Shown: in pieces, positions 1 to 64,000 of the stretch
Position numbering within the stretch: the stretch's first letter is position 1
How the letters are laid out: every line of letters begins with the position of its first letter
From: Aulosira sp. ZfuVER01
GTDB lineage: Bacteria; Cyanobacteriota; Cyanobacteriia; Cyanobacteriales; Nostocaceae
Assembly: GCA_034530615.2 (NCBI GenBank)
Contig: JAVRCV020000079.1
Span: 1 to 64,000 of the forward strand
Reading direction: 5' to 3'
DNA: 64,000 nucleotides
The notes under the pieces: model-generated
Databases searched by the model: none
Told to the model about the DNA's origin: nothing
Seen by the model: only the letters and a program-made list of their open reading frames with translations
Translations under genes and position numbers: made by a program

Positions 1-28
1 CCGTTCATTCTCTCAATATTAGTGTACC

Positions 29-490
29 TCATTTACCTGCAATTGGCTGTAAATACATTCCACACAAGTGCAATTGCTCTAAAACCGGACGTGCAGCCGG
101 AATAACTCCTCGTTGTTTGGCAGTAATAACAATACCTAATGTCCCCCGTACAGGAATTCCTAAAGTGGTAGCACAACGACGGGCTGCTAAATCATCTAGA
201 ATTACTTCCGTCCCAGGATTTATATAGCCCCACGCCAATACAGCTGACTCACCTTGACCCAAATCCCAATTCTGAATCACATTTGGGGCTGGTGGTGTTT
301 CTTGTACAATCAACCAATCAGTATTTTTGAGCGCAACTGCTGTTACGTCTGTTTCCCCATACTCCTGAATTTCTGCGGCTACAGCGTCAGGAACAATAAT
401 TGATGGGCTAATTATCTGCAACAAATCGATAAAGCCAGCCTTGGTTAAAAAAATTAGTGGAGATGTGTTGATAGCAGGTAGTTCAGCCAC
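29..490 (-). CDS. PIN-domain protein (DUF3368-like), putative toxin; C-terminus appears replaced by repeat-derived sequence
   Basis: Motifs INTSPLI, LGQGESAVL, ILDDLAARR and GTLG are typical of DUF3368 PIN proteins; overlaps the UPF0175 gene by 8 bp. Confidence 0.85.
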   Translation of the reverse strand: MAELPAINTSPLIFLTKAGFIDLLQIISPSIIVPDAVAAEIQEYGETDVTAVALKNTDWLIVQETPPAPNVIQNWDLGQGESAVLAWGYINPGTEVILDDLAARRCATTLGIPVRGTLGIVITAKQRGVIPAARPVLEQLHLCGMYLQPIAGK

Positions 491-734
491 GGTTTAACTC
501 GCGCTGTAAATCATCAAGGTCAACAGCAAAGACATCTACTTGTTCGCGGGCTAGGACGGCTAGAAAGTCTCGGCGGTTTAACCCAGCAACATTGGCTGCT
601 TTCTCCATTGAGATTTCCTGCTTCTGATACCAGTAGATAGCAGCAGCAAGGCGCATATCGCGCACAAATTCTTCTGGAGTCAGGCGACGGGCGCTAAATA
701 CTTCTTCTGGCAGAGTAATTGTGACTGACGACAT
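483..734 (-). CDS. UPF0175 family protein, putative antitoxin
   Basis: 83 aa; AAIYWYQKQEISMEKAANVAGLNRRDF HTH signature; directly upstream of the PIN gene. Confidence 0.85.
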   Translation of the reverse strand: MSSVTITLPEEVFSARRLTPEEFVRDMRLAAAIYWYQKQEISMEKAANVAGLNRRDFLAVLAREQVDVFAVDLDDLQRELNRG

Positions 735-972
735 AAATTATGTTCTCAATGGTTAAGGCTCTTGAAGCTGCAATTAATTAATGATATCAACCATGTCTAC
801 TTGATAAAAAAGTATTCCTTTTTTTCCAGCCCCTGACTACCCTGTGGGAACGCTACCCTAAACTATGAGGGCGATATTTGGGGTCGTTATGGTGTTAAGT
901 TGTGGTTGTTGGCAAGTTTAGAAATTTGGTTGGAGGTGAATAGATAATCCTTATATAGTATTTGTAGTATTT

Positions 973-997
973 GTAGAGGGGCATTGCCCACCCTACG
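973..997. repeat. GTAG-type REP-like palindrome
   Basis: gtagaggggcattgcccaccctac, which reads GTAGGGTGGGCAATGCCC on the minus strand. Confidence 0.55.
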
Positions 998-1031
998 TAT
1001 GTTGTATTTGTTAGGAAATCTGAAAATCTTT

Positions 1032-1544
1032 ATGACAAAAAAACTGATACAGCTCTCATGCTTGTTAATTTGCTTGTGGTTGGGATTTCCGATTTTTGTT
1101 GCTTCCGCCGAAACTCCAGAAGAATGGGTAACTCTGGGAAAGCGAGTACATGGAGGTTTTGGCAGTTATATTGCTCTAGGAATCCGTATAGGATTAGATG
1201 CAATGCAGCGTCTTGATGCTAAACCACGCGACTTAGACGTTACTTACCAAGATGGTGCTAATACGGCCTGTCCTTGCGTTGCGGATGGGATTATGATTGC
1301 GACAGTCGCCACGCCGGGACAAAATTCTCTGCGGATTCTTCCCTCTAAAAGTAACTCTAGCAACTTTGGTATTGCGCTAATTAAGAATAAGAAAACTGTA
1401 AAAACACTGCGTTATGTAATACCAGCTACAGCTAGTTCTTTACTTGATAAGTGGAACCAGGATCTAAACCCTCGCCAGCGCTATGATGCAGTCATGAATA
1501 CATCTAGTGATTCTCTATTTCGTATTGAAAGTAACATGAAATAA
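1032..1544 (+). CDS. FmdE-family (formylmethanofuran dehydrogenase subunit E-like) protein with signal peptide
   Basis: HGGFGSYIALGIRIG and CPCVADGI...ATPG motifs; hydrophobic N-terminus ending ASA; ATG at 1032 preferred over the TTG at 984. Confidence 0.75.
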   Translation: MTKKLIQLSCLLICLWLGFPIFVASAETPEEWVTLGKRVHGGFGSYIALGIRIGLDAMQRLDAKPRDLDVTYQDGANTACPCVADGIMIATVATPGQNSLRILPSKSNSSNFGIALIKNKKTVKTLRYVIPATASSLLDKWNQDLNPRQRYDAVMNTSSDSLFRIESNMK

Positions 1545-1657
1545 GAAGCATTTCAATTTTGAAAAAATCTACTGAAATGATGCAAAAATCCTTTTAAACC
1601 CTCTTAACTTAGCGTTCTTTGCTTTCTTTGCGGTTCGTTCTTTCTTAATTTTGAAGC

Positions 1658-2956
1658 TCAACCGAAACTTTCGACAAAATAAATATCATTACCTGTATCG
1701 CCTACTAAAATCAAGCTACTATCATCAATTGCTAAATTTTGGCTACCAGTAATACCTCTTTGCAAAACTTTAATGATTCTTTGGGGAGTGAGAGATTCCA
1801 ATTCTACAAACTTTCCAGAATCCAACCATGCTAATTCTTCAGCAGTTAAATTCTGGCGAATTTCCCCAAACAAATCTTTAGCTGCTTGTGCTGAATCTGG
1901 AGAGGCTTGGATGAACATCCCCCGCTTAGTAGCAATAACTTGACGCGGTAATATACCAATATCGATAATCGTCACATTGCTATTGAGAAACCATTTAGGG
2001 CTGGTGCGGAGTTGATGAACTAAACTAATTCCTTTGGGACTGCAATCATGTAGTGCATATACTTTCAATTCCGGATTACGACGCAACATTTCCATTGTCG
2101 TGTCAAAGATACTTTGCGGATATCCAGTGACGCTGAGAATGGCACAGTTATTTTCAAAGTGGAAGTTATTAGATATTAATTGTTGAGCAATCGCAGTGCG
2201 ATCGCAAACTACTAATCTATCAAAACTGTAAGCAGTAACATCAGGATTGACTGTTACAGAGGCATTTTCTTCGCGCGCCGCAGGCAGAATTTTACTCACT
2301 GAACCATTGATTCTCTGCCAACGATTGAGCCATTCTTGAACCTGTACTTGTGTAATTAACAATTCCTGAACTACATCAACTCGAATTAGCTGTCTACTGC
2401 CTAAGTAGATTGATAACATTCCTGTGAGCACTACAACTACAAATGCCATGTATGATTTTAGGACAGATATACTCAAAAATATTCCTCCCACCAGAACGAT
2501 GGCTCCTGTGATTTGTAACATTCTGGCGCTCGTCTTTCTACCTATGCTGTTTAACTTACTAGATTGAGTATTTTTATATAAATAATATGTCGAACCTATT
2601 TGGTATACAGACCATACAATTAAAAAAGAACTACTTCCAAATATTTTTGAAAGTATAGTTCCAAAAAAACCTGTTACCCAAATAGTAAAGAATATATAGA
2701 TAATCAGAAAAAACCAGGTAAATGAATTTCGTTTCAGGCGCGCATCTAACAAATACAAAAGCTGTTTTGGTGTAAAAAATAATGTATTATTCGCAGAGAT
2801 ATCAGCTATAGCTTTGGCAAACATGGAGTCGGTAATTTTTACATTGCCCATAGCGGTAGGTTCAAATACAAATGGATGCCTGCATTGCATACACCGACCA
2901 TTATTAGCTGTTCTATCTCTTAGTTTATTGTCAGTTCCGCAGTTAATACATTTCAT
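1658..2956 (-). CDS. Zn-ribbon + ~4 TM + Spo11/TopoVI-A-like Toprim domain protein
   Basis: CxxC..CxxC at the N-terminus; TPKQLLY; hydrophobic segments; LVVCDRTAIAQQL, CAILSVTGYP, VYALHDCSPKG and GKFVELESL resemble TopoVI-A Toprim motifs. Confidence 0.65.
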   Translation of the reverse strand: MKCINCGTDNKLRDRTANNGRCMQCRHPFVFEPTAMGNVKITDSMFAKAIADISANNTLFFTPKQLLYLLDARLKRNSFTWFFLIIYIFFTIWVTGFFGTILSKIFGSSSFLIVWSVYQIGSTYYLYKNTQSSKLNSIGRKTSARMLQITGAIVLVGGIFLSISVLKSYMAFVVVVLTGMLSIYLGSRQLIRVDVVQELLITQVQVQEWLNRWQRINGSVSKILPAAREENASVTVNPDVTAYSFDRLVVCDRTAIAQQLISNNFHFENNCAILSVTGYPQSIFDTTMEMLRRNPELKVYALHDCSPKGISLVHQLRTSPKWFLNSNVTIIDIGILPRQVIATKRGMFIQASPDSAQAAKDLFGEIRQNLTAEELAWLDSGKFVELESLTPQRIIKVLQRGITGSQNLAIDDSSLILVGDTGNDIYFVESFG

Positions 2957-3033
2957 AATACTTCTAGTTTAGTTGTAATATTTTTCGTAAGGGCTATCAT
3001 TCGTAATTTGTTATGGCATTTTTGACGCTTGAC

Positions 3034-4221
3034 TTATTTTTCAATTACCTGATTCATTAACAAAACACTATAGTCTTCTCGCTTACGAATCAAACGATGT
3101 GTATGATTTTCTAAGAAAATTTCCGCAGGTTTAGGACGATGTAAAAAGTGAGAAGACATCGCATAACCATAAGCACCGACATCTAAAATGGCAAGAATAT
3201 CACCAATTTCTAAGGCTGGAAGTTGGCAATTTTTACCTAAATAATCTCTTGAGTAAGTCGTATTACCACAAACATCTGTTGGATAAATTCCCGTGTTCTC
3301 TCCTTTCTTCCATGTGATGATTTCTCGATAGCCACCATGTACAGCAGGAACTGAGAGATTAGCAACGGTGGTATCAACTCCCACAATCTGTTTTTCTGCT
3401 TGCCATTTTACAGATACAACTTGCGCTAACAAAGTACCACAACCTGCGATCGCAGCTCGTCCCGGTTCAATTACTAAATCAATTTTCCGCCCCAAAGCTG
3501 TAATTCGCTGTGTCAACTTTGCGCCAAACTCTTCCCAATCAAAAGCTACTCTACCGTGATGATAGGGATAGCCAAAGCCACCGCCAAAATCCAAATATTC
3601 CCAATCTGGTAACTTTTGCGCTGTCGCCAGCACAGTATCAATTACCTCGGTAAAAGCTTCTGTCGCATTAGTTCCAGTCCCCCGGTAAAAGTGCAACCCC
3701 CTGAGTTTCAATCCTGCTTGCTGAGTAATCGCCACTGCTGCGGAAAATTCCTCCGGATGTACACCAATGCGACTATCTCCAGTAAGTTCCGGTAAATTCA
3801 GCCGCAAACCCAGCCGAACTGATTCAATTTTGGATTGATAGACTTTGCAAAACAACTCCAGCTGATTAACACTGTCAAGATTGAGAGTAGTAACTCCCCA
3901 ATCCAAAACTTGAAGCATTTCATCTCGATTTAAATTACTGCCACTGTAAACAATATCACCAGGGTCAAAACCAGCTTGCAACCCCAGGTAAATATCTCCT
4001 GGTGTATTGGCGTGGAGTCCCCAGCCAGCAGCGCGAAAAATTTTGAGTAACGCAATATTCCCATTAGTAACGCTAGCAAAGTGAAATTGTGTGCGGGAAT
4101 AGGTGATGGCTTGAGTAATGCGGTTAATAGTTTGACGTAAGCGATCGCCATCATACACATAAAGCGGAGAACCGTAGATCTTTAGTAACTCCTGCGCCAA
4201 TTCTAAAGTTAAGCTTGCCAT
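3034..4221 (-). CDS. Diaminopimelate-decarboxylase-fold (PLP fold III) protein, non-canonical active site
   Basis: YGSPLYVYD, DFGGGFG, IEPGR and GAYG are conserved; FASVTN replaces FAxKAN and GNTTYSRD replaces GPxCESGD; ATG at 4221 overlaps the end of the upstream gene. Confidence 0.85.
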   Translation of the reverse strand: MASLTLELAQELLKIYGSPLYVYDGDRLRQTINRITQAITYSRTQFHFASVTNGNIALLKIFRAAGWGLHANTPGDIYLGLQAGFDPGDIVYSGSNLNRDEMLQVLDWGVTTLNLDSVNQLELFCKVYQSKIESVRLGLRLNLPELTGDSRIGVHPEEFSAAVAITQQAGLKLRGLHFYRGTGTNATEAFTEVIDTVLATAQKLPDWEYLDFGGGFGYPYHHGRVAFDWEEFGAKLTQRITALGRKIDLVIEPGRAAIAGCGTLLAQVVSVKWQAEKQIVGVDTTVANLSVPAVHGGYREIITWKKGENTGIYPTDVCGNTTYSRDYLGKNCQLPALEIGDILAILDVGAYGYAMSSHFLHRPKPAEIFLENHTHRLIRKREDYSVLLMNQVIEK

Positions 4222-6374
4222 CGCTTGTATTGTCTCCATAACCAACTAGGTAGCCAAAACGGATGATTAAGAGAATGTTTGCCTAGTTCTTCACCTAAAA
4301 TATGCGATCGCCAAAGTTGCCACATAATTAATAACCAAAGACTCTCACCAATCCGCCGCCCTTGAATAGTCCCTCCCAGTTCGCCTGTAACAATTTGTGC
4401 AGCTATTTGGGAAGAAAAACGGTTTTCAGCACTGAGTATACCTGGATTTAACCAGATACCTATATCGTGCCAAAACTCATTCAAACACCAGGAAGTTAAG
4501 GGAACACCCATACCCCGCTTTTGTCGCCAAACAATTTCCGGTGGTAGCCAATTTTCTACAGCCCGTTTGAGGATATATTTCTCACAAGCACCTTGTAAAC
4601 AGAGTTCACCAGATAAGCTAAACGTCCACTCTGCTAAAGGTATATCGCAAAAAGGCGATCGCACCCACAACCCATGCGCAAATCCCAAAGCAGTCGCACG
4701 AGGGTGGATATTTTGCGCCCCTTTCAGCATCAAGCTAGCGCGGCGGAGACGATGCAGCAAGGAAGGACAGCAAGTTGCATCCAGCGCCTCTAAAATCCAA
4801 TCTTGGGGATGTAAATTTTGTATCTGTGCGTAAACCTCTGATTGATAAATTTGCGATTCATACCCCCAAAGACGATGAAACGTGCGGAGATATTGCAGTA
4901 TAAAACTTTCTCCCGCCTGATAAATCCCCGCAGCAATTAAAGGCTTATTCGTCCACCCTGCAAATAATTGATCTCCACCTTCACCATTAAAAATTACACG
5001 AGTTTCCTGACTAGCTGTTTGCGCCAAGAGATACAAAGGAACAGTCACCCCATCACCAAAAGGTAAATCCAGTGCTTGTACAGCAGGAATTAAAGCCTTC
5101 TTAATTTCCTGGGGAGTCGCCGCCACTTTCACCAAGGGAATTTTGAGAAACTGTGCAACCTGTTCTGCATAAGGGAATTCTGGAATCCCAGCACCGCCAA
5201 AATCGAGAGTATAGGCGCGGACTTTCACCCCCGCTTGCACCAACAACGCCGCCACAATTGAAGAATCTAAGCCACCAGAGAGAAAAACTCCCACAGGTTC
5301 ATCTTTTAAATCAGCAATTTGCTGATGAATCGATGCTTTCAGGAGACTTTGCAATTGAGTAACGGCTGTAGTTTCATCTTTGATTTGTTCAGCCTGTTCC
5401 CGCCACGAATGAATACTTCGAGATTGCGGCTGACAGAGTTTACCCGATCCACAATTACCCTGCCAAATCAACTCAGTTCCCGCCGGGACTGCAAACACTT
5501 CATTAACAGGCGTTAGGGGAGTTGGGACGTAAGAAAAACAACTGTAACCATATAAGCCCGGAATGCTAACATCACGCTGTTGCAGAATCGGTAAAAGCAG
5601 TTGTAGCCGGGATGCAAACCAAATCACCTCTCCTTGCTGAGTCCAGTATAAAGGCACTCTGCCAAAAGCTTCTCTCGCCAAAATCAGGCAGTGATTTTCC
5701 CCTATACTTACCCAAGCATCCGGCGTAGAAGATAATCCTGACGCGGAAATAGCAGCAATTGTATTGTCTTGAGATTGAGAATTTTTATTTATTCCAAGAT
5801 GAACAACATTCCAAAGGAGTTGATTTTCCTTTTGGAAAAAATGCTGTGTAGACGGTGGAGACGTTGCAGACAAATTAGTTAACAACGCCGTCAATTCACG
5901 TTGAGAACCGTAACCCCAATAGCCTAGAATTGCAGGCTGTTGGACTGAGGAGAAGGAGGACAAGGGGGACAGGGGAGACAAGGGAGACAAAGGGACAAAT
6001 TGCGTTGTGAATTTATAATATCTTTTGAGCCTTTGAGCCTGAATGTTGAGCCTTTTTGCTTGGAAGTTGAACCTTTGAACCTGGAAGTTGAGCCTTTGAG
6101 CCTTTGAGCTTGACTGTTGCACCTTTTTGCTTGGACGTTGCGCCTTTGAGCTTGAACGTTGCACCTTTAAGCCTGACAGTTGCACCTTTTTGCTTGGACG
6201 TTGCGCCTTTAAGCTTGAACGTTGCACCTTTGAGCCTGGACGTTGCACCTTTTTGCTTGGACGTTGCGCCTTTGAGGCTGACAGTTGCACCTTTTTGCTT
6301 GGACGTTGCGCCTTTAAGCCTGAACGCTGCACTTTTGAGCCTAGAAGTTGCACTTTTAAGCCTGAACATTGCAC
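4209..6374 (-). CDS. Asparagine synthetase (AsnB)-like ATP-dependent amide ligase; true start uncertain, the ORF is extended through repeats
   Basis: REAFGRVPLYW, PP-loop FLSGGLDSS, NGEGGDQLFAG, RSPFCD and QKRGM; protein-like sequence begins at about 5945 and the first ~145 codons are repeat-derived. Confidence 0.8.
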   Translation of the reverse strand: MQCSGLKVQLLGSKVQRSGLKAQRPSKKVQLSASKAQRPSKKVQRPGSKVQRSSLKAQRPSKKVQLSGLKVQRSSSKAQRPSKKVQQSSSKAQRLNFQVQRFNFQAKRLNIQAQRLKRYYKFTTQFVPLSPLSPLSPLSSFSSVQQPAILGYWGYGSQRELTALLTNLSATSPPSTQHFFQKENQLLWNVVHLGINKNSQSQDNTIAAISASGLSSTPDAWVSIGENHCLILAREAFGRVPLYWTQQGEVIWFASRLQLLLPILQQRDVSIPGLYGYSCFSYVPTPLTPVNEVFAVPAGTELIWQGNCGSGKLCQPQSRSIHSWREQAEQIKDETTAVTQLQSLLKASIHQQIADLKDEPVGVFLSGGLDSSIVAALLVQAGVKVRAYTLDFGGAGIPEFPYAEQVAQFLKIPLVKVAATPQEIKKALIPAVQALDLPFGDGVTVPLYLLAQTASQETRVIFNGEGGDQLFAGWTNKPLIAAGIYQAGESFILQYLRTFHRLWGYESQIYQSEVYAQIQNLHPQDWILEALDATCCPSLLHRLRRASLMLKGAQNIHPRATALGFAHGLWVRSPFCDIPLAEWTFSLSGELCLQGACEKYILKRAVENWLPPEIVWRQKRGMGVPLTSWCLNEFWHDIGIWLNPGILSAENRFSSQIAAQIVTGELGGTIQGRRIGESLWLLIMWQLWRSHILGEELGKHSLNHPFWLPSWLWRQYKRWQA

Positions 6375-6405
6375 CTTTAAGCCTGAACGTTACGCCTTTG
6401 ATACT
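6024..6405. repeat. 21-bp tandem array, ~18 units (GTTGCACCTTT core + variable 10-mer)
   Basis: Units such as gttgcaccttt-ttgcttggac, gttgcgccttt-gagcttgaac and gttgcaccttt-aagcctgaca read directly. Confidence 0.95.
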
Positions 6406-6449
6406 AAAACTTCGAGCTTGACTTTTAACCAATGCCCCATGCCCAATAA

Positions 6450-7070
6450 CTACTTAACCTCAAACCTTTGATCGCTAATTTGCCGATCTTCAAGGAACAT
6501 CTGCACTTGCCAATTACCAACCGGTGCAGTCGCACCAATAGTATAACGACAGTAAGTATCCCAAATAGATGTATTAATATCACGAGTTTGATAACGGTTT
6601 TGCTTAACAATTTGACCGTTGGGATCGATCCAATTACAAGACAGAGATAGCTTTTTACCCACAGGTGCATCCTTCAAAGTCACACGGTAAAAAACTTCTG
6701 GACTGTTTTGCCGAGAGATACTATTTAAATTACCGCTATCCTGAACTAAAGTAATGCGGTCTTGCTGGGTAGAAACACGAGAAATTAGTGAATTATTTTG
6801 TTGCATAAAAAACACTGTAGATGCGATCGCAACTACTACAGCAGCAACTACTCCAGAAATAATCCAGCGATTTCGGCGTTCCTGTACCTTTAATGCTTGT
6901 CGCCGCCGCAACTGAATCAATGCTTCATCGAGTAACTCCGGTGGTAAATTCAACTCCCGTAAAATTTCCTGAACTTGCTGTTTGTCGAGTTCCGCTTCCT
7001 GACGTATTTGCAGCTCTTGTACTTCATCGATTATTTGTGATAATTGCTCTTGAGTTAATCGCTCCGTCAT
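6450..7070 (-). CDS. Single-TM protein with C-terminal Ig-like domain (DUF3859-like)
   Basis: N-terminal helical region, one TM (WIISGVVAAVVVAIASTVFF), CNWIDPNG and GNWQVQMFLE beta-rich domain. Confidence 0.65.
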   Translation of the reverse strand: MTERLTQEQLSQIIDEVQELQIRQEAELDKQQVQEILRELNLPPELLDEALIQLRRRQALKVQERRNRWIISGVVAAVVVAIASTVFFMQQNNSLISRVSTQQDRITLVQDSGNLNSISRQNSPEVFYRVTLKDAPVGKKLSLSCNWIDPNGQIVKQNRYQTRDINTSIWDTYCRYTIGATAPVGNWQVQMFLEDRQISDQRFEVK

Positions 7071-7339
7071 AATTAATACAACTCCTGTAAATAACTTCAG
7101 TCTCTACTTTTTCAAGCTAGACCTTCATGTAATAAATTACACGCTGATAGCATCACAACTCTCTTCTCTCTGTGCCTTTGTGTCTCTATGCTAAAAAATT
7201 TGAAACCACAGAGATACAAAGACGAAAGCAGTTGAGTTGGCAGCTTTGCCGACTTGAGCAAACTGCCCGTACAAAGTACTTTTAAGACAAACCAAGGCAT
7301 GAAAATCAATACCCAATGCCCCATTTTTAAGCTAAATAT

Positions 7340-8818
7340 ATGTCAAACTCGCTCTCAGCATCAACGGCAGGACTGGCAATTGTAGACAAAGCACGGTTGC
7401 GTCTTGGTTGGACAAAAACCAGTACAGCGCGTTGGTGGCAAGATGCCCACACTTCTAGAGCTACATTACGGCGATTCTGGCAGGGCGATCGCATTCAGCG
7501 AGAAATCTTCATCGCTATCTGTCAAGCTGTTGGTATTACTAACTGGGAAGCGATCGCAGATTCTCCCGATCTCAACTCAGAAATTATCGCAGACATCCCT
7601 ACACCTTACCTTGACTGGAATGAAGCCCCAGATGTCGAAAGTTTTTATGGGCGAAATCAGGAATTAACGCAGTTAGAACAATGGATTGAGAGTGGCTGTA
7701 AGTTAGTCATGATTGTTGGTATTGCTGGGATCGGCAAAACTGCTCTAGCACTTGCTTTAATAGATAGAATTCAATCAAAATTCGATAGCTTGATTTGGAA
7801 ATCTCTTCATTCTGCACCATCTTTAAATTCTTTACTGGATAGCTTGCTGCATAACTTTGATGAAGGCGCTGTTCGCGATCTCCCCCAACTCATACACCAC
7901 CTGCAACAACGTCGCTGTCTATTAATACTTGATGGGTTAGAAGCAGATTTGAATAACTATAGTCAATTTATCCAAAAAATTAGCCGCGGCCATCAAAGTT
8001 GCATTCTCATCACCAGCCGCGAACAACCAAAGGCGATTGAAATCGACACAAAAACAGTTCGCTGTTTAAACCTCAAGGGTTTGCCAAAAACAGAGGCTTT
8101 AGAATTATTGCAATCGAGAGGATTTACAGGTAAAGAACTAGGACTATCAGCCTTAATTCAACTTTATCGCGGCAATCCCTTAGCGCTGAAACTGGTAACG
8201 CCATTGATTCAGTTGGTGTTTGCTGGGAATGTGGCTGGATTTCTCACTCAAAATACTTTGGTGATTGGCGATCGCTTACGAGTTATTCTGAAACAACAAT
8301 TCGAGCAACTTGGCGATTTAGAACAAGATATTCTTTATTGGTTGGCAATTTGGCAAGAACCAGTCTCTTTCTCTCGCTTGCAAACTCATCTATTAATAGC
8401 CATCGATCCGGCTACGGTATTAGAGGCAATTGTCGCGTTAGAAAGGCGATCGCTTTTGGAAAAATGGATCGGTATAGGGGAAATCTCATTTAGCTTGCAA
8501 CCTTTGGTGATGAAAGTCGTTACCGATGAATTGGTAGAACAAACTGCGCAAGAGATTCAACAGGTAGTGCAGAGTAATGATATCCGTCATTTTAAAATAT
8601 TGCGCACCCATTGGTTACTGCGACCTGGTACTGATGATATTGCAGGCGATCGCATTTTGTCTCAACTGCGCGATCGTTTGTGGCGGTTGTATGGTGCAAC
8701 TCTACCACAAACCTTGGAGCAGATGTTGTTACTTTTAAAGGATAAATCTCCGTTGGCAACTGGTTATATCGCTTGTAATGTAGCGGTACTCCTTAAGCAG
8801 TTGAGGATACCTGGATGA
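7340..8818 (+). CDS. HTH + NB-ARC/STAND NTPase without C-terminal repeat domain
   Basis: HTH-like N-terminus (TSRATLRRFWQG), FYGR, Walker A GIAGIGKT, Walker B LLILDG, LITSR and GNPLAL. Confidence 0.85.
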   Translation: MSNSLSASTAGLAIVDKARLRLGWTKTSTARWWQDAHTSRATLRRFWQGDRIQREIFIAICQAVGITNWEAIADSPDLNSEIIADIPTPYLDWNEAPDVESFYGRNQELTQLEQWIESGCKLVMIVGIAGIGKTALALALIDRIQSKFDSLIWKSLHSAPSLNSLLDSLLHNFDEGAVRDLPQLIHHLQQRRCLLILDGLEADLNNYSQFIQKISRGHQSCILITSREQPKAIEIDTKTVRCLNLKGLPKTEALELLQSRGFTGKELGLSALIQLYRGNPLALKLVTPLIQLVFAGNVAGFLTQNTLVIGDRLRVILKQQFEQLGDLEQDILYWLAIWQEPVSFSRLQTHLLIAIDPATVLEAIVALERRSLLEKWIGIGEISFSLQPLVMKVVTDELVEQTAQEIQQVVQSNDIRHFKILRTHWLLRPGTDDIAGDRILSQLRDRLWRLYGATLPQTLEQMLLLLKDKSPLATGYIACNVAVLLKQLRIPG

Positions 8819-8832
8819 GTGTTTTGATATTC

Positions 8833-8886
8833 AACCACAGATAAACACCGATAATTATCTGTGTTCATCTGTGTTTATCGGTAGTT
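8833..8886. repeat. CACAGAT(A)-type dispersed repeat/hairpin (related copies at ~49450, 60066-60112, 63840-63883)
   Basis: aaccacagataaacaccgataattatctgtgttcatctgtgtttatcggtagtt. Confidence 0.65.
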
Positions 8887-9187
8887 CCTTAAAAGGATTT
8901 TTACAAGAGGGAGTAAATGTCTTCCTCCTTGGGAAATATATCAAAAGAAATAGGTAATAAAACTGTCTAAATATTTACTGTGCAAAATCTTCTTGAAACA
9001 GCTATCTTAAGGACGATGCAAAAGCTATCATTGGCTAAGTGATGTTCCAACAAGTGTTGGCAGCAACTTGTTTAATGGGTAGAGGCATGGAGTTAACTTA
9101 CAACCTTGTCCAAAAATCGCGCCAATTATGAACTTAAATTACTCCCCACAAAAAAGGGGAGCAAAAAATATATAAATTTTAAAGGCT

Positions 9188-12100
9188 ATGACTATGGCAA
9201 CTGAACAGTTAATTAAAGAAAACGACAATTTAGATTTAAAACAGCTATTAAGAATTCTAAATGCTGTCAAAAAAGGCGATTTTTCTGCTCGGATGCCCAT
9301 AGATCAAACAGGCATAGCCGGGAAAATCTCCGATACCCTTAACGACATTATTGAGCAGAATGAGCGCATGGCAGCAGAGCTACAGCGCATCGGTAATGTT
9401 GTTGGTAAAGATGGTAAGGTTTCAGAACGCGCTTCTTTAGGAAATGTTCGCGGTTCTTGGTTAAGTTGTGTTAATTCTGTTAACACATTAATTACGGATT
9501 TAGTCCAGCCAACAGCAGAAACTACTCGCGTAATTAGGGCTGTAGCTAATGGTGATTTATCCCAGACGATCGCACCAGAAATTGAAGGCAGACCCCTCAA
9601 AGGAGAGTTTCTCCAAACTGCCAACATTGTCAACACAATGGTAGATCGGCTTGGCTCCTTTGCATCGGAAGTAACCAGGGTTGCCCGGGAAGTGGGAACC
9701 GAAGGTAAGCTGGGTGTACAAGCGCAAGTTAGCGGTGTAGCGGGTACGTGGAAAGATTTGACCGATAACGTTAACTTGATGGCGGGTAATCTTACCGGAC
9801 AAGTGCGGAACATTGCCGAAGTTGCAACTGCGATCGCAAATGGCGACCTCTCGAAGAAAATTACAGTTAATGTCAAAGGCGAAATTCTCGAGTTGAAAAA
9901 CACCGTCAACACCATGGTGGATCAACTTAACTCCTTTGCCTCAGAAGTAACCAGGGTTGCCCGGGAAGTGGGAACCGAAGGTAAGTTAGGCGTACAAGCA
10001 GAAGTGCGCGGTGTGGCTGGTACGTGGAAAGACTTGACCGATAACGTGAACTTGATGGCAGGAAATTTGACTGCGCAAGTACGTAATATTGCGGAAGTAA
10101 CAACAGCGGTAGCGAATGGCGACCTCTCGAAGAAAATTACTGTAGATGTCAAGGGCGAGATTTTAGAACTGAAAAACACCGTCAATATCATGGTGGATCA
10201 ACTCAACTCCTTTGCATCAGAAGTAACCAGGGTTGCCCGAGAGGTGGGTGCAGAAGGAAAACTCGGCGGTCAAGCGGAAGTGAAGGGCGTGGCGGGTACG
10301 TGGAAAGACCTCACCGACAGCGTAAACTTCATGGCAGGCAGTTTGACAGCCCAGGTGCGGAACATCGCGGAAGTGACAACGGCGGTGGCGAATGGCGACC
10401 TTTCCAAGAAAATCACTGTGGATGTGAAAGGTGAAATTTTAGAGTTGAAAAACACGATCAACACGATGGTGGATCAACTCAACTCCTTTGCCTCAGAAGT
10501 AACACGGGTGGCGAGAGAGGTGGGAACGGAAGGAAAACTGGGCGTACAAGCAGAAGTGCGAGGGGTAGCGGGTACGTGGAAAGACCTCACCGACAATGTA
10601 AACCTGATGGCGGGGAATCTTACCGGACAGGTGCGGAACATTGCGGAAGTGACAACGGCGGTGGCGAACGGCGACCTCTCGAAGAAAATCACTGTGGATG
10701 TCAAGGGCGAAATTTTGGAGTTGAAAAACACCGTTAATATCATGGTGGATCAACTTAACTCTTTTGCATCAGAAGTAACCAGGGTTGCCCGAGAGGTGGG
10801 TGCAGAAGGAAAACTCGGCGGTCAAGCGGAAGTGAAGGGCGTGGCGGGTACGTGGAAAGACCTCACCGACAGCGTAAACTTCATGGCAGGCAGTTTGACA
10901 GCCCAGGTGCGGAACATCGCAGAAGTAACAACAGCGGTGGCAACCGGCGACCTTTCCAAGAAAATCACTGTGGATGTGAAAGGCGAAATTCTGGAGTTAA
11001 AAAACACGATCAACACAATGGTGGATCAACTCAACTCCTTCGCCTCAGAAGTAACCAGAGTTGCCCGAGAGGTGGGAAGTGAAGGAAAATTAGGCGTACA
11101 AGCCGAAGTGCGTGGGGTGGCAGGTACGTGGAAAGACCTCACCGACAGCGTGAACTTCATGGCAGGCAGTTTGACAGCCCAAGTACGGAACATCGCGGAA
11201 GTGACAACGGCGGTGGCGAACGGCGACCTTTCTAAGAAAATCACCGTGGATGTGCGGGGCGAAATTTTGGAGTTGAAAAATACCATCAATACAATGGTGG
11301 ATCAACTGAGTTCCTTTGCATCGGAAGTAACTAGGGTTGCCCGAGAGGTGGGAACGGAAGGGAAATTAGGCGTACAAGCCGAGGTGCGAGGTGTAGCGGG
11401 TACGTGGAAGGATTTGACTGGTGCGGTGAATATGATGGCGGGTAATCTGACCGACCAGGTACGGAACATCGCCGAAGTTGCAACTGCGATCGCCAACGGC
11501 GACCTCTCAAAGAAAATCACCGTGCAAGTTAAAGGTGAAATTCTCGAGTTGAAAAACACGATCAACATCATGGTGGATCAGCTCAACTCCTTCGCCTCAG
11601 AAGTAACCAGGGTGGCGCGAGAAGTAGGAAGTGAAGGAAAACTGGGCGTACAAGCAGATGTGCGCGGTGTGGCGGGTACGTGGAAAGACCTCACCGACAG
11701 CGTGAACTTCATGGCGGGTAGTTTGACGGCCCAGGTACGGAACATCGCCGCTGTGACAACGGCGGTGGCAAATGGCGACCTTTCTAAGAAAATTTCTGTG
11801 GATGTCAAAGGTGAAATTTTGGAGTTAAAAAACACCGTCAATACGATGGTGGATCAACTCAACTCCTTCGCCTCAGAAGTAACGCGGGTGGCACGAGAGG
11901 TGGGAACTGAAGGAAAATTAGGCGTACAAGCCGAGGTGAAGGGAGTCGCGGGTACGTGGAAAGACCTCACCGACAGCGTGAACTTCATGGCGGGAAGCTT
12001 GACGGCACAGGTGCGGAACATCGCGGAAGTGACAACGGCGGTGGCGAACGGCGACCTTTCCAAGAAAATCACTGTGGATGTGAAAGGCGAAATTCTGGAG

Positions 12101-15100
12101 TTGAAAAACACGATCAACACAATGGTGGATCAACTTAACTCCTTTGCCTCAGAAGTAACCAGGGTTGCCCGGGAGGTGGGAACCGAAGGTAAACTGGGCG
12201 TGCAAGCCTACGTCCGCGGGGTCGCGGGTACGTGGAAAGATTTGACCGACAATGTAAACTCAATGGCGGGGAACCTGACAGCCCAGGTGCGGAACATTGC
12301 GGAAGTGACGAAGGCGGTGGCGAACGGCGACCTCTCGAAAAAAATCACCGTGGATGTGCGGGGTGAAATTTTGGAGTTGAAAGACACCATCAATACAATG
12401 GTGGATCAGCTAAGTTCCTTTGCCTCAGAAGTAACGCGGGTGGCGCGGGAGGTGGGAACGGAAGGAAAATTAGGCGGTCAAGCGCAAGTGCAAGGCGTAG
12501 CGGGAACGTGGAAAGATTTGACCGACAATGTGAACTCGATGGCGGGTAACTTAACAGCCCAGGTGCGAGGTATCGCCAGAGTTGTAACGGCGGTGGCGAA
12601 TGGGGACTTGAAACGCAAATTAATGCTGGATGCTAAGGGAGAAATTGAAACTTTAGCAGAGACCATCAACGAAATGATTGACACCCTTGCCACCTTTGCC
12701 AATCAGGTAACTACAGTGGCGCGGGAAGTGGGAATTGAAGGAAAGCTAGGCGGTCAAGCTAAGGTACCTGGTGCGGCGGGAACCTGGAAAGATTTGACAG
12801 ACAACGTGAACGAACTGGCTGCAACTCTCACCACCCAGCTAAGAGCGATCGCAGAAGTGGCAACAGCGGTAACAAAAGGCGATCTAACTCGTTCGATTGC
12901 GGTGGAAGCTTTAGGGGAAGTAGCGATCCTTAAAGACAACATCAACCAGATGATCGCTAACCTGCGAGAGACAACGCAGAAAAATACCGAACAAGACTGG
13001 TTAAAAACTAACCTCGCCAAGTTTACCCGAATGCTGCAAGGTCAGCGCGATTTGGAAACTGTATCCAAATTAATTCTCTCCGAACTTGCACCCCTGGTAG
13101 GAGCGCAACATGGCGTATTCTACATGATGGAAAGCCCAGAGAATCAAGCCTATCTCAAACTACTGAGTAGCTATGCTTACCGCGAACGTAAACATTTAGC
13201 TAACCGCTTCCACATGGGTGAAGGTTTGGTAGGACAATGCGCTTTAGAAAAAGAGCGAATTCTGCTCACAGATGTACCGGGTGATTATGTCAAAATTAGC
13301 TCTGGTTTAGGAGAATCCGCGCCACTCAATGCGGTTGTTTTACCTGTATTGTTTGAAGGGCAAGTAACGGCGGTGATTGAATTAGCTTCCTTCCGCCGCT
13401 TTAGCGAGATTCATTTAACCTTCTTCGACCAACTCACTGAAAGTATTGCGATCGTCTTAAATACGATCGCGGCTTCGATGCGGACTGAAGAATTGCTCAA
13501 GCAGTCGCAATCTTTGGCAGAAGAACTGCAAACCCAGCAAAACGAACTGAGAGAAACCAACAAGCGTCTAGAACAGCAAGCCCAATCACTCAAAGCTTCC
13601 GAAGATTTACTCAGAGGACAGCAAGAAGAACTGCAACAAACCAACGCGGAATTAGAAGAAAAAGCCGAGTTGCTGGCACTGCAAAAGAAAGAAGTCGAGC
13701 GTAAAAATCTAGAAATTGAACAAGCAAGAAAGTCTTTGGAAGAGAAAGCAGAACAACTAGCCCTCTCATCTAAATATAAGTCTGAGTTTCTGGCGAATAT
13801 GTCCCACGAACTGCGGACACCGCTAAATAGCTTGTTAATTTTGGCTCGGCTATTAGCAGATAACATTGAAGGCAATCTCACCAGTAAGCAAATTGAATAT
13901 AGCCAGACAATTTACTCAGCAGGTACTGACTTGTTGACGTTGATTAATGACATTTTGGATCTGGCGAAAATCGAATCTGGAACTATGTCAATTGATCTGC
14001 ACCAGATGTTATTTTCCGAGTTGGGCGATCAACTCGAGCGCACCTTTGGGCAAATCGCCCAGAATAAAGGACTCAACTTTACAATTGACTTGGCTCCCGA
14101 ATTACCCAAAACCCTATACACCGATAGCAAACGCTTACAACAAGTACTGAAGAATTTACTTTCCAATGCCTTTAAATTTACAGAACGTGGAGAGGTAAGC
14201 TTGCGGGTTGAGGTGGCTAAAGAAGGTTGGAGCGTCTCTCAAGAAAGCTTGAATCGCGCCCAAACTGTGATTGCTTTCTCGGTTAGCGATACAGGTATTG
14301 GGATTGCGCCAGAAAAACAAAAAGTAATTTTTGAAGCTTTCCAACAAGCTGATGGTAGTACGAGTAGAAAATACGGCGGTACAGGATTAGGCTTATCAAT
14401 TAGCCGCGAAATTGCCCGCTTGTTTGGTGGCGAAATCAAACTTGTTAGTCACCCCAGTCAAGGAAGTACTTTTACTTTCTACTTACCGCAAACGAGTCCA
14501 GAGTTACGTGGGTTAAGTCCTGAGACTTTAACACCAAGACCAATTTCCCTCTCCAACTCTAATTCTCTCAAGCCTCAGTTGCCATTAACTAGTCTCAACT
14601 CCTCACCCCTGAATGACGATCGCGCTATTCTCGCAGACGACGATCGCGTGCTGCTAATTGTGGAAGATGACATCAACTTCGCCCGTATCCTCCTAGATAT
14701 GGCGCGACAGCAGGGTTTTAAGGTAATCACCGCCCAAAACGGCAGTATCGGCCTCACCCTAGCACAGCAATTCCAGCCTTCCGCAATTTTATTAGATATC
14801 CGCTTGCCAGAGATGGATGGCTGGACGGTGCTAGATCGGCTGAAACATAACCCCCATACCCGTCACATCCCTGTACATATTATGACGGTTGAGGAAGGGC
14901 GACAACGCGGACTGCAACTCGGAGCGATCGCCTATCTGCAAAAGCCCTTAACTAGCGAGACAATTTCCGATGCCTTAACTAAAATTAAAGGCTTTATCGA
15001 ACGGCGAGTGAAAAGCCTGCTGGTAGTGGAAGATGATGATACCCAACGCAACAGCATTATCGAATTAATTGGTAACAGTGACGTAACCACCACGGCGGTA

Positions 15101-15814
15101 GGTACAGGTGCAGAAGCCTTGGAAGCAATTCGCAATCAGTATTTTGATTGCCTTGTCCTCGATTTAGGACTACCAGATATGAGTGGTTTTGAATTGATCG
15201 AGCAGATTAAGCAGCTACCCAATGGTGAATCTTTACCTGTAATTGTTTATACTGGGCAAGAACTTAACAGAACACAAGAAACCGAACTGCGGCGGTTAGC
15301 GGATACGATTATCGTCAAAGATGTGCGATCGCCCGAACGTCTTTTAGATGAAACCGCATTATTTTTACACCGAGTCCAAGCAAATTTACCTGCACCCAAA
15401 CGAGAAATCCTCGAACAGCTACACGCTAGAGACTACTTACTCACAGGTAAGAAAGTGCTAATTGTAGACGACGATGTGCGTAATATCTTTGCCTTAACAA
15501 GTATGCTAGAGCGTTATCAAATGCAGGTGGTATACGCAGAGAATGGGAGAGAAGGTATTGCCGTTTTAGAAAAGACACCCGATATTGATATTGTTTTGAT
15601 GGACGTAATGATGCCCGAAATGGACGGTTACGAAACAACACGTTTAATCCGCCAGAACAATAAATTACGAGCCTTGCCGATCGTGGCACTCACAGCTAAA
15701 GCCATGCAAGGCGATCGCGAAAAATGCATTGAAGCCGGCGCATCCGACTACATCACCAAACCTGTAGATACAGAACAATTGCTTTCTTTATTGCGCGTTT
15801 GGCTATATAGATAG
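9188..15814 (+). CDS. Poly-HAMP hybrid histidine kinase (HAMP array-GAF-coiled coil-HisKA-HATPase-3 REC)
   Basis: About 12-13 tandem 92-aa units ([18 protein letters not shown]), H-box [24 protein letters not shown], three receiver domains. Confidence 0.95.
9600..12960 (+). repeat. 276-bp intragenic tandem repeat encoding di-HAMP units
   Basis: gaagtaaccagggttgcc-like motif recurs every 276 bp. Confidence 0.95.
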
Positions 15815-15915
15815 TCGTATCAGGAAGCAGGGGAGCAGGGGGAGCAGAGGAAAAAAGTAATAACCAATGCCTATTGCTCAATGCCCCATGCCCCATGCCC
15901 AATGCCCCATTCCCA

Positions 15916-16737
15916 ATGAACCTAGATCTAGAAGACATCGAAATTCAACTTTTGCTAGAAGGCATATACCGTTACTATGGTTTAGATTTTCGCAATTATG
16001 CCCTAGCTTCTCTTAAACGTCGCATTTGGAATACTGTTCAATCAGAAAATTTAACTACTATATCTGGCTTACAGGAAAAAGTCTTGCACGATCGCGAATG
16101 CATGGAACGGTTTTTGCTGAATCTTTCAGTCCACGTAACCGCTATGTTTCGCGATTCTAGCTTTTATCTGGCCTTTAGAAATAAAGTCATACCTTTATTA
16201 AAAACTTATCCTTTTATTCGGATTTGGCACGCAGGTTGTTCAACTGGCGAAGAAGTTTATTCTATGGCAATCTTGCTGCAAGAAGAAGGGCTTTACCATC
16301 GTTCTAGACTCTATGCCACAGATATGAATGAAATGGTGTTACGCAAAGCCAGAGACGGGATTTTTCCCTTAGAACTCATGCAGCAGTATACTCACAATTA
16401 TTTACAATCTGGGGGTAAAACTTATTTTTCAGAATATTACACTGCTGCTTATGATGGCGCTATATTTCGCTCATCCCTGAGAGAAAATATTGTCTTCTCA
16501 CCACATAATTTGGTAACGGATAGTTCTTTTAATGAATTTCATGTAATATTGTGTCGCAACGTTCTGATTTACTTTGATAAATCCCTGCAAGCAAGGGTGC
16601 ATAATTTATTGTATGAAAGCCTGATTAGGTTTGGCATTTTGGGTTTGGGACGCCAAGAGTCACTGCGGTTTACACCTTATGAGAAACAGTATGAGGTATT
16701 AGATGGCCGTGAGAAGCTTTACAGGAGAGTCGGTTAG
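15916..16737 (+). CDS. cheR: CheR-type protein-glutamate methyltransferase
   Basis: VTAMFRD, RIWHAGCSTGEEVYS and CRNVLIYF; ATG at 15916 (the upstream extension is STRR). Confidence 0.92.
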   Translation: MNLDLEDIEIQLLLEGIYRYYGLDFRNYALASLKRRIWNTVQSENLTTISGLQEKVLHDRECMERFLLNLSVHVTAMFRDSSFYLAFRNKVIPLLKTYPFIRIWHAGCSTGEEVYSMAILLQEEGLYHRSRLYATDMNEMVLRKARDGIFPLELMQQYTHNYLQSGGKTYFSEYYTAAYDGAIFRSSLRENIVFSPHNLVTDSSFNEFHVILCRNVLIYFDKSLQARVHNLLYESLIRFGILGLGRQESLRFTPYEKQYEVLDGREKLYRRVG

Positions 16738-17350
16738 CAACCAAAAAATTCTTTCTCGCCCTTACTTTGAACTTGTTGCGATCGGTGCATCATTAGGAGG
16801 GTTAAACGCCCTCACAGTTTTATTAGGCAGTCTACCAAAAAACTTTTCCGTACCTATAGCTGTGGCACAACACCGTCAGCCCCATAGTGATGATAACTTA
16901 AGCACTTTATTACAGAATTACACCAATTTAATTGTCAAAGATGCCGAAGATAAAGAAGAAATCTTACCTGGGACGGTTTACTTAGCTCCAGCTGATTATC
17001 ATTTATTAGTGGAATGTAGAAATTCTGGGGAATCTCCCCACTTTGCCCTTTCGACAGAAGCCGCCGTGACTTATACGCGGCCATCAATTGATGTTTTATT
17101 TGAGTCAGCTGCTGATGCCTATGCCCAAAAAGTCATCGGTGTAGTTTTGACTGGAGCTAACCATGATGGTACAAGAGGACTGGCGAGAATTAAAGCCAGA
17201 GGCGGTAAAGCCATAGTTCAGGAACCGCAAACAGCTGAATGCCAAATCATGCCAGCATCCGCGATCGCATCTGTAATTGTCGATAAAATAATGCCACTGA
17301 CAGATATTGCCAGCTTCTTAACTCAAATTTGTTGTCCGATGCTTTTGTAA
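16703..17350 (+). CDS. cheB: CheB-type methylesterase (no receiver domain)
   Basis: IGASLGG, AQHR, RPSIDVLF and LTGANHDG contain the catalytic triad motifs. Confidence 0.92.
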   Translation: MAVRSFTGESVSNQKILSRPYFELVAIGASLGGLNALTVLLGSLPKNFSVPIAVAQHRQPHSDDNLSTLLQNYTNLIVKDAEDKEEILPGTVYLAPADYHLLVECRNSGESPHFALSTEAAVTYTRPSIDVLFESAADAYAQKVIGVVLTGANHDGTRGLARIKARGGKAIVQEPQTAECQIMPASAIASVIVDKIMPLTDIASFLTQICCPMLL

Positions 17351-17683
17351 AAATGGGCATTGGGCCTTGGGCAATAGTTATTAGTTATTAATTATTTCCT
17401 CTTGTCCCCCTTGTCTCCCTTGTCCCCCTGCCTCTTCCCCCTCCGCCTAGACAATATTGCTAACGCGCAACGCAGGGTATGTTATCTTTATTTCCGCCAC
17501 GATACACTAGTTGAGATTACCTGTGTAAAGAATCATTAACAAAATTCAGCCTCAAGGAAACCTAACCTCTAGAAAAGCTGAAATTTGTAACCAGAGATAG
17601 TTGTAAAACTCCTCTAGAAAGTCGAAAGTCTATAAAAAAGCGTAGAAATTAATTTTAAGTCTACCTAGGAGTCTATACCCATA

Positions 17684-19807
17684 ATGCCGTCCGAACTACC
17701 AGTAAATATTCTCCTGGTTGATGACCATGCGGAAAACTTGTTGGCTTTAGAAGCCATACTACATAGCCTAGGTCAGAATCTGGTAAGGGCGACATCGGGT
17801 GCCCAAGCGTTAAGATGTTTGCTAAATCAAGACTTTGCGGTAATTTTGCTGGATGTGCAAATGCCAGAAATGGATGGATTTGACACAGCAACCTTAATTC
17901 GGCAACGAGAGAGGTCACGCCATACCCCAATCATTTTTTTGACTGCCTTTAGCACTAACGAGTCAATGGTGTTTAAAGGATATTCTCTGGGAGCAGTAGA
18001 CTATTTATTTAAACCCATCGAGCCAGAAATCTTAAAATCGAAAGTGGCGGCCTTTGTCGATTTGTTCCAAAAAACAGCAGAGGTGGAACGCCAAGCTGCC
18101 CAACTAGCAGAATTGAATGCTAATCTCAGAAAAAGCGAAGAACAATTCCGCTCCTTGTCTGCTAGCTCTCCTGTAGGCATTTTTTTAACTGATATTTCCG
18201 GGAATTGTACGTACACAAATCCCCGCTACCAAAATATTTTGGGCATCTCTGACGAAGAATGTTTGGGAAAAGGCTGGTTGCGATCGCTTGCGCCCCAAGA
18301 TAGAGAAAAAATATTTGCAGAATGGTTAACCTGTGCTGAGGAAGGAAAAGAATACTATAACGAGTTTAGTATCCAGACACCTAGAGGATTGATCAGATGG
18401 TTAACCCTGCGTTCCTCACCAATGCTTTCCGATCGCGGCGAAGTCATTGGTTATGTGGGCACAATAGAAGATATTAGCGATCGCAAGCAAGCAGAAGAAG
18501 AACGTGCCAAATTGATCCGCGAACAAGCAGCACTCAAAGAAGCGGAAGCAGCAAACCGCATGAAAGATGAGTTTTTAGCCACCTTGTCCCACGAACTCCG
18601 CACACCTCTTAATTCCATCCTTGGTTGGTCTAAACTACTGCGCAATCGCAAACTAGATGAGAAAGCTACTACACGTGCTTTAGAAACCATAGAACGCAAT
18701 GCCCTTTTACAAGAGCAGCTAATAGAAGATATTTTAGATGTCTCTCGGATTATTCGTGGCAAGCTATTTTTAAATATCTGCCCTGTCAATTTAGTATCGG
18801 TGATAGATACAGCAGTAGATACTGTACGTCTGCAAGCTGAAGCCAAAGATATTTTATTTGAGTTTGTGATTGCACCCACTGACTTGGGGAATCTGGAGAA
18901 AAAGAAAAAAGCCCAAAGCAAAAGCCAGAATAATGGTTATGTCTCCGTGGCTAATCATTTAGCTTCACCTTTTATGGTTTCTGGCGACCCCGATCGCTTA
19001 CAACAAGTTGTCTGGAATCTCCTAACTAATGCAATCAAGTTCACACCGCAAAACGGTCGGGTAGAAATTAGACTATCAACAATTAAAGGTAAACAAACAA
19101 AAGACAGCTACGCTCAAATTCAGGTGAATGATACAGGGATTGGCATCAAACCAGACTTCTTGCAATATGTTTTCGATCGCTTTCGTCAGGCTGATGGTAG
19201 TACAACCAGAAGTCACACTGGGCTAGGACTGGGACTGGCGATCGCCCGTCACTTAGTAGAACTGCACGGCGGAACTATCCATGCTGAAAGCCCTGGTGAA
19301 GGCAAGGGTGCAACCTTTACTGTCAAATTGCCTCTGTTACAAGCAAAAGCGCAGAAAAGTCAGGAAACCGCAGAAAACACTGAGGAAACTGCTGCTGCAT
19401 CTCTACCACCATTACCTTTAAATCAGGTACGCTTACTAGTTGTCGATGACGATACTGATACACGCCATTTTCTCACTGTAGCCCTACAGCAAGCTGGCGC
19501 TGAAGTTACGGCAGTGGATTCTGTACATGAAGCACTCTTAGCAATTCAACAAGAACTACCAGATATCTTAATTAGCGATATTGGTATGCCAGAAGAAGAT
19601 GGCTATACACTCATCCGCAAAGTTAGACTTCTCGAACCCGAAAAAGGAGGGCGAATTCCCGCGATCGCCTTAACAGCCTATGCTAGAGAAGAAGACACTG
19701 CACAAGCCCTAGAAGCCGGCTTTCACATGTATGCTGCCAAGCCAGTTGAACCCGCTAAATTAATTAATTTAATCGTCAAATTATCAGAACTTAATAGTCA
19801 AGACTAA
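17684..19807 (+). CDS. Hybrid sensor kinase (REC-PAS-HisKA-HATPase-REC)
   Basis: [37 protein letters not shown] and a C-terminal REC. Confidence 0.93.
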   Translation: MPSELPVNILLVDDHAENLLALEAILHSLGQNLVRATSGAQALRCLLNQDFAVILLDVQMPEMDGFDTATLIRQRERSRHTPIIFLTAFSTNESMVFKGYSLGAVDYLFKPIEPEILKSKVAAFVDLFQKTAEVERQAAQLAELNANLRKSEEQFRSLSASSPVGIFLTDISGNCTYTNPRYQNILGISDEECLGKGWLRSLAPQDREKIFAEWLTCAEEGKEYYNEFSIQTPRGLIRWLTLRSSPMLSDRGEVIGYVGTIEDISDRKQAEEERAKLIREQAALKEAEAANRMKDEFLATLSHELRTPLNSILGWSKLLRNRKLDEKATTRALETIERNALLQEQLIEDILDVSRIIRGKLFLNICPVNLVSVIDTAVDTVRLQAEAKDILFEFVIAPTDLGNLEKKKKAQSKSQNNGYVSVANHLASPFMVSGDPDRLQQVVWNLLTNAIKFTPQNGRVEIRLSTIKGKQTKDSYAQIQVNDTGIGIKPDFLQYVFDRFRQADGSTTRSHTGLGLGLAIARHLVELHGGTIHAESPGEGKGATFTVKLPLLQAKAQKSQETAENTEETAAASLPPLPLNQVRLLVVDDDTDTRHFLTVALQQAGAEVTAVDSVHEALLAIQQELPDILISDIGMPEEDGYTLIRKVRLLEPEKGGRIPAIALTAYAREEDTAQALEAGFHMYAAKPVEPAKLINLIVKLSELNSQD

Positions 19808-19814
19808 AAGGATA

Positions 19815-19935
19815 TGGGGCATTGGGCATTGGGCATGGGGCATTGGGCATCACTCAATTGCCCCTTGTCCCCACACTTCCCACACTCCCCACACTCCCCA
19901 CACTCCCCACACTCCCCACACTCCCCACACTCCCC
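19815..19935. repeat. STRR heptamer (GGGCATT/GGGCATG) and CCCCACACT nonamer tandem repeats between convergent genes
   Basis: ggggcattgggcattgggcatggggcattgggca followed by about 7 copies of ccccacact. Confidence 0.9.
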
Positions 19936-20871
19936 TCAATTTGCCATCAATTGCTGAAGCCGCTGTGGTTCCTCTCCTAGCCAATCGGGATTTTGCGCAG
20001 TGCCATCAAAGATTGATGAGGTTTTGAATGGCTCAAACTCACCGCGTGATGCTGCTTGTGCTGTTTTGGCTAAAAGCGATCGCACTTGTTGCTCGTCCAT
20101 TGGCTGAAATGTCCGTACTGCTTCACAAGCTTGGTCGAGAATCTCCATGCTGTCAATTCCCGTAATCACAACCGATGTCGGCAAATTCAACGCATAGTGT
20201 AAACACTCAATGGGCGTGACAGTATTTGACTTGAGCAGAATACCGTTTGCCATACTTTTCATACCCAAAATGCCGATATTTTGTTTGACAAGTTCTGGTA
20301 CAACCAGCTTGGCAAAGCTACGATAATGTGCATCCATCACATTCAACGGCATTTGCACTGTATCAAACTTAAACCCACAATTAGCTGCAACTTCCAGCAT
20401 ATGTAAGTGAACATGGGGGTCTTTGTGCCCGGTAAAGCCAATGTAGCGCAGCTTACCAGCTGACCGTGCTTCTATTAAAGCAGCATTCGCCCCTTCTGCA
20501 TCAAATACTCGATGAGGATCTTCGTACCTGATGATTTCGTGATGCTGAACGAGATCGATGCAATCAACTTGCAGACGTTGCAGTGATTCGTCTATTTGTT
20601 TTGCAGCTGCTTTTTTGGATCTACCATCGATTTTTGTCATCAGAAAAACTTTGTCTCGGTAGCCATCGCGCAGTGCTTTTCCCATGCGAATCTCACTTTC
20701 TCCACCGTTGTAATCCCAACAGTTATCCATAAAGGTGATGCCGCGATCGATCGCTGTCCGCACAATCCGGATACCCAATTCTTCATCAACGTGCTTTAAA
20801 GCTATGTGCCAACCACCTAGTCCAATCGCGGAAACTCTCTCTTTTGTACTGCCAAGAACTCGGTATTGCAT
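19936..20871 (-). CDS. Aldo/keto reductase
   Basis: VSAIGLGG, DNCWDYNGGESE, TK and IDLVQHH. Confidence 0.9.
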   Translation of the reverse strand: MQYRVLGSTKERVSAIGLGGWHIALKHVDEELGIRIVRTAIDRGITFMDNCWDYNGGESEIRMGKALRDGYRDKVFLMTKIDGRSKKAAAKQIDESLQRLQVDCIDLVQHHEIIRYEDPHRVFDAEGANAALIEARSAGKLRYIGFTGHKDPHVHLHMLEVAANCGFKFDTVQMPLNVMDAHYRSFAKLVVPELVKQNIGILGMKSMANGILLKSNTVTPIECLHYALNLPTSVVITGIDSMEILDQACEAVRTFQPMDEQQVRSLLAKTAQAASRGEFEPFKTSSIFDGTAQNPDWLGEEPQRLQQLMAN

Positions 20872-21156
20872 CTTTTCTCCTTCTATGCCAGCGATGGCTT
20901 AAGTACATATAGCTGTGAGCCAATTCAAACATAGAAGAAAAGTTGACTATCACTTCCTAAAGACACAGTTTGCGAGGCAATTAAGAAAGATAAAAGCAGC
21001 CGAAATAGCGATGGCAATTTGGGGATGTGTCAGGTACAAGTTGAGCAATGTGAAAAAGTCAACCTTAAAGTTTAGGCTGACAACACATGATAAATTGTGT
21101 TTCAAACTCGCCAATGTCTTTTGATCGCGAGTAACGGCTTGGCTTAAAAAGGTTCT

Positions 21157-23424
21157 GTGTCTGCCATGAGTACTAGTTTAAATTGGTTCTTAAGTGTTGC
21201 GATCGCAAGCGTCACTACTTTTTCTGTAAATAGTGCTTTCGCTCAAATTACCCCAGATGGAACGCTACCCAGTAATTCCATAGTTACACCTCAAGGCAAC
21301 ACCAACCTGATTGAAGGCGGAACTCAAGCAGGGGGTAATTTGTTTCATAGCTTTCAAGAATTTTCTGTTGCGACTGGTAGCACTGCCTTCTTTAATAATG
21401 GTGCAGATATTCAAAATATTATTAGTCGGGTGACAGGTAGCTCAGTTTCTAGCATTGATGGGTTAATTAAAGCTAATGGTAACGCTAACTTGTTTTTAAT
21501 TAATCCTCAAGGAATTATTTTTGGTCAAAATGCACGGTTAGATATTGGCGGATCGTTTATTGGCAGTACGGCAAGTAGTTTAAAATTTGCTGATAATTTG
21601 GAATTCAACGCGACTAATCCCCAATCCACAACTTTGTTGACTATCAGCGCACCTATCGGGTTGCAATATGAAACCAATCCCGGGAAAATTCAGGTACAAG
21701 GTGATAGTAAAGGCAGAAGAATCGCAAGTTCTCCTGTTATCGATACCACAAATGCTCTGCGAGTCCAACCCAACCAAACTTTAGCATTGGTTGGTGGCGA
21801 TATCAGTTTAGAAGGAGCATCACTCAAGACTGCTGGCGGACGGATAGAATTGGGCAGTGTGTCAGGTGCAGGTTTTGTTAGCCTGAGTCCGATTAACAAA
21901 GGTTTTTCTTTGGGTTATGACGCTGTACAAAACTTTGGCAACATTCAACTGTTTCAAAAGGCGATCGTTGATGCTAGTGGTAAAGGTAGCGGCGATATCC
22001 AAGTTACAGGTAAGCGGATTACCCTCACTCAAGGTTCCCAAATAGAGTCAAGTACTTTGGGTGCAGAAGCCGGGGGTGAAATGGTTGTAAATGCACTTGA
22101 ATCAATAGATATAGTTGCTAGTAGCGATAGCGGACAAGACACTGGCTTTTTTGTCATCGCTTACCCAGGCGCAACTGGGAAAGGGGGAAATTTAACGATT
22201 AATACTCGCGATTTATTCGTTCGCAATGGCGCACTGATCAGTTCTGGCACATCAGGCCCGGGTAAAGGTGGAGATTTACTTGTCAATGCTAGTAACTCTG
22301 TGCAACTTGTTGGCAGCTTACCCAATTTTCGTTTCTATGGCTTGTTTGCTTCTAGCGCCCAAGGTGCAACAGGTGCAGCCGGAGACGTAACAATTAACAC
22401 TAATAATTTGCTGGTAAAAGATGGGGCAAGAATTAGCGCCAGTACCTTTGGTGTGGGAAAGGGGGGAAATGTGACTGTAAATGCTAATTCTGTGGAAGTT
22501 ATGGGTACTACCTTTGATGGTCAATCTAGTAGTGGTTTATTTACACGGTCTTTGCCAAACGTCACAGGCGATGCGGGAGACTTAACAATTAACACTAATA
22601 AGTTGCTGGTGCGAGATCGAGGTATAGTGACGGTGCGCAGTGAAGGCAAAGGCAAAGCAGGCAACCTCAATATTAATGCTAGCTCTGTGCGTTTGGATAA
22701 CAAAGCTACCTTGAGCGCTGATACCCAAAGTATCAGTACCGATCCAAATAAAGAACAGGCAACTATTACTCTAACTTCTCACGATTTGATATTACTTCGG
22801 GACAGCAGAATCACCACTAACGCTTTTGGCCCCGATGTCGTCGGCGGTAACATCAAAATTGACACAGATGTGTTAGCGGCATTTGCTAATAGCGATATTA
22901 GTGCTAATTCCGCAAACTTTCGGGGAGGTCGAGTTGAAATCAATACTCAAGGGATCTTTGGCACACAGTTACAAAATGTGGCATCTGAGCAAACAAGTGA
23001 TATCACAGCCACAGGGGTAAATTCTCAACTGAATGGGACAGTGCAAATCAACGGTATCAACGTTGACCCAAAGCGGGGATTAGTAGAATTGCCCAGCAAT
23101 GTAGTTGATGCTGCCAAACAAATTGATGCAAGCTGCTCCCCTGGTAGCAGACAAAGCCTCAGTTCTTTTGCCATTACCGGACGCGGCGGTTTACCACCAA
23201 ATCCTTATGAAATGTTAACTTCTGAGGGGATGTTAGTAGATGTAATTACTCTCAATCGCGATCGCGCTCATCTACCTGTGAGTGTTAAATCAACTACAGT
23301 GACACCAGAACGCATTGTAGAAGTTACTGGTTGGAAGCTCAACAAACAAGGTGAGGTACAACTGACAGCTAATGCTACACCTCATAGTTCTTGGCAAAGT
23401 CCTGTATCTTGCCATGCTTCGTAA
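21157..23424 (+). CDS. Filamentous haemagglutinin N-terminal (TPS) domain protein
   Basis: Signal peptide AFAQITPD, NLFHSFQEFSV, NIISRVTG, INPQGI, beta-helix repeats, and C-terminal FAITGRGGLP. Confidence 0.92.
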   Translation: MSAMSTSLNWFLSVAIASVTTFSVNSAFAQITPDGTLPSNSIVTPQGNTNLIEGGTQAGGNLFHSFQEFSVATGSTAFFNNGADIQNIISRVTGSSVSSIDGLIKANGNANLFLINPQGIIFGQNARLDIGGSFIGSTASSLKFADNLEFNATNPQSTTLLTISAPIGLQYETNPGKIQVQGDSKGRRIASSPVIDTTNALRVQPNQTLALVGGDISLEGASLKTAGGRIELGSVSGAGFVSLSPINKGFSLGYDAVQNFGNIQLFQKAIVDASGKGSGDIQVTGKRITLTQGSQIESSTLGAEAGGEMVVNALESIDIVASSDSGQDTGFFVIAYPGATGKGGNLTINTRDLFVRNGALISSGTSGPGKGGDLLVNASNSVQLVGSLPNFRFYGLFASSAQGATGAAGDVTINTNNLLVKDGARISASTFGVGKGGNVTVNANSVEVMGTTFDGQSSSGLFTRSLPNVTGDAGDLTINTNKLLVRDRGIVTVRSEGKGKAGNLNINASSVRLDNKATLSADTQSISTDPNKEQATITLTSHDLILLRDSRITTNAFGPDVVGGNIKIDTDVLAAFANSDISANSANFRGGRVEINTQGIFGTQLQNVASEQTSDITATGVNSQLNGTVQINGINVDPKRGLVELPSNVVDAAKQIDASCSPGSRQSLSSFAITGRGGLPPNPYEMLTSEGMLVDVITLNRDRAHLPVSVKSTTVTPERIVEVTGWKLNKQGEVQLTANATPHSSWQSPVSCHAS

Positions 23425-23510
23425 TTTAGCGAGGTCAAAGTGTTGATGTATTGGCATTGCAGTCAATATTTAACTTAATACAGTTTAGTTAAGCTGGGTT
23501 GCATTATATG

Positions 23511-23574
23511 GTAGGGGCACGGCACCCAAAATATTTTTCACAACTAGACAATCTTACTAGCGCCGTGCCCCTAC
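23511..23574. repeat. GTAG-type REP doublet (GTAGGGGCACGGC...GCCGTGCCCCTAC)
   Basis: 13-bp perfect inverted repeat with a GTAG head; related element at 57841-57902. Confidence 0.8.
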
Positions 23575-23601
23575 AAAGAATTTACTTGGAAGTGCCGTAA
23601 C

Positions 23602-23675
23602 GCAATGGCATAACAGACCGATGCAATAGTATAACAAGTCGATGTAATGGCATAACAAGTCGATGCAATGGCATA
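23602..23675. repeat. Short 21-bp tandem array (GATGCAATGGCATAACAAGTC), ~3.5 units
   Basis: Same unit as the array at 35905-36088. Confidence 0.85.
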
Positions 23676-23897
23676 AATGCTCTTTTTGATCAGGACTAAC
23701 AACGCGCTTCAAAATCTAAGCCGAGAAACAAGAAGTACGCTCGGCCTAATAGAACTAGGTTCTTTGCTAAAGCAGTGAATATAAGGATTAAAATTTCTAA
23801 CATTTCAAAACTGAAGTATCACTAATAGGCATACGATGACAAAATCATCCAGTTTTTTGATACGAGGCTGTACCGCAAAATAGCAGAGGTTAGAACA

Positions 23898-24275
23898 ATG
23901 GATGAGCGTCATCGTTACTTACAAATCGCTCTGATTATTGCTGGAATTGCCTTTCTACTTGTTTATCCGCTGACGAAGATTTGGCCATCAGGCTGGTTAT
24001 GGCAACCCGGTCAGTACGAATATGAACAAATGATCGTTGGTGTTTATGCAACGCTTGGTGTGTTTTTGCTGTTGGCTTCTCGAAAACCAGAAACTCACCT
24101 TAGTTTAATTTGGTTTACTGTTTGGTCAAGTTTAGTCCACGGGCTAATTATGGCGGTACACGCAGTAATTGATCCTGTTGAGCGTGGACACCTCTTTGGT
24201 GATGTTCCAGCATTGTTATTGGTAGCAATTGTCCTTGCCTTACTAACACCGCGAAAAGCGGAACCCGCAGGGTAG
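23898..24275 (+). CDS. Small multi-TM membrane protein (DUF6632-like)
   Basis: Four hydrophobic helices, WPSGWLW, EQMIVGVYATLG and WSSLVHG; RBS gaggt upstream. Confidence 0.7.
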   Translation: MDERHRYLQIALIIAGIAFLLVYPLTKIWPSGWLWQPGQYEYEQMIVGVYATLGVFLLLASRKPETHLSLIWFTVWSSLVHGLIMAVHAVIDPVERGHLFGDVPALLLVAIVLALLTPRKAEPAG

Positions 24276-24296
24276 CAAGTGGCGTCATGCCCAATG

Positions 24297-24341
24297 ACGG
24301 CACTTGCTACAACGGGGGAAACCCCCGCAAAGCACTGCCTC
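24297..24341 (-). repeat. 45-nt small dispersed repeat inserted in STRR
   Basis: acggcacttgctacaacgggggaaacccccgcaaagcactgcctc flanked by atgcccaatg|cccaatgccc. Confidence 0.75.
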
Positions 24342-24488
24342 CCCAATGCCCTAAACGACGGGGCGACTATCCCTCTCCACCCACGAGAGAATGGAGTTTC
24401 CCGTCGCTTTCAATGAAAGTTACTCACAAGCGCACCCTAAGCAGTACAATGTCCGGTTGTTGGATTCACAATGGCATGACCTGCGCAA

Positions 24489-27035
24489 ATGAGAAGATCC
24501 AGGAAAGTTTGGTTGCACAAGGCACTGAAAAATCTTGTCATTGTCATACTAGTGTTGGGTCTATCACTAGTGGGATTTGCCACCCATACTGTACGTCAAT
24601 CTTTTCCTAGAGAAAATGGAGCGATCGCTCTTTCTGGAGTCAAGGCTGAGGTAACTGTCCAGCGAGATCAATGGGGAGTTCCCCACATTTACGCCGCCAA
24701 CTCTCACGATCTCTTCATGGCGCAAGGCTATATCCACGCCCAAGATCGCTTTTGGCAAATGGATTTTTGGCGACACATTGGTTCTGGGCGACTTGCAGAA
24801 ATGTTTGGTGATTCCCAACTAGCAACTGACAAGTATTTGCGGACAATGGGTTGGGCTAGGGTAGCGCAGCAAGAAATTGCACAAATGAATGCAGAGATGA
24901 AGGCATATCTAGAAGCATACTCTGAAGGGGTAAATGCTTATCTAGCCGAGCATCAAGGTAGTGCCCTGAGTCTAGAATATGCTGTATTAAAATTGCTGAA
25001 TCCTGAGTATAAACCAGAACCTTGGCAAATGCTGCACTCCCTAACTTGGGGTAAAGTGATGGCTTACGATTTGGGCAGAAACTTTGAGCGCGAAATTGAA
25101 CGTACCATTCTGCTCCAAACTCTAAACCTGGCTCAGGTGGAGCAACTTTTCCCACCATATCCCCAAGACTTACCAGTGATTTTACCAGACCAGCAAAAAA
25201 GGAAAACAGGAGAACAGAACAATTTTGATGAGACACAATTAATTGCCTCTAGGATTCAGGAAGAAACAGCAGCAATTACCCCAGCTTTGGAATCAATCGC
25301 CAAACCAATGCTGGCTTTAGAGGAATTAATCGGTTCTAGGGGTATCGGTATTGGCTCAAATAACTGGGTCATCTCTGGGAACCGCACAACTACAGGTAAG
25401 CCGATACTAGCAAACGATCCGCACCTGGCAGCACAAATGCCTTCTATTTGGTATGAGGTTGGCTTGCACTGTACGCCCAAGAGTGAGGAATGTCCTTATA
25501 ACGTGACGGGCTTTTCTTTTGCAGGGATGTTAGGAGTAATTATCGGTCATAGCGATCGCATTGCTTGGGGTGTGACCAATGTTGAACCAGATGTTATGGA
25601 TTTATACATTGAGAAAATCAACCCCAATAACCCCAACCAGTACGAGGTGAACGGGAAATGGGTAGATATGCAACTCGTGCAAGAGACGATTCAAGTTGCG
25701 GGGAGTCAACCAATTGTCCAAACAGTGCGCTACACCAGACACGGCCCCATTCTCTCTGATGTCTCACCTAAGCTACAGCAGTTACCAGTAAATCGCGGGG
25801 TAGAAATTCCGGCAAAATACGCTGTGGCCTTGCGCTGGACAGCTTTAGAACCTGCAACCTTAGGATATGCTATTCCCTTACTCAATCGTGCCCAAAACTG
25901 GCAAGAGTTCCGCACCGCAGCGAAAAACTTTGATGTCCCTGCCCAAAATCTAGTCTACGCTGACATTGATGGCAACATTGGCTACCAAATGCCTGGGAGA
26001 TTACCGATCAGGTCCAAGGGGAATGGGCGCTATCCTGTTCCTGGTTGGACTGATGACTATGAGTGGCTAGGCTACATTGACTTTGAGCAATTACCTAAAA
26101 GTTTTAATCCACCCCAAGGTTACATTGCTACCGCCAACAATTTAGTACAAAATCAATATCCTTATTTAATTACCACAGACTGGGTTTATGGCTACCGCGC
26201 ACAGCGCATTGTCGAGATGATTTCACAGTCAAATCAACCTCTATCTCTGCTGGATGTGGAGTCGATACAGGGAGATAACCGGAATTTGAATGCTCAAACC
26301 CTGTCACCACTACTTGAAACTATCTCTCTAAATACCCCACGTCTGCAAGCAGCCAGAAAATTACTCCTAAATTGGAATTTGCAGCTAGAAATCCCCTCAT
26401 CTGCGGCGGCTCTATTTGAAGTATTCTGGAAACATTTGCTAGCAGATACCTTCCACGATCAGTTACCGAGTGAGTACTTTCCCGATGGAGGCGATCGCTG
26501 GTATGAAGTAGTAAAAAATCTTGCCAAACAGCCAAATAGTAGCTGGTGGGATAATCTCAAAACCCCTAAAGTTGAGAACCGCGACCAAATCCTGCAACAG
26601 GCTTTTACAGAAGCCGTGGATGAACTCGAACGAATTCAAGGCAAAAATCCAAAATCGTGGAACTGGGGTAAGTTACATACCATTACATTTCGCAATGCTA
26701 CCTTAGGTAAATCAGGAGTGGCAGCAATTGAAGCTTTATTTAATCGTGGTGCTTTTGCTACTGCTGGCAATGGGGAAACCGTGAACGCTAATCGCTGGAA
26801 AGCAAACAAATCCTTCGAGGTTAGTGATATTCCTTCCCTACGAATGATTGTAGATTTAAAAAATCTTGATAATTCGGTAGCAATTCATACGCCTGGACAG
26901 TCAGGCCACGCCTTCCATACTCACTACACAGATATGGTTGATTCTTGGCGCCAAATTGAATATCATCCCATGCTTTGGGAAAAGTCGACTGTCAATACTA
27001 ACACTGCTGCTTCACTAAAATTAATTCCCCAATGA
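24489..27035 (+). CDS. Penicillin acylase family Ntn hydrolase (AHL acylase AiiC-like)
   Basis: N-terminal TM, RDQWGVPHIYA, HAQDRFWQMD, GSNNW nucleophile, ANDPHL and PGQSG; 848 aa. Confidence 0.92.
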   Translation: MRRSRKVWLHKALKNLVIVILVLGLSLVGFATHTVRQSFPRENGAIALSGVKAEVTVQRDQWGVPHIYAANSHDLFMAQGYIHAQDRFWQMDFWRHIGSGRLAEMFGDSQLATDKYLRTMGWARVAQQEIAQMNAEMKAYLEAYSEGVNAYLAEHQGSALSLEYAVLKLLNPEYKPEPWQMLHSLTWGKVMAYDLGRNFEREIERTILLQTLNLAQVEQLFPPYPQDLPVILPDQQKRKTGEQNNFDETQLIASRIQEETAAITPALESIAKPMLALEELIGSRGIGIGSNNWVISGNRTTTGKPILANDPHLAAQMPSIWYEVGLHCTPKSEECPYNVTGFSFAGMLGVIIGHSDRIAWGVTNVEPDVMDLYIEKINPNNPNQYEVNGKWVDMQLVQETIQVAGSQPIVQTVRYTRHGPILSDVSPKLQQLPVNRGVEIPAKYAVALRWTALEPATLGYAIPLLNRAQNWQEFRTAAKNFDVPAQNLVYADIDGNIGYQMPGRLPIRSKGNGRYPVPGWTDDYEWLGYIDFEQLPKSFNPPQGYIATANNLVQNQYPYLITTDWVYGYRAQRIVEMISQSNQPLSLLDVESIQGDNRNLNAQTLSPLLETISLNTPRLQAARKLLLNWNLQLEIPSSAAALFEVFWKHLLADTFHDQLPSEYFPDGGDRWYEVVKNLAKQPNSSWWDNLKTPKVENRDQILQQAFTEAVDELERIQGKNPKSWNWGKLHTITFRNATLGKSGVAAIEALFNRGAFATAGNGETVNANRWKANKSFEVSDIPSLRMIVDLKNLDNSVAIHTPGQSGHAFHTHYTDMVDSWRQIEYHPMLWEKSTVNTNTAASLKLIPQ

Positions 27036-27046
27036 GGGAGTTGATG

Positions 27047-27170
27047 CAATACGGTTGGGATAAGCATTTTGAACTAAAAATTGGTTTGGGGAAAAGGTTA
27101 AACATTAAGGGTTAAAGGTTTTTTCTTCACCTTTCTCCCTTCGCCTTTCCCCTTTAACCGAACAGTATTG
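27047..27170. mobile_element. 124-bp MITE (Nezha-like) with IS4-type TIRs and 10-bp TSD GGAGTTGATG
   Basis: Ends caatacggttgggataag / tttaaccgaacagtattg; ggagttgatg at 27037-27046 and 27171-27180. Confidence 0.92.
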
Positions 27171-27223
27171 GGAGTTGATGGATGCTTCAGAAGATCATCG
27201 GCAAGGTTTTTTTATTAGTATAA

Positions 27224-28396
27224 CTACGCACCCAAAGCCTCAAATTGCTGCCAGCAAAGATATAAGGCACGTGGTACATGAAAACAACCTTTCCATTTAC
27301 CGCCTTTGAGGTTCAACAAAACTTCTCCACGCCGATTGAGGTAGCCAAACCACTCACCATACTGGGCATCCGCAAAGTGTGACCAAGCATAATCGTGCAT
27401 TTTTTGATACCATTCCCAACAAGCGTTATTCCCCGTCAGGCGATAGCCCATTGCCAATGCTACTAAAGACTCTAGATGAACCCACCACAACTTTTGATCC
27501 CATTCCAATTGTTGTGGGGGATGTCCCTCTGCATCCACAAAGTAATACAATCCACCATATTCACTATCCCAAGCAAAATTTAAGATATTAATTACCACAT
27601 CCACAGCTTGGTTAATGGTTTTTGTATCGTTGCGGCGATGGGCGATATCCATGATGAACCACATCGCTTCGATACCGTGACCGGGGTTAATTAATCTGCC
27701 TTCAAAACAATCAATATGGGAACCATCGGGTGCAACGTTTTCATACATCAGCCCCCGTTCTTGGTCGAGAAAATCGCTCATCACTTCCTGTACAGTCAAA
27801 TCCAAAACTTTCTCCAAAGTTTCGCTGGGAAGCAACCATGCCATTTCTAGAGTGAGGTTGGCTAAAATCATCGGTACAGCCAACGATTTCATCGGGCGTG
27901 TACCTGGATATGTCTTGGTATATTTGCCTTTTGGATTATCTTTGCGGCGCAAAACATTGTTGTAAGCTTGCATCGCCACATCCCTAGCCCAATCTTCACC
28001 ACAGGCCAAAGCGTATTGACTGAAAGCCATCGCCGCAAAGCAATCAGAAAAGATATTGTAGGGCTGTACTAAAGGCTGACCTTCACGGGTAAGAGCAAAA
28101 TACCAGTTACCATCGGCATCTCTGCCATGTTGGGAGAGGAAATTAGCGCCATTAGTGGCGATTTTCAACCAGTTTTCGCGTTTTTCTAGCTGGTTGTAAA
28201 GCATGGAAAATGTCCATACTTGGCGGTTTTGCAACCAAATAAATTTATCTGTGTCATACACTTTACCTGTGCGATCGAGGCAAGTGAAATAGCCACCTTG
28301 TTCCCAATCAATCGAGTGTTTTTCCCAAAAGGGGAGTACATCGTTAAGCAGCGCATTTTTGTACAGTTCAGCTAGTTCTGGAAAATCGTGCTTCAT
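27224..28396 (-). CDS. N-acylglucosamine 2-epimerase (AGE family)
   Basis: [38 protein letters not shown] and [11 protein letters not shown] at 28396 has an RBS. Confidence 0.93.
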
Positions 28397-28537
28397 TATG
28401 TCCTCCACCTTGGCGCTAAAACAAAAAGCATTGTACCCCACCAGTGTTTTGTAGAAGACAAAACATTGGTAGGGTTTACATATATTCAGTTTGGAGGAAA
28501 AACCTTAATCTCTCCTCCATCTGTATAGGAGACAGCT

Positions 28538-30190
28538 TTAGAAGTTGAAAGTGGTTCTCAATGTCCCAATGATGGCATTATCGCTATCAACTTGACCGGG
28601 ATTGGTTAGCCAAATCACACCTGGGGTAATAGAGATGTTGTCACTGACGCGATATCTATAGAAGCCTTCAATATGATAAGGGCGATCGCCTCCTACACTA
28701 CCTAAGTACGGTTGGGCACCTGCAAACACTCCCAAAAGGTTGCCTTTTTTACCTAAATCTGGTAAAGCTACCCCAAGGCCGTAGCTCCAAACTTGCCCAT
28801 CATTATTAGCAACTAAGTCTGTAATATCGCTGTAAAGCACAAAGCCACTAACCGATAATTTATCGCTAGGTTTGAAAGCGGCTTCAATACCGTAGGAGTT
28901 ACTCTGATAGGGATTACCACCACCGACAAAGTTAGCTTGGGCAGTACCTACCACCGCACTACTTACCGAACCGGCATCGAATAAAGAACTTCCTGCACCA
29001 TGATACCCATGAACGTAGGTTGCAGCTAAGTTTATGCGATCGCCAACGTTCAGGTTTAATTGTGCAAGAGCTGCATAATTACCTTCAACTAAACCCGAAC
29101 TTGGTGCGGGATTATTCGCTTCAGATGCCAAGTAACCTAAGGTGATTGAAGGTTTGAAAGTACTGTTAGCACTACCAAAAACTAAGTTAACGCCTGCACC
29201 TGCACCACCACCAATTCGGTAGATGGGACTTTCAGAGGCAAAGGTAGACAAAGCACCGTTACCGCCGTCAAAATCTTCAAAGTATGGGTTGACGGTAGGA
29301 ACGTAATCGCTGTGAATCCCGCCTGTAGCTGCTATGTATACTTGGGAGTTGCCAAGGGGGAAGTAATAGGATAACCAGTCTATGATGGCGTTGTTGTTCC
29401 CAGTATTACCTAGGTTAAAGGTTTGAGTACTCTCAAAACTGTTACCGGGCAAGCTTAACCCATTGGCGTTACCAGCCGCAATCCGGGTGTGTAAGGTATC
29501 TTTACCTGTGAAACTGGTTTGTAAGTCTAAACGTACCCTATCTTGAAAGACAGTGTTGTTATTGTCGTTGCTACCAAAGTTATCAGTAACAGCAAAAATT
29601 GCCTCACCAACTAGCTTAGTTGTAGTAGAAAATTGATGAGCTTCTAGTTGCGCTGTCCGTGCTTCTAAAGAATCTACGCGACCACGTAATGTTGCTAGTT
29701 CTGCTGAGAATTCTTCTTGCAAACGCTGGAGGGTGGCTAAATCTTGTTTTGTCACCAAGTCGGCGGTTGCTGTCGCAATCAGTTCATTGACTCGATCTAG
29801 ACAAGCATTTAAACCTGCGGCAAACTCATAACGAGTTAAGGCACGGTTCCCACGGTAAGTACCGTTGGGGTACCCGGCAATACAACCATAGCGCTCAACT
29901 AGAGACTGCAATGCTTGAAATGCCCAATCAGTTGGCTGTACATCAGAAAACTGCGAAACTGATGTCACCTGAGACATTGAATTTTGGTTATCAGCTTCAC
30001 TGATTTGGGCAATTAACTGCCGATCAACTTTTGGTTGCTCTGTAGCAATGGCAGTTGCACTAGCATTTGTTGGTGCTTCTGTTTCAGAACTATCTAACTT
30101 TTCAGCCGCCATAACATTGGCGGAAAGCAACACATTTGCACCCAAAATAACTGGAAATAGCGCCAGATTTGTCCAAAATATACGAGACAT
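28538..30190 (-). CDS. SLH-domain cyanobacterial porin (SomA/OprB, iron-uptake porin family)
   Basis: SQVTSVSQFSDVQPTDWAFQALQSLVERYGC, FSTTTKL and C-terminal GTLRTTFNF; ATG at 30190 with ggagg upstream. Confidence 0.95.
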   Translation of the reverse strand: MSRIFWTNLALFPVILGANVLLSANVMAAEKLDSSETEAPTNASATAIATEQPKVDRQLIAQISEADNQNSMSQVTSVSQFSDVQPTDWAFQALQSLVERYGCIAGYPNGTYRGNRALTRYEFAAGLNACLDRVNELIATATADLVTKQDLATLQRLQEEFSAELATLRGRVDSLEARTAQLEAHQFSTTTKLVGEAIFAVTDNFGSNDNNNTVFQDRVRLDLQTSFTGKDTLHTRIAAGNANGLSLPGNSFESTQTFNLGNTGNNNAIIDWLSYYFPLGNSQVYIAATGGIHSDYVPTVNPYFEDFDGGNGALSTFASESPIYRIGGGAGAGVNLVFGSANSTFKPSITLGYLASEANNPAPSSGLVEGNYAALAQLNLNVGDRINLAATYVHGYHGAGSSLFDAGSVSSAVVGTAQANFVGGGNPYQSNSYGIEAAFKPSDKLSVSGFVLYSDITDLVANNDGQVWSYGLGVALPDLGKKGNLLGVFAGAQPYLGSVGGDRPYHIEGFYRYRVSDNISITPGVIWLTNPGQVDSDNAIIGTLRTTFNF

Positions 30191-30611
30191 ATTTTCCCTT
30201 TTTTCCTCCAAGAAATACCCGAAGTTAATAGCTGCAAACAACAAATAAACCGGGTAGTTTCTGCACACCTTTAAAGTTAAATAGGTTACATTGTTTAGCG
30301 GTATCAAGTCAAGTAGTTACTTATAAAGTTAAAACGAAGAACTGAATCTAAGATTTTTTGGAATTTTATTTTTCCCTAATTTCAAATTAATTTAGCCAAA
30401 TACAACCTTTAACAACGCTGTCAATCGTAGTTTTCGCTTAGACAACGAGCAGTAGAGTTTTGTGATTCCTACCTAATGCATAAAAAACATCTTTCTCATG
30501 TCGAGATTGGTCTTTACTATGCACAATTTTCATCTTTTTTATGCAAAAAAATCACAAATTTTATGTTTCAAAATTATGTTTTTTATGCAAAGAACTCAAA
30601 ATAATATTTCC

Positions 30612-30625
30612 GTAACAAAAAGTAC
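30612..30625. promoter_or_regulatory. Possible NtcA box (GTA-N8-TAC) upstream of porin
   Basis: GTAACAAAAAGTAC in the AT-rich upstream region; no canonical -10 element at the expected spacing was seen. Confidence 0.35.
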
Positions 30626-30784
30626 AAAAAATGGCTAAAAACAAATAAATATATGAAAATTTAAAAAGTCATTTGTAAAAAATCAAAAGTCAAAGTAACT
30701 AAATATAGCGATTCCTGCATTAGTGAGGTATGTAGCAATAAAGAATTAACCACCGATAGAAGAAGATGGACGCAGCGAAAAGTT

Positions 30785-30874
30785 GAGCCAGTGCGTTGGG
30801 GAGACAGCGCTGTGGGCGGCTTTGCCGACTTGAAGCGACTGTCGTCGGGTTCCCCGACTTAAAGCAACTGGCGT
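30785..30874 (+). repeat. Nested pair of 45-nt small dispersed repeats
   Basis: Outer element 30785-30800 + 30846-30874, inner element 30801-30845, same family. Confidence 0.8.
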
Positions 30875-31261
30875 TGCGCGTCCGGGTTTCCCGGCGCAAA
30901 ACTTTTCAAGACAGATTAACGCAGATAAATTTATTTCATATCTGGCTGATTAGCGCTCTTTAATCACTCTCTCCAAAAAATATTCTGGAACCTTTACGGC
31001 AAAAGGCTTTACGCAATAATCAATGTCTTAGGCGTTGTATGAGAATTTAAAGCCCAAACCCCTAACGGTATCTTTGTTTCAGATTTTGCGTTTTATTTTT
31101 TTCTCACCAAAGTGATAGAAGAGCGTTAGTTATGATTAGGTGCATTAGGCAAGAAGGCAATTGTCATGTGTCATTGCTCAAGAGTCAATGCTCAATGGTC
31201 ATTTCTTCCCATGCTTCCCCTGCTCCCTTATCTCCCTTATCCTCATTATCGCCCTGCTCTC

Positions 31262-32413
31262 TCATCCACCTGAATAGTTACCACAAAGTTCCAGGGCACG
31301 ATGGGAATAGATCGTTACAGTAAACGAGGTGCCAATGCCGACTTGACTTTCAACGGTAATCTTTCCGCCATGAGCATCCACACACTTTTTGACAATAGAT
31401 AATCCCAATCCTGTGCCGGGAATGTTGCTGACATTGATTCCTCGATGGAAGGGCGTAAATAGCTTTGCTAGATCTTGATCTGTTAGCCCAATTCCTTGGT
31501 CTTTAATCTGGAATTGAACATAATCTAGCTCAGATAGTAACTCAAATGTCACTTTGCTATTTTCTGGAGAATATTTCATGGCATTCTCCAGCAAGTTGGT
31601 CAGGATGTGTTGCAATAACTTGGGATCGAGATCGTAGAAAAGATTTGCGGTTTCGTCACATCCCGAAACAGTCAACTCCAATCTATCTCTAGTTTGAGAA
31701 CGAGATTGTAGATCTTCTACCAGGCAAGAGCAGAATTGGTAGATATTGATGAGTGTTGGTTGACATTGAAACTGTTCTTGTTCTACTTGGCCTAGAACCA
31801 AAACATCTGTAATTAGTTGCGCCATGTGCTTAATGGCTACTTTACCCCGTTCGATATGAGCTTGTCGCTTTGCGGGAGAAAGTATGTTTGGCTGTTCAAA
31901 CAGTTCCAGTGTCACGAGTAGGGAACTTAACGGATTGCGAAATTCATGAGAAACAATGGAAACGAATTGAGATCTAAGTTCGTTAAGCTGTTTTTCTTTC
32001 TCCAGTGCTTGTCTTACAGCTTGTTCGGCTAGATGGTTAGCCAAAGCTACCTGAATACCAATAATGAGATCCTGTTCCTCAAAGGGTTTAACGATGTAGC
32101 CGTAGGGATGGGTTGCGATCGCTTCTGTTAATGTTGCTTCATCAGCATGGGCAGTGAGAAACACAACGGGTAGATGGAATTGTTGCCGAATTTGATCTGC
32201 TGCCTCAATGCCGCTTTTATTGCCTTGTAGGTAAATATCCATCAACACCAGATCGGGTTTATTTGCTGCCACAAGATCCAACGCTTTTTCGGCAGAATTA
32301 GCAGTTCCAGACACGCTGTAGCCTAACTTGTTGAGATGTTGCTTGATATCTAAAGCAATTACCCATTCATCTTCAACAATTAGGATTGTAGGCTTTGGGG
32401 AATATTGCGGCAT
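31262..32413 (-). CDS. Response regulator-histidine kinase hybrid (REC-HisKA-HATPase)
   Basis: ILIVEDE, LVLMDI, VSHEFRNPL, NAMKYS and GTGLGL. Confidence 0.93.
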   Translation of the reverse strand: MPQYSPKPTILIVEDEWVIALDIKQHLNKLGYSVSGTANSAEKALDLVAANKPDLVLMDIYLQGNKSGIEAADQIRQQFHLPVVFLTAHADEATLTEAIATHPYGYIVKPFEEQDLIIGIQVALANHLAEQAVRQALEKEKQLNELRSQFVSIVSHEFRNPLSSLLVTLELFEQPNILSPAKRQAHIERGKVAIKHMAQLITDVLVLGQVEQEQFQCQPTLINIYQFCSCLVEDLQSRSQTRDRLELTVSGCDETANLFYDLDPKLLQHILTNLLENAMKYSPENSKVTFELLSELDYVQFQIKDQGIGLTDQDLAKLFTPFHRGINVSNIPGTGLGLSIVKKCVDAHGGKITVESQVGIGTSFTVTIYSHRALELCGNYSGG

Positions 32414-32419
32414 GGCACA

Positions 32420-35400
32420 TTACAACCTTTTTCTTAGGAGAATCTTAAACTGACTGCCTGCTTGCCTATCTAGTTGCAGCGTACCTCCAAGTTGTTCTGT
32501 TAACCCGTGTATAAGTTGCATTCCCAGTGAAATAGTACACTGAGGATCAATATGGGCAGGTATTCCAATTCCGTTATCTTTGACAATTAGACAATAATAC
32601 TCAGGATCGTATAACCAGAATTGCAGCATAATTTCGCCTTGTTGGTTGGGAAATGCATACTTTAAGGCATTAGAAACTAGCTCATTAATGATTAAGCCGC
32701 AGGGAACCGCCGTATCTAGGTCTAGTTCTAGCTCTTCTACTTCAATAAAAGCACGTATAGAAGATTTATTGGAAGTATAGGAACGCACTAAATCATTCAC
32801 AAGGTGTTGAACATAGGTAGCAAAGTTAATCCGGGCAAGATTTTCAGAACGATAGAGGCGTTCGTGGACGAGTGCCATTGTTTTGACTCGCCGCTGGCTT
32901 TCGCTGAGTAACTTCAGTACAGCAGGGTCGTCAATGCTGCTAGCTTGCAGATTTAACAGGCTAGAAACCATTTGCATATTGTTCTTGACCCGGTGATAGA
33001 CCTCGCGCAATAAAACTTCTTTTTCCTTGAGAGAGGCGCGGATTTGTTCTTCAATTTGTTGGCGTTCTTGCAGTTCAATTTGCAGTTGCTTGTAGAGTTC
33101 AGACTGCTGGATAGCGATCGCCAATTGGTTGGCTATCTGTTGCAATAGTTCCACCTCCCAAGACTGCCAATGGCGAGGAGCCGAGTTTTGATAAATTGCT
33201 AACAAGCCCCAAAGATGATCTCCAGAGAAAATCGGGGCGATCGCATAAGCTCTAGCTTGAAACTGTTCTAAAAGCGCAATATGACAATGCTGATGTCCAA
33301 CGGTGTAAATATCCGTTACGGCAAAGTTTTCGTGATTTTTGTAGCGTCCTCCTTGAGTTTCTTGCAAATAAGTATCTTCCCAAACTTTTTTGATGTTAGG
33401 TTTCACCAGTTTCACCCAACCTGAGGCGACTGACTCCACGATAAACTTTCCACTCCAATCGGAATTAAAACGATAAACCGCAACCCGATCGGCTTGCAAT
33501 GTTTGCCTAACTTCAGTTACAGCAGTTGTGAGAATGGCATCTAAATCTAGAGACTGACGAATTTCTTGGGTAACAAGCCGAAGCACCTGCTCAAGTCTTG
33601 CTTGCTGTTGTAAAACTGCTTCTGCTTGTTTGCGATTAGTGATATCCATTGCAATTCCCGCTAGCCGTACAGGTTGTCCCTGCTTGTCCAGCACACAAGC
33701 ACCGCGTGCGTACACCCAATGAATACTGCCATCTCTGCGTATCTGCCGATACTCTACTTCATAAGAAGAAGCTTGTTCGATCACTTGCCGTGTTTGTTGC
33801 ACAACATAGTCGCGATCGTCAGGATGAATGCAACTCAAGAACAACTCGAAGGTGGGGTAAGGACTCACTACTTCTCCATCTCGATCGAGAACACGTCCTT
33901 GAGCATCTGTTTGAAAGCCAAATAGGGCATATTCTTCAGGCGACCACTGAACGATTTTTGTCTGTAGATTCAAGTCCCAAGTTCCCATCTTGGCAGCAGA
34001 GAGTGCCATGTTGAGTTGGGCAGTACGTTCCTGAACTCGCTGTTCTAGTTCCTGGTTGAATTGTTGCAAAGCCGCTTCGGCGCGCTCGCGATCGCTTAGT
34101 TCTTGCTGCATCTGTTGATAGAGTTGTGCTTGCTGAATGGCGATCGCTAATTGATCTGCCACTTGACGAGCAATTTCTAACTCTTCCTGCTTCCAAGGAG
34201 CTTCTTGGATTGGCTTTACCAGCGTCAAACAGCCCCAAATTGTACCGTTAACGACGATAGGTGTTAATAACCAAGCACCAGGAACCATCTCGGCAATTTT
34301 TTGGTTAATCGGATCGTTAATGCTATCCATCCCATCTATTTGCACCACTTGGAATTGCTTCAACTGTGCCGCCAAGGGATTGCCCTCATCGGGAATTTCT
34401 AAACCTGTTGGATTTTTGAGCAATTCATTTTGGTGATTAACCACTAGAATCTTCCAATATTGGCGCTCTGAGAAATACTGGACGATAGAAGTCTGATGCA
34501 AGTCTAACAATTGAGTGACTTCATCCATCGCCGTGGAGAAGATTGTTGATAAATCCAGAGAACTGCGAATGCTTTGAAATACCCGATTTAAGGTTTGCTC
34601 TTGCTGTGCTTGACGTTGTAAGGCGATTTGGGCGGCTTTGCGATCGGTCACATCTCGCGAAATACATAGAATTGACTGTATCGCATTTTCACGAGTCAAC
34701 TCAGGGGCGATCGCCATTTCAAAGAAACGTGTTCCGTTGAGTGTCAGTGTTTCAAATTCAATGATCTGTTTTTGCCCTGTTGTTAACAGTACTTGGGCCG
34801 CAGCTTCCCAGGCTTCGACCATTGGCTCTGGCATTCCCAGTTCGCGACAGGTTTTGCCTACAAACATCTCCGGCGGAATGCCTGTAATTTGTGTCAGTGC
34901 TGGACTGGTATAAATATGTCGCAATTGGGTATCGAAGCGTTCGATAATATCAGGAGAATTTTCCACCAGAGTTTGGTATAATCGTCGCGACTCTTGCAGA
35001 GCAGTTTCGGCAGCTTTGCGAGCAGAAATATCTATGACGAAGCCTTCTAAACACAAGAGTTCGCCACTGTCCGAAAATATACCCTGTCCGCGTTCCCAAA
35101 GCCATTTCTGAATTCCCGACTTCGTAATAATCCGAAACTCAAACTCAAAGGGTTGCCGGAGTTTCACGGCTCTCTGAACCGTTTCCCAAACTAGATCGCA
35201 GTCATCGGGATGAATTTCCTTTCCACAAGAAATCGTGCGCTCAATGAGATACTCTTCTTGTCGATAGCCTGTAATGCTAAAAACTCCCTCACTGATAAAT
35301 TCAGGGGTGTAGTCGCGATCGTTAGCAACTCGGTACACATAACCAGGTAGGTTGCTAATCAAGGTAGATAAGCGGCGTTCACTTGTTTGTAAAGCTCGAT

Positions 35401-35806
35401 CTGCTTGATAACGGGTTTGGGTACTTTGCCAAACATTCCGAACTACTTGCACCAATCGAGTTAGATTTTCGGGTGACTTGATGACATAATCATCAAACCC
35501 CGCTTTCATGGCTGCAACAGCAATTTCTTCGCTACCGGAATTTGTGAACATGATGACAGGACAATCGCTAATCTGCGTTTTGATAGTTCGCAAAACATCC
35601 AGTCCGTTTGTCCACGGCAATTTATAATCAGCGATCGCCAGATCAAAGTTACGGGCTGTAATCGCCTGCGCTAACTCATCAGCATGAACAATTTCCTCAA
35701 TCTGAAGCCCTGGGAAGTTGTGAGTCAGTACTTCGATGGTAAAAGCGCGATCGACTGGGTTAGCATCGATTAGCAGAATTCGTTGCAATAACTGCTCTCG
35801 GCTCAT
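32420..35806 (-). CDS. REC-PAS-PAS-GAF-PAS-CBCR GAF-HisKA_2 sensor kinase (red/green cyanobacteriochrome)
   Basis: Second GAF has WEDTYLQETQGGRY...HCHIALLEQFQ; H-box EVYHRVKNNMQ. Confidence 0.9.
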   Translation of the reverse strand: MSREQLLQRILLIDANPVDRAFTIEVLTHNFPGLQIEEIVHADELAQAITARNFDLAIADYKLPWTNGLDVLRTIKTQISDCPVIMFTNSGSEEIAVAAMKAGFDDYVIKSPENLTRLVQVVRNVWQSTQTRYQADRALQTSERRLSTLISNLPGYVYRVANDRDYTPEFISEGVFSITGYRQEEYLIERTISCGKEIHPDDCDLVWETVQRAVKLRQPFEFEFRIITKSGIQKWLWERGQGIFSDSGELLCLEGFVIDISARKAAETALQESRRLYQTLVENSPDIIERFDTQLRHIYTSPALTQITGIPPEMFVGKTCRELGMPEPMVEAWEAAAQVLLTTGQKQIIEFETLTLNGTRFFEMAIAPELTRENAIQSILCISRDVTDRKAAQIALQRQAQQEQTLNRVFQSIRSSLDLSTIFSTAMDEVTQLLDLHQTSIVQYFSERQYWKILVVNHQNELLKNPTGLEIPDEGNPLAAQLKQFQVVQIDGMDSINDPINQKIAEMVPGAWLLTPIVVNGTIWGCLTLVKPIQEAPWKQEELEIARQVADQLAIAIQQAQLYQQMQQELSDRERAEAALQQFNQELEQRVQERTAQLNMALSAAKMGTWDLNLQTKIVQWSPEEYALFGFQTDAQGRVLDRDGEVVSPYPTFELFLSCIHPDDRDYVVQQTRQVIEQASSYEVEYRQIRRDGSIHWVYARGACVLDKQGQPVRLAGIAMDITNRKQAEAVLQQQARLEQVLRLVTQEIRQSLDLDAILTTAVTEVRQTLQADRVAVYRFNSDWSGKFIVESVASGWVKLVKPNIKKVWEDTYLQETQGGRYKNHENFAVTDIYTVGHQHCHIALLEQFQARAYAIAPIFSGDHLWGLLAIYQNSAPRHWQSWEVELLQQIANQLAIAIQQSELYKQLQIELQERQQIEEQIRASLKEKEVLLREVYHRVKNNMQMVSSLLNLQASSIDDPAVLKLLSESQRRVKTMALVHERLYRSENLARINFATYVQHLVNDLVRSYTSNKSSIRAFIEVEELELDLDTAVPCGLIINELVSNALKYAFPNQQGEIMLQFWLYDPEYYCLIVKDNGIGIPAHIDPQCTISLGMQLIHGLTEQLGGTLQLDRQAGSQFKILLRKRL

Positions 35807-35904
35807 AGGTTTTAACAGCTTTAAAAAATAAATATATTATTGATGTCGATCTTAAGCTGTTGCTGCTTCTGTTGTCGTCAAGGTTAGTACAAATTCCAAA
35901 TCTA

Positions 35905-36088
35905 GTCGATGCAATGGCATAACAAGTCGATGCAATCGCATAACAAGTCGATGCAATCGCATAACAGGGCGATGCAATGGCATAACAAGCCGATGCAATG
36001 GCATAACAAGCCCATGTAATGGCATAACAAGTCGATGCAATCGCATAACAAGCCCATGTAATGGCATAACAGGACGATGCAATCGCAT
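35905..36088. repeat. 21-bp tandem array, ~9 units (GTCGATGCAATGGCATAACAA)
   Basis: Units read directly; explains the spurious ORFs 35760..36152 and 35852..36223. Confidence 0.95.
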
Positions 36089-36193
36089 TTTTAATAGAAT
36101 AACAAACGGAAGTGTTCCTTCTGCCTCTCCGAAGTTCCCATGCCTTCGGCAACCCCTTCGGGGAACGGAGGAAGCCTCCGCTCGGACTTCTCT

Positions 36194-37669
36194 CAATACG
36201 GTTCGGTTAAGGGCACAAACCATGTAAATTGAGAATTGTCATCAGGGTGCAAATGGCAAAAATGCAACTGAAAGAATTCTCCTTATTTGTGCCGAATGTA
36301 GAATCAGGTACGGTGTTGAAAGCGTTAGAAACTGCTATTCCATCGTCAGCGATAGAACAAGCGCTCGGTGACGCAAAAGCGACCGAAGAACGTAAACGAG
36401 CTTTGCCCTCGCATTTGGTGGTCTGTTTAATCATCGCCATGAGCTTGTGGTCAAAGGCTTCAATGAGAACAGTGCTGAAAAATCTGGTTGATGGTTTAAG
36501 CGAAACTTGGATAAAAGTAGGTTTGTACTGGCAAGTACCTTGTAAATCATCAATTACCGAAGCACGACAAAGGATAGGTTCTGGGGTGATAACTCGTCTG
36601 TTCCATCTAGTAGTGCGTCCTCTAGCAACAGTTGAGACTCCGGAAGCTTTTCTGGGAGGACTACGAATAATGGCAGTAGATGGAACATTATTCGATGTAC
36701 CGGATACGGAGGCAAACGCAAGGGTGTTTGGATATCCAGGTAGTCGTCCCGGAACTCAAGCATCTTTTCCCAAAGTCCGTTTAGTTCTACTGATTGAAGC
36801 TGGAACACATTTAATAGTTGATGCATTAATGTGTCCTTACCGTATTGGTGAGCGAGTCAGGGTCAAGAAGTTGCTTCGTTCTGTGACCCAAGGAATGTTA
36901 CTAATGTGGGATAGAGGGTTACATTCCTATGCAATGGTACGAGCCACTATTGGGCAAAAATGCGATTACTTGGGAAGAGTACCCAAAAATGTGAAGTTCC
37001 AAGTAGATCAAGTCTTGGAAGACGGTTCTTATTTATCGTGGATTGCCCCTGATGGTAAATCAAAGAAAGAAGGTGGAACAAAAATCATGGTGCGAGTTAT
37101 TGAATACACCATAGATACCGAGGGAGAGCCGGAAATTTATCGTCTGATTACCAGTTTGACTGATATTGCTTTGTTAAGAGCTTTATTATTAGCGATGGAA
37201 TATCACAAACGTTGGGAAGTGGAAAATACTATTGATGAACTTAAAGTTCATCTGTTAGGTCGCAAAACACCTATTCGTTCCTTAAATCCCCGTGAAGTTG
37301 TTCAAGAAGTTTATGGTTGGCTTCTTGGTCATTGGACTGTGCGTTCGCTGATGTTTCAAGTTGCCACTCATGCTCAAATCTCCCCTTTGCGACTCAGTTT
37401 TACCGGAACACTTAACGTTGTCCGCCGTGCTATTCCCAAATTTCAACGTCTTGAGCCAGAAGAAGTACCTTTTTTTTAACCTGGCTTGTGGTAGAAATTC
37501 TAGATGAACAGATACCAGAGCGTGAAGGTAGAAGTAACCCGCGAGTTGTAAAAAAAACTAGAGCTAAATTTCCTTCCAAGAAACCCATACATAAGGGATC
37601 TGGGGCTAAAATTGAAACACTCAAATTCTCTGTACATAACACTGCTTAGAGCTTAACCGAACCGTATTG
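36194..37669 (+). mobile_element. IS4-family insertion sequence, 1476 bp, 18-bp perfect TIR, 10-bp TSD GGACTTCTCT
   Basis: CAATACGGTTCGGTTAAG at 36194 and CTTAACCGAACCGTATTG ending at 37669; ggacttctct at 36184-36193 and 37670-37679. Confidence 0.97.
36253..37479 (+). CDS. IS4-family DDE transposase (continues in the -1 frame to 37649)
   Basis: AVDGT, MWDRG and YHKRWEVENTIDELK (YREK motif). Confidence 0.93.
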   Translation: MAKMQLKEFSLFVPNVESGTVLKALETAIPSSAIEQALGDAKATEERKRALPSHLVVCLIIAMSLWSKASMRTVLKNLVDGLSETWIKVGLYWQVPCKSSITEARQRIGSGVITRLFHLVVRPLATVETPEAFLGGLRIMAVDGTLFDVPDTEANARVFGYPGSRPGTQASFPKVRLVLLIEAGTHLIVDALMCPYRIGERVRVKKLLRSVTQGMLLMWDRGLHSYAMVRATIGQKCDYLGRVPKNVKFQVDQVLEDGSYLSWIAPDGKSKKEGGTKIMVRVIEYTIDTEGEPEIYRLITSLTDIALLRALLLAMEYHKRWEVENTIDELKVHLLGRKTPIRSLNPREVVQEVYGWLLGHWTVRSLMFQVATHAQISPLRLSFTGTLNVVRRAIPKFQRLEPEEVPFF

Positions 37670-37726
37670 GGACTTCTCTCTGCCCCATGCCCCATGCCCA
37701 ATGCCCAATGCCCAATGCCCAATAAA

Positions 37727-38902
37727 TTACAATTTCAGCAACGGTAGTATGACAGTAAAGGTTGTACCTAATCCAACTTTGCTATCGACTAAAATCTCAC
37801 CCCCATGTGCATCGACACACTTTTTGACAATGGCTAAACCTAAACCAGTACCAGGAATAGAACCGACATTGTCTGCACGTTGAAAAGGCTGAAATAATCG
37901 TTTTTGGTCTTCTTCGGGAATGCCAATTCCCCAATCTTGAATTCGGAAAGCGATCGCTTGCTCTTGACCAATTAGTTCAAAATTTACTTTACCGCCTGGT
38001 AGTGAATACTTAATCGCATTAGTCAGCAAATTTCCCAAAATGTGCCGCAGGAGGCTTTCATCCCAGAGAGTATCTTGAAATTCCCCCACACTTGTAAACA
38101 CTAGATTTATCTGCTTGTCCCCAATAATTAGTTGCGCCTCTTCAATTAGTTGACGGCAGAATTGTTGTAAATCGAGGGAGACGAGTTCGCAGTGAAGTCT
38201 ACCTGAATCTGCTTGCCCAATTAACGACACTTCATCTAATAGCTGCGCCATGTTTTTGATGGCCGCGCGAATCAATTGAAAGTGAGAACTTTTTTTCTCT
38301 TTGGTTAATTTTTCTTCGTTATTTTGGAGCAATCCAGCAGCTAGGAGAATAGTATTGAGGGGATTGCGGATGTCATGGGAGAGCATGGAGACAAATTCAG
38401 ATTTGAACTGGTTGATTTCTTGCGCTTTTACCAGTTCGGCTGTGCGTTCTTCAACACGAGTTTCTAATGTTTTATTAGTTGTCCGTAATGATTCCAAAAC
38501 CTGTTTGCGCTCGATCGCATAATGTATGGAGCGAACTAAGACATCTACATTTACCTGTCGCTTAACTAGATAATCTTGTGCGCCTTTTCGCACTGCTTCA
38601 ATTGCTAAGGCTTCGTCATTGGTATTTGTAAGGACAACAATTGGTAATCTAGGGGCATAGTCAATCAGCCTTGGTAAGGATGACAACCCTTCGCTATCAG
38701 GCAGGGTCAGATCCAACAAAATGACATCATAGGAACATAATGCCCTGTCTTGAGTTAATTCCTGGAGGGCATTCTGCAAGCGCTGAACATGAACTACACT
38801 AAAGTCTTTGGATTGGGCTTGCTTCAGAAACTCCTGTAACAATCTCGCTTCTGCTAAGTTGTCCTCAATCAACAAGATTTTTACTGAGCCTGTAGCCATC
38901 AT
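37727..38902 (-). CDS. REC-HisKA-HATPase hybrid kinase downstream of phytochrome/Rcp
   Basis: ILLIEDN, LLDLTLPD, LSHDIRNPL and NAIKYS. Confidence 0.93.
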   Translation of the reverse strand: MMATGSVKILLIEDNLAEARLLQEFLKQAQSKDFSVVHVQRLQNALQELTQDRALCSYDVILLDLTLPDSEGLSSLPRLIDYAPRLPIVVLTNTNDEALAIEAVRKGAQDYLVKRQVNVDVLVRSIHYAIERKQVLESLRTTNKTLETRVEERTAELVKAQEINQFKSEFVSMLSHDIRNPLNTILLAAGLLQNNEEKLTKEKKSSHFQLIRAAIKNMAQLLDEVSLIGQADSGRLHCELVSLDLQQFCRQLIEEAQLIIGDKQINLVFTSVGEFQDTLWDESLLRHILGNLLTNAIKYSLPGGKVNFELIGQEQAIAFRIQDWGIGIPEEDQKRLFQPFQRADNVGSIPGTGLGLAIVKKCVDAHGGEILVDSKVGLGTTFTVILPLLKL

Positions 38903-39059
38903 TTCCTGGTTCTACCTCCTCTATCTTGAAAGTGCTGAGTGCTGAGTCAAAAGTCAATAGTTAAGATTGCTCAGTTATTTGTCCCCCTTGTCCCCCTCAT
39001 CTCCCTCATCCCCCTTGTCTCCCCACACTCCCCACACTCCCCACACTCCCTTCTCATCC

Positions 39060-39506
39060 CTACTCCGATGGCAATGTAGCAGTAGAGAGCCAAAACTCTT
39101 CAATACCCTTGACGATTTGAAAGAGCTGGCTCAGGTTGCGAGATTTAGTGATGTAGCAATTCACGTGTAAATCGTAACTGTGAAAAATATCATCCTCGTT
39201 TCTGGAGGTTGTGAGTACCACTACCGGAATGCGTTTGAGTGTGGGGTCGCTTTTAATTTCCGCCAGCACCTCACGACCGTCCTTTTTAGGCAGGTTCAAA
39301 TCTAAGAGAATGAGGTCAGGGCGTGGAGCATCGGCATATTCACCTTCTTGGCGTAAATAAGCCATAGCGTCCATGCCATCCCTGACCGTGATCACTTGGT
39401 GTGGCACTGTGCTGTTTTTTAGCGCTTCTTGGATCAGGCGGATATCAGCTTTATTATCCTCGACCAAAAAGATCGTTTTGTGTTTTTCTTCCGTTTCTGC
39501 GCTCAC
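39060..39506 (-). CDS. Phytochrome-associated response regulator (Rcp1/RcpA-like)
   Basis: FLVEDNKAD, PDLILLDLNLPKKDG and FWLSTATLP C-terminus; probable GTG start at 39506 overlaps the end of the phytochrome gene. Confidence 0.9.
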   Translation of the reverse strand: MSAETEEKHKTIFLVEDNKADIRLIQEALKNSTVPHQVITVRDGMDAMAYLRQEGEYADAPRPDLILLDLNLPKKDGREVLAEIKSDPTLKRIPVVVLTTSRNEDDIFHSYDLHVNCYITKSRNLSQLFQIVKGIEEFWLSTATLPSE

Positions 39507-41757
39507 GCTCGCGGCCTCCAACTGGAATCGTAAAGTAGAAGGTTGCACCATCACCCAGTTGTGACTCTACCCAAATTCGTCCTCGATGGCATTCTATAAT
39601 TTTCTTACAGATTGCCAGTCCCATACCAGTACCGGGATATTCTTCTCTGGTGTGTAGACGCTGAAAGATGACGAAAATGCGATCGCTAAATCGTGGATCG
39701 AGTCCAATACCATTATCCCTCACGGAGAACAACCACTCTTCTTCTAATCTTTCGGCTCCGATATGGATTTGTGGCGATTTGTCGCTGCGGAATTTGATGG
39801 CGTTGGCAATTAGGTTCTGAAATAGCTGCATTAATTGTGTACTGTCAGCCATCACAGTAGGTAAGGGGTCATGGGTAATTATTGCCCCAGTTTCATGGAT
39901 GCGTCCGCGCAAATTGCTGAGAGCACGATTTAAAGGTGTTTCTACCTCAGTTAGCCCAAAGGCGATCGCTTGCATATCTACTTTCGAGTACGCTAGTACA
40001 TCATCAATCAGCGTTTGCATGAGACTAACTCCCTCAACGGCAAAGTTAATAAATTCCTTTGCGTCTTCGTCAAGTTCAGCTTCGTAGCGCATCTCTAATA
40101 GCTGCACGTAGTTTGCTACTTGATTTAGCGGTTCTTGCAAATCATGAGAAGCGACATAAGCAAACTTTTTCAGTTCAGCGTTAGAACGTTCTAAATCTTG
40201 CGCTAACTGAGCCAGTTCATCGGCTTGGCGCAAGACAATATTGATGATGGCTTTACGCAGTTCTAAGGCTGCTTTGATTTCAACAAATTGCCAAGGTAAA
40301 GAAGTTAAACGAACAGTTTCTTTCCACAGTTCAAATGACTTTCGGGGAACGAGGCGCAAATTTCCTTCTGATTGATTAACTTCAAATGCCTCATTGGGAT
40401 TTCCTCCCCAATTTACTGTTTGAATTACTTCTGGTCTAAACCACAATACATAATTGCGCTTAGAAATCGGAATAGCTAACAAACCGCTGGCGACATTTTT
40501 AAATTTTTCCGCATCTGGATACATCTGCGGTAGCGAATCTGTATAGAATACTTCTTCATCGACATGGTTCTTTAGCCATTGGAGTAAAAAACTCAAGTCT
40601 TCTTCTTTGGGAGTCTCACCAATAACTGTGCAATTGTCACCAAAACACACAGCTGCTCCTTGCGCACTTGTTAAATCTAGAAGATTCGGCTGGTGTTTAA
40701 CTAACCCATCAATAAAGTTATCCTCTCGCGACATATACTCTATCAAAACTGATTGAATATATGCCAAGTTCATGCGGTAGTCGTAATCTTCAGTTTCTTC
40801 TCTGGCCGAGATTTCTGTAAATATCACTCTTCCCAAAAATTCGCACGCTTTACGCAATTCGTAGGAAACATATTTAGGCGTCTGATGATGACAAGCAATT
40901 AAACCCCAGAGTTGCCCATCTTTAATCAAAGAGATAGTTAAAGAAGCACCTACACCCATGTTGTGCAAGTACTCTAAATGACAAGCGGCTGCACTTCGCA
41001 GAATCGAATTGGTTAAATCAATCGGACGCTGGCTTCCCGGATTATTCACCGGAATCATTTGTACAGGCTCAGAATATGAATCGGGGATTAATCTAATGAA
41101 GTTGGAAGCGAATAATTTTCTGGCTGGTTTGGGAATATCTGACTCTGGGTAATGTAACCCTAAGTACGGTTCCATGCTTTCTAACTTTTCTTCAGCAATG
41201 ACCGAGCCATGCCCGTCTTCATCAAATTTATATAGCATAACTCTGTCAAATCCAGTTACTTTGCGGACTTCCTGGACGATTATTTGACAGAAATCGCGGA
41301 GATTAGTTGTTTTTTCTAGCTGGTTAATAGAAGCTCTAGCTAGATGATAGAAACTTAAAAATGGGATATTTTCTTGAGAAATAGCTGGCTCTAATTCTAA
41401 AATCAAAATTCCTTCGGGATTGCGATGAAAAATTGCATCAAATACTACGTAATCATCGCCTTTTCTTCTCACCCAGACTTTAACTGGATTAATATAATCA
41501 AGATTGCCAGATATTATGCCTGCTTTAATTCTTTCTATTTGGAAAGGATCGAGTAAGTCTTCTAGTTTTTTTTGCAATACATTTTCGGGCGATATTCCGA
41601 AAACATTCCATGTATTATTGCTAACTTGTAATATTTTTAGCTCTGGCTCCTCCAATACCAACAGGACGCCATGAGCTTGAATTCGACTAGAAATATGAAT
41701 TGGTGCTTCTTTCAAGCTACTGACATTAATACCTTGCACTTCTAATTCTGTCGTCAT
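39454..41757 (-). CDS. aphA: Cyanobacterial phytochrome (Cph1/AphA/CphA type) PAS-GAF-PHY-HK
   Basis: IQAHG, DRVMLYKF, ESDIPKPAR, ACHLEYL (GAF Cys for PCB), PRKSF and ASHDLQEPL. Confidence 0.9.
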   Translation of the reverse strand: MTTELEVQGINVSSLKEAPIHISSRIQAHGVLLVLEEPELKILQVSNNTWNVFGISPENVLQKKLEDLLDPFQIERIKAGIISGNLDYINPVKVWVRRKGDDYVVFDAIFHRNPEGILILELEPAISQENIPFLSFYHLARASINQLEKTTNLRDFCQIIVQEVRKVTGFDRVMLYKFDEDGHGSVIAEEKLESMEPYLGLHYPESDIPKPARKLFASNFIRLIPDSYSEPVQMIPVNNPGSQRPIDLTNSILRSAAACHLEYLHNMGVGASLTISLIKDGQLWGLIACHHQTPKYVSYELRKACEFLGRVIFTEISAREETEDYDYRMNLAYIQSVLIEYMSREDNFIDGLVKHQPNLLDLTSAQGAAVCFGDNCTVIGETPKEEDLSFLLQWLKNHVDEEVFYTDSLPQMYPDAEKFKNVASGLLAIPISKRNYVLWFRPEVIQTVNWGGNPNEAFEVNQSEGNLRLVPRKSFELWKETVRLTSLPWQFVEIKAALELRKAIINIVLRQADELAQLAQDLERSNAELKKFAYVASHDLQEPLNQVANYVQLLEMRYEAELDEDAKEFINFAVEGVSLMQTLIDDVLAYSKVDMQAIAFGLTEVETPLNRALSNLRGRIHETGAIITHDPLPTVMADSTQLMQLFQNLIANAIKFRSDKSPQIHIGAERLEEEWLFSVRDNGIGLDPRFSDRIFVIFQRLHTREEYPGTGMGLAICKKIIECHRGRIWVESQLGDGATFYFTIPVGGRERERRNGRKTQNDLFGRG

Positions 41758-42608
41758 TACGATTCTCCTCTATTGGATGGGAGCATCAAAAGTAATGTAT
41801 CAATAAGCTTTGATAGATTATTGAAGTTTGCCTACTACTTTAGATGTTTCAAGTTTATTTACAAATAGTGAGATAAATGCCTAGGCTGGAATCACTTTTT
41901 TGAGCGATATAGGGTGAAAAATGTCCCAATTGCCAAAGGCAGGGAATTAACAATCAAATCCGAAAAAATTTATAAATCACTATTATATATCATTATTTCC
42001 TATATACTTAATTCCCCATTTACTGCGCTATCTTAATTATTTTTATGCTGAGAATTTTTAAATTTTCAGTAGCATCACGCAGTATCCCCCTTGTCTGCAA
42101 TTCACAGTTTAACAGCCAGTAAACTTATGTAGGGATAAGAAATATAAATAATTAGTGATTAGCTAAACCGCAAACTGTGTAGTTGTATGAAGTTAAGTTT
42201 GCGGTTAGCAATTCAAACAGAATTTAACAGAAAAAATCTCCCAATATCAATGATTATAACTGCTGAGTATGCTGGAATTAAATGCTTAACAGATGATTCT
42301 CAGGACAAAATATAAAATACATAATTATTAATGCTTTGTCTTTTTCCTCAACCAATGCACATTTAACTTATACAAAAAAGCGATCGCAAAACCTTGAGAT
42401 TTTTTATTCCCAGCAGAAAAGATTACCTATCAAGATAAAGAAAGGCAGAGGGACGACGAGGGCAGAAGGTTCGGAGTATCAATAAGAACTTTAGTTGTGG
42501 AGATAAAGCCTACTAAAAAATAAGATGTATTTCGAGATGTGCAGCGCAAGAAATACTACGTCCTTGTTTTAATCCCACTATTTGCGCGTGGGTTCCTTCT
42601 GCCTTCTG

Positions 42609-42648
42609 AAAAAAATTTAACCGCCATCAATGATTCGGTGGCGGCTTT
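42609..42648 (-). terminator. Probable intrinsic terminator
   Basis: ccgccatc...ggtggcgg stem with an A-run on the left (U-tract on the minus strand), downstream of the small ORF. Confidence 0.5.
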
Positions 42649-42724
42649 GTACTCTATATCAATTACTTAATTTACAACTACGAAGAATGCCAATTCTGAA
42701 GAATAAGCATACTTAATGTTCGCT

Positions 42725-42925
42725 TTATCTGAGCAATCTTGTTACTCTAACATCGTATTCAGTGCCTTGTGGATGCTCGCTTCTAGCTTTTTGGAATGCC
42801 ATACCATCAGCCTTTTCTTTTGAAGGAGCGTCGATTTCGTACCTTGTTGTGCCGCGTTGAAAGTTATTGTTCGCTAGGTCAGCAAATTCCTTAATATCAA
42901 CTAATACTTCGTATGTGTGAACCAT
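42725..42925 (-). CDS. Small hypothetical protein (66 aa)
   Basis: ATG at 42925 with GGAGG RBS; MVHTYEVLVDIKE...VRVTRLLR. Confidence 0.75.
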   Translation of the reverse strand: MVHTYEVLVDIKEFADLANNNFQRGTTRYEIDAPSKEKADGMAFQKARSEHPQGTEYDVRVTRLLR

Positions 42926-43175
42926 TTTGGCACCTCCAAATGTGCAGTATGCACGTGAATGGGGAACACCATCAGTATATGAGCAGACAGAGGTGTCAGT
43001 TCTCAGACTAATATAATTCTTTATTGAAAACGTATATCTTACTAACAATTTTGTTAAGAAAAGTAAAGCAATCGTTGCTACCACTAGCTCCTTATAGATA
43101 AGGATTTTTGACGCTTGGGTAATTCATGCGATCGCAGTGAAAAATCTCCCAAGCTTATTATGACAGATTTCAAAT

Positions 43176-43613
43176 TTATTGATCTATTTGTTGAGAATTT
43201 ACATATTTTTGTTGTAATTCATGAGGAATTGGTACAGGGCGACCATTTTGAAAACTTACAAATGCACCTTTTTGTGTAGCTACTGCTGCTATAACATTGT
43301 TAGCTAATATTTCTGCTTGTACAGTCCACTTTAAACGCCCCAAATTACCTACCCATAAACGACCTATAACTCGATCAATTAATTTGACAGGCCGTTTATA
43401 TTCAATTTCAGTACCTGCAATCACAGGGATATATCCTTGGTCGATTTGTGTCTCAATAGGTAAATGTTCTTTTAAGAATTTTAATCGTAAATCTTCTAGC
43501 CATCTGATATAAACTATGTTGCTGACAATGCCAGCAAAATCAATATCATAAGTTCTCACAGGTATGGCAAGCTCTACTTCTAGTGGTCTGTGCAGGTTTT
43601 CAGGTAATGACAT
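43176..43613 (-). CDS. Acyl-CoA thioesterase (4HBT/YbgC hotdog family)
   Basis: VRTYDIDFAGIVSNIVYIRWLE motif. Confidence 0.9.
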   Translation of the reverse strand: MSLPENLHRPLEVELAIPVRTYDIDFAGIVSNIVYIRWLEDLRLKFLKEHLPIETQIDQGYIPVIAGTEIEYKRPVKLIDRVIGRLWVGNLGRLKWTVQAEILANNVIAAVATQKGAFVSFQNGRPVPIPHELQQKYVNSQQIDQ

Positions 43614-43639
43614 AATTAGCTCTAAATTTGGTAAATAAA

Positions 43640-43649
43640 ACCGAACGGT
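43640..43649. promoter_or_regulatory. Putative TetR operator ACCG-N2-CGGT upstream of thioesterase
   Basis: aaaACCGAACGGTctttt; same core as at 44271. Confidence 0.6.
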
Positions 43650-43669
43650 CTTTTATTTGTCAAAAAAAA

Positions 43670-44257
43670 TCAAAGATGATTGCCTATGTATTGATTTAGG
43701 TGATTAATTGCTCTTTGAATATGCAGTGAATCTCCATATAACTTACTCATTACAATTGCTCCTTCTAAAGTTGCAATTATGATAGTGGCGACTTCATCTG
43801 CATCAACTCCAGAGCGAATTTCACCTCTAGATATTCCCTTCTCAATAATTAGACAGATAAGTTGACGCCAAGAATCCATCCCCTGTTGCGCACGTTTTCG
43901 TAATGCTGGATGAGCATCATCACTCTCAATAGCAGTATTCAATATTGGACAGCCTCCTTTAATCGGTGGGTTATCTACAAAACTGCTAAATACCCCAATG
44001 ATTGCTTGTAGACGATCTATCGCATGATGTTTGCTGCGTAATGCCGCTCTGGTATGCTGGCTAACGCAAGCGATCGCAAAGTCAAAAGCCTGTAATGCTA
44101 GATCATCTTTACTTTGGAAGTGATTGTAAATTCCTCCTTTCTGCAAACCAGTAACACGCATAATGTCGGAAATTGACGAGCCAGCATACCCCTGTTGATT
44201 AAACAGTTCGGCTGCTTGCTGAAGAATTTTTGCTTTTGTTTCTTCGCCTTTAGACAT
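43670..44257 (-). CDS. TetR/AcrR family regulator (LmrA/YxaF-like)
   Basis: MSKGEETKAKIL..GIYNHFQSKDDL HTH and GGCP motif; ATG at 44257. Confidence 0.93.
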   Translation of the reverse strand: MSKGEETKAKILQQAAELFNQQGYAGSSISDIMRVTGLQKGGIYNHFQSKDDLALQAFDFAIACVSQHTRAALRSKHHAIDRLQAIIGVFSSFVDNPPIKGGCPILNTAIESDDAHPALRKRAQQGMDSWRQLICLIIEKGISRGEIRSGVDADEVATIIIATLEGAIVMSKLYGDSLHIQRAINHLNQYIGNHL

Positions 44258-44270
44258 GAAAACTTTTCCG

Positions 44271-44280
44271 ACCGATCGGT
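44271..44280. promoter_or_regulatory. Putative TetR autoregulatory operator ACCGATCGGT
   Basis: Perfect 10-bp palindrome about 14 bp upstream of the TetR start. Confidence 0.6.
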
Positions 44281-44556
44281 TTGAGTTTAGCACGATGGTT
44301 ATTGGGCAATCAAGGGCTTTGTCATAGATATATGAGAATATCTGCATATTGAGGTAAGCGATTCAGGCAAATGGTAACTCTTGAATGACATATAATTTGC
44401 CGATGCGATCAATTAATTTTTCGCTCTACACATACTGTAAATTTTAAATCTACACTCATCAGTCTTTAGGATAATTGGATACAGCCCTTAGGAAGATGAA
44501 ATAGACAAAAGTGAATCCTAAAGTAATCTGGGATGTCTGTTTAAGCACCAGGATAT

Positions 44557-44587
44557 GAGAAGGCTTAACTTAATGTTGAGCCTTTTT
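44557..44587. terminator. Probable terminator hairpin downstream of SDR
   Basis: aaggcttaac-ttaat-gttgagcctt ttt. Confidence 0.5.
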
Positions 44588-44630
44588 CTTATCGTTTGTA
44601 AATGCGATCGCATCCCAAAAATTTGCGCTA

Positions 44631-45449
44631 TTAATTAACAGTTGGTTGCGAGAACAACTTCTCCCAGTCAATTACAGGTGGTCTTGTTCCTTTGTTCACC
44701 AAATCAAAAATTTGCCTTTCAGTGGCTGGGTGGAAAAGACATTCCACACAAGCTGCGGCCACGTCAATTCGGCTAGCATCACCTAAGAGTTTATCGCCCT
44801 TACCAATTACCACACCCAACTTGCTGTCTGTTTTTGCTTGAAAAAGAGTGTTGAGGTCGTATGAGGTATAAGGCCCATCAATCAAACGTCCGGGACGGAT
44901 AATGGTGTAGGGTAATCCCGAATTAATGATGGCTTCTTCACCTTTTTGTTTGGCATCAAGTACACCAAAGCTATTGAGAATACTAAAAGGCAGTTGATCC
45001 TTACGCAGAACACCGGAAGAAGAAACAAAAACAAATCTTTGGAGATTGGGAGGTGCTGCTGCTACCAAATTACTAACACCTTCGGCATCAACCTTAGTTG
45101 GACTGTTCTTGGCCCTGGAATCCCGAAGTTTTTGGTCAACAAGCAACTGCACCCATTCAATCCAACTAGGGCTGGGGTCAAACTCCCATCTGCTAGAAGG
45201 AAAAGCAGTAGTGCCAGTACAACAGATAATATGAGTGACATTCTGCATTGCAGCTGGAAGTGTAGCCCGGTCGCGGATATCACCGACAGCAACTTCCACT
45301 TTGTTATTAAACATTTTTTGGGCTTTTGCCGTATTACGTGTCAGGATGCGAACCCCTAAGCCTTTATCTAGCAGTTCACTCACCACAAGTTGCCCTACTC
45401 CACCAGTAGCACCAACCACCAGTACCAAATCCTTAACTGAAGAAGTCAT
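44631..45449 (-). CDS. Atypical SDR / NAD(P)-binding Rossmann protein
   Basis: VLVVGATGGVG, YTIIRPGRL and SRIDVA. Confidence 0.9.
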   Translation of the reverse strand: MTSSVKDLVLVVGATGGVGQLVVSELLDKGLGVRILTRNTAKAQKMFNNKVEVAVGDIRDRATLPAAMQNVTHIICCTGTTAFPSSRWEFDPSPSWIEWVQLLVDQKLRDSRAKNSPTKVDAEGVSNLVAAAPPNLQRFVFVSSSGVLRKDQLPFSILNSFGVLDAKQKGEEAIINSGLPYTIIRPGRLIDGPYTSYDLNTLFQAKTDSKLGVVIGKGDKLLGDASRIDVAAACVECLFHPATERQIFDLVNKGTRPPVIDWEKLFSQPTVN

Positions 45450-45869
45450 AATTGCCCCTAAGATCGTCTATTGCTAATCTAATCAAAAATGCCGTTCCAG
45501 CCATCACTCTCAGGGTGCGGGAATTTTAGATGTGAAATTCTGCATTGGAATATTTGCTAATTTAAAATTCAAAATTGATTGACAATCAAAAGCCCAGTCA
45601 AAACGACCAGGCTTTTGTAAGGGGCTATATTACCCAAACAGTTAAATATAGTAAGTTAGCTATAAATCAATATCCATTTATCATAGAAATTACTACCACA
45701 GTCAGATTGTTAATTCCCCAAAATTTAGACACAAATTTTTAGGATATTTCACAAACCTAATTGCTTGAGCAATTCATTGATGCTGACTCTAGTAACTATG
45801 ACTAAGAGAGCAAAATCGTTGAGCGAACTGTTGAGTAAGTTGACAAAATATAATGATAAGATTCCGTAA

Positions 45870-46365
45870 TTCAATGTTGGGAATGGACAAGGAGTCTTTT
45901 TTACTAATCCTGAGGGAATTGAAAACATCTTCAGTCGAGTGACTGGAACTAACCCTTCAGCGATTGTTGGGACTGTTGGTGTCAACGGTGGAAGCAAAGC
46001 AGTAGGAGTTGAAACATGAAGCTGCTGGTTCGGTTAATGGCGATCGCATAAATACACGAGCCATTGAATTATTAACCCTGAGTGCTTGTGAAACCGCAAC
46101 TGGCGACAAACGAGCCACATTAGGTTTAGCGGGAATTGCAGTCCGAGCCGGAGCGCGCAGCACATCAACGACACTTTGGCAAGTAAAAGATGAATCTACG
46201 GCTGCATTTGCTATTCAATTTTATAAAGTTTTAAAAGATAACAAGTTGACAAAAGCTCAAGCACTGCGACAAGCGCAACTGTATCTGATGGAGAAGCATC
46301 CTAATACTAATTATCGGCTACCTTATTATTGGGCACCCTTCGTTTTAGTGGGCAATTGGTTGTAG
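45870..46365 (+). pseudogene. Deletion scar: FHA N-terminal fragment abutting CHAT-domain C-terminal fragment
   Basis: 45870-46018 reads FNVGNGQGVFFTNPEGIENIFSRVTG with no start; 46009-46365 contains LSACETATGD and PYYWAPFVLVGNWL but lacks the CHAT N-terminal half. Confidence 0.85.
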
Positions 46366-46666
46366 TAGTTCATCACAAAAGTTTTGATTGGTAAACTCAT
46401 TCTTAATTTTTCTTCTCTTATTTTCTTCGTGTACTTCGCGTCCTAGCCTGCGGCAACGGCTTTGCCGAACGCGGTTCGTTCCTCAACCCCATCATATTTA
46501 ACGCGATGAACCAGTCGCTTATATTTTGCGCCATTGTAAGCAAGAAAGTTTACACTCAAATAAAGCCCATTGTTGAGTAGCAATGGCTTTTTTATCTAGG
46601 ATGCTCTACCTGTGACAAACATTTTTTGAAATAGCATTAGAAAATTTTTACACAACAACCCCCAGC

Positions 46667-48322
46667 ATGAAACGAACTAGAAAGTCTCTGCTATTAGCCT
46701 TGAACTGGGTGTTACTCTCATTTAGCACATCAATTTTAATTATCCTCACCCAGCCTACAGCACCCGTTCCTGCACAAGAACCTGTTACATCTGCACAAAA
46801 GACCAGAGAAGAACAGTTACAAGAAGTACTGCAACGTTCATCAACTCCTAATCCAACTGAGACTCCAAAGCCAGTTTTCATACCACAAACTATTCCTACA
46901 CCCAAACCTGAAGTTATAGATCTGAAAAAGCCTGATGCGGCCGAAGAACCAGCACCTACGCCTGAAGAAATCGCCCGTCAGCAAAAATTTATCGAAGCAG
47001 ACAAGCTTTACCTGGCGGGACAATTTGCAGAAGCGGAAAAAATCTATCGCGAGGTGAAAGAACCTTTTGCTAAAACAACTCAACCTCAAGAACGGAAAGC
47101 AGCAATCATCGATCCAACGCAACTATCCCCGGGAGGAAAGGTATATTGGCGAGAATCGGAGGCGGGGATAGCCAAAAAGTTGCAATCAAGAACTTTAGTA
47201 CCACTGCAACTATTGGTTGAGCAATATCCAGAATTTATCCCCGGACATATTAGATTTGCAGAAGTCCTCAAACAATACGATAGCTCTCAACAAGCATTAG
47301 ATATATTAGAACGGGCAGCTTCTCTTTATCCAGACCAACCAGAATTAACTAAAGTTAGAGTCGCAGCACTCGCTGAAGCCAAAAAATGGATGGAAGCTTC
47401 CTTAGCGGCGCGTCAATTTGCTATTCTCAACCCCAAAGATCCACAAGCACCTGAGTTTACCAAATTAGCCGAAGACAATCTCAAACGTTATAAAAGCCAT
47501 ATTCAAGCAGAAATTCGAGGTAATGCGATCGCTAATATTCTCACAGGTGCATTAGGCTACGCTGTCACAGGTAGTTTATTTGGCCCCTTTTCTGCCCTTG
47601 ACTCTACCATCTTGCTACTACGGGGTGAAGAATCGATTGGGGAATCAGTCGCCAAGCAAGCAAAACAACAACTCAAACTCATTACCGATGAAACAGTTGT
47701 TGGCTACGTTAATGAAATCGGACAAAAACTAGCAAAGGTAGCCGGACGGAATGAGTTTAAATACGAATTTTTTGTAGTTCCCCAAGAAGACCTCAACGCC
47801 TTTGCACTTCCTGGAGGGAAAATCTTTATTAATGCAGGTGCGATCGCCAAAACAAATTCCGAAGCAGAATTAGCTGGGTTAATCGGCCATGAATTATCTC
47901 ATGTAGTTTTATCTCATGGTTTTCAACTAGTCACCCAAGGCAACTTTGTCTCTAACATTACTCAGTATATTCCCTTAGGAGGGATCATCGGTCAACTTTC
48001 GTCACTTAGTTATAGCCGCGATATGGAACGTCAAGCAGATACCCTCGGTACACGCCTAATTGTCGCCAGTGGTTATGCTGCTGATGGCTTGCGTAACTTA
48101 ATGCTGACACTAGAAAAACAACAAAAAAATACTCCTCCGAGTTGGTTATCTTCTCACCCTGGCGGTAGTGAGCGAGTCAGTTATCTAGAAGATATGATTA
48201 CCAATAGCAGCTACAACCGCTACACCTACGAAGGAGTAGAACATCACGCGCAAATTAGAACTAAGGTAAAACAGCTACTCAAAGAGAAAAAAGAACAAGA
48301 AGAAAAAAAACGGCGTTCTTAA
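46667..48322 (+). CDS. M48-family Zn metalloprotease with TPR-like region
   Basis: NAFALPGG, HELSH, YSRDMERQAD and SSHP. Confidence 0.92.
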   Translation: MKRTRKSLLLALNWVLLSFSTSILIILTQPTAPVPAQEPVTSAQKTREEQLQEVLQRSSTPNPTETPKPVFIPQTIPTPKPEVIDLKKPDAAEEPAPTPEEIARQQKFIEADKLYLAGQFAEAEKIYREVKEPFAKTTQPQERKAAIIDPTQLSPGGKVYWRESEAGIAKKLQSRTLVPLQLLVEQYPEFIPGHIRFAEVLKQYDSSQQALDILERAASLYPDQPELTKVRVAALAEAKKWMEASLAARQFAILNPKDPQAPEFTKLAEDNLKRYKSHIQAEIRGNAIANILTGALGYAVTGSLFGPFSALDSTILLLRGEESIGESVAKQAKQQLKLITDETVVGYVNEIGQKLAKVAGRNEFKYEFFVVPQEDLNAFALPGGKIFINAGAIAKTNSEAELAGLIGHELSHVVLSHGFQLVTQGNFVSNITQYIPLGGIIGQLSSLSYSRDMERQADTLGTRLIVASGYAADGLRNLMLTLEKQQKNTPPSWLSSHPGGSERVSYLEDMITNSSYNRYTYEGVEHHAQIRTKVKQLLKEKKEQEEKKRRS

Positions 48323-48393
48323 TGAACTAAAAACAAATTTTTTCGTCACTTAAGCTATCAATACCCCTACCTATTTCCCATTGAGGATGATTT

Positions 48394-49188
48394 ATGTCAT
48401 CGCAAGCCCTGAAGTTTATTTTGTTGAGTAGTTTAGGTTTATCTTGTTTCCTTGGCAATTCTGTAGCATTTGCCCAAGTTGATAGTTCTGGTGGCGTTGT
48501 CGTACCAACAGAACCAACAGGCTCATCAACACCAACAGGTACACCAATACCAACAGGTACACAAACCAGCACAACATCTTCACCCACCGCTGATGGTATA
48601 ACGCGGTTTAGTTGTCAGTTGTATAACGGTCAATATACCGTGATGTATCAGCCACAAAGCCAACCAGGTCAATTCTTTGCTTGGGCTGCACCTGCGGCTT
48701 TGGGTGGTGGCTGGGACCCACAAAAGCGCTGTGCAACCATTGCCCAACGCTTAGAAATGTATCGTCCAGATGGCTTACAAGAACTCCAAATAGCCAGAGA
48801 GAATAACGAGAATATTGTCTGCGTTACAACTGAAGCTAATTCAACCTGCCGAATTGTACTCACAGTACCCCGTGACAAAGACCCTTATACTATTCGCAAT
48901 AGCATCTTCCAAAACTTAACCACTGCTGACAGCGGACAGCAAACTATCGCCGTTAACACCTATCGCAACAATCAAAGTGGAGTAGGTGATTTATATAATA
49001 TAGGTCGCACGCTTCTGGGTGGTAATCGGGTTTCTTCATCTAAAAATGATATCAATCTCAAACCTTTCCTAGATCGCAAAGATGGCGGTACTGGTAGCGG
49101 ATTGAAAAATGGTGTAGCACTGCGTAATCGTTCCAATAGCCAGCAACCTAATAGCGTTCGCCTCGACCCCAAGAAATTCCGCCGTTAA
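48394..49188 (+). CDS. COP23-domain secreted protein
   Basis: Signal peptide, RFSCQ, GGWDPQKRCATIAQRL and NIVCV. Confidence 0.8.
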   Translation: MSSQALKFILLSSLGLSCFLGNSVAFAQVDSSGGVVVPTEPTGSSTPTGTPIPTGTQTSTTSSPTADGITRFSCQLYNGQYTVMYQPQSQPGQFFAWAAPAALGGGWDPQKRCATIAQRLEMYRPDGLQELQIARENNENIVCVTTEANSTCRIVLTVPRDKDPYTIRNSIFQNLTTADSGQQTIAVNTYRNNQSGVGDLYNIGRTLLGGNRVSSSKNDINLKPFLDRKDGGTGSGLKNGVALRNRSNSQQPNSVRLDPKKFRR

Positions 49189-49211
49189 CTTATTGGCCAT
49201 ATTTTTCTATT

Positions 49212-49246
49212 AAAACGCGCTGACAGATCCTTTGCAGCGCGTTTTT
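49212..49246 (+). terminator. Intrinsic terminator
   Basis: aaaacgcgctg...cagcgcgttttt about 24 bp after the COP23 stop. Confidence 0.75.
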
Positions 49247-49779
49247 GTATTTTTTTATACTTTTGGCGAAATGCTACGTATAGCAACAGTATTTAGGCGA
49301 TCGTGTCTAGTTAAACTACTACTACTTTTAACAGATTGAATCATTTTTAGTATTGTGCTTTTGGGCAGACTACCCTAGAAAGAGCAAACAATATTAATAG
49401 ATATTCTACTAAAATATACCTCTTCCTAAAGTTAATGCTTGGTATATCAAACCACAGATAACTATAGATTCACATAGATAAATCTCAGTAGTTATTGTTA
49501 AGCTAGATGCGGATATTTGCAAGCAGTCTGTAGCTTTGCACATACGCTGATAGATTATCCCAGTAAAAACCACTGTATATTTTTAATTGTGGTTTGAGAA
49601 TTTTGCCTAGCAAAAATAGCTTGCTTTTGACTGAATATATGTCTTTGCTGCAAGAAAATCTGTTTTATAATCTGCAAAGGTTTAAAAAATTATTTATTTT
49701 ATTTCCCTGTAGCGGTTAACAGTCATCTCGATCAGATGCTCTAGCTAGGCTGTCATGCAGTCACGTTGAGGAATGCACA

Positions 49780-52038
49780 ATGTCAAATAGCTCAGGCCTG
49801 TATATTCTACTAGTCAGCGTTCATGGATTAATTCGGGGGCACAATTTAGAACTAGGACGAGATGCGGATACAGGCGGACAAACAAAATATGTGCTAGAAC
49901 TCGCTCAAGCCTTAGCCGCAAACCCACAAGTAGAACGTGTAGACCTAGTTACTCGTTTAGTCAACGATCCAAAAGTTAGTCCTGACTATGCCCAACCTGT
50001 AGAAGTTCTGTCAGACAAAGCTCAAATTATTCGCCTCAACTGCGGTCCCCGTCGTTATCTGCGTAAAGAAGTTCTCTGGCCGCATTTGGATAACTTTGCT
50101 GATGAGTTACTCAGACACCTGCGACAAATTGGTAAATTACCTCATGTGATTCATACCCATTACGCCGATGCTGGATATGTGGGTTGTCGGGTTGCGGCTT
50201 GGTTAGGTATCCCCCTTGTGCATACAGGTCACTCCCTCGGACGTGTGAAACAACAACGATTGTTAGAACAAGGAACCAAACCGGAAGTTATTGATAACTA
50301 TTTTCATATCACTAGCAGAATTGAAGCAGAAGAAACCACACTAGCTAGTGCAGCGTTAATTATTGCCAGTACTAATCAAGAAGTAACACAGCAGTATGGC
50401 ATTTACGACCACTATCAGCCACAACGGATGGTTGTAATTCCGCCAGGCGTAGTATTAGAACGCTTCTATCCAGTTCCTAAAAATTGGCAGGAACCGCCTA
50501 TATATCAAGATTTGCAGCGATTTCTTAAAGACCCACAAAAGCCCATGATTATGGCGCTTTCCCGACCAGCAATTCGTAAAAATGTTGGGACTCTGGTCAA
50601 AGCTTATGGCGAAGATCCACAGTTGCGACATTTAGCAAACCTAGTCCTGGTGCTAGGAAACCGAGACGATATCACGACGATGGAATCAGGGCCGCGTCAG
50701 GTACTCACAGAAATCTTCCAATTAATAGACCGCTATGACCTCTACGGTCACATCGCTTATCCTAAACACCACAGTGCTGACGAAGTACCTGAACTCTATC
50801 GATTGCTGGCAAAAACACGAGGGGTATTTATCAATCCGGCATTAACTGAGCCATTTGGTTTAACTTTAATCGAAGCTACAGCCTGCGGTGTGCCCATTAT
50901 TGCCACATCAGATGGTGGGCCGCGAGATATCCTAGCGGCTTGCGACAATGGTATGTTAATCGATCCCCTCGATATTCAACAGATTCAGGATGCTTTGCGA
51001 ACAGCCCTGACCGATACCGCACAATGGCAACGTTGGTCTAGTAATGGTTTAAGTAGAGTCCGAGAAAATTTCTCTTGGGAGACTCACGTAGAAAAATATC
51101 TCGAACAAGTGCGTCAACTACCACAACGACGAGTTCAATCTATGCTCAGTCCTTTGCGACAAGGGCCAGCAAGTAACATAACTGATTGGAACATACCGGA
51201 AAAAAACCGCTTACCAACAGCAGATCGTTTCCTCGTTTGTGAAATAGATAATACTCTCTTAGGTGATGCGGATGCACTACAACAATTAATTGAGCGGCTG
51301 CATAATGAAGGTCACACAACTGGAGTAGGAATTGCTACCGGACGCAACCTAGAAAGCTCTTTAGAGATGTTGGAAGAATATCGCTTCCCCATGCCAGATT
51401 TGCTGATTGTCTCAACAGGTAGCGAAATCTACTATGGCCCTCAGGTAATTCCGGATATGAACTGGCAAAGACACATCAGCTATCGTTGGCAACCAGACGC
51501 AGTGCGACAAGTAATGGAGGAACTACCAGGAGTGAAGTTACAACCTCCAGAAGGGCAAAGTAAGTTCAAGATTAGCTATTTTATTGATGAAGAAAAATCC
51601 GTGAGTTATCGGGAAATCATGCGTCACTTGCGACGGCATAAGCTCCATGTTAAAGGTATCTATAGTCACAATATGTATCTTGACTTGGTACCAATTCGGG
51701 CTTCTAAAGGAGATGCTATTCGTTATTGCGCTTTGAAGTGGGGATTACCAATTAAACGGTTTTTAGTCGCAGGTGCATCAGGCAATGATGAAACGATGCT
51801 AGCTGGGAATACTCTAGCTGTGGTTGTAGGTAACTACAGCCAAGAAATTGAAAAGTTATGTACCTATCCACAGGTTTATTTTGCTCAAGGTAATTATGCT
51901 TGGGGCATTTTGGAAGCACTAGATCATTACGACTTTTTTGGGAGTTTATATCAGACAGAATTTGAAATGAATGGACACGGGGAGACGGTAACACAAAAAC
52001 GCTCAGAAGCAATGATAGAAGAAGCCTTACCTTCTTGA
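49780..52038 (+). CDS. sps: Bidomain sucrose-phosphate synthase (GT-B + HAD SPP-like domain)
   Basis: SVHGLIRG, GRDADTGGQTKYV, HYADAG, EPFGLTLIEA and a C-terminal HAD with ATGR and SKG. Confidence 0.88.
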   Translation: MSNSSGLYILLVSVHGLIRGHNLELGRDADTGGQTKYVLELAQALAANPQVERVDLVTRLVNDPKVSPDYAQPVEVLSDKAQIIRLNCGPRRYLRKEVLWPHLDNFADELLRHLRQIGKLPHVIHTHYADAGYVGCRVAAWLGIPLVHTGHSLGRVKQQRLLEQGTKPEVIDNYFHITSRIEAEETTLASAALIIASTNQEVTQQYGIYDHYQPQRMVVIPPGVVLERFYPVPKNWQEPPIYQDLQRFLKDPQKPMIMALSRPAIRKNVGTLVKAYGEDPQLRHLANLVLVLGNRDDITTMESGPRQVLTEIFQLIDRYDLYGHIAYPKHHSADEVPELYRLLAKTRGVFINPALTEPFGLTLIEATACGVPIIATSDGGPRDILAACDNGMLIDPLDIQQIQDALRTALTDTAQWQRWSSNGLSRVRENFSWETHVEKYLEQVRQLPQRRVQSMLSPLRQGPASNITDWNIPEKNRLPTADRFLVCEIDNTLLGDADALQQLIERLHNEGHTTGVGIATGRNLESSLEMLEEYRFPMPDLLIVSTGSEIYYGPQVIPDMNWQRHISYRWQPDAVRQVMEELPGVKLQPPEGQSKFKISYFIDEEKSVSYREIMRHLRRHKLHVKGIYSHNMYLDLVPIRASKGDAIRYCALKWGLPIKRFLVAGASGNDETMLAGNTLAVVVGNYSQEIEKLCTYPQVYFAQGNYAWGILEALDHYDFFGSLYQTEFEMNGHGETVTQKRSEAMIEEALPS

Positions 52039-52132
52039 ATCGTGGCTCTAATTCAGAGTTCATTATTTAACACTGGAACAATGTCTTCGTTCTTTTAGCT
52101 ATATTCCAATACAGTTCAGTTAAGGAGAAGCG

Positions 52133-52241
52133 TAGTGCTGTGACAAGGCTAAAGTTGTGTATTAGATTTCTAATTGATAGGGCGCTAAAGCGCAACTACA
52201 AACCTTTTTTATCGCATCATTTTAGTCTAGACACGCCAGTA
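52133..52241. mobile_element. 109-bp TA-bounded MITE (copy 1)
   Basis: tagtgctgtgacaaggctaaa...tttagtctagacacgccagta; second copy at 63621-63729. Confidence 0.85.
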
Positions 52242-52322
52242 GGGTGCGTTAGGCTACGGCATAACACACCTACAAAATTCAATTTGGAATGATTAGATCA
52301 TTAGTGTATACACGGTAAGCTT

Positions 52323-55300
52323 TTACGCACTAAAGTACTTCGCTAGTGGATGATAAGCAATAATCGCCGTTGTAGACTGTTCTGGATAAAGCTGCTCACT
52401 TTCATCCATATACAGGTTAATCCTATCAGTCCCCAACAAATCCAGTTGCTTGTACTGATCCTGAATATTCGGACAAGCCGGATAGCCAAAACTATACCGC
52501 GAACCCTGATAACGTTGTGCCAAGATATCGCGGATATTGTCTGGTTCCTCCGCAACAAACCCTAACTCTTGACGAATTCGGGCGTGTGTCCATTCAGCCA
52601 AGGCTTCCGCTACCTGCACTGCAAGCCCGTGGAAATACAGGTAATCAGTGTATTGATTATCTGCAAATAACTTCTGCGCGTACTCTGTTGCAATCTCACC
52701 TACAGTGACCGCCTGCATCGGAAACACATCAATTAACCCCGACTCCTTCGGTGCAAAGAAATCTGCAATACACAACCTCCTCAAAGACTTCTGTCTGGGA
52801 AACTCAAACTTCGCAATTTCCCTCGCATCTAGGCTGTTCGTTTCATAAATATACAGAGTATTCCCCTCAGCCTGGCAAGGGAAATACCCGTAAATCACCT
52901 GGGGATGCAACAGATTCTCCTCAACAATCCGCTGTTTCCACTCTTTCAAAATCGGATACACCTTTTCATCTAAGAAAGCTTGATATTCTTCCTTAGTTTG
53001 CTCTTTTGGTTTACGGAATTGCCATTGTCCAGCAATTAAAGCTTGTAAATCCAAATACCCAAATATTTCCTCTAGAGAAATATCACTAGGTTGCAACAAC
53101 TTCGTTCCCCAAAAAGGTGGTGTGGGACGGTCAATATCTATCGCCACAGCTTCGGAACGTTTAGTATCTACTTGAGTGCTTACTTCTGATTTCTGAGTCT
53201 TGAGTGCTGAGTCTTGAGGACTGAGCCTTGAGTCTTGAATGATGGTTTCATCAGTTTCGAGTTCATCTAAAAATCCTTGCAAATCATCCCATTTAGCAGC
53301 AGCTTTCGCTGGCATTAATTTATCCATGAAATGCAAATCTGAGAAGGCATCTTTGCCATAAACGACTTTACCTTTATAGGCATTTTGGCAATCTTGATAG
53401 ACAAATTTGGGAGTCAATGCTGCACCACCTAAAATTACAGGTACAGTAATTCCCTTTTCGTTAAATACCTCCAAGTTTTCTTTCATAAAGGCAGTAGATT
53501 TCACTAACAATCCACTCATAGCGATACAATCAGGTTTGTGCTGTTCGTAAGCCTGAATGATGTTTTCTACTGACTGTTTAATTCCCAAATTAATAACTTT
53601 GTAGCCATTATTAGAAAGAATGATATCCACTAGGTTTTTACCTATGTCGTGGACATCACCTTTGACAGTGGCAATAATCACAGTTCCTTTAGCATTATTG
53701 CCAGCTTCTGACTTTTCCATGAACGGTTCTAGATAAGCTACCGCTGCTTTCATGGTTTCCGCAGACTGCAATACAAAGGGTAGCTGCATTTGTCCAGAAC
53801 CGAACAACTCACCCACAACTTTCATTCCATCCAGCAGAAAAGTGTTGATAATTTCCAAAGGGGGATATTGTTCTAAAGCTTTTGTTAGTTGTGCTTCTAA
53901 ACCAATGCGTTCGCCATCAATAATATGGCGCTTGAGGCGTTCTTCAATGGGGAGACTTTCATCAACACCTTTGTTGCGTTTTGTCGTTACTCCTGCAAAA
54001 ACTGTGGTAAGTTCCCCTAAGGGATCGTAAACGCAGACATCGCCCTCAAATCGACGTTCATCATAAATTAACTGGCGACAAATTTCTTGATGCTGTGGTT
54101 CAATCTTAGAAATTGGTAAAATCTTGCTAGCACTGACAATGGCTGCATCCATTCCCACGCTCATCGCCTCGTGTAAAAACATCGAATTCAGAACAATCCG
54201 GGCTGCGGGGCTAAGACCAAAGGATATATTGGAAACACCCAAAATTACATGACATCCTGGCAATTCTTGCCGAATTCTGCAGATAGCTTCAATAGTGGCT
54301 TTGCCGTTGGCTCTATCTTCTTCAATACCTGTAGAGATGGGTAAAGCTAAGGTGTCAAAGAAGATTTCTGTGGAAGGTATGCCATATTCTACGGCTTGGC
54401 GATAGGCACGTTGAGCGATCGCAAATTTTTTCTCAGCTGTCCGCGCCATCCCTTCTTCATCTATCGTACCAATTACTACCCCAGCACCGTATCTCTTCGC
54501 TAACTCCAGTACCTTCAAGAAACGCGGTTCGCCGTCTTCGTAGTTGGTAGAGTTGAGTAAACATTTACCTCCAGCGACTTTTAAACCCGCCTCCATCTTT
54601 TCCCATTCGGTGGAGTCGAGCATCAAGGGTAATGTCACATTATTAACGATGCGCGAAACGAGTTCGTGCATATCTCGCACCCCATCACGCCCCACATAAT
54701 CGACGTTAACATCAAGAATATGGGCACCTTCTTTTACTTGGGATCTCGCCATTGAAACGAGTCCATCCCAATCTTCCGCATTCAGCAATTCGCGGCACTT
54801 TTTGGAACCACTAGCGTTGAGGCGTTCGCCCACAATTAAGAAAGAGTTATCTTGATCGTAGGGCTGAGTAGTGTAAATTGATGCTGCTGCTGGTTCTAAA
54901 CTTGGCTGTCTAACTTTTGGCTTTAGGTCTTTGGTAATTTCTGCTAATTGTTGAATGTGTTCTGGACGTGTCCCACAGCAACCCCCAATCACTTGGACAC
55001 CCAAATCTTCAACAAAATGCATCAAAGACATCCGTAATTCCATCGGTGTCAAACGGTAGTGTGCTTGACCGCCGACATTCTCTGGTAAACCCGCATTCGG
55101 AATACAGGAAACGATAAAAGGTGAATGTTCTGCCAGATATTTAATATGTGGCTTCATCAAATCTGGGCCTGTAGCACAGTTGAGACCGAGAATATCTATT
55201 GGGTAAGGTTCCAAAATTGTCAGTACGGCACTGATTTCGGTTCCTACCAGCATCGTGCCCATACTTTCCATTGTCACCGATACCATCAACGGACGGCGAT

Positions 55301-55859
55301 CGCCTTTTTTAGCAAAAACTTCTTCAATCCCATTCAGCGCTGCTTTAATTTGCAGCACATCTTGGCAAGTCTCGACAATAAATATATCAACCCCACCATC
55401 CCATAAAGCGTCTGCTTGTTCTGCAAAAGCAGCTTTCATGGTGTCAAAGTCGATATGTCCCAAGGTAGGAAGTTTGGTTGTGGGACCAATAGAACCCGCC
55501 ACAAACCGGGGTTTTTCTGGTGTAGAAAATTCCGCCGCCACACGCTTTGCTAGTTCGGCTGCTTTCTTGTTCAGGTAATATGTCTTGTCCGCCAAGTCAT
55601 ATTCTGCCAACACAATCGAAGTAGCACCAAAAGTATCCGTTTCAATCACATCTGCACCAGCAGCGAGAAAGTCACGGTGAACTTTAGCAACAGCTTCCGG
55701 GTTGGTATGGATTAGGTATTCGTTACAACCTTCATATTGCGGGCCTCCGAAATCCTCAGCGGTGAGGTTTTGTGTTTGCAAGTTAGTACCCATCGCCCCA
55801 TCAAAGACAATAACCGGGCGTTCTGGACTACGTAAGCGTTCAAGAAAAGGATGAGTCAT
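52323..55859 (-). CDS. metH: Cobalamin-dependent methionine synthase
   Basis: [28 protein letters not shown] and [10 protein letters not shown]. Confidence 0.97.
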
Positions 55860-56001
55860 ATTTTCCACAAGGAAATTAAGTTAGTCGTGCTAGATGAGAC
55901 TTAACTTATTATTTTCTATAATTTGCAAATTTTCGGCAGGCTTGAATAAAATCAGACATCGCCAAAGATGATATGCCTAAAAATGAATGGTTTTCATCGG
56001 C

Positions 56002-56139
56002 ACGCCAGTTGCTACCCTACGGGAACGCTTACCCTTCGGGTTCTGCTTTGCAGTACAGCGAACAAGTCGGCAAAGCCGACGCCACTTGCTTGAAGCCGGG
56101 AAACCCGTCCAACGCAGTGGCTCCCCAACGCACTGGCTC
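56002..56139 (-). repeat. Nested cluster of small dispersed repeats (45-nt family plus inserted CCCT(A/T)CGGG hairpins)
   Basis: Inner 45-mer at 56079-56123 lies inside an outer copy; an additional insert occupies ~56014-56062. Confidence 0.8.
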
Positions 56140-56161
56140 GTTTATCGGCGTTTATCGGCGG

Positions 56162-57061
56162 TCAATTATTTTTTGTTCGCTCCCAAATCCAGTCTTGTAA
56201 AATCGGATTGACTAATTCCGGCGCTTCATCCTGAGGACAATGTCCCACCCCTTCCAAGGGAATAAACTTCAATACTTGAGGATAATTAGCTAACTCTCTA
56301 CCTAAATCCACTGGTTCCCAAGGATCGGCTGTTCCCCATAAAATAATTGCCGGACAAGGTAGCGCAGGTAAAAGGTCTTCTGGTAAGGGGCCCGTGGAAT
56401 AATTTGTAAAAGCTAAGAAAACTGCTACCGCACCAGGATCGCTAGCTGGTGCAGTCAGAATATCTACCAACTCATCTGTTACAGCCTCAGAATTAGCGTA
56501 GGCTTGCAGCAAAATCTTCCTGACTGTTTTCGGTTTAGCAACTTGATTGAAAAAGAACGCGCCAATTGATTTGATCGATAATAGGCGTTGGAGTAAGGGT
56601 GCGCCAAAACGACGAGACCAAGGTAAAGTTGCCCGTTTGCGATCGTGTAATAATCTTAAAGAACAATTGAGTAATGCCACTCCTAAAGCAATCTCTGAGT
56701 GACTCACCGCAGCTTGCATGGCGACTATACAACCAATAGAATTTCCTACCAAAAATGCTGGTTCACCTACCACTTCACGGCAGAAATCAGCTACTTGCTG
56801 TCCCCAAGTTTCAAGTGTGTAATCAATTTGTTCGCCTGGCTTGGGTTTAGCCGAATTGCCAAAGCCTATCAAATCAATGGCATAAACGCGGCAGTGGTCT
56901 GCTAGCACAGGGATATTTTGCCGCCAGTGCCACCACGAAGCCCCAAAGCCATGCACCAGAACAACTGCTGGACCAACGCTTCCTTGAGCTTGATAGCAAA
57001 TGGGGAAACCTTGCCAAATCCAAGTTTTTGTGGAGGTAAATAGGGTTGTAGAAGTCGTCAT
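56162..57061 (-). CDS. Alpha/beta-fold hydrolase
   Basis: LVHGFGAS, GNSIG nucleophile elbow, WGTADPW and GHCPQDE. Confidence 0.92.
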   Translation of the reverse strand: MTTSTTLFTSTKTWIWQGFPICYQAQGSVGPAVVLVHGFGASWWHWRQNIPVLADHCRVYAIDLIGFGNSAKPKPGEQIDYTLETWGQQVADFCREVVGEPAFLVGNSIGCIVAMQAAVSHSEIALGVALLNCSLRLLHDRKRATLPWSRRFGAPLLQRLLSIKSIGAFFFNQVAKPKTVRKILLQAYANSEAVTDELVDILTAPASDPGAVAVFLAFTNYSTGPLPEDLLPALPCPAIILWGTADPWEPVDLGRELANYPQVLKFIPLEGVGHCPQDEAPELVNPILQDWIWERTKNN

Positions 57062-58091
57062 GGGAGTTGCTGAAACAGGAATTTATTAAATTTAGACTAT
57101 GAATACCAAAATTGAGAGGTAGATGTTTTGCCGCAGTCATCATTATTTTAATTTTTATTAATTTTTTTAAAGTTTGAAATAATCTAGATTACTTAAGTCG
57201 TGTCTGAACAAGACATAGACAAAACCTTGGCATTTGCGATGTTATGCTTGAGCTTTGATGCTGCTGCTACTGATAATACTTCATCGTTCTTAATCTTTGA
57301 GATTCTTGACTAGCCAAATATTATCTGTCTTCAGATGTATGACAAATATGTACTTTTAATATACTTATGATTTCTGGCAAAATCGTATTTATACCCAACA
57401 AATATGTAATACTTATTACCAAATAATAGGATTTGAGTAGTTGTGTATGCTGTAAGCAAAGAAATCTTAAACAAACTGAATTAATGATGTCAAATTGGAA
57501 ATTTTTGCAATTATTACACACAGTATTTTTACTACATAGTTTAGCAATATATATTGAAGATTTTACAAATACTATTTATAGTAATGTAGTCCATTAATCT
57601 TAATTTTAAATCTATAATTATGTTCGTTTAATATAGCAAATTGCCTATATGACATTACATACAGTAAAAACTAAAATTTAGATTTTGTGTAAAGTAAAAA
57701 TAAAGCTAATTTAAGAAACCAATTGGATAATTTAGTGAATATTTATACACAGCGTTATCACTAGTTTTAACCAATAAACAATTAATATAGCAGTCCGCTT
57801 TGATTTCTGAATTGATTTGATAGGCAGGTAGGCAATACTGTTAGGGGCGGCTTCACCGAGATTACCATTAGTAATTGATAATATTTTTAAACCTGCCCCT
57901 ACTGAGTCTTGTTCAAAAATCCAGATGGAATTAGGATCAGTAGTAGATTCAGTAGTTTCACAATTTACGATAGCTAAATTAGTCTATAAAATTGTCGTGT
58001 ATCAAGCATCTGCCAAGGAGTGGTTTGCAACTAGGAAAGTGACTCTGGGTTTGACGAATTTTTTGTTGCTAGTTCCTCCAAACCGAAAAAT

Positions 58092-58646
58092 ATGACTACA
58101 CTAGAAACTATAGATACTCCTATTGGGAGCTATGCACCAGACTTTGAACTGCCGGGAATTGACAATCAAGTACACCATCTTAGCCGTTATCTAAACAAGT
58201 TTCGTGCAGTTGGTGTCATCTCAATGTCCAACCGCTGCCCTTATGTAGCTTTATATTTAGACAGACTAAAAAATATTCAAGCAGAATTTGCCAAATTTGG
58301 TTTTACACTGATTGGGATGAATGGTAGTGCAGCCATTGGGCATCCAACAGAAAGCTTTGAAAGTATGAAAGTTTTTGCTGAGTGTCACCGATTGAACTTC
58401 CCTTACTTATGGGACCCAACCCAAGATGTGACTCAAAGCATTGGTGCTTGTAAAACACCAATGGCTTTCTTAATAGATAATATCGGTATACTACGTTACA
58501 AAGGACAAATTGACGATCATCCCCATAACCCCCTAGGTGGAGGAGAAGATTATTTGAAAAAGGCGATCGCTTCTCTACTAAAAGGTCATAAAATATATCC
58601 ACCAGAAACTGAGGCCATAGGTACTTCATTAATCTGGCGTAACTAG
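58092..58646 (+). CDS. Thioredoxin-like / AhpC-TSA family protein
   Basis: APDFELPG, SNRCPYV, FPYLWD and YKGQIDD. Confidence 0.88.
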   Translation: MTTLETIDTPIGSYAPDFELPGIDNQVHHLSRYLNKFRAVGVISMSNRCPYVALYLDRLKNIQAEFAKFGFTLIGMNGSAAIGHPTESFESMKVFAECHRLNFPYLWDPTQDVTQSIGACKTPMAFLIDNIGILRYKGQIDDHPHNPLGGGEDYLKKAIASLLKGHKIYPPETEAIGTSLIWRN

Positions 58647-58716
58647 ACACAGATAGGCACTGTACTGCTATCTTAAATTGGAGGCAATTGCAACTTTTTC
58701 GATAAAGCGTAACTTC

Positions 58717-59445
58717 ATGGGAACGAATTACCGACGGGTTTTACTTAAACTGAGCGGTGAAGCTTTGATGGGCAACATGGGCTATGGTATTGATCCAGAA
58801 GTGGTCAAAGAAATAGCTCAAGAAGTGGGAGAGGTGGTAGCCACTGGCGTTCAGATCGCTATCGTCGTTGGCGGCGGCAATATTTTTCGTGGTGTCAAAG
58901 CGGCGTCGGCGGGGATGGACAGGGCAACCGCTGACTACATTGGGATGATTGCCACGGTAATGAATGCCATGACGCTGCAAGATTCGTTAGAACGAATAGG
59001 GGTACAGACGCGAGTGCAAACTGCGATCGCTATGCAAGAATTAGCGGAACCGTATATTCGTCGTCGTGCCATCCGTCATCTAGAGAAAGGGCGGGTGGTA
59101 ATTTTTGGCGCTGGTTCTGGAAATCCCTTCTTTACAACCGACACTACTGCTGCCTTAAGAGCCGCAGAAATCGATGCTGAAGTGATTTTTAAAGCCACCA
59201 AAGTAGACGGAGTATACGATGCTGACCCTCATGTCTATCCTGATGCCAAACGTTACACCAGCCTCACTTACGCCCATGTTTTGGCTAAAGATTTGCGGGT
59301 AATGGATACTACCGCGATTGCCTTGTGTAAAGAAAATAATATTCCAATTCTTGTCTTTGACTTGACGGTGCGAGGTAATATCCACCGAGCAGTCATGGGA
59401 GAAGCCATCGGCACCCTTGTGGGAGGTTCTTGTGAAATTAGCTGA
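58717..59445 (+). CDS. pyrH: UMP kinase
   Basis: [19 protein letters not shown] and FFTTDT. Confidence 0.98.
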
Positions 59446-59980
59446 AGCTGAGAGTAAAATGCAACATACCGTTGAGGCAACTCAACGCGCTTTTAACACG
59501 ATTCGTACTGGTCGCGCCAATGCGAGTCTACTAGATAAGGTATTGGTAGAGTATTACGGTACACCTACCGCCTTGAAATCACTGGCAAATATCAGTACAC
59601 CTGATGCCACAACCATCTTGATTCAACCTTACGATCGCAGTAGCTTGAATATAGTTGAAAAAGCAATTTCCTTGTCAGATGTAGGTTTAACCCCTAGCAA
59701 CGATGGTTCGGTAATTCGGCTGAATATTCCGCCTTTGACAAGCGATCGCCGTAAAGAACTAGTCAAAATCGCTGCCAAATACGCAGAAGAAGGTCGTGTT
59801 GGGATTCGTAACATCCGCCGCGATGCCGTAGACTCTATTCGCAAACAGGAAAAAAGCGCGGAAATTTCTGAAGATGAATCGCGAGATCTACAAGACAAAC
59901 TCCAAAAATTAACGAATAAACATACTGCCAGAATTGACGAATTATTGGCAGAAAAAGAAAAAGACATTACCACTGTCTAA
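59432..59980 (+). CDS. frr: Ribosome recycling factor
   Basis: IRTGRAN, RNIRRDA and KEKDI; GTG start overlaps pyrH. Confidence 0.98.
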
Positions 59981-60224
59981 GTTAATTTGGTTTGGGAAAT
60001 GGGGTATGGGGCAAGGAGGATAAATGCCTATTGCCTTCTTGACTCTAGTCAAATTTTTAAATCTGAAACCACAGATATTCATCCCTAGACATCGGTGTTT
60101 ATCTGTGGTTTCACGTAATGAGCTAGAATTTTGTATGCGCCCTAAACAGAGACTAGTGTGGAATGAGCAGTGCCCACCAAAAACTTGTTGGTTGGGCTAA
60201 TTGAGGAGCAAAAATTTAGCCATT

Positions 60225-61346
60225 ATGTACGACTGCATTATCGTCGGAGCCGGTCCATCTGGTGGAACAGCTGCATATCATTTAGCCAAGCAAGGTCGCT
60301 CAGTATTAGTTTTAGAAAAAGAATCTCTGCCAAGATATAAACCCTGTGGTGGTGGAGTATCACCAGCGATCGCTCAATGGTTTGATTTTGATTTTAGCCC
60401 AGCAATTTCCGTGAAGGTAGACTCTCTGCGCTTTACCTGGAATATGGAAGACCCAGTAGAAGCGAAAATCGGAGTTAAAGAACCAATTTGGATGGTGCGG
60501 CGAGAAGTTTTTGACCATTTCCTAGTTCAACAAGCCCAGCAGCAAGGAGCTAAACTCCAAGACAATACAGAAGTCACTGGTATTGAGTTTCAAGCTGATT
60601 CTTGGCAAGTGAACACAACCAACGGCTCATTTACAGGTCGCTACTTAATCGCGGCTGATGGCGCTAAAGGGCCGATGGCAAAATGGCTAGGCTTCAAAGA
60701 CCGTAAACGCCACTTGGCAGGAGCTTTAGAGGCAGAAGTTCCCGCCAATGTTGACAACCCATCTATGGCTCATTTTGAATTCGGTCTAGTCAAAAATGGC
60801 TATATTTGGAACTTCCCTAAAGCTGAAGGCTATTCCCTTGGTGTTGGTACATTTATTGGTGGCGCACCTCAAGACTTCAAAAAGATTTTAGATGAGTACG
60901 CCCAATCTTTTAATGTAGATGTCAAAACCTGCAAGCAATACGGTCATCCTATTACCTTGTGGAATGGAAATCAAAAGCTACATACCCAAAATGCTGTTTT
61001 GGCTGGTGAAGCGGCTTGTGTAGTTGACCCAATGACAGCAGAAGGTATTCGTCCTTCTATTTTTAGCGGTTTGCTGGCTGCTAGTGCCATTAATGATGCG
61101 CTTTCAGGCAATATCAACGCTTTAGAAGAGTATACCAACGCCATTAACGAACAATGGGGCACTGATATGGCTTGGGCGCAAAAATTAGCTAACGCATTTT
61201 ATCGCTTTCCGAAAATTGGCTACAACGTAGGTGTAAAGCGCCCCTCTGGTGCCCAGGTTATGGGTAAGATTCTCTGTGGTGAAATGCGCTATGGCGATGT
61301 TGTCGGTCGCGCCCTGAAGCGTTTAATCCCTGGTTTTGGCGGATAA
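60225..61346 (+). CDS. Geranylgeranyl reductase family FAD oxidoreductase
   Basis: IIVGAGPSG, RYKPCGGG, AADGA, GYIWNFPK and GEAACVVDPMTAEGI. Confidence 0.9.
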   Translation: MYDCIIVGAGPSGGTAAYHLAKQGRSVLVLEKESLPRYKPCGGGVSPAIAQWFDFDFSPAISVKVDSLRFTWNMEDPVEAKIGVKEPIWMVRREVFDHFLVQQAQQQGAKLQDNTEVTGIEFQADSWQVNTTNGSFTGRYLIAADGAKGPMAKWLGFKDRKRHLAGALEAEVPANVDNPSMAHFEFGLVKNGYIWNFPKAEGYSLGVGTFIGGAPQDFKKILDEYAQSFNVDVKTCKQYGHPITLWNGNQKLHTQNAVLAGEAACVVDPMTAEGIRPSIFSGLLAASAINDALSGNINALEEYTNAINEQWGTDMAWAQKLANAFYRFPKIGYNVGVKRPSGAQVMGKILCGEMRYGDVVGRALKRLIPGFGG

Positions 61347-61588
61347 GGGAGCAGGGGGACAAGGAGGACAGGGAGGATGGGGGGAGTGTGGGGAGAGAGG
61401 GGAGAAACGAACCACACTTTCTTTATTAGCTCCCCCCCGTCTCCCAAACTTCCCACACTCCTTGTTTGCCCCATGCCCCATGCCCAATGCCCCATGACAA
61501 ATAACAACAGATAAGAAATCGCCTTCAAGGGACTTGTAGTTACAACAAGTGATTCTTTCTACCAAAGTTTCCTTGAAAGTAGACAATT

Positions 61589-63034
61589 ATGCCAGCTAAT
61601 AAGCCTCAAGACAAACTGACTGCTCCTATATGCTTATTTTTATTAGGAGTTGCCATCTCTCAAAGTTTGAGATCCACGGCTTTTAATTTTAATAGTTACA
61701 GTAATGATTCAGTAGTAGTCGCCCAAACTTCGCCCAAGCCTACACCCCAAGAAATTGTACAGGCGGGGGAAGTACGTGCTTTACCTGGCAAGCTTGATAC
61801 TATTCCTGTATTTAATAGCAATAGCCCAGAATGGGTCAAAAAGGAGGGAATTTTACTTTCTACATTTCCCCCAAATGGAAAAAAAGTCTCAGCAGCACAT
61901 CTTAATTTTCCCTTTGAGGGACGCTTTGACTTATTTGCTCACCACTATACCCACACCCCTAAGGATTTACAGACCCTATACTTGGGCGTAATTTTGCAGA
62001 ACCCAACTAAGAAAGCAGTAACAGTGGATGTTTTGCAAGCAGCGAGTTATTTGATGCAGGATGCGCCTTTTGTTTCCTTAGCACCCTACATCGAAAATAA
62101 TGATGGTAAAACCTATTCAGGGCCTGGTGCTCGTGCTGTTAGCGATGTCTTACGAGGAGTTCGCCAAGCTGATTTTCCGGCAAAGCTGGTAATTCCAGCA
62201 GGACAAAGCCGATTGTTATTAAATCATCCCATTCCGGTAAAAAATCTGGAAAAGCCTGTTAATGGTAGGTCTAGCTTTATGCGGTTGCGTAGTAGCGGCA
62301 AAGTTTATGCAGCCAGTTTAGCAATGTTTGCTAAGAAAAATACTGATGGTAGCGATCGCGCCCCTACTTTAGCAGAATGGCAAGCTTTGCTCAATACTGG
62401 CAACTTTGCCGGGCCACGAGATAAAACTCCTACTCCTCCAAATGCTACAGGCGGTGCCCTGATTTATGGGCGTGTAGCTGGTGTATCTCAAGGTTCTCAG
62501 TGGCAAGCTTTACTTACAGATAACTCCAAAGACCAAACTCTTACAATTCCTCAGCGTGGCAAAGCGATTTCTTATCCTTTAGTTACCTTACGTGGTGGTC
62601 AATTGGGTACCGGACAAATCCAAACTGCAAAAATGTTAGTACGCTATCCAGATACAGCGTATGAAGCACACGGTAATTATGGGGTGGAGTATAATCTCCG
62701 CTTACCCTTAAGTAATAGTACCAAGCAAGCTCAAAAAGTTAGTGTCACATTAGAAACACCTTTAAAAGAAGATAAATTATCCCAAGGTGGTCTCCGTTTT
62801 CGCAAACCATCCTTAGATTTTCCCTTTTTCCGTGGTACAGTGCGGCTGCGATATACTGATGATCAAGGGAAACAACAAACACGTTACGTACATTTGTGGC
62901 ACAGAACAGGGCAAGTTTTAGAACCATTAGTACAGCTGACGCTACCACCTGCAACTAAACGAATGGTACAGGTAGATGTAATCTATCCACCAGATTCAAC
63001 ACCACCTCAAGTGTTGAGTGTGAGGACGCTTTGA
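61589..63034 (+). CDS. DUF3370-family secreted protein
   Basis: LPGKLD..PVFNSNSPE, GILLSTFP, HGNYGVEY and YPPDSTPPQVL. Confidence 0.8.
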   Translation: MPANKPQDKLTAPICLFLLGVAISQSLRSTAFNFNSYSNDSVVVAQTSPKPTPQEIVQAGEVRALPGKLDTIPVFNSNSPEWVKKEGILLSTFPPNGKKVSAAHLNFPFEGRFDLFAHHYTHTPKDLQTLYLGVILQNPTKKAVTVDVLQAASYLMQDAPFVSLAPYIENNDGKTYSGPGARAVSDVLRGVRQADFPAKLVIPAGQSRLLLNHPIPVKNLEKPVNGRSSFMRLRSSGKVYAASLAMFAKKNTDGSDRAPTLAEWQALLNTGNFAGPRDKTPTPPNATGGALIYGRVAGVSQGSQWQALLTDNSKDQTLTIPQRGKAISYPLVTLRGGQLGTGQIQTAKMLVRYPDTAYEAHGNYGVEYNLRLPLSNSTKQAQKVSVTLETPLKEDKLSQGGLRFRKPSLDFPFFRGTVRLRYTDDQGKQQTRYVHLWHRTGQVLEPLVQLTLPPATKRMVQVDVIYPPDSTPPQVLSVRTL

Positions 63035-63081
63035 GTTTTCTCTGGAAATAACTGAATTAAGCAAATTTCTTCAGCGATATC

Positions 63082-63489
63082 TTACATAGCAGGCATTTTA
63101 GGAAACTTAGGTAACTGCGGATCTATATAATCCCATGCTGCACCACTGGAGGCGTAAACCACCATACTAGGCTGAAATATGGATACGTCATCTAGACTGT
63201 TGGCAGAGACTGCCCCTATTTCATCAAAACCCGAAGATTCAGCATAAATATGCGATCCGCAAATTGGACAAAAACCTCGGCGTACAGTATTGCCACTTTC
63301 GCCTGGAGTTTCATAAAACTTCAATTCGCCAGAGATATTCAATGCCGCTTTTGGGATTGCCAATTTTGAGCTATGCCCTGTAGTACTAGTTTTGCGACAA
63401 TTCTCACATTGACAATGCATTGCTACTAAAGGTTCTGCCTGACATTCGTAACGTACTGCACCGCACAAACAGCCACCAGAAAAAGTCAT
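63082..63489 (-). CDS. GFA (glutathione-dependent formaldehyde-activating) family protein
   Basis: GGCLCGAVRY, HCQCENCR and RGFCPICGS. Confidence 0.92.
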   Translation of the reverse strand: MTFSGGCLCGAVRYECQAEPLVAMHCQCENCRKTSTTGHSSKLAIPKAALNISGELKFYETPGESGNTVRRGFCPICGSHIYAESSGFDEIGAVSANSLDDVSIFQPSMVVYASSGAAWDYIDPQLPKFPKMPAM

Positions 63490-63620
63490 AAACAGCCTCA
63501 CTATCCTGCTCAATTGGAATATTAACTTAGTACTGGTATCTAGGGGAAGCAGATCCAAGCATAAACGGAATTTTTACTCTTGATTAACGCCAAAACTTTT
63601 CTTACTAAGAATTCGGAATC

Positions 63621-63729
63621 TAGTGGCGTGACAAGGCTAAAGTTGTGCATTAGATTTCTAATTGATAGGGCGCTAAAGCGCAACTACGAACATTCTTTAT
63701 TGCAACATTTTAGTCTGGTCACGCCAGTA
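63621..63729. mobile_element. 109-bp TA-bounded MITE (copy 2)
   Basis: tagtggcgtgacaaggctaaa...tttagtctggtcacgccagta. Confidence 0.85.
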
Positions 63730-63804
63730 GGGTGTGTTGTCGCGTAGTGCAATGCACCAAGGTCTAGAATGCGGTGCGTTACACTTCGTGATAACGCACC
63801 CTAC
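63727..63804. repeat. GTAG-type REP doublet
   Basis: gtagggtgtgttg...ataacgcaccctac; a similar one is at 52239-52272. Confidence 0.7.
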
Positions 63805-63810
63805 ACATAC

Positions 63811-63917
63811 TACACTTCTTGCAAAAATCCGATTAGGAATAAATAGATGAACACCAATATTTATCTATGTTTATCTATGGTTTGATAGCCAAAATATCGA
63901 CTTATGCAAGAGGTCTA
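63811..63917. mobile_element. TA-bounded MITE-like element (TAGACCTCTTGCA-type ends)
   Basis: tacacttcttgcaaaaatc ... gacttatgcaagaggtcta imperfect TIR. Confidence 0.6.
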
Positions 63918-64000
63918 ATTTATAAATTACTCAAAAAAATTTAATTTGAGTTGGCCATACAGGAGGTTTAGGCTGGATAGAAATACCACCTGTTTCACTT

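Follow-up and report, generated by a model that had tools for sequence, protein, structure and literature searches.

The window, a stretch of 64,000 nucleotides from Aulosira sp. ZfuVER01, contains four genes on the minus strand and, diverging from them, an NB-ARC gene on the plus strand, and the open reading frames match the arrangement described in the initial annotation. In order of position, the minus-strand genes encode Top (1658–2956), with a Zn ribbon, a winged-helix part, 2 to 4 inserted membrane helices, a degenerate Toprim domain, and a tail ending in ESFG; a LysA-like protein of fold type III that lacks the Schiff-base lysine (3034–4221); AsnA, an AsnB-like ATP-dependent amide ligase with a dead glutaminase domain and an intact PP-loop (4209–5990); and Duf, an accessory DUF3859-like single-pass membrane protein (6450–7070). 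The reported overlap and spacing also hold: the LysA-like ATG (4221) falls 13 nt within the end of the AsnB-like asnA gene (stop at 4209), and 77 bp separate the LysA-like gene from that of Top. At the other side of the cluster, a divergent gap of 269 bp lies between the Duf gene and the NB-ARC/STAND gene (7340–8818, plus strand). Promoter and terminator scans of the cluster returned signals at or below chance level. Between the Duf and AsnA genes lies a strandless array of 21-bp tandem repeats (6025–6401), a dispersed genomic repeat outside the system that is also copied on at least 5 other contigs of the genome. A 721-aa AsnB ORF was rejected as a real protein because it runs through this array, which has copies elsewhere in the genome, and a 139-aa ORF was likewise dismissed as repeat read-through; the start of AsnA is uncertain and is probably a TTG at 5990, 5981, or 5963.

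Judged by gene neighborhood, the four genes are part of a conserved five-gene system. The fifth gene encodes a second AsnB-like ligase, AsnB-B, and is located on another contig of the same genome, where it is intact at the contig end (G000:C81:172-1893, minus strand), and the window carries a duplicate of its 3′ end (858–947, plus strand; last 29 codons). In L113, the closest named relative, the two segments are contiguous. Among 74 distinct LysA-family loci (counting only loci flanked by at least 5 kb on either side, after six duplicate loci had been merged), Top was found at 72, AsnA at 70, Duf at 59, and AsnB-B at 47, and the set stays together despite reshuffled gene order between cyanobacteria and Myxococcota, Acidobacteriota, or Rubrivivax. 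A plasmid of Gloeothece verrucosa PCC 7822 provides a set with accessions (WP_013335013, WP_013335012, WP_041934270, WP_013335014, WP_013335016). This synteny across phyla, which the initial annotation had named as a check, supports for the four genes its suggestion of a conserved amide-forming module tied to membrane proteins. Among 151 genomes of the family, Top is present in 55, AsnB-B in 53, and both in 52, that is, in 52 of the 56 genomes carrying either, and the co-occurrence holds even where the genes are megabases apart; in one genome (G402), both are broken. The LysA-like gene occurs in 50 of the 151 genomes, 48 of which also have Top and AsnB-B. A Duf homologue was not found in 5 myxobacterial genomes searched with one query sequence, fmdE was rejected as a member after a survey of related loci, and among the neighbors of the system loci neither a protease nor a transporter was found to be conserved. 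Literature searches returned no account of the system, though the supplements of PMC11237479 and PMC13060819 could list such operons.

Duf consists of a helical N-terminus, a transmembrane segment, and a beta-rich C-terminal domain with two Cys residues. Its match to DUF3859 scores 19.9 bits, below the Pfam cut-off of 24, and covers only 58 residues (148–205). The divergent gene had been labeled HTH-STAND; its NB-ARC domain was confirmed (E = 4e-13), but a profile search gave no match to an HTH family. The gene had further been suggested to control the module, a reading favored by the divergent arrangement with its 269-bp gap. However, no full-length counterpart was found across 114 related loci (one partial match, 211 aa), the gene does not lie beside the cluster in L113, and about ten other paralogues are present in the same genome. 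Because of the missing counterparts and its absence in L113, control of the module by this regulator lacks support and is extremely unlikely; on these comparisons, the STAND gene is only a chance neighbor, was rejected as a system member, and its control as a conserved feature is already refuted.

The altered active sites noted earlier in three members recur throughout the families of the LysA-like protein, the AsnB-like ligases, and the Toprim protein. Both AsnA and AsnB-B lack the N-terminal Cys nucleophile, showing either MSG[IL], found in the 11 AsnB-like proteins in which that start is retained, or no such motif. The PP-loop SGGxDS, GExxD, and the catalytic Lys show little or no variation in either ligase, AsnA keeping SGGxDSS, GE[GN]GD, and the RxKxGM lysine. 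AsnA scores 177.8 bits against TIGR01536, below the cut-off of 267, and 49 bits against the lasso cyclase family NF033535, far below its cut-off of 525; neighbor clustering, which covered ORFs of at least 80 aa, revealed no conserved lasso B protease, RRE, or precursor. The nearest solved relatives of the ligases are the hydroxyamidotransferase 7ylz, AS-B, CarA, and beta-lactam synthetase. In a quick tree with only two outgroups, which provides no test of a joint AsnA and AsnB-B clade, the two ligases form separate clades with mirrored subtrees. According to PMC13060819, peptide C-termini are amidated by TsrC and ScdTA and nitrilated by PesC, all AS-like enzymes; these PF00733 ligases, like the lasso cyclases, activate a peptide carboxylate by adenylation, and their ATP motifs are kept in AsnA and AsnB-B. 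The loci analyzed here differ from those systems: a short precursor, a leader peptidase, and an exporter are all missing, a membrane-protein tail is the proposed substrate, and there are two paralogous ligases without Cys1 and with predicted docking on a Toprim domain.

In the LysA-like family, the PLP lysine is replaced by Val in all 127 members (120 distinct; V59 in ORF numbering), the catalytic interface Cys by Thr in 127/127, and the stacking His by Tyr. The contacts to the cofactor phosphate and pyridine are kept; H78, N80, R159, R333, and H366 are newly invariant, and more than 12 new invariant polar residues occupy active-site positions, which makes new chemistry likelier than decay. 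A search with the model of the L062 homologue recovered fold type III (TM-score 0.86 to 3vab), and the protein scores below every NCBIfam cut-off. It shares this fold, the GGG, EPGR, and GAY motifs, and the dimer salt-bridge residues with the decarboxylases LysA, BtrK, FslC, and TIGR03099, whereas the Schiff-base Lys and catalytic Cys are missing and the substrate pocket is rebuilt. A paralogue serving lysine synthesis was rejected because the genome encodes a canonical LysA on C55. None of 34 longer matches was a fused form, which is weak evidence, and the seeming fusions at L063 and L080 resemble products of a deletion or of frameshifts.

By profile and fold comparison, Top is a Topo VI-A/Spo11-like protein with inserted membrane helices and an acidic flexible tail ending in Phe-Gly. 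It matches PF21180 with 27.7 bits (cut-off 24.1), the best seven Foldseek rows are Topo VI-A/Spo11 (E 1e-3 to 1e-2), and structure alignment gave Z 11.8 with rmsd 4.3 over 172 residues for 1d3y and Z 9.1 for 8b7f, all showing a Topo VI-A-type Toprim fold. The structural match is limited to residues 226–429, and PF04406 was unmatched in Top as well as in 21 related and 5 myxobacterial genomes. The register with Topo VI-A was obtained by HHalign (probability 75%, E 2.5e-5) using 8 of 10 retrieved loci as comparison sequences; the Top Tyr, as candidate catalytic residue of a 5Y-CAP domain, aligns with that of TKRDAYY at low column confidence, and the profile of the second, type II layout described below gave no alignment. 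In this register, 115 of 129 Top representatives retain Tyr68, the catalytic Glu position is an acid in 113, mostly Asp, and the first Toprim Asp is kept in 100, whereas the second is present in only 5 and mostly replaced by Ser/Thr. The Toprim motifs are changed from VE to CD and from DxD to DCS, and Top lacks the metal-binding set of Topo VI-A/Spo11, Glu plus DxD. Top shares the Toprim fold and an in-register TxxxxxY helix with Topo VI subunit A, Spo11, and Wadjet MksG-JetD, but differs in its Zn ribbon, transmembrane insert, FG tail, and lost second Asp, and no Topo VI-B or SMC partner occurs among its conserved neighbors. The terminal FG is found in 118 of the 129 representatives, despite only 15% identity in the linker before it, and the remaining 11 lack it.

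AsnB-B is predicted to bind Top through the most conserved patch of the latter. The modeled complex reached an ipSAE of 0.76 (best control, 0.00), a mark met by 116 of 157 solved pairs and by 2 of 215 mismatched ones, rates that are only approximate with the alignments used here; runs share at least 83% of contacts, and the partner pLDDT is at least 77. The interface takes in two motifs, YSFD and NNFHFENNCA, as well as the helix that follows the invariant GGPKN loop of the ligase. Conservation of at least 90% is seen for 11 of 36 Top interface residues versus 23 of 211 elsewhere in Top, whereas on the AsnB-B side, conservation at the interface does not exceed that in the remainder of the domain (8/31 versus 111/323). 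The FG tail is not among the confident contacts of this model, built without ATP, in which residues not named are uncertain rather than excluded.

A second layout, type II, was found in Streptomyces and on metagenome contigs; this layout, like AsnB-B, the near-invariant Phe-Gly tail, and the Topo VI-A-like N-terminal half of Top, had been missed in the initial annotation. Type II loci are devoid of AsnA and the PLP enzyme, and their ligases nest within AsnB-B in the quick tree. At 22 of 24 loci, the FG tail resides on a separate small membrane protein encoded directly before AsnB-B, in all cases ending in FG, as do 119 of 120 homologues of this protein; at L178 and L183, Top and AsnB-B are present and the FG protein was not found nearby. 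A GSH/GSP-synthetase-like ATP-grasp protein (atlas cosine 0.95–0.96) occurs at 10 type II loci and an aldehyde dehydrogenase at 2, and a TrkA-N potassium-channel gene is located near 6 loci. The main text of PMC11237479 ties operons of a GspS-like ATP-grasp ligase, a K+ channel, and DUF350 to envelope stress. As here, an amide ligase is found beside uncharacterized membrane proteins, and ATP-grasp or channel genes also occur at some loci of our system; however, that main text features neither an asparagine synthetase nor a Toprim protein, and no PspA or DUF350 is conserved in the system.

From the observed linkage, co-inheritance, residue conservation, and folds, we propose a membrane-associated system that would modify a protein C-terminus. 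Top would be a Topo VI-A-derived scaffold anchored in the membrane, its Toprim face turned into a docking site for AsnB-B and perhaps also for the sister ligase AsnA, in which a similar helix is kept. Docking would place the ligase beside the acidic Gly/Ser-rich tail ending in Phe-Gly-COOH, carried by Top itself in type I (this window) or by the small membrane protein in type II. Apparently unable to use glutamine and with its ATP site retained, the ligase would most likely adenylate the terminal carboxylate and then join an outside amine, for instance a polyamine or an amino acid. In type I, the lysine-less PLP/PMP enzyme together with the second ligase could make or tailor the amine or extend the adduct, a role that in type II may fall to a cupin plus the ATP-grasp ligase or aldehyde dehydrogenase. 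We consider it likely that the tail is the ligase substrate; for the docked ligases adenylating its carboxylate and adding an amine made or tailored by accessory enzymes, the chances are about even, and an amino acid or polyamine donor is plausible at somewhat less than even chance. A role in envelope or developmental signaling is weakly suggested.

In LysW/AmCP, ThiS/MoaD/CysO, Pup, Atg8, CBASS Cap2, and Bil, the attachment site is formed by conserved residues at the end of an acidic or flexible arm, and the FG tail may resemble processed Atg8 ends and CBASS/Bil conjugation. The likeness is by analogy only, since the ligase folds there are ATP-grasp, E1, or GS-like and no ubiquitin fold was seen here. 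A corresponding ubiquitin- or Atg8-like conjugation, possibly in defense, with the terminal Gly joined to a lipid amine or a lysine of a host or phage protein and the Topo VI-A-like effector still cutting DNA, is unlikely. It would account for the near-invariant Gly on a disordered acidic arm, the retained Tyr68 and acidic residues of Top, the patchy presence (55/151 genomes), the tandem Top paralogues with variable transmembrane inserts, and the Septu and PDC-S70 cassettes lodged between Top and AsnB-B. Yet the core genes have no weighty match in PADLOC 2023 (best, QueC PP-loop, 2e-5, and MkoB, 0.01), no copies were found in phages, and neither an E2-like protein nor an isopeptidase is conserved; of 126 flanking proteins, only 13 match PADLOC at 1e-25, and several of these belong to generic types (kinase, cyclase), in a count without a baseline. 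Also against this reading, the second Toprim Asp is mostly Ser/Thr, and the catalytic positions vary where the docking patch hardly does. The fuller version, in which a Topo VI-A/Spo11 homologue tethered to the membrane is conjugated through its FG tail by an asparagine-synthetase fold to protein, lipid, or polyamine, the lysine-free PLP/PMP enzyme processes the adduct, and this ubiquitin/Atg8-like tagging gates a residual tyrosine-based DNA activity, is distinctly unlikely.

Alternatively, the product of both ligases and the PLP/PMP enzyme might be a free amide metabolite formed at the membrane, with the FG tail only binding or activating the ligase and staying unmodified. The nearest solved ligase relatives do act on small molecules, type II adds the ATP-grasp protein or aldehyde dehydrogenase, and L178 and L183 manage without a tail, but this unlikely pathway would leave the free terminal Gly on two unrelated carriers unexplained, and conserved genes for a transporter or precursor are lacking. 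A signal relay, in which the LysA-like pseudo-enzyme would serve only as a sensor of lysine, DAP, or polyamines, Duf as a sensor of the periplasm, and Top as a DNA-binding regulator held at the membrane and switched by tail modification, is very unlikely: it fits the loss of catalytic Lys, Cys, and His, the Zn ribbon and winged helix of Top, the single-pass Duf, and the channel genes reminiscent of the envelope-stress operons in the main text of PMC11237479, but the new invariant polar residues of the LysA-like protein suggest new chemistry, and no regulated target gene is conserved.

Our preferred reading, then, is that in a gene set common to several bacterial phyla, amide-forming enzymes probably modify an acidic Phe-Gly tail, and the set may be an undescribed protein-tagging system. 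If true, a protein C-terminal modification system would be widespread in cyanobacteria, myxobacteria, acidobacteria, and streptomycetes, and the Topo VI-A/Spo11 fold would have been reused as an enzyme-recruiting membrane scaffold. It would also mean that a large fold-type-III family without the PLP lysine is under strong selection, representing either cofactor chemistry of a new kind or a pseudo-enzyme that has been conserved.

Homologue names mark the source of the window as a Nostoc-like cyanobacterium. Four minus-strand genes and a divergent NB-ARC (STAND) gene at 7340-8818 make up the locus, in agreement with the coordinates of the initial annotation. The four encode a DUF3859-like membrane protein (Duf; 6450-7070), an AsnB-like ligase (AsnA; ending at 4209), a fold-type-III protein without the PLP lysine (LysA-like; 3034-4221), and a membrane-anchored Topo VI-A/Spo11-like Toprim protein (Top; 1658-2956). 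The 13-nt AsnA/LysA-like overlap and the 77-bp and 269-bp gaps were likewise recovered. The Duf–AsnA gap is occupied by an array of 21-bp repeats (6025-6401), open in several frames, which inflates the AsnA ORF and makes it too long; copies lie on at least 5 other contigs (C28, C34, C38, C41, and C48), and the closest named relative, L113, has a shorter version. On the plus strand, 9188-15814 holds an ordinary-looking hybrid histidine kinase of the poly-HAMP type (2208 aa) with a CheR-like gene after it, both labeled from sequence motifs.

To determine which genes belong together, 301 genomes of the phylum were searched with the LysA-like protein, whose close family is set apart from canonical LysA. 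We compared 40 surrounding regions and the best 80 of at least 560 relatives from a GTDB scan, which gave 108 family loci after merging of six duplicates. The synteny anticipated for the four genes holds across phyla: among the 74 loci flanked on each side by 5 kb or more, 72 have Top, 70 have AsnA, and 59 have Duf, whereas 47 have another AsnB-like gene, AsnB-B (approximately 30% identity to AsnA). The order is Duf>AsnA>Lys>Top><AsnB-B in cyanobacteria and mostly Lys>AsnA>Top>AsnB-B in records titled Myxococcota, Acidobacteriota, Armatimonadota, and Rubrivivax. No sixth gene is common to several phyla among the compared loci, save a TrkA-N/Ion_trans_2 channel gene near the system at 6 loci (L074, L080, L093, L125, L133, and L137; acidobacterial records and one cyanobacterial). 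The proposed control by the divergent STAND gene did not survive this comparison: none of 114 loci has a full-length counterpart, making such regulation very improbable.

This genome has its intact AsnB-B at the end of contig C81, and the final 29 codons of the gene are duplicated at 858-947 of the window. Since the counterparts of the two segments are contiguous in L113, AsnB-B is probably a fifth gene that neighbours the cluster, set off from it by an assembly break, a TA pair, and fmdE. A DUF3368/UPF0175 pair matching PADLOC PDC-S70 (29-734, minus strand) lies between Top and AsnB-B and is partly present at the same position in L113. On C81 (locus L233), AsnB-B is adjoined by a small protein of repeated IDGQRP-type motifs without a Pfam match (2016-2483); 4-7 kb upstream lie DUF350, FemAB-like, and spermidine-synthase-like genes (5664-9000), the last carrying a Gly/Ser-rich tail, which are not conserved at the other loci compared. 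Across 151 related, hence nonindependent, genomes of the family (thresholds 1e-5 for Top, 1e-100 for AsnB-B and LysA-like), Top was found in 55 and AsnB-B in 53, together in 52 and neither in 95; the LysA-like gene occurs in 50, 48 of them with both partners. Top is interrupted by stops in G402 and G372, where AsnB-B is broken and not found, respectively, which suggests joint decay.

A plasmid search uncovered a Streptomyces locus with a second layout (type II), and further examples came from a metagenome scan with AsnB-B (best 80 of 367 relatives). Here the order is cupin, 1 to 3 Top genes without the C-terminal Phe-Gly (FG) tail, a separate tail protein, and AsnB-B. The tail protein, of approximately 180 aa, combines a hydrophobic segment rich in glycine with an acidic tail. 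It is encoded at 22 of 24 loci, having no nearby copy at L178 and L183, and all 22 terminate in FG, as do 119 of 120 listed homologues, mostly from Streptomyces. Cupin genes occur at 13 loci; an ATP-grasp-like protein (10 loci) or aldehyde dehydrogenase (2) is encoded downstream of AsnB-B. A quick tree resolves AsnA and AsnB-B into distinct clades whose subtrees mirror each other, and it nests type II inside AsnB-B. The core is therefore Top, AsnB-B, and the FG tail, with AsnA, LysA-like, and Duf as accessories of the layout in the window (type I). On the Gloeothece plasmid, a TIGR04222 membrane protein (L152:1-769) is encoded approximately 3.5 kb upstream of the system.

Top has 1,499 representatives in a profile search. 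The Toprim half of its AlphaFold model (pLDDT 93) resembles Topo VI-A, MksG, and Spo11, and HHalign matched Top to 8 bacterial Topo VI-A proteins (probability 75%, E 2.5e-5), an alignment in which Tyr68 falls, at low column confidence, on the Tyr of the catalytic motif; the profile of type II Top gave no alignment to Topo VI-A. Type II TopB proteins carry T.xQLYYE in 18/18 cases, but this count is not independent, the proteins having been chosen by a T..QL.YE pattern. The catalytic positions drift (n = 129: Tyr in 115, an acid at the Glu position in 113, first Asp in 100, second in 5), such that Top does not qualify as carrying the Topo VI-A metal site; YSFD, NNFHFENNCA, and His303 are much more fixed. 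The winged-helix region is split in two by a variable insert of 28-212 residues, which shows 13% identity and has 0-6 predicted TM segments. The protein ends in FG, behind a low-confidence acidic Gly/Ser linker, in 118/129 representatives and 110/113 genomic copies. Tandem fusions and arrays of up to 5 copies (P0121 and P0151; L039, L040, L084, L134, L137, and L192) suggest dimers or specificity variants.

Both ligases keep SGGxDSS, GE[GN]GD, and the RxKxGM lysine, lack Cys1, and have Gln or Pro for the GADE glutamate. In AS-B enzymes, such changes signify that adenylation proceeds without glutamine and that the substrate is not aspartate, and the same is thus expected here; the system fell outside both AsnB and lasso clusters. 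Each ligase also carries additional conserved lysines (GWTxKP or GGPKN; KG), which could accommodate an acidic peptide. In structure prediction, the complex between Top and the AsnB-B of this genome reached a score of 0.76, compared with 0.00 for the best control, a mark attained by 116/157 solved and 2/215 mismatched pairs and roughly applicable here; contacts agreed to at least 83%, and the partner pLDDT was at least 77. Top 242-246, 261-273, and 280-296 contact AsnB-B 359-385 in the model, with conserved residues enriched on the Top side and not on the ligase side; the FG tail received no confident placement. A comparable helix is retained in AsnA, which may therefore bind Top there as well.

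The LysA-like protein has the DAP-decarboxylase fold (model of the L062 homologue) but falls outside LysA. All 127 sequences replace Lys by Val, Cys by Thr, and the stacking His by Tyr, retaining R148, GGG, EPGR, and Y359; H78, N80, D84, R159, T190, N296, R333, and H366 are newly invariant. The sole invariant lysine, K280, presumably maps, by analogy with ODC, to a dimer salt bridge. This residue pattern is better fitted by a cofactor-binding enzyme with new chemistry than by decay; a direct external aldimine would fit, as would PMP with His as acid-base, known from ColD/E1. A sensing pseudo-enzyme is the less likely reading, and a relay built on one seems improbable.

The simplest account is that the FG tail is the substrate of the ligase, because two unrelated carriers retain a free terminal Gly and nearly always neighbour an adenylating ligase that is glutamine-independent and predicted to dock on Top. 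The AS-like enzymes TsrC, ScdTA, and PesC act on peptide C-termini (PMC13060819). We give an even chance to modification of the tail with a small amine; conjugation to protein or lipid, with or without defence, is unlikely, and a free metabolite as product is slightly less likely still. The defence role offered initially as an alternative is favored by patchy presence, Top paralogues, and cassettes inserted at the Top/AsnB-B junction, which looks like an insertion hotspot: Septu (PtuA/PtuB) lies between convergent Top and AsnB-B at L041 (11385-13228), L044, L045, L069, and L122. Yet the core genes have no PADLOC match of weight, placing the system outside known defence systems, and only 13/126 neighbours match.

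RefSeq-derived annotation labels the proteins hypothetical, decarboxylase, or asparagine synthase-related, and no description of the gene set was found in the literature searched, mostly outside subscription journals and without supplements. The system is real, conserved, and apparently undescribed, and by the mechanism we infer, tail modification by the docked ligase, it would resemble the C-terminal amidation of RiPPs or the chemistry of carrier tails.

What the first reader, a model, noticed from the sequence alone, without database searches (positions are those of the whole stretch)
1658..2956. Membrane-embedded Spo11/TopoVI-A-like protein with N-terminal Zn ribbon
Seen: an N-terminal CxxC..CxxC, then FFTPKQLLY, about 4 TM helices, then LVVCDRTAIAQQL / NNCAILSVTGYP / LKVYALHDCSPKGISL / IGILP / ELAWLDSGKFVELESL. 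Established knowledge: TopoVI-A/Spo11 has TxRx(L/I)(Y/F)Y with the catalytic Tyr, then VVEKDAVFxRL, CILITGKGYP, VYxLxDxDPxG and KAEIEAL in the same order. Inference: this is a Spo11/TopoVI-A (JetD-like) fold with a TM hairpin bundle inserted between the Tyr-bearing winged-helix start and the Toprim domain. The Toprim Glu is replaced by Asp and DxD by DxS, so the chemistry may be altered or lost. A membrane-anchored Toprim protein of this kind is not a family I recognise; it could be a defence effector or a DNA sensor.
Basis: partly seen in the sequence, partly recalled or inferred. Interest (0 to 1): 0.82.

Follow-up and report, generated by a model that had tools for sequence, protein, structure and literature searches.

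The report
Membrane topoisomerase relic docks amide ligase
The gene encodes a membrane-anchored descendant of the DNA-cutting subunit of type IIB topoisomerases that has lost most of its cutting residues and probably serves instead as the docking site, and likely the substrate, of an asparagine-synthetase-like enzyme in a widespread, apparently undescribed bacterial operon.

Summary
The ORF is real: minus strand, 432 aa. It has a Zn ribbon, a Tyr motif, a helical membrane insert and a TopoVI-A/Spo11-type Toprim domain (Pfam above cut-off; best fold matches TopoVI-A). The Tyr segment also aligns with Topo VIII (hhalign 96.7%). The cleavage site is degenerate: Tyr, Glu and DxD occur together in 0 of 131 homologues, and the genome has no TopoVI-B match.

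The gene sits in a conserved operon with two glutaminase-less AsnB-like ligases (AS1, AS2), a LysA paralogue lacking its PLP lysine (or a cupin instead), and a one-TM DUF3859-like protein. It co-occurs with AS2 in 44 of 46 AS2-positive genomes. It ends in a conserved acidic [DE]xFG tail, which in Streptomyces moves to a separate neighbouring protein.

A complex model of AS2 with the Toprim domain scored 0.79 against 0.07 for the best control. The family's most conserved surface and the tail lie at the interface.

Best reading: a dead topoisomerase subunit reused as a membrane dock whose C-terminus is activated by AS2. The chemistry and physiological role are untested. DNA sensing or defence remains a minority reading.

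The parts
1658..2956 (-). TOP: 432-aa membrane protein derived from a type IIB topoisomerase A subunit
2882..2950 (-). Zn ribbon, C3/C6/C22/C25 (each Cys in 117-118 of 117-118 aligned homologues)
   Evidence: weak profile hits to RNA-polymerase Zn ribbons, E >= 0.1
2753..2773 (-). T62-x-K-Q-L-x-Y68, in the position of the catalytic-Tyr motif (Y in 118 of 127)
2384..2716 (-). Hydrophobic helical insert, aa 81-191, probably four TM helices; shorter or absent in relatives
1733..2230 (-). TopoVI-A/Topo VIII-type Toprim domain, aa 243-408, with a degenerate metal site (D252, D304, S306); aa 243-296 form the predicted AS2 docking face
1790..1810 (-). T2BI-box equivalent, aa 383-389 (E385 in 106 of 129; S or A at 388 in 106 of 129)
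1661..1717 (-). Disordered acidic tail, aa 414-432, ending ESFG; conserved [DE]xFG C-terminus
3034..4245 (-). LysA-like fold-III protein lacking the PLP Lys (Val in 96 of 96) and the catalytic Cys (Thr in 97 of 97)
4209..5990 (-). AS1: AsnB-like ATP ligase without the N-terminal Cys. The start is uncertain (about 5963-5990); the open frame runs on to 6374 through a tandem repeat
6450..7070 (-). Protein with one hydrophobic segment and a DUF3859-like C-terminal domain (below Pfam cut-off); first gene of the operon
868..948 (+). Duplicated 3' end of AS2 (91% identity over 81 bp). The intact AS2 gene lies on another contig, G000:C81:172-1893, minus strand

Best explanation
TOP is a catalytically dead or much altered descendant of a type IIB topoisomerase A subunit (Topo VI-A / Topo VIII type), anchored in the membrane with both soluble parts on one side. 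Its Toprim domain has been reused as a docking surface for the AsnB-like ligase AS2. Its acidic tail, ending [DE]xFG-COOH, reaches the AS2 active site. There a tail carboxylate, most likely the C-terminal Gly, is adenylated and coupled to an amine nucleophile other than glutamine-derived ammonia. AS1 would perform a second step. The lysine-less LysA paralogue, or in other genomes a cupin, would supply or handle the amine. The tail is thus either the end target of a protein modification or a tethered carrier for a small metabolite. SHOWN by computation: fold, loss of the canonical site, operon, co-occurrence, tail conservation, loss of Cys1 and of the PLP Lys. MODELLED: AS2-TOP binding. INFERRED: topology, tail placement in the active site, adenylation, identity of the nucleophile, and the roles of AS1 and the LysA paralogue.
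For: Operon: in 80 Nostocales loci, an AsnB-like gene is present in 77, the LysA-like gene in 76 and the DUF3859-like gene in 73. An AsnB-like gene lies within two genes of TOP in 19 of 19 intact distant loci and is present in 78 of 80 metagenome loci; the two misses are 1.3- and 1.6-kb contigs. Co-occurrence in 301 genomes: TOP 49, AS2 46, both 44, including genomes where the two genes are far apart. Tail: FG end in 111 of 131 representatives and DxFG in 75 of 77 complete metagenome copies. In Streptomyces the paralogue family tested lacks the tail (0 of 120), while a separate small protein ends DDFG in 118 of 120; their locus tags are adjacent in 20 of 20 strains showing both, and AS2 follows in the one locus read. 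AS1 (50 copies) and AS2 (51 copies) keep SGGxDS, GEGGD and the RxK lysine but no N-terminal Cys was found. Complex model: 0.79 against best control 0.07; the mark was reached by 116 of 157 solved and 2 of 215 mismatched pairs; runs share at least 76% of contacts; partner pLDDT at least 77. The interface holds TOP 243-296 and tail residues 426 and 428-432, and AS2 D326-L328, D353 and S503-L511. Interface residues are more conserved than the rest of the region (0.70 vs 0.50). Precedent: AS-like enzymes modify peptide C-termini (FzmA, PesC, TsrC, ScdTA; PMC13622209 and PMC13060819, passages).
Against: No activity, product or expression was shown. The complex is a model: its calibration holds only roughly for my own alignments and ligands, and its 25 best pairs all involve the Toprim face, so the tail-to-active-site pairing is my inference from the residue lists. 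The Glu...Tyr pair after GEGGD in the genome's ordinary AsnB is Gln...Trp in AS1 and Pro...Pro in AS2. By spacing this is the dyad that PMC13060819 links to amidation, so standard amidation chemistry may not apply. The amine source is unclear, since the LysA paralogue lacks its catalytic Lys and Cys. 20 of 131 representatives do not end in FG; some look truncated. Two genomes have AS2 without TOP and five have TOP matches without AS2 (three of these are fragments or weak hits). Tyr68 and two acidic Toprim residues stay conserved, which a pure dock does not obviously need. Related genomes and near-duplicate metagenome contigs are not independent.
Confidence: 0.55

Rival explanations
1. TOP is a membrane-bound DNA sensor or defence switch. 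The Zn ribbon, Tyr segment and Toprim domain still bind DNA without cutting it, and the AsnB-like enzymes arm, lock or relay it through the tail.
For: The Tyr motif and the T2BI box are both kept. Fold neighbours include JetD and MksG. Distribution is patchy: 2 of 14 other genomes of the own genus and 49 of 301 in the phylum. An ion-channel gene lies in 8 of 80 metagenome loci.
Against: No PADLOC match. The conserved neighbours are metabolic-type genes. The basic residue before the Tyr is Glu in 67 of 78 in one clade. The conserved surface is explained by AS2 docking. The Tyr may be kept for packing against the T2BI box, as described for TopoVI-A (PMC7671362, passages).
Confidence: 0.2
2. The tail is only a docking plug or pseudo-substrate. 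AS1 and AS2 make a small amide metabolite or modify an envelope component, and TOP only holds the complex at the membrane.
For: The complex model shows binding but no chemistry. Accessory genes are small-molecule enzymes: an aminobutyraldehyde-dehydrogenase-like gene in 4 of 80 metagenome loci and in the Streptomyces locus, a cupin in 13 of 80, a LysA-like gene in 14 of 80. The best NCBIfam matches of AS1 and AS2 are ordinary amidotransferases, all below cut-off.
Against: The tail always ends exactly at FG and is kept on a separate protein when the TOP paralogues lose it, as expected if the free C-terminal carboxylate is used.
Confidence: 0.18
3. TOP is still an active DNA transesterase or nuclease with a variant metal site.
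For: Y68 in 118 of 127, an acidic residue at 252 in 108 of 131, D304 in 101 of 131. Plant SPO11-2 tolerates DxN (PMC11302465, passages). Two Streptomyces paralogues in one locus keep an intact DxD.
Against: Y, E, D, D together in 0 of 131 and Y, acidic, D, D in 1 of 131. No TopoVI-B match in the own genome. The DxD-bearing Streptomyces paralogues lack the Toprim Glu.
Confidence: 0.07

Closest known systems
Topo VIII A-part (P. amygdali pMPPla107 enzyme, named in PMC7671362) and Mini-A
   Same: Tyr segment, Toprim domain and T2BI box in the same order. hhalign gives 96.7%, E 4.4e-10, for the profile with TM-less members and 92.8%, Toprim only, for the full-length profile.
   Different: No GHKL part, no complete E/DxD site, an added Zn ribbon, membrane insert and acidic tail; not found in phage or viral collections, and on 2 plasmid records only.
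TopoVI-A / Spo11 (1d3y, 2zbk, 2q2e, 8uru)
   Same: Toprim fold (Z 12.5, 11.3, 10.6, 8.2), PF21180 above cut-off, ungapped 64-residue register.
   Different: Catalytic set incomplete, no B subunit found in the genome, no PF04406 match in 301 genomes that include the 49 TOP carriers, membrane-anchored.
Wadjet JetD / MksG nuclease
   Same: Toprim fold (8b7f Z 10.1; 7til among the top Foldseek hits for the TM-less paralogue).
   Different: No PADLOC match, no SMC-type genes among the recurrent neighbours, DxD lost.
AS-like enzymes acting on peptide C-termini (TsrC, ScdTA, PesC, FzmA)
   Same: An ATP-dependent AsnB-fold enzyme encoded beside a ribosomal product with a conserved C-terminus (PMC13622209, PMC13060819, passages).
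   Different: The putative substrate is a large membrane protein recognised through a Toprim domain, not a short precursor peptide. There are two ligases, no N-terminal Cys, and the Glu...Tyr pair is replaced.
GSP-synthetase-like / DUF350 / DUF1190 / K+ channel polyamine operons (PMC11237479, passages)
   Same: An amide ligase with membrane proteins, an ion channel and amine-metabolism genes in one operon.
   Different: Those use an ATP-grasp ligase and a PspA-like partner and have no Toprim protein; this is an analogy only.
LysW-type amino-group carrier proteins (recalled, not tested)
   Same: A Zn ribbon plus an acidic C-terminal tail with an aromatic-Gly motif, loaded by an ATP-dependent ligase.
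   Different: LysW is small and soluble and is loaded on a terminal Glu by an ATP-grasp enzyme; no homology test was run.

Membership tests
TopoVI-A / Spo11 | Toprim domain of the TOP6A/Spo11 type | tested here: met
   PF21180 27.7 bits vs cut-off 24.1; fold searches
TopoVI-A / Spo11 | Winged-helix (5Y-CAP) domain with the catalytic Tyr | tested here: inconclusive
   Tyr and spacing are conserved and align with Topo VIII by hhalign; no fold search superposed this part; no PF04406 hit
TopoVI-A / Spo11 | Toprim Glu plus DxD metal site | tested here: not met
   D252/D304/S306; canonical set in 0 of 131; register
TopoVI-A / Spo11 | TopoVI-B partner | tested here: not met
   PF09239 not found in the own genome, 99.99% complete; it rings in 4 archaeal controls
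Topo VIII | GHKL/transducer part fused to, or paired with, the A part | tested here: not met
   TOP has a Zn ribbon instead; no GHKL gene among the recurrent neighbours
Topo VIII / Mini-A | T2BI box (R/KxExxA/S) | tested here: met
   E385 and S/A388 each in 106 of 129, aligned to the Topo VIII box; the leading basic residue is not conserved
Topo VIII / Mini-A | E and DxDxxG conserved in every member (PMC7671362) | tested here: not met
Wadjet JetD/MksG | Encoded with jetABC (SMC complex) and matching JetD models | tested here: not met
   0 PADLOC families; neighbourhoods
AS-like peptide C-terminal modifying systems | AsnB synthetase domain with an intact ATP site | tested here: met
   PF00733 above cut-off; SGGxDS, GEGGD and Lys conserved
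AS-like peptide C-terminal modifying systems | Co-encoded ribosomal product with a conserved C-terminus | tested here: met
AS-like peptide C-terminal modifying systems | Conserved Tyr-carboxylate dyad for amidation | tested here: not met
   Q...W in AS1 and P...P in AS2 against E...Y in one of the genome's ordinary AsnB proteins; the match to the published dyad is by spacing only
AS-like peptide C-terminal modifying systems | Covalent modification of the C-terminal carboxylate | not testable with these tools
   needs an in vitro assay or mass spectrometry
LysA / fold-III PLP decarboxylases (neighbour gene) | Schiff-base Lys and catalytic Cys | tested here: not met
   Val in 96 of 96 and Thr in 97 of 97, against Lys and Cys in the genome's own LysA
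Glutamine-dependent asparagine synthetase B (AS1, AS2) | N-terminal Cys nucleophile | tested here: not met
   MSGICG/MSAIAG-type or degenerate N-termini; the genome's ordinary AsnB genes keep the Cys

The most novel reading that the evidence does not exclude
A topoisomerase cleavage subunit has been turned into a membrane-tethered carrier protein. It recruits AsnB-fold ligases through its dead Toprim domain and has a metabolite built on, or attached to, its C-terminal Gly. A lysine-less PLP protein supplies a new kind of amine chemistry, and the retained Zn ribbon and Tyr segment may gate the reaction on DNA or oligomer state. That would be a new class of bacterial C-terminal protein conjugation.
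Probability: 0.3. Interest if true: 0.9.

Novelty: new variant of a known kind. Interest (0 to 1): 0.72.

Why it matters
[quoted passage not shown] It also defines a directly testable enzyme-substrate pair for a common, uncharacterised AsnB-like clade in cyanobacteria, Streptomyces and environmental bacteria. Finally, it points to a tightly conserved LysA paralogue that has lost its PLP lysine, whose chemistry is unknown.

Tried and rejected
Single-sequence PDB search gave nothing useful. Profile searches gave only weak hits: 1d3y at E 0.16-0.34 and none with the mixed profile. PADLOC and PHROGs had no family for TOP. No relatives were found in phages or viral contigs, and the viral fold search had no hit at E <= 0.001. 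The Atlas nevertheless listed a mostly viral 316-aa cluster at score 0.90 for the TM-less paralogue, which I did not follow up.

Folding a natural TM-less paralogue (pLDDT 84.7) did not give a superposition of the winged helix; only the Toprim part aligned. A search for cyanobacterial TopoVI-A to compare against found 0 of 301. No RNA holder was listed; this is not evidence either way.

No other tail-bearing protein stands out in the own genome: 21 of 6115 ORFs end in FG, about the 17 of a rough chance estimate. The five weaker LysA-like hits (E about 1e-60) were set aside as ordinary LysA after checking one, which has its Lys and Cys. Cluster look-ups of 20 representatives named only one organism, a cyanobacterium, so the range beyond Cyanobacteriota and Actinomycetota is unnamed. 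The first clustering of metagenome loci merged families and was redone with labelled references.

Literature: ten searches found no paper describing this operon. The library lacks most subscription journals. PMC13380299 was not held; I read passages of its preprint. No supplements were read, and the AS-family similarity networks in the supplements of those two preprints could contain these enzymes.

Full report
OBSERVATION. The finding is a 432-aa ORF on the minus strand, 1658-2956, with every quoted motif in place. The closest named homologues are from Nostocales (1708 hits among 8000 scored, best 120 listed). Pfam already places aa 250-318 in PF21180 above cut-off, and some database names say 'TOP6A/Spo11 TOPRIM domain-containing', so the domain assignment itself is not new. 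The AlphaFold model (pLDDT 92.8, tail 414-432 disordered) has TopoVI-A or Spo11 as its top 8 Foldseek hits. VIA-align gives 1d3y at Z 12.5, rmsd 3.5, 166 aa, and MksG at Z 10.1. Only the Toprim half superposes.

ANCESTRY OF THE TYR SEGMENT. A weak plasmid hit led to the P. amygdali pMPPla107 GHKL-Toprim fusion, which PMC7671362 names as Topo VIII (passages). A profile that includes the TM-less Streptomyces paralogues aligns to it at 96.7% probability, E 4.4e-10. The alignment covers the helix and Tyr motif before the insert as well as the Toprim domain. The full-length profile aligns only the Toprim part (92.8%), including aa 383-389 on the T2BI box. Folding a TM-less paralogue again matched only the Toprim half. 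The winged helix is therefore supported by sequence profile but not shown by fold.

CATALYTIC SITE. The ungapped alignment to 1d3y fixes the register. I aligned 131 sequences: the query plus the representatives of 330-500 aa among the best 150 of 1047 hits. Y68 is present in 118 of 127. Position 252 is D83/E25/Q14/N5, position 304 is D101/N24, and position 306 is S90/T26/D6. Y-E-D-D occurs in 0 of 131 and Y-acidic-D-D in 1 of 131. In 78 metagenome copies, D252 and D304 are invariant but the basic residue at 64 is Glu in 67 (these loci were selected by motif and are not independent). No TopoVI-B match was found in the own genome. Published definitions require E and DxD (PMC7671362), with DxN the one exception (PMC11302465). 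TOP is therefore not a member of these families, though it derives from them.

TOPOLOGY. Basic residues cluster at aa 60-80, 126-147 and 186-222 and are scarce at 100-112 and 164-172. The stretch from Y68 to W213 is bimodal in length (80-99 aa in 45 and 140-159 aa in 43 of 127), and a TM-less paralogue exists. This fits zero, two or four helices with both soluble parts on one side. It is an inference: the crude hydropathy count was noisy (0-6 windows per protein).

CONTEXT. Of 80 Nostocales loci (best 80 of 385), 77 carry an AsnB-like gene, 76 the LysA-like gene and 73 the DUF3859-like gene, mostly in the window's order upstream of TOP. Twenty distant regions were fetched; 19 have an intact TOP and all 19 have an AsnB-like gene within two genes. 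In 80 metagenome loci (best 80 of 321) the core is AS1-TOP-AS2: any AS gene in 78, both in 54, DUF3859-like in 17, LysA-like in 14, cupin in 13, LysA-like and cupin together in 0, K+ channel in 8, aldehyde dehydrogenase in 4 (many contigs are short). Over the same 301 genomes, TOP matched 49 and AS2 46, with 44 in common (counted by hand). All 38 strong LysA-paralogue hits fall in TOP-positive genomes. The operon is patchy: 2 of 14 other genomes of the own genus have it. The own AS2 lies at the end of contig C81, and a copy of its 3' end sits at window 868-948. Two same-genus genomes have AS2 convergent with TOP about 0.6-1.1 kb downstream. The same layout is likely here, but the contig join is not shown.

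PARTNERS. AS1 and AS2 keep the ATP-site motifs and lack the N-terminal Cys. The Glu...Tyr pair after GEGGD is replaced by Q...W in AS1 and P...P in AS2. The LysA paralogue has Val for the PLP Lys (96 of 96) and Thr for the catalytic Cys (97 of 97), yet keeps the Gly loop and EPGR and has new invariant residues; the genome has a normal LysA elsewhere (the set is dominated by Nostocales).

THE TAIL. TOP ends in FG in 111 of 131 representatives, [DE]xFG in 98, and DxFG in 75 of 77 complete metagenome copies. The one Streptomyces locus read holds a cupin, three tail-less TOP paralogues, a small protein ending DDFG, AS2 and an aminobutyraldehyde-dehydrogenase-like gene. That small protein ends DDFG in 118 of its best 120 homologues, while 0 of 120 homologues of paralogue 3 end in FG. 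The two genes have adjacent locus tags in all 20 strains where both tags were shown (counted by eye). The tail is thus a separable, conserved unit tied to AS2.

COMPLEX MODEL. The own AS2 with ATP, Mg and TOP 228-432 scored 0.79 against a best control of 0.07. The mark was reached by 116 of 157 solved and 2 of 215 mismatched pairs; these counts hold only roughly here. The runs share at least 76% of contacts and the partner pLDDT is at least 77. My PDB searches found no solved relative of TOP beyond the topoisomerase fold, so a pass from memory seems unlikely, but I did not search for a like complex. The best pairs join AS2 363-384, just after its clade-specific GPKNxP motif, to TOP 261-290, the family's most conserved stretch. 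Tail residues 426 and 428-432 and AS2 D326-L328, D353 and S503-L511 are also at the interface. That the tail lies in the active site is my inference, since those pairs are not listed. TOP interface residues are more conserved than the rest of the region (0.70 vs 0.50), whereas the AS2 difference is small (0.72 vs 0.68). The docking motif is also kept in 110 of 120 Streptomyces paralogue-3 sequences.

MECHANISM. Most likely (0.55), TOP is a membrane dock and substrate or carrier for AS2, which activates a tail carboxylate and couples it to an amine. Precedent exists for AS-like enzymes acting on peptide C-termini (PMC13622209: abstract, outline and passages; PMC13060819: passages). A looser analogy is the GSP-ligase/DUF350/K+ channel operons (PMC11237479: passages). 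The rivals are DNA sensing or defence (0.20), tail as a non-covalent plug for a metabolite-making complex (0.18), and active nuclease (0.07). The nucleophile, the product and the physiological role are unknown.

NOVELTY. Ten literature searches found no description of the operon; subscription journals and supplements were not seen. Two earlier AI notes of this scan reached a similar tail-modification reading in other genomes. I saw them after recording mine, and they are not independent support. Beyond what those short notes showed, this report adds the Topo VIII link, the quantified loss of the cleavage site, the lysine-less LysA, the Streptomyces split of the tail, and the docking model. Verdict: a real and apparently undescribed system, filed as a new variant of AS-like C-terminal modification, interest 0.72.

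Noticed in passing
window 29-734 (-): DUF3368 / UPF0175 gene pair (probable toxin-antitoxin module; label recalled) between the contig start and the duplicated AS2 3' end. The gap between TOP and AS2 holds varying inserts in relatives.
   Followed up: partly
window 984-1544 (+): FmdE-family gene convergent with TOP; a near-identical ORF lies between AS2 and TOP in G303.
   Followed up: partly
window 6025-6401: 21/42-bp tandem repeat (about 17.6 copies of 21 bp) upstream of AS1. It extends the AS1 frame by about 130 low-complexity codons and creates spurious ORFs.
   Followed up: partly
window 7340-8818 (+) and 9188-15814 (+): An NB-ARC/STAND protein divergent from the operon, followed by a 2208-aa protein with many internal repeats that looks like a multi-HAMP hybrid histidine kinase (read from the sequence).
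   Followed up: no
L216:2966-9000 (G000:C81): Upstream of the own AS2 lie a CHASE2 Ser/Thr kinase, DUF350, a FemAB/GNAT protein and a spermidine-synthase-domain protein. A DUF350-like gene and the kinase are also next to AS2 in G308, but DUF350 is not seen in the G303 stretch.
   Followed up: partly
L132 (Gloeothece plasmid NC_014534.1): The full five-gene module lies on a linear plasmid near a TIGR04222 membrane protein, methyltransferases and a protelomerase gene.
   Followed up: no
G020, G107, G314; P0121: Tandem duplications of TOP, some fragmented, and an 845-aa protein with two matching stretches. Together with the three Streptomyces paralogues this hints at hetero-oligomers.
   Followed up: no
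L124:9103-10959 (G202): An in-frame fusion of a truncated AS1 and a truncated LysA paralogue in a genome without an AS2 match; possibly a decaying operon.
   Followed up: no
L131:5393-8558: Streptomyces paralogues 1 and 2 keep the Zn ribbon, hydrophobic segments and an intact DxD but lack the docking motif; paralogue 3 keeps the docking motif and lacks the TM insert. All three have a GF[LM][ST]WP motif near the C-terminus.
   Followed up: partly
Atlas hit for P0373: A 60-member cluster of about 316 aa, mostly viral among members with a record, scoring 0.90; possibly Mini-A-like relatives.
   Followed up: no
window 1-55: The contig start matches the ends of four other contigs exactly, suggesting a collapsed repeat at the assembly break.
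   Followed up: partly

Follow-up and report, generated by a model that had tools for sequence, protein, structure and literature searches.

A decarboxylase-fold gene in an operon with a ligase and a tailed membrane protein

The window analysed here is a stretch of 64,000 nucleotides from Aulosira sp. ZfuVER01. Its minus strand carries a gene that we call T (3034..4221), which encodes a lysine-less, LysA-like protein of the fold-III PLP family, 395 residues in length. T starts at an ATG at 4221 and ends with a TAA at 3034-3036; its open frame would also permit a TTG start at 4245. The genes around it run from a DUF3859-like gene through ligase 1 and T to a Zn-ribbon/membrane/Toprim protein. 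The first gene of the operon (6450..7070, minus strand) specifies a single-pass membrane protein of 206 residues with a weak match to DUF3859, and the second (4209..5990, minus strand) an AsnB-like ATP ligase, ligase 1, whose SGGLDSS, GEGGD and RxK motifs are intact and which lacks an N-terminal Met-Cys. Homology of ligase 1 begins near 5936 and its start is uncertain, lying either at a TTG (5963-5990) or in a repeat-derived extension that reaches up to a GTG at 6374; its stop overlaps the start of T by 13 nucleotides. Beyond T lies the gene for a protein of 432 residues (1658..2956, minus strand) that combines a Zn ribbon, a membrane helix and a TOP6A-like Toprim domain and ends in FVESFG, the C-terminal ESFG tail motif being encoded at 1661..1672 on the same strand. 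A copy of the 3' end of a second AsnB-like gene, ligase 2, is found on the plus strand at about 858..948 (91% identical over 81 nucleotides), at the convergent position where relatives have the full gene; an intact ligase 2 is present at G000:C81:172-1893 on the minus strand.

This arrangement recurs. Of 71 loci, 70 contain T, 69 an AsnB-like gene, 64 the Toprim protein and 56 the DUF3859-like gene; 49 of 80 relative loci contributed to these counts, with 31 sister-clade loci kept apart, and many of the loci end early. Ligase 2 is usually convergent, behind the Toprim gene. The earlier note on this DNA was silent on the operon and on the size of the clade to which T belongs. The neighbouring genes name no substrate for T; the context points to a protein-modification pathway and not to lysine synthesis.

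Profile searches place PF02784 and PF00278 in T, each full-length and over its cut-off, in agreement with the earlier view of a full-length reading frame, and T is assigned to the Orn/DAP/Arg decarboxylase family 2 fold, with both the alanine-racemase barrel and the beta domain present. Its AlphaFold model (pLDDT 94.6) superposes on fold-III decarboxylase structures with TM values of 0.81-0.91. The score of T against the lysA model TIGR01048 is 260 bits, under the cut-off of 297.9. Homologues are named in the databases 'decarboxylase' or 'diaminopimelate decarboxylase family protein', an Atlas search with T returned decarboxylase-family clusters only, and cluster look-ups gave generic names only. 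Phage records yielded only weak matches, at 23-30% identity, the annotated ones being LysA.

T keeps the cofactor pocket of LysA without its catalytic residues

Fold-III decarboxylases use a conserved cysteine in catalysis. The roles of K46, D65, H179, S182, E246, R249, R285, E315 and Y343 are known for DAP decarboxylase (PMC8277567), and that of the catalytic cysteine from ornithine decarboxylase (ODC) Cys360 (PMC9081730). We counted residue equivalences along an alignment of T with the T. maritima enzyme (2yxx), and also aligned 2p3e, 3c5q and the genome's own LysA. At the Schiff-base lysine position (K46), T has Val51, encoded by a GTT codon (4069..4071, minus strand). The partner aspartate D65 is replaced by His70, in a HANT sequence that stands for DxxS, and the PLP-stacking H179 by Tyr179 (3685..3687, minus strand), which together with Thr182, on S182, lies in HFYRGTG in place of HxHIGS. 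The conserved cysteine C314 has become Thr322 (3256..3258, minus strand), within GNTTYSRD where LysA has GPLCESGD. The adjoining Tyr323 stands for E315, the glutamate that binds the distal amine of DAP, and Val291 for R285. The alignments bear out each of the motifs that the earlier note had read from the letters.

T thus lacks the signature residues of LysA, namely Arg285 and Glu315 of the DAP distal site, the stacking His179, Cys314 and Asp65. The remainder of the pocket is kept, as had also been noted before: GGGFG (213-217), EPGR (252-255; 3457..3468, minus strand) and GAYG (349-352) are intact, Glu246 corresponds to Glu252, the partner of the pyridine nitrogen, Arg249 to Arg255 and Tyr343 to Tyr351, such that the PLP phosphate and pyridine ligands (G213-215, E252, R255 and Y351) are all present. 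As judged from these alignments, T is an intact decarboxylase relative minus the cofactor-holding lysine. The suggestion that T is not a DAP decarboxylase and is instead a repurposed, misannotated protein is supported by the loss of the lysine, of the cysteine and of the equivalents of the DAP-binding Arg285 and Glu315. The active-site lid is also altered: it spans 14 residues in T (Arg140-Gly153; 3763..3804, minus strand) and in 66 of 70 rows of its subclade, versus 24 in 71 of 82 lysine-bearing rows, and a lid 10 residues shorter would give a large substrate access to the site.

The substitutions are conserved and under selection

Val51, His70, Arg151, Tyr179 and Thr322 are each present in 120 of 120 sequences when T is set beside its 119 closest matches, a set made up mostly of Nostoc near-copies (68-90% identity) that are far from independent. 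In the more diverse operon loci, a mostly cyanobacterial set of 69 that includes records titled Blastocatellia and Heliobacteriaceae, valine is found in 68 (a gapped fragment being the exception) and Thr322 in all 69; His70, Tyr179, Arg180, Thr321/322, Arg325 and His358 are kept in 65-69 of the 69. The earlier note had asked whether homologues conserve the lysine-to-valine and cysteine-to-threonine changes, and they do. The dN/dS of T lies between 0.11 and 0.21 in nine of nine orthologue pairs. Three further fold-III genes occur in the genome, all with the lysine: a canonical LysA of 467 residues, for which the earlier note had proposed a search and which is 25% identical to T, and two that we read as an arginine-decarboxylase-like protein and a third enzyme. 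Strain decay or chance is excluded because of this near-complete conservation of Val51, the low dN/dS and the presence of a normal lysA elsewhere.

A lysine-less clade spans many phyla

We assembled the best 150 representatives of 50% clusters and three of the genome's own proteins, of which 128 were near full length; the set is ordered by likeness to T and hence enriched in lysine-less rows. Lysine occupies the Schiff-base position in 82 of the 128, and in the other 46 the residue is Met (26), Val (9), Phe (7) or another (4). Further positions differ between the two groups: position 179 is Tyr in 42 of 46 non-lysine rows versus His in 77 of 82 lysine rows, position 182 is Thr in 40 versus Ser in 78, and position 151 is Arg in 39 versus Lys in 81. 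Cysteine, present at position 322 in 79 of the 82 lysine rows, is absent from the six commonest residues of the non-lysine rows. An aspartate is known to salt-bridge the free Schiff-base lysine (PMC8277567); this partner Asp/Glu is kept in 82 of 82 lysine rows, whereas the commonest non-lysine rows have F, H, L, Q, T or C. Two of the substitutions in T are less widely shared, His70 occurring in 14 and Thr322 in 24 of the 46.

Other pocket positions, by comparison, are nearly invariant in the non-lysine rows, with Arg140 and Glu252 in 46 of 46 and Arg255, Asp326 and Tyr351 in 45. Among 38 diverse lysine-less rows, whose mean column identity is 33%, R140, G153, E252, G254, R255, D326, G349 and Y351 are invariant. 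The swaps around the kept PLP ligands are, at the level of the alignment, coordinated across a multi-phylum clade. No replacement acid is conserved clade-wide among the 46 rows. The sole conserved lysine column, Lys272, is filled in 40 of them and also in 74 of the 82 lysine-bearing LysA rows; being equally kept in LysA, it would not, by sequence, be a substitute for the missing lysine.

In a 145-row tree, built with FastTree only and midpoint-rooted, all 59 true lysine-less rows fall on one branch (support 99), which nests among LysA-like rows. Two rows without the lysine, P0221 and P0234, lie among LysA as separate degenerate rows, and the truncated P0166 was left out; two relative loci that carry the lysine (L053 of genome G016 and L054 of G088) group with LysA. 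Valine at the lysine position and the short lid mark the subclade of T. Record titles of clade members name Cyanobacteria, Actinomycetota, Pseudomonadota, Myxococcota, Planctomycetota, Bacillota, Acidobacteriota, Bacteroidota and others, and eight metagenome loci examined out of 80 comprised four lysine-less and four LysA proteins. The structure-search matches included no solved structure of a clade member, and the openly accessible full texts that we searched describe neither a lysine-less fold-III clade nor the T operon.

Members in other branches keep different company. Those with methionine at the lysine position adjoin or are fused with spermidine-synthase-like proteins, and are also found near a methyltransferase and an EamA exporter. 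In place of the GGGDGG of B. subtilis SpeE, whose aspartate selects decarboxylated SAM, these synthase-like proteins carry GGGPGG or GGANGG. B12 radical-SAM enzymes stand beside a clade member at three loci (L055, L065 and L087), and radical SAM genes lie near a T relative annotated 'alanine racemase' on a Mesorhizobium plasmid. At L140, which belongs to the short-lid subclade of T, an adenylation enzyme and an acyl carrier protein adjoin the gene and ligase 1 is missing.

T and ligase 1 behave as an add-on to a tailed protein and ligase 2

We surveyed 401 genomes of the cyanobacterial phylum, in about one in seven of which the five-gene setting occurs; the genera among the loci fetched include Nostoc, Microcoleus and Crocosphaera. 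T is present in 54 genomes, a figure reached from 57 matches by removing three of the LysA type (G016 and G088 after checking, G094 on similar identity), and ligase 1 in 53, every one of them among the 54. The tailed Toprim protein occurs in 63 genomes, including all 54 with T, and ligase 2 in 62, including 52 of the 54, although these co-occurrence counts are overstated since related genomes are not independent. In eight genomes the tailed protein and ligase 2 stand side by side without T and ligase 1, which indicates that T is dispensable for this core. The distribution thus separates a core pair, the tailed protein with ligase 2, from an add-on pair, T with ligase 1. One genome (G019) has T without ligase 1, three loci (L096, L105 and L132) have no ligase 1 beside T, and G314 has T broken along with ligase 1, the Toprim gene and the DUF3859-like gene. 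Among 251 genomes in the phylum to which G405 belongs, only one matched the tailed protein.

The tailed protein resembles TopoVI-A in the Toprim domain only (E 2e-4), and PF21180 is found in 26 of 37 members. On our reading, its counterparts of the catalytic acidic motifs, VVCD and HDxS, are remodelled relative to the usual Toprim motifs. The acidic tail is predicted to be disordered (pLDDT < 50 over residues 408-432), and the final residues are FG in 71 of 76 homologous reading frames. Inspection of one locus (L248, genome G429) revealed three Toprim paralogues without the tail and, directly before ligase 2, a separate protein of ~170 residues that ends in DDDFG; among the best 120 of 329 homologues of this protein, named as Streptomyces proteins, 118 end in DDFG. 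The xxFG tail is thus a separable module.

Both partner ligases contain a PP-loop synthetase domain (PF00733, E 8e-57) with conserved SGG.DSS and GE.GD motifs, and both score under the TIGR01536 cut-off. Met-Cys was found in the first 60 residues of none of 58 ligase-1 and none of 45 ligase-2 reading frames, by a simple pattern that misses non-ATG starts. Without a Met-Cys start, both ligases would need an amine from outside. A complex prediction for ligase 2 with the Toprim-plus-tail portion of the tailed protein, a pair that does not include T, gave a weak signal (score 0.46 versus 0.02 for the best control), with contacts agreeing in at least 41% and a partner pLDDT of at least 74. The mark used here is reached by 51 of 78 solved pairs and two of 108 mismatched pairs, and at scores of 0.60 or under by five of the 78 solved pairs and by all four passing mismatches.

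Relation to known systems

LysA itself (TIGR01048; PDB 2p3e, 2yxx, 2qgh and 1ko0) shares with T the fold (TM 0.84-0.90, ~28% identity), the phosphate cup, the EPGR Glu and Arg and the GAYG Tyr. T differs from it in lacking the Schiff-base lysine, the partner Asp, the stacking His, the Cys and the DAP-binding Arg285/Glu315 and in having a lid 10 residues shorter and a different gene context. A closer functional parallel may lie in BtrK, the N-terminal domain of MccE, and Mur23, LysA-like proteins that decarboxylate tethered or bulky amino-acid units and, like T, are encoded with ligases or SAM-dependent transferases (PMC11350588). The BtrK structures 2j66 and 7ru7 are among the structure matches of T, and a substrate-loading or -building enzyme is encoded with T as well: AsnB-like ligases at 69 of 71 loci, and the adenylation enzyme and acyl carrier protein at L140. 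By analogy, T would most likely work as these tailoring decarboxylases do. They are described as conventional PLP decarboxylases, whereas T is without the lysine, and their partners are ACP/ATP-grasp proteins or MccD/Mur24, whereas those of T are AsnB-like ligases and a tailed membrane protein. The pairing of spermidine-synthase-like proteins with clade members recalls the logic of MccD and MccE, with its aminocarboxypropyl transfer and decarboxylation (PMC11350588). What the branches share is a place in tailoring clusters, among enzymes that construct or tether amino-acid units, a setting like that of BtrK, MccE and Mur23.

The exosortase A system defined by TIGR03099 and TIGR03108 likewise couples a fold-III decarboxylase with an AsnB-like enzyme. 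T, however, scores 119 bits against a TIGR03099 cut-off of 478, the TIGR03108 scores are 155 and 258 against 817, and the T locus contains neither an acyl-CoA ligase nor an exosortase. AsnB-fold enzymes that act on peptides offer a model for the ligases: TsrC, ScdTA and PesC are described as adenylating peptide C-termini and adding ammonia (bioRxiv 10.64898/2026.03.11.711119), and FzmA as an asparagine-synthetase-like enzyme that acts on a peptide C-terminus with hydrazine (PMC13622209); each adenylates a C-terminal carboxylate and adds a nitrogen nucleophile. The T locus differs from these in having two paralogous ligases without the glutaminase Cys and a lysine-less B6 protein, and in that its presumed substrate would be the tail of a membrane protein. 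That candidate substrate is co-encoded and has a conserved C-terminus, FG in the Toprim homologues and DDFG in the separate tailed proteins counted above.

A possible role for T and the alternatives

Our leading reading, which we hold tentatively, is that T acts as a PLP decarboxylase without the lysine and either produces or trims an amine unit for attachment to the tail by the ligases. The phosphate cup, together with the pyridine-binding Glu, would hold PLP non-covalently, and the amine of the substrate would condense directly with the free aldehyde of PLP, without an internal aldimine. The reaction would most likely be alpha-decarboxylation of a carrier-bound or bulky amino-acid unit other than DAP. 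Both glutaminase-less ligases would activate a carboxylate of the acidic xxFG tail by adenylation and couple the amine to it, and T, as an add-on usually paired with ligase 1, would either supply that amine or decarboxylate an amino acid after its attachment, a finishing of a tethered substrate comparable to that by BtrK and MccE. This reading draws on a pocket that is under selection, on the coordination of the swaps and on the tie of T to the ligases and the tailed protein in genomes. Turnover of ODC lysine mutants, which proceeds without transimination, is slow. The Schiff-base lysine serves both as cofactor anchor and as likely proton donor (PMC8277567), and the weak point of lysine-free decarboxylation is, from the alignments, that this proton donor is lost and its replacement is not conserved across the clade. 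More doubtful is a wider proposal, by which the whole clade would turn over with non-covalent PLP and its cyanobacterial branch would serve an undescribed conjugation system; there the ligases would activate the C-terminal Gly of the xxFG tail and link it to a partner made or matured by T, be it an amine, a polyamine, a lipid or a protein. The activation may be likened, by analogy only, to that of ubiquitin-like proteins by their E1.

The loss of both proton-handling residues would suit a B6 enzyme with other chemistry, whether decarboxylation-dependent transamination or oxidative deamination, yielding an aldehyde plus PMP, or ammonia, or else the conversion of a carbonyl substrate with the help of PMP. 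E1 and ColD, B6 enzymes of fold I in which the Schiff-base lysine has become His, use PMP, although their fold differs from fold III, and the title of PDB 9cpz, a Cys-to-Ser variant of a fold-III decarboxylase, gives it in complex with PMP and 4-guanidinobutanal. An enzyme of this kind could supply ammonia or an aldehyde to ligases that lack a nitrogen source of their own. We nonetheless consider it unlikely, as no base of the kind required to recycle PMP is conserved clade-wide, eight genomes retain ligase 2 in the absence of T, and PMC7497351 states that there is no evidence yet for O2 chemistry in fold-III decarboxylases. Such reactions presuppose that T is an enzyme at all, and the joint loss of Lys, Asp, His and Cys could instead mark a non-catalytic subunit or sensor that binds PLP or a PLP-amino-acid adduct and activates or scaffolds ligase 1. 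Antizyme inhibitor, a catalytically dead fold-III homologue, offers a precedent, only distantly related to T (PDB 3btn and 4zgz, E 8e-5 to 2e-4), and the pairing of T with ligase 1 in 53 of 54 genomes, the overlap of stop and start, and the reduced size of the N-terminal domain of ligase 1 would be in keeping with it. The same signature is kept, however, in subclades beside radical SAM, methyltransferase, spermidine-synthase-like and acyl carrier protein genes, unrelated neighbours that speak for a reusable enzyme more than for a dedicated partner, and both G019 and L140 have T but no ligase 1; a purely regulatory T thus seems improbable to us.

A more radical departure would have the pocket bind a phosphorylated ligand other than B6, with His70, Tyr179, Arg180, Thr321/322, Arg325 and His358 carrying out cofactor-free chemistry. 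The strong conservation of these polar residues in the operon members would be explained, and a phosphate cup alone is no proof of PLP, but the invariance of the pyridine-N partner Glu252 in the non-lysine rows and the aromatic residue still present at the ring-stacking position make this quite improbable. Least credible, to the point of being barely worth entertaining, is an ordinary or decaying second lysA: the best database matches of T are all DAP decarboxylases, yet a canonical lysA lies elsewhere, the DAP-binding residues are gone, T scores below the TIGR01048 cut-off, and its substitutions are fixed in many genera at a dN/dS of 0.11-0.21.

The Schiff-base lysine is treated as defining PLP decarboxylases, and with a large natural clade that has given it up but retained the pocket, lysine-free PLP turnover can be tested directly as a biological strategy. 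Many 'lysA' and 'alanine racemase' annotations in biosynthetic clusters are thereby marked as wrong. The T system is real, conserved and uncharacterised, and its pathway is directly testable, the setting being a compact one, with five genes and, in the xxFG tail, a candidate substrate peptide.

Two other lines were followed and set aside. PADLOC, run on seven proteins for an anti-phage defence system, returned only a weak QueC PP-loop match, to ligase 1. The spermidine-synthase-like and FemAB-like genes near ligase 2 on C81 were considered as pathway members and rejected, none of them recurring near T at the other 70 loci; two flanking genes there may represent DUF350 and DUF4178.

Repeats around ligase 1 and a possible insertion that displaced ligase 2

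The left end of the contig carries a partial copy of ligase 2, the AsnB-like ATP ligase whose intact copy lies on contig C81 of the same genome. There, a minus-strand DUF3368/UPF0175 gene pair (window 29-734) adjoins a duplicated ligase 2 3' end, which lies within window 29-948, between this pair and an FmdE-family gene (window 984-1544). It looks as though an insertion here separated ligase 2, now on C81, from the operon. The very start of the contig is a 55-nt repeat that is common to other contig ends. On C81 itself, 4-8 kb from ligase 2, lies a cluster (L215, 5667-9770) in which genes resembling FemAB and polyamine aminopropyltransferase accompany two membrane-protein genes; at other loci, no link was seen between this cluster and T, the lysine-less fold-III gene of the operon.

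Repeats also mark the upstream side of ligase 1. Approximately 17.6 degenerate 21-bp repeats, with higher periods of 42 and 63 bp, form an array at window 6025-6401 that has the DUF3859-like gene on one side and ligase 1 on the other, and further 9-bp repeats occupy window 5949-5998. Across these repeats the reading frame of ligase 1 stays open over some 145 additional codons, rich in Lys, Ser and Gln; the homologous start position in the window copy lacks an ATG.

Genes flanking the operon

Divergent from the operon, the window encodes a 492-aa NB-ARC/STAND protein (7340-8818). A protein of 2208 aa with many internal repeats (9188-15814) appears to be a hybrid histidine kinase with multiple HAMP domains, and the gene that follows it appears CheR-like. 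Directly upstream of the operon, five of the 71 loci (L093, L114, L129, L110 and L119) share one related gene family; at L093, its product carries TrkA-N and ion-channel domains.

Variant loci and other fold-III genes

In several genomes, tailed Toprim genes occur as tandem duplicates or triplicates, at L039, L040, L084, L090, L101, L124, L126, L131 and L134. At L248 (G429:C9:168000-187000), three tandem tail-less Toprim paralogues are accompanied by ligase 2 and a small DDDFG-tailed protein, and T is absent from this locus. An in-frame fusion of ligase 1 to the C-terminal part of T (G202:C192:11105-12865 and P0138) apparently arose by deletion.

A third fold-III gene of the source genome (L003, G000:C25:169994-173713; 412 aa) has the Lys and sits on a long branch; the genes flanking it encode two paralogues of ~340 aa resembling ATP-grasp ligases, and an AsnB-type gene lies ~8 kb away on C25. 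A further operon, recurring across several phyla (L066, L059, L063, L070, L077, L085 and related loci), pairs a lysine-less fold-III gene with two spermidine-synthase-like genes that lack the GGGD Asp; a methyltransferase and an EamA exporter are often present, and the product may be a modified polyamine.
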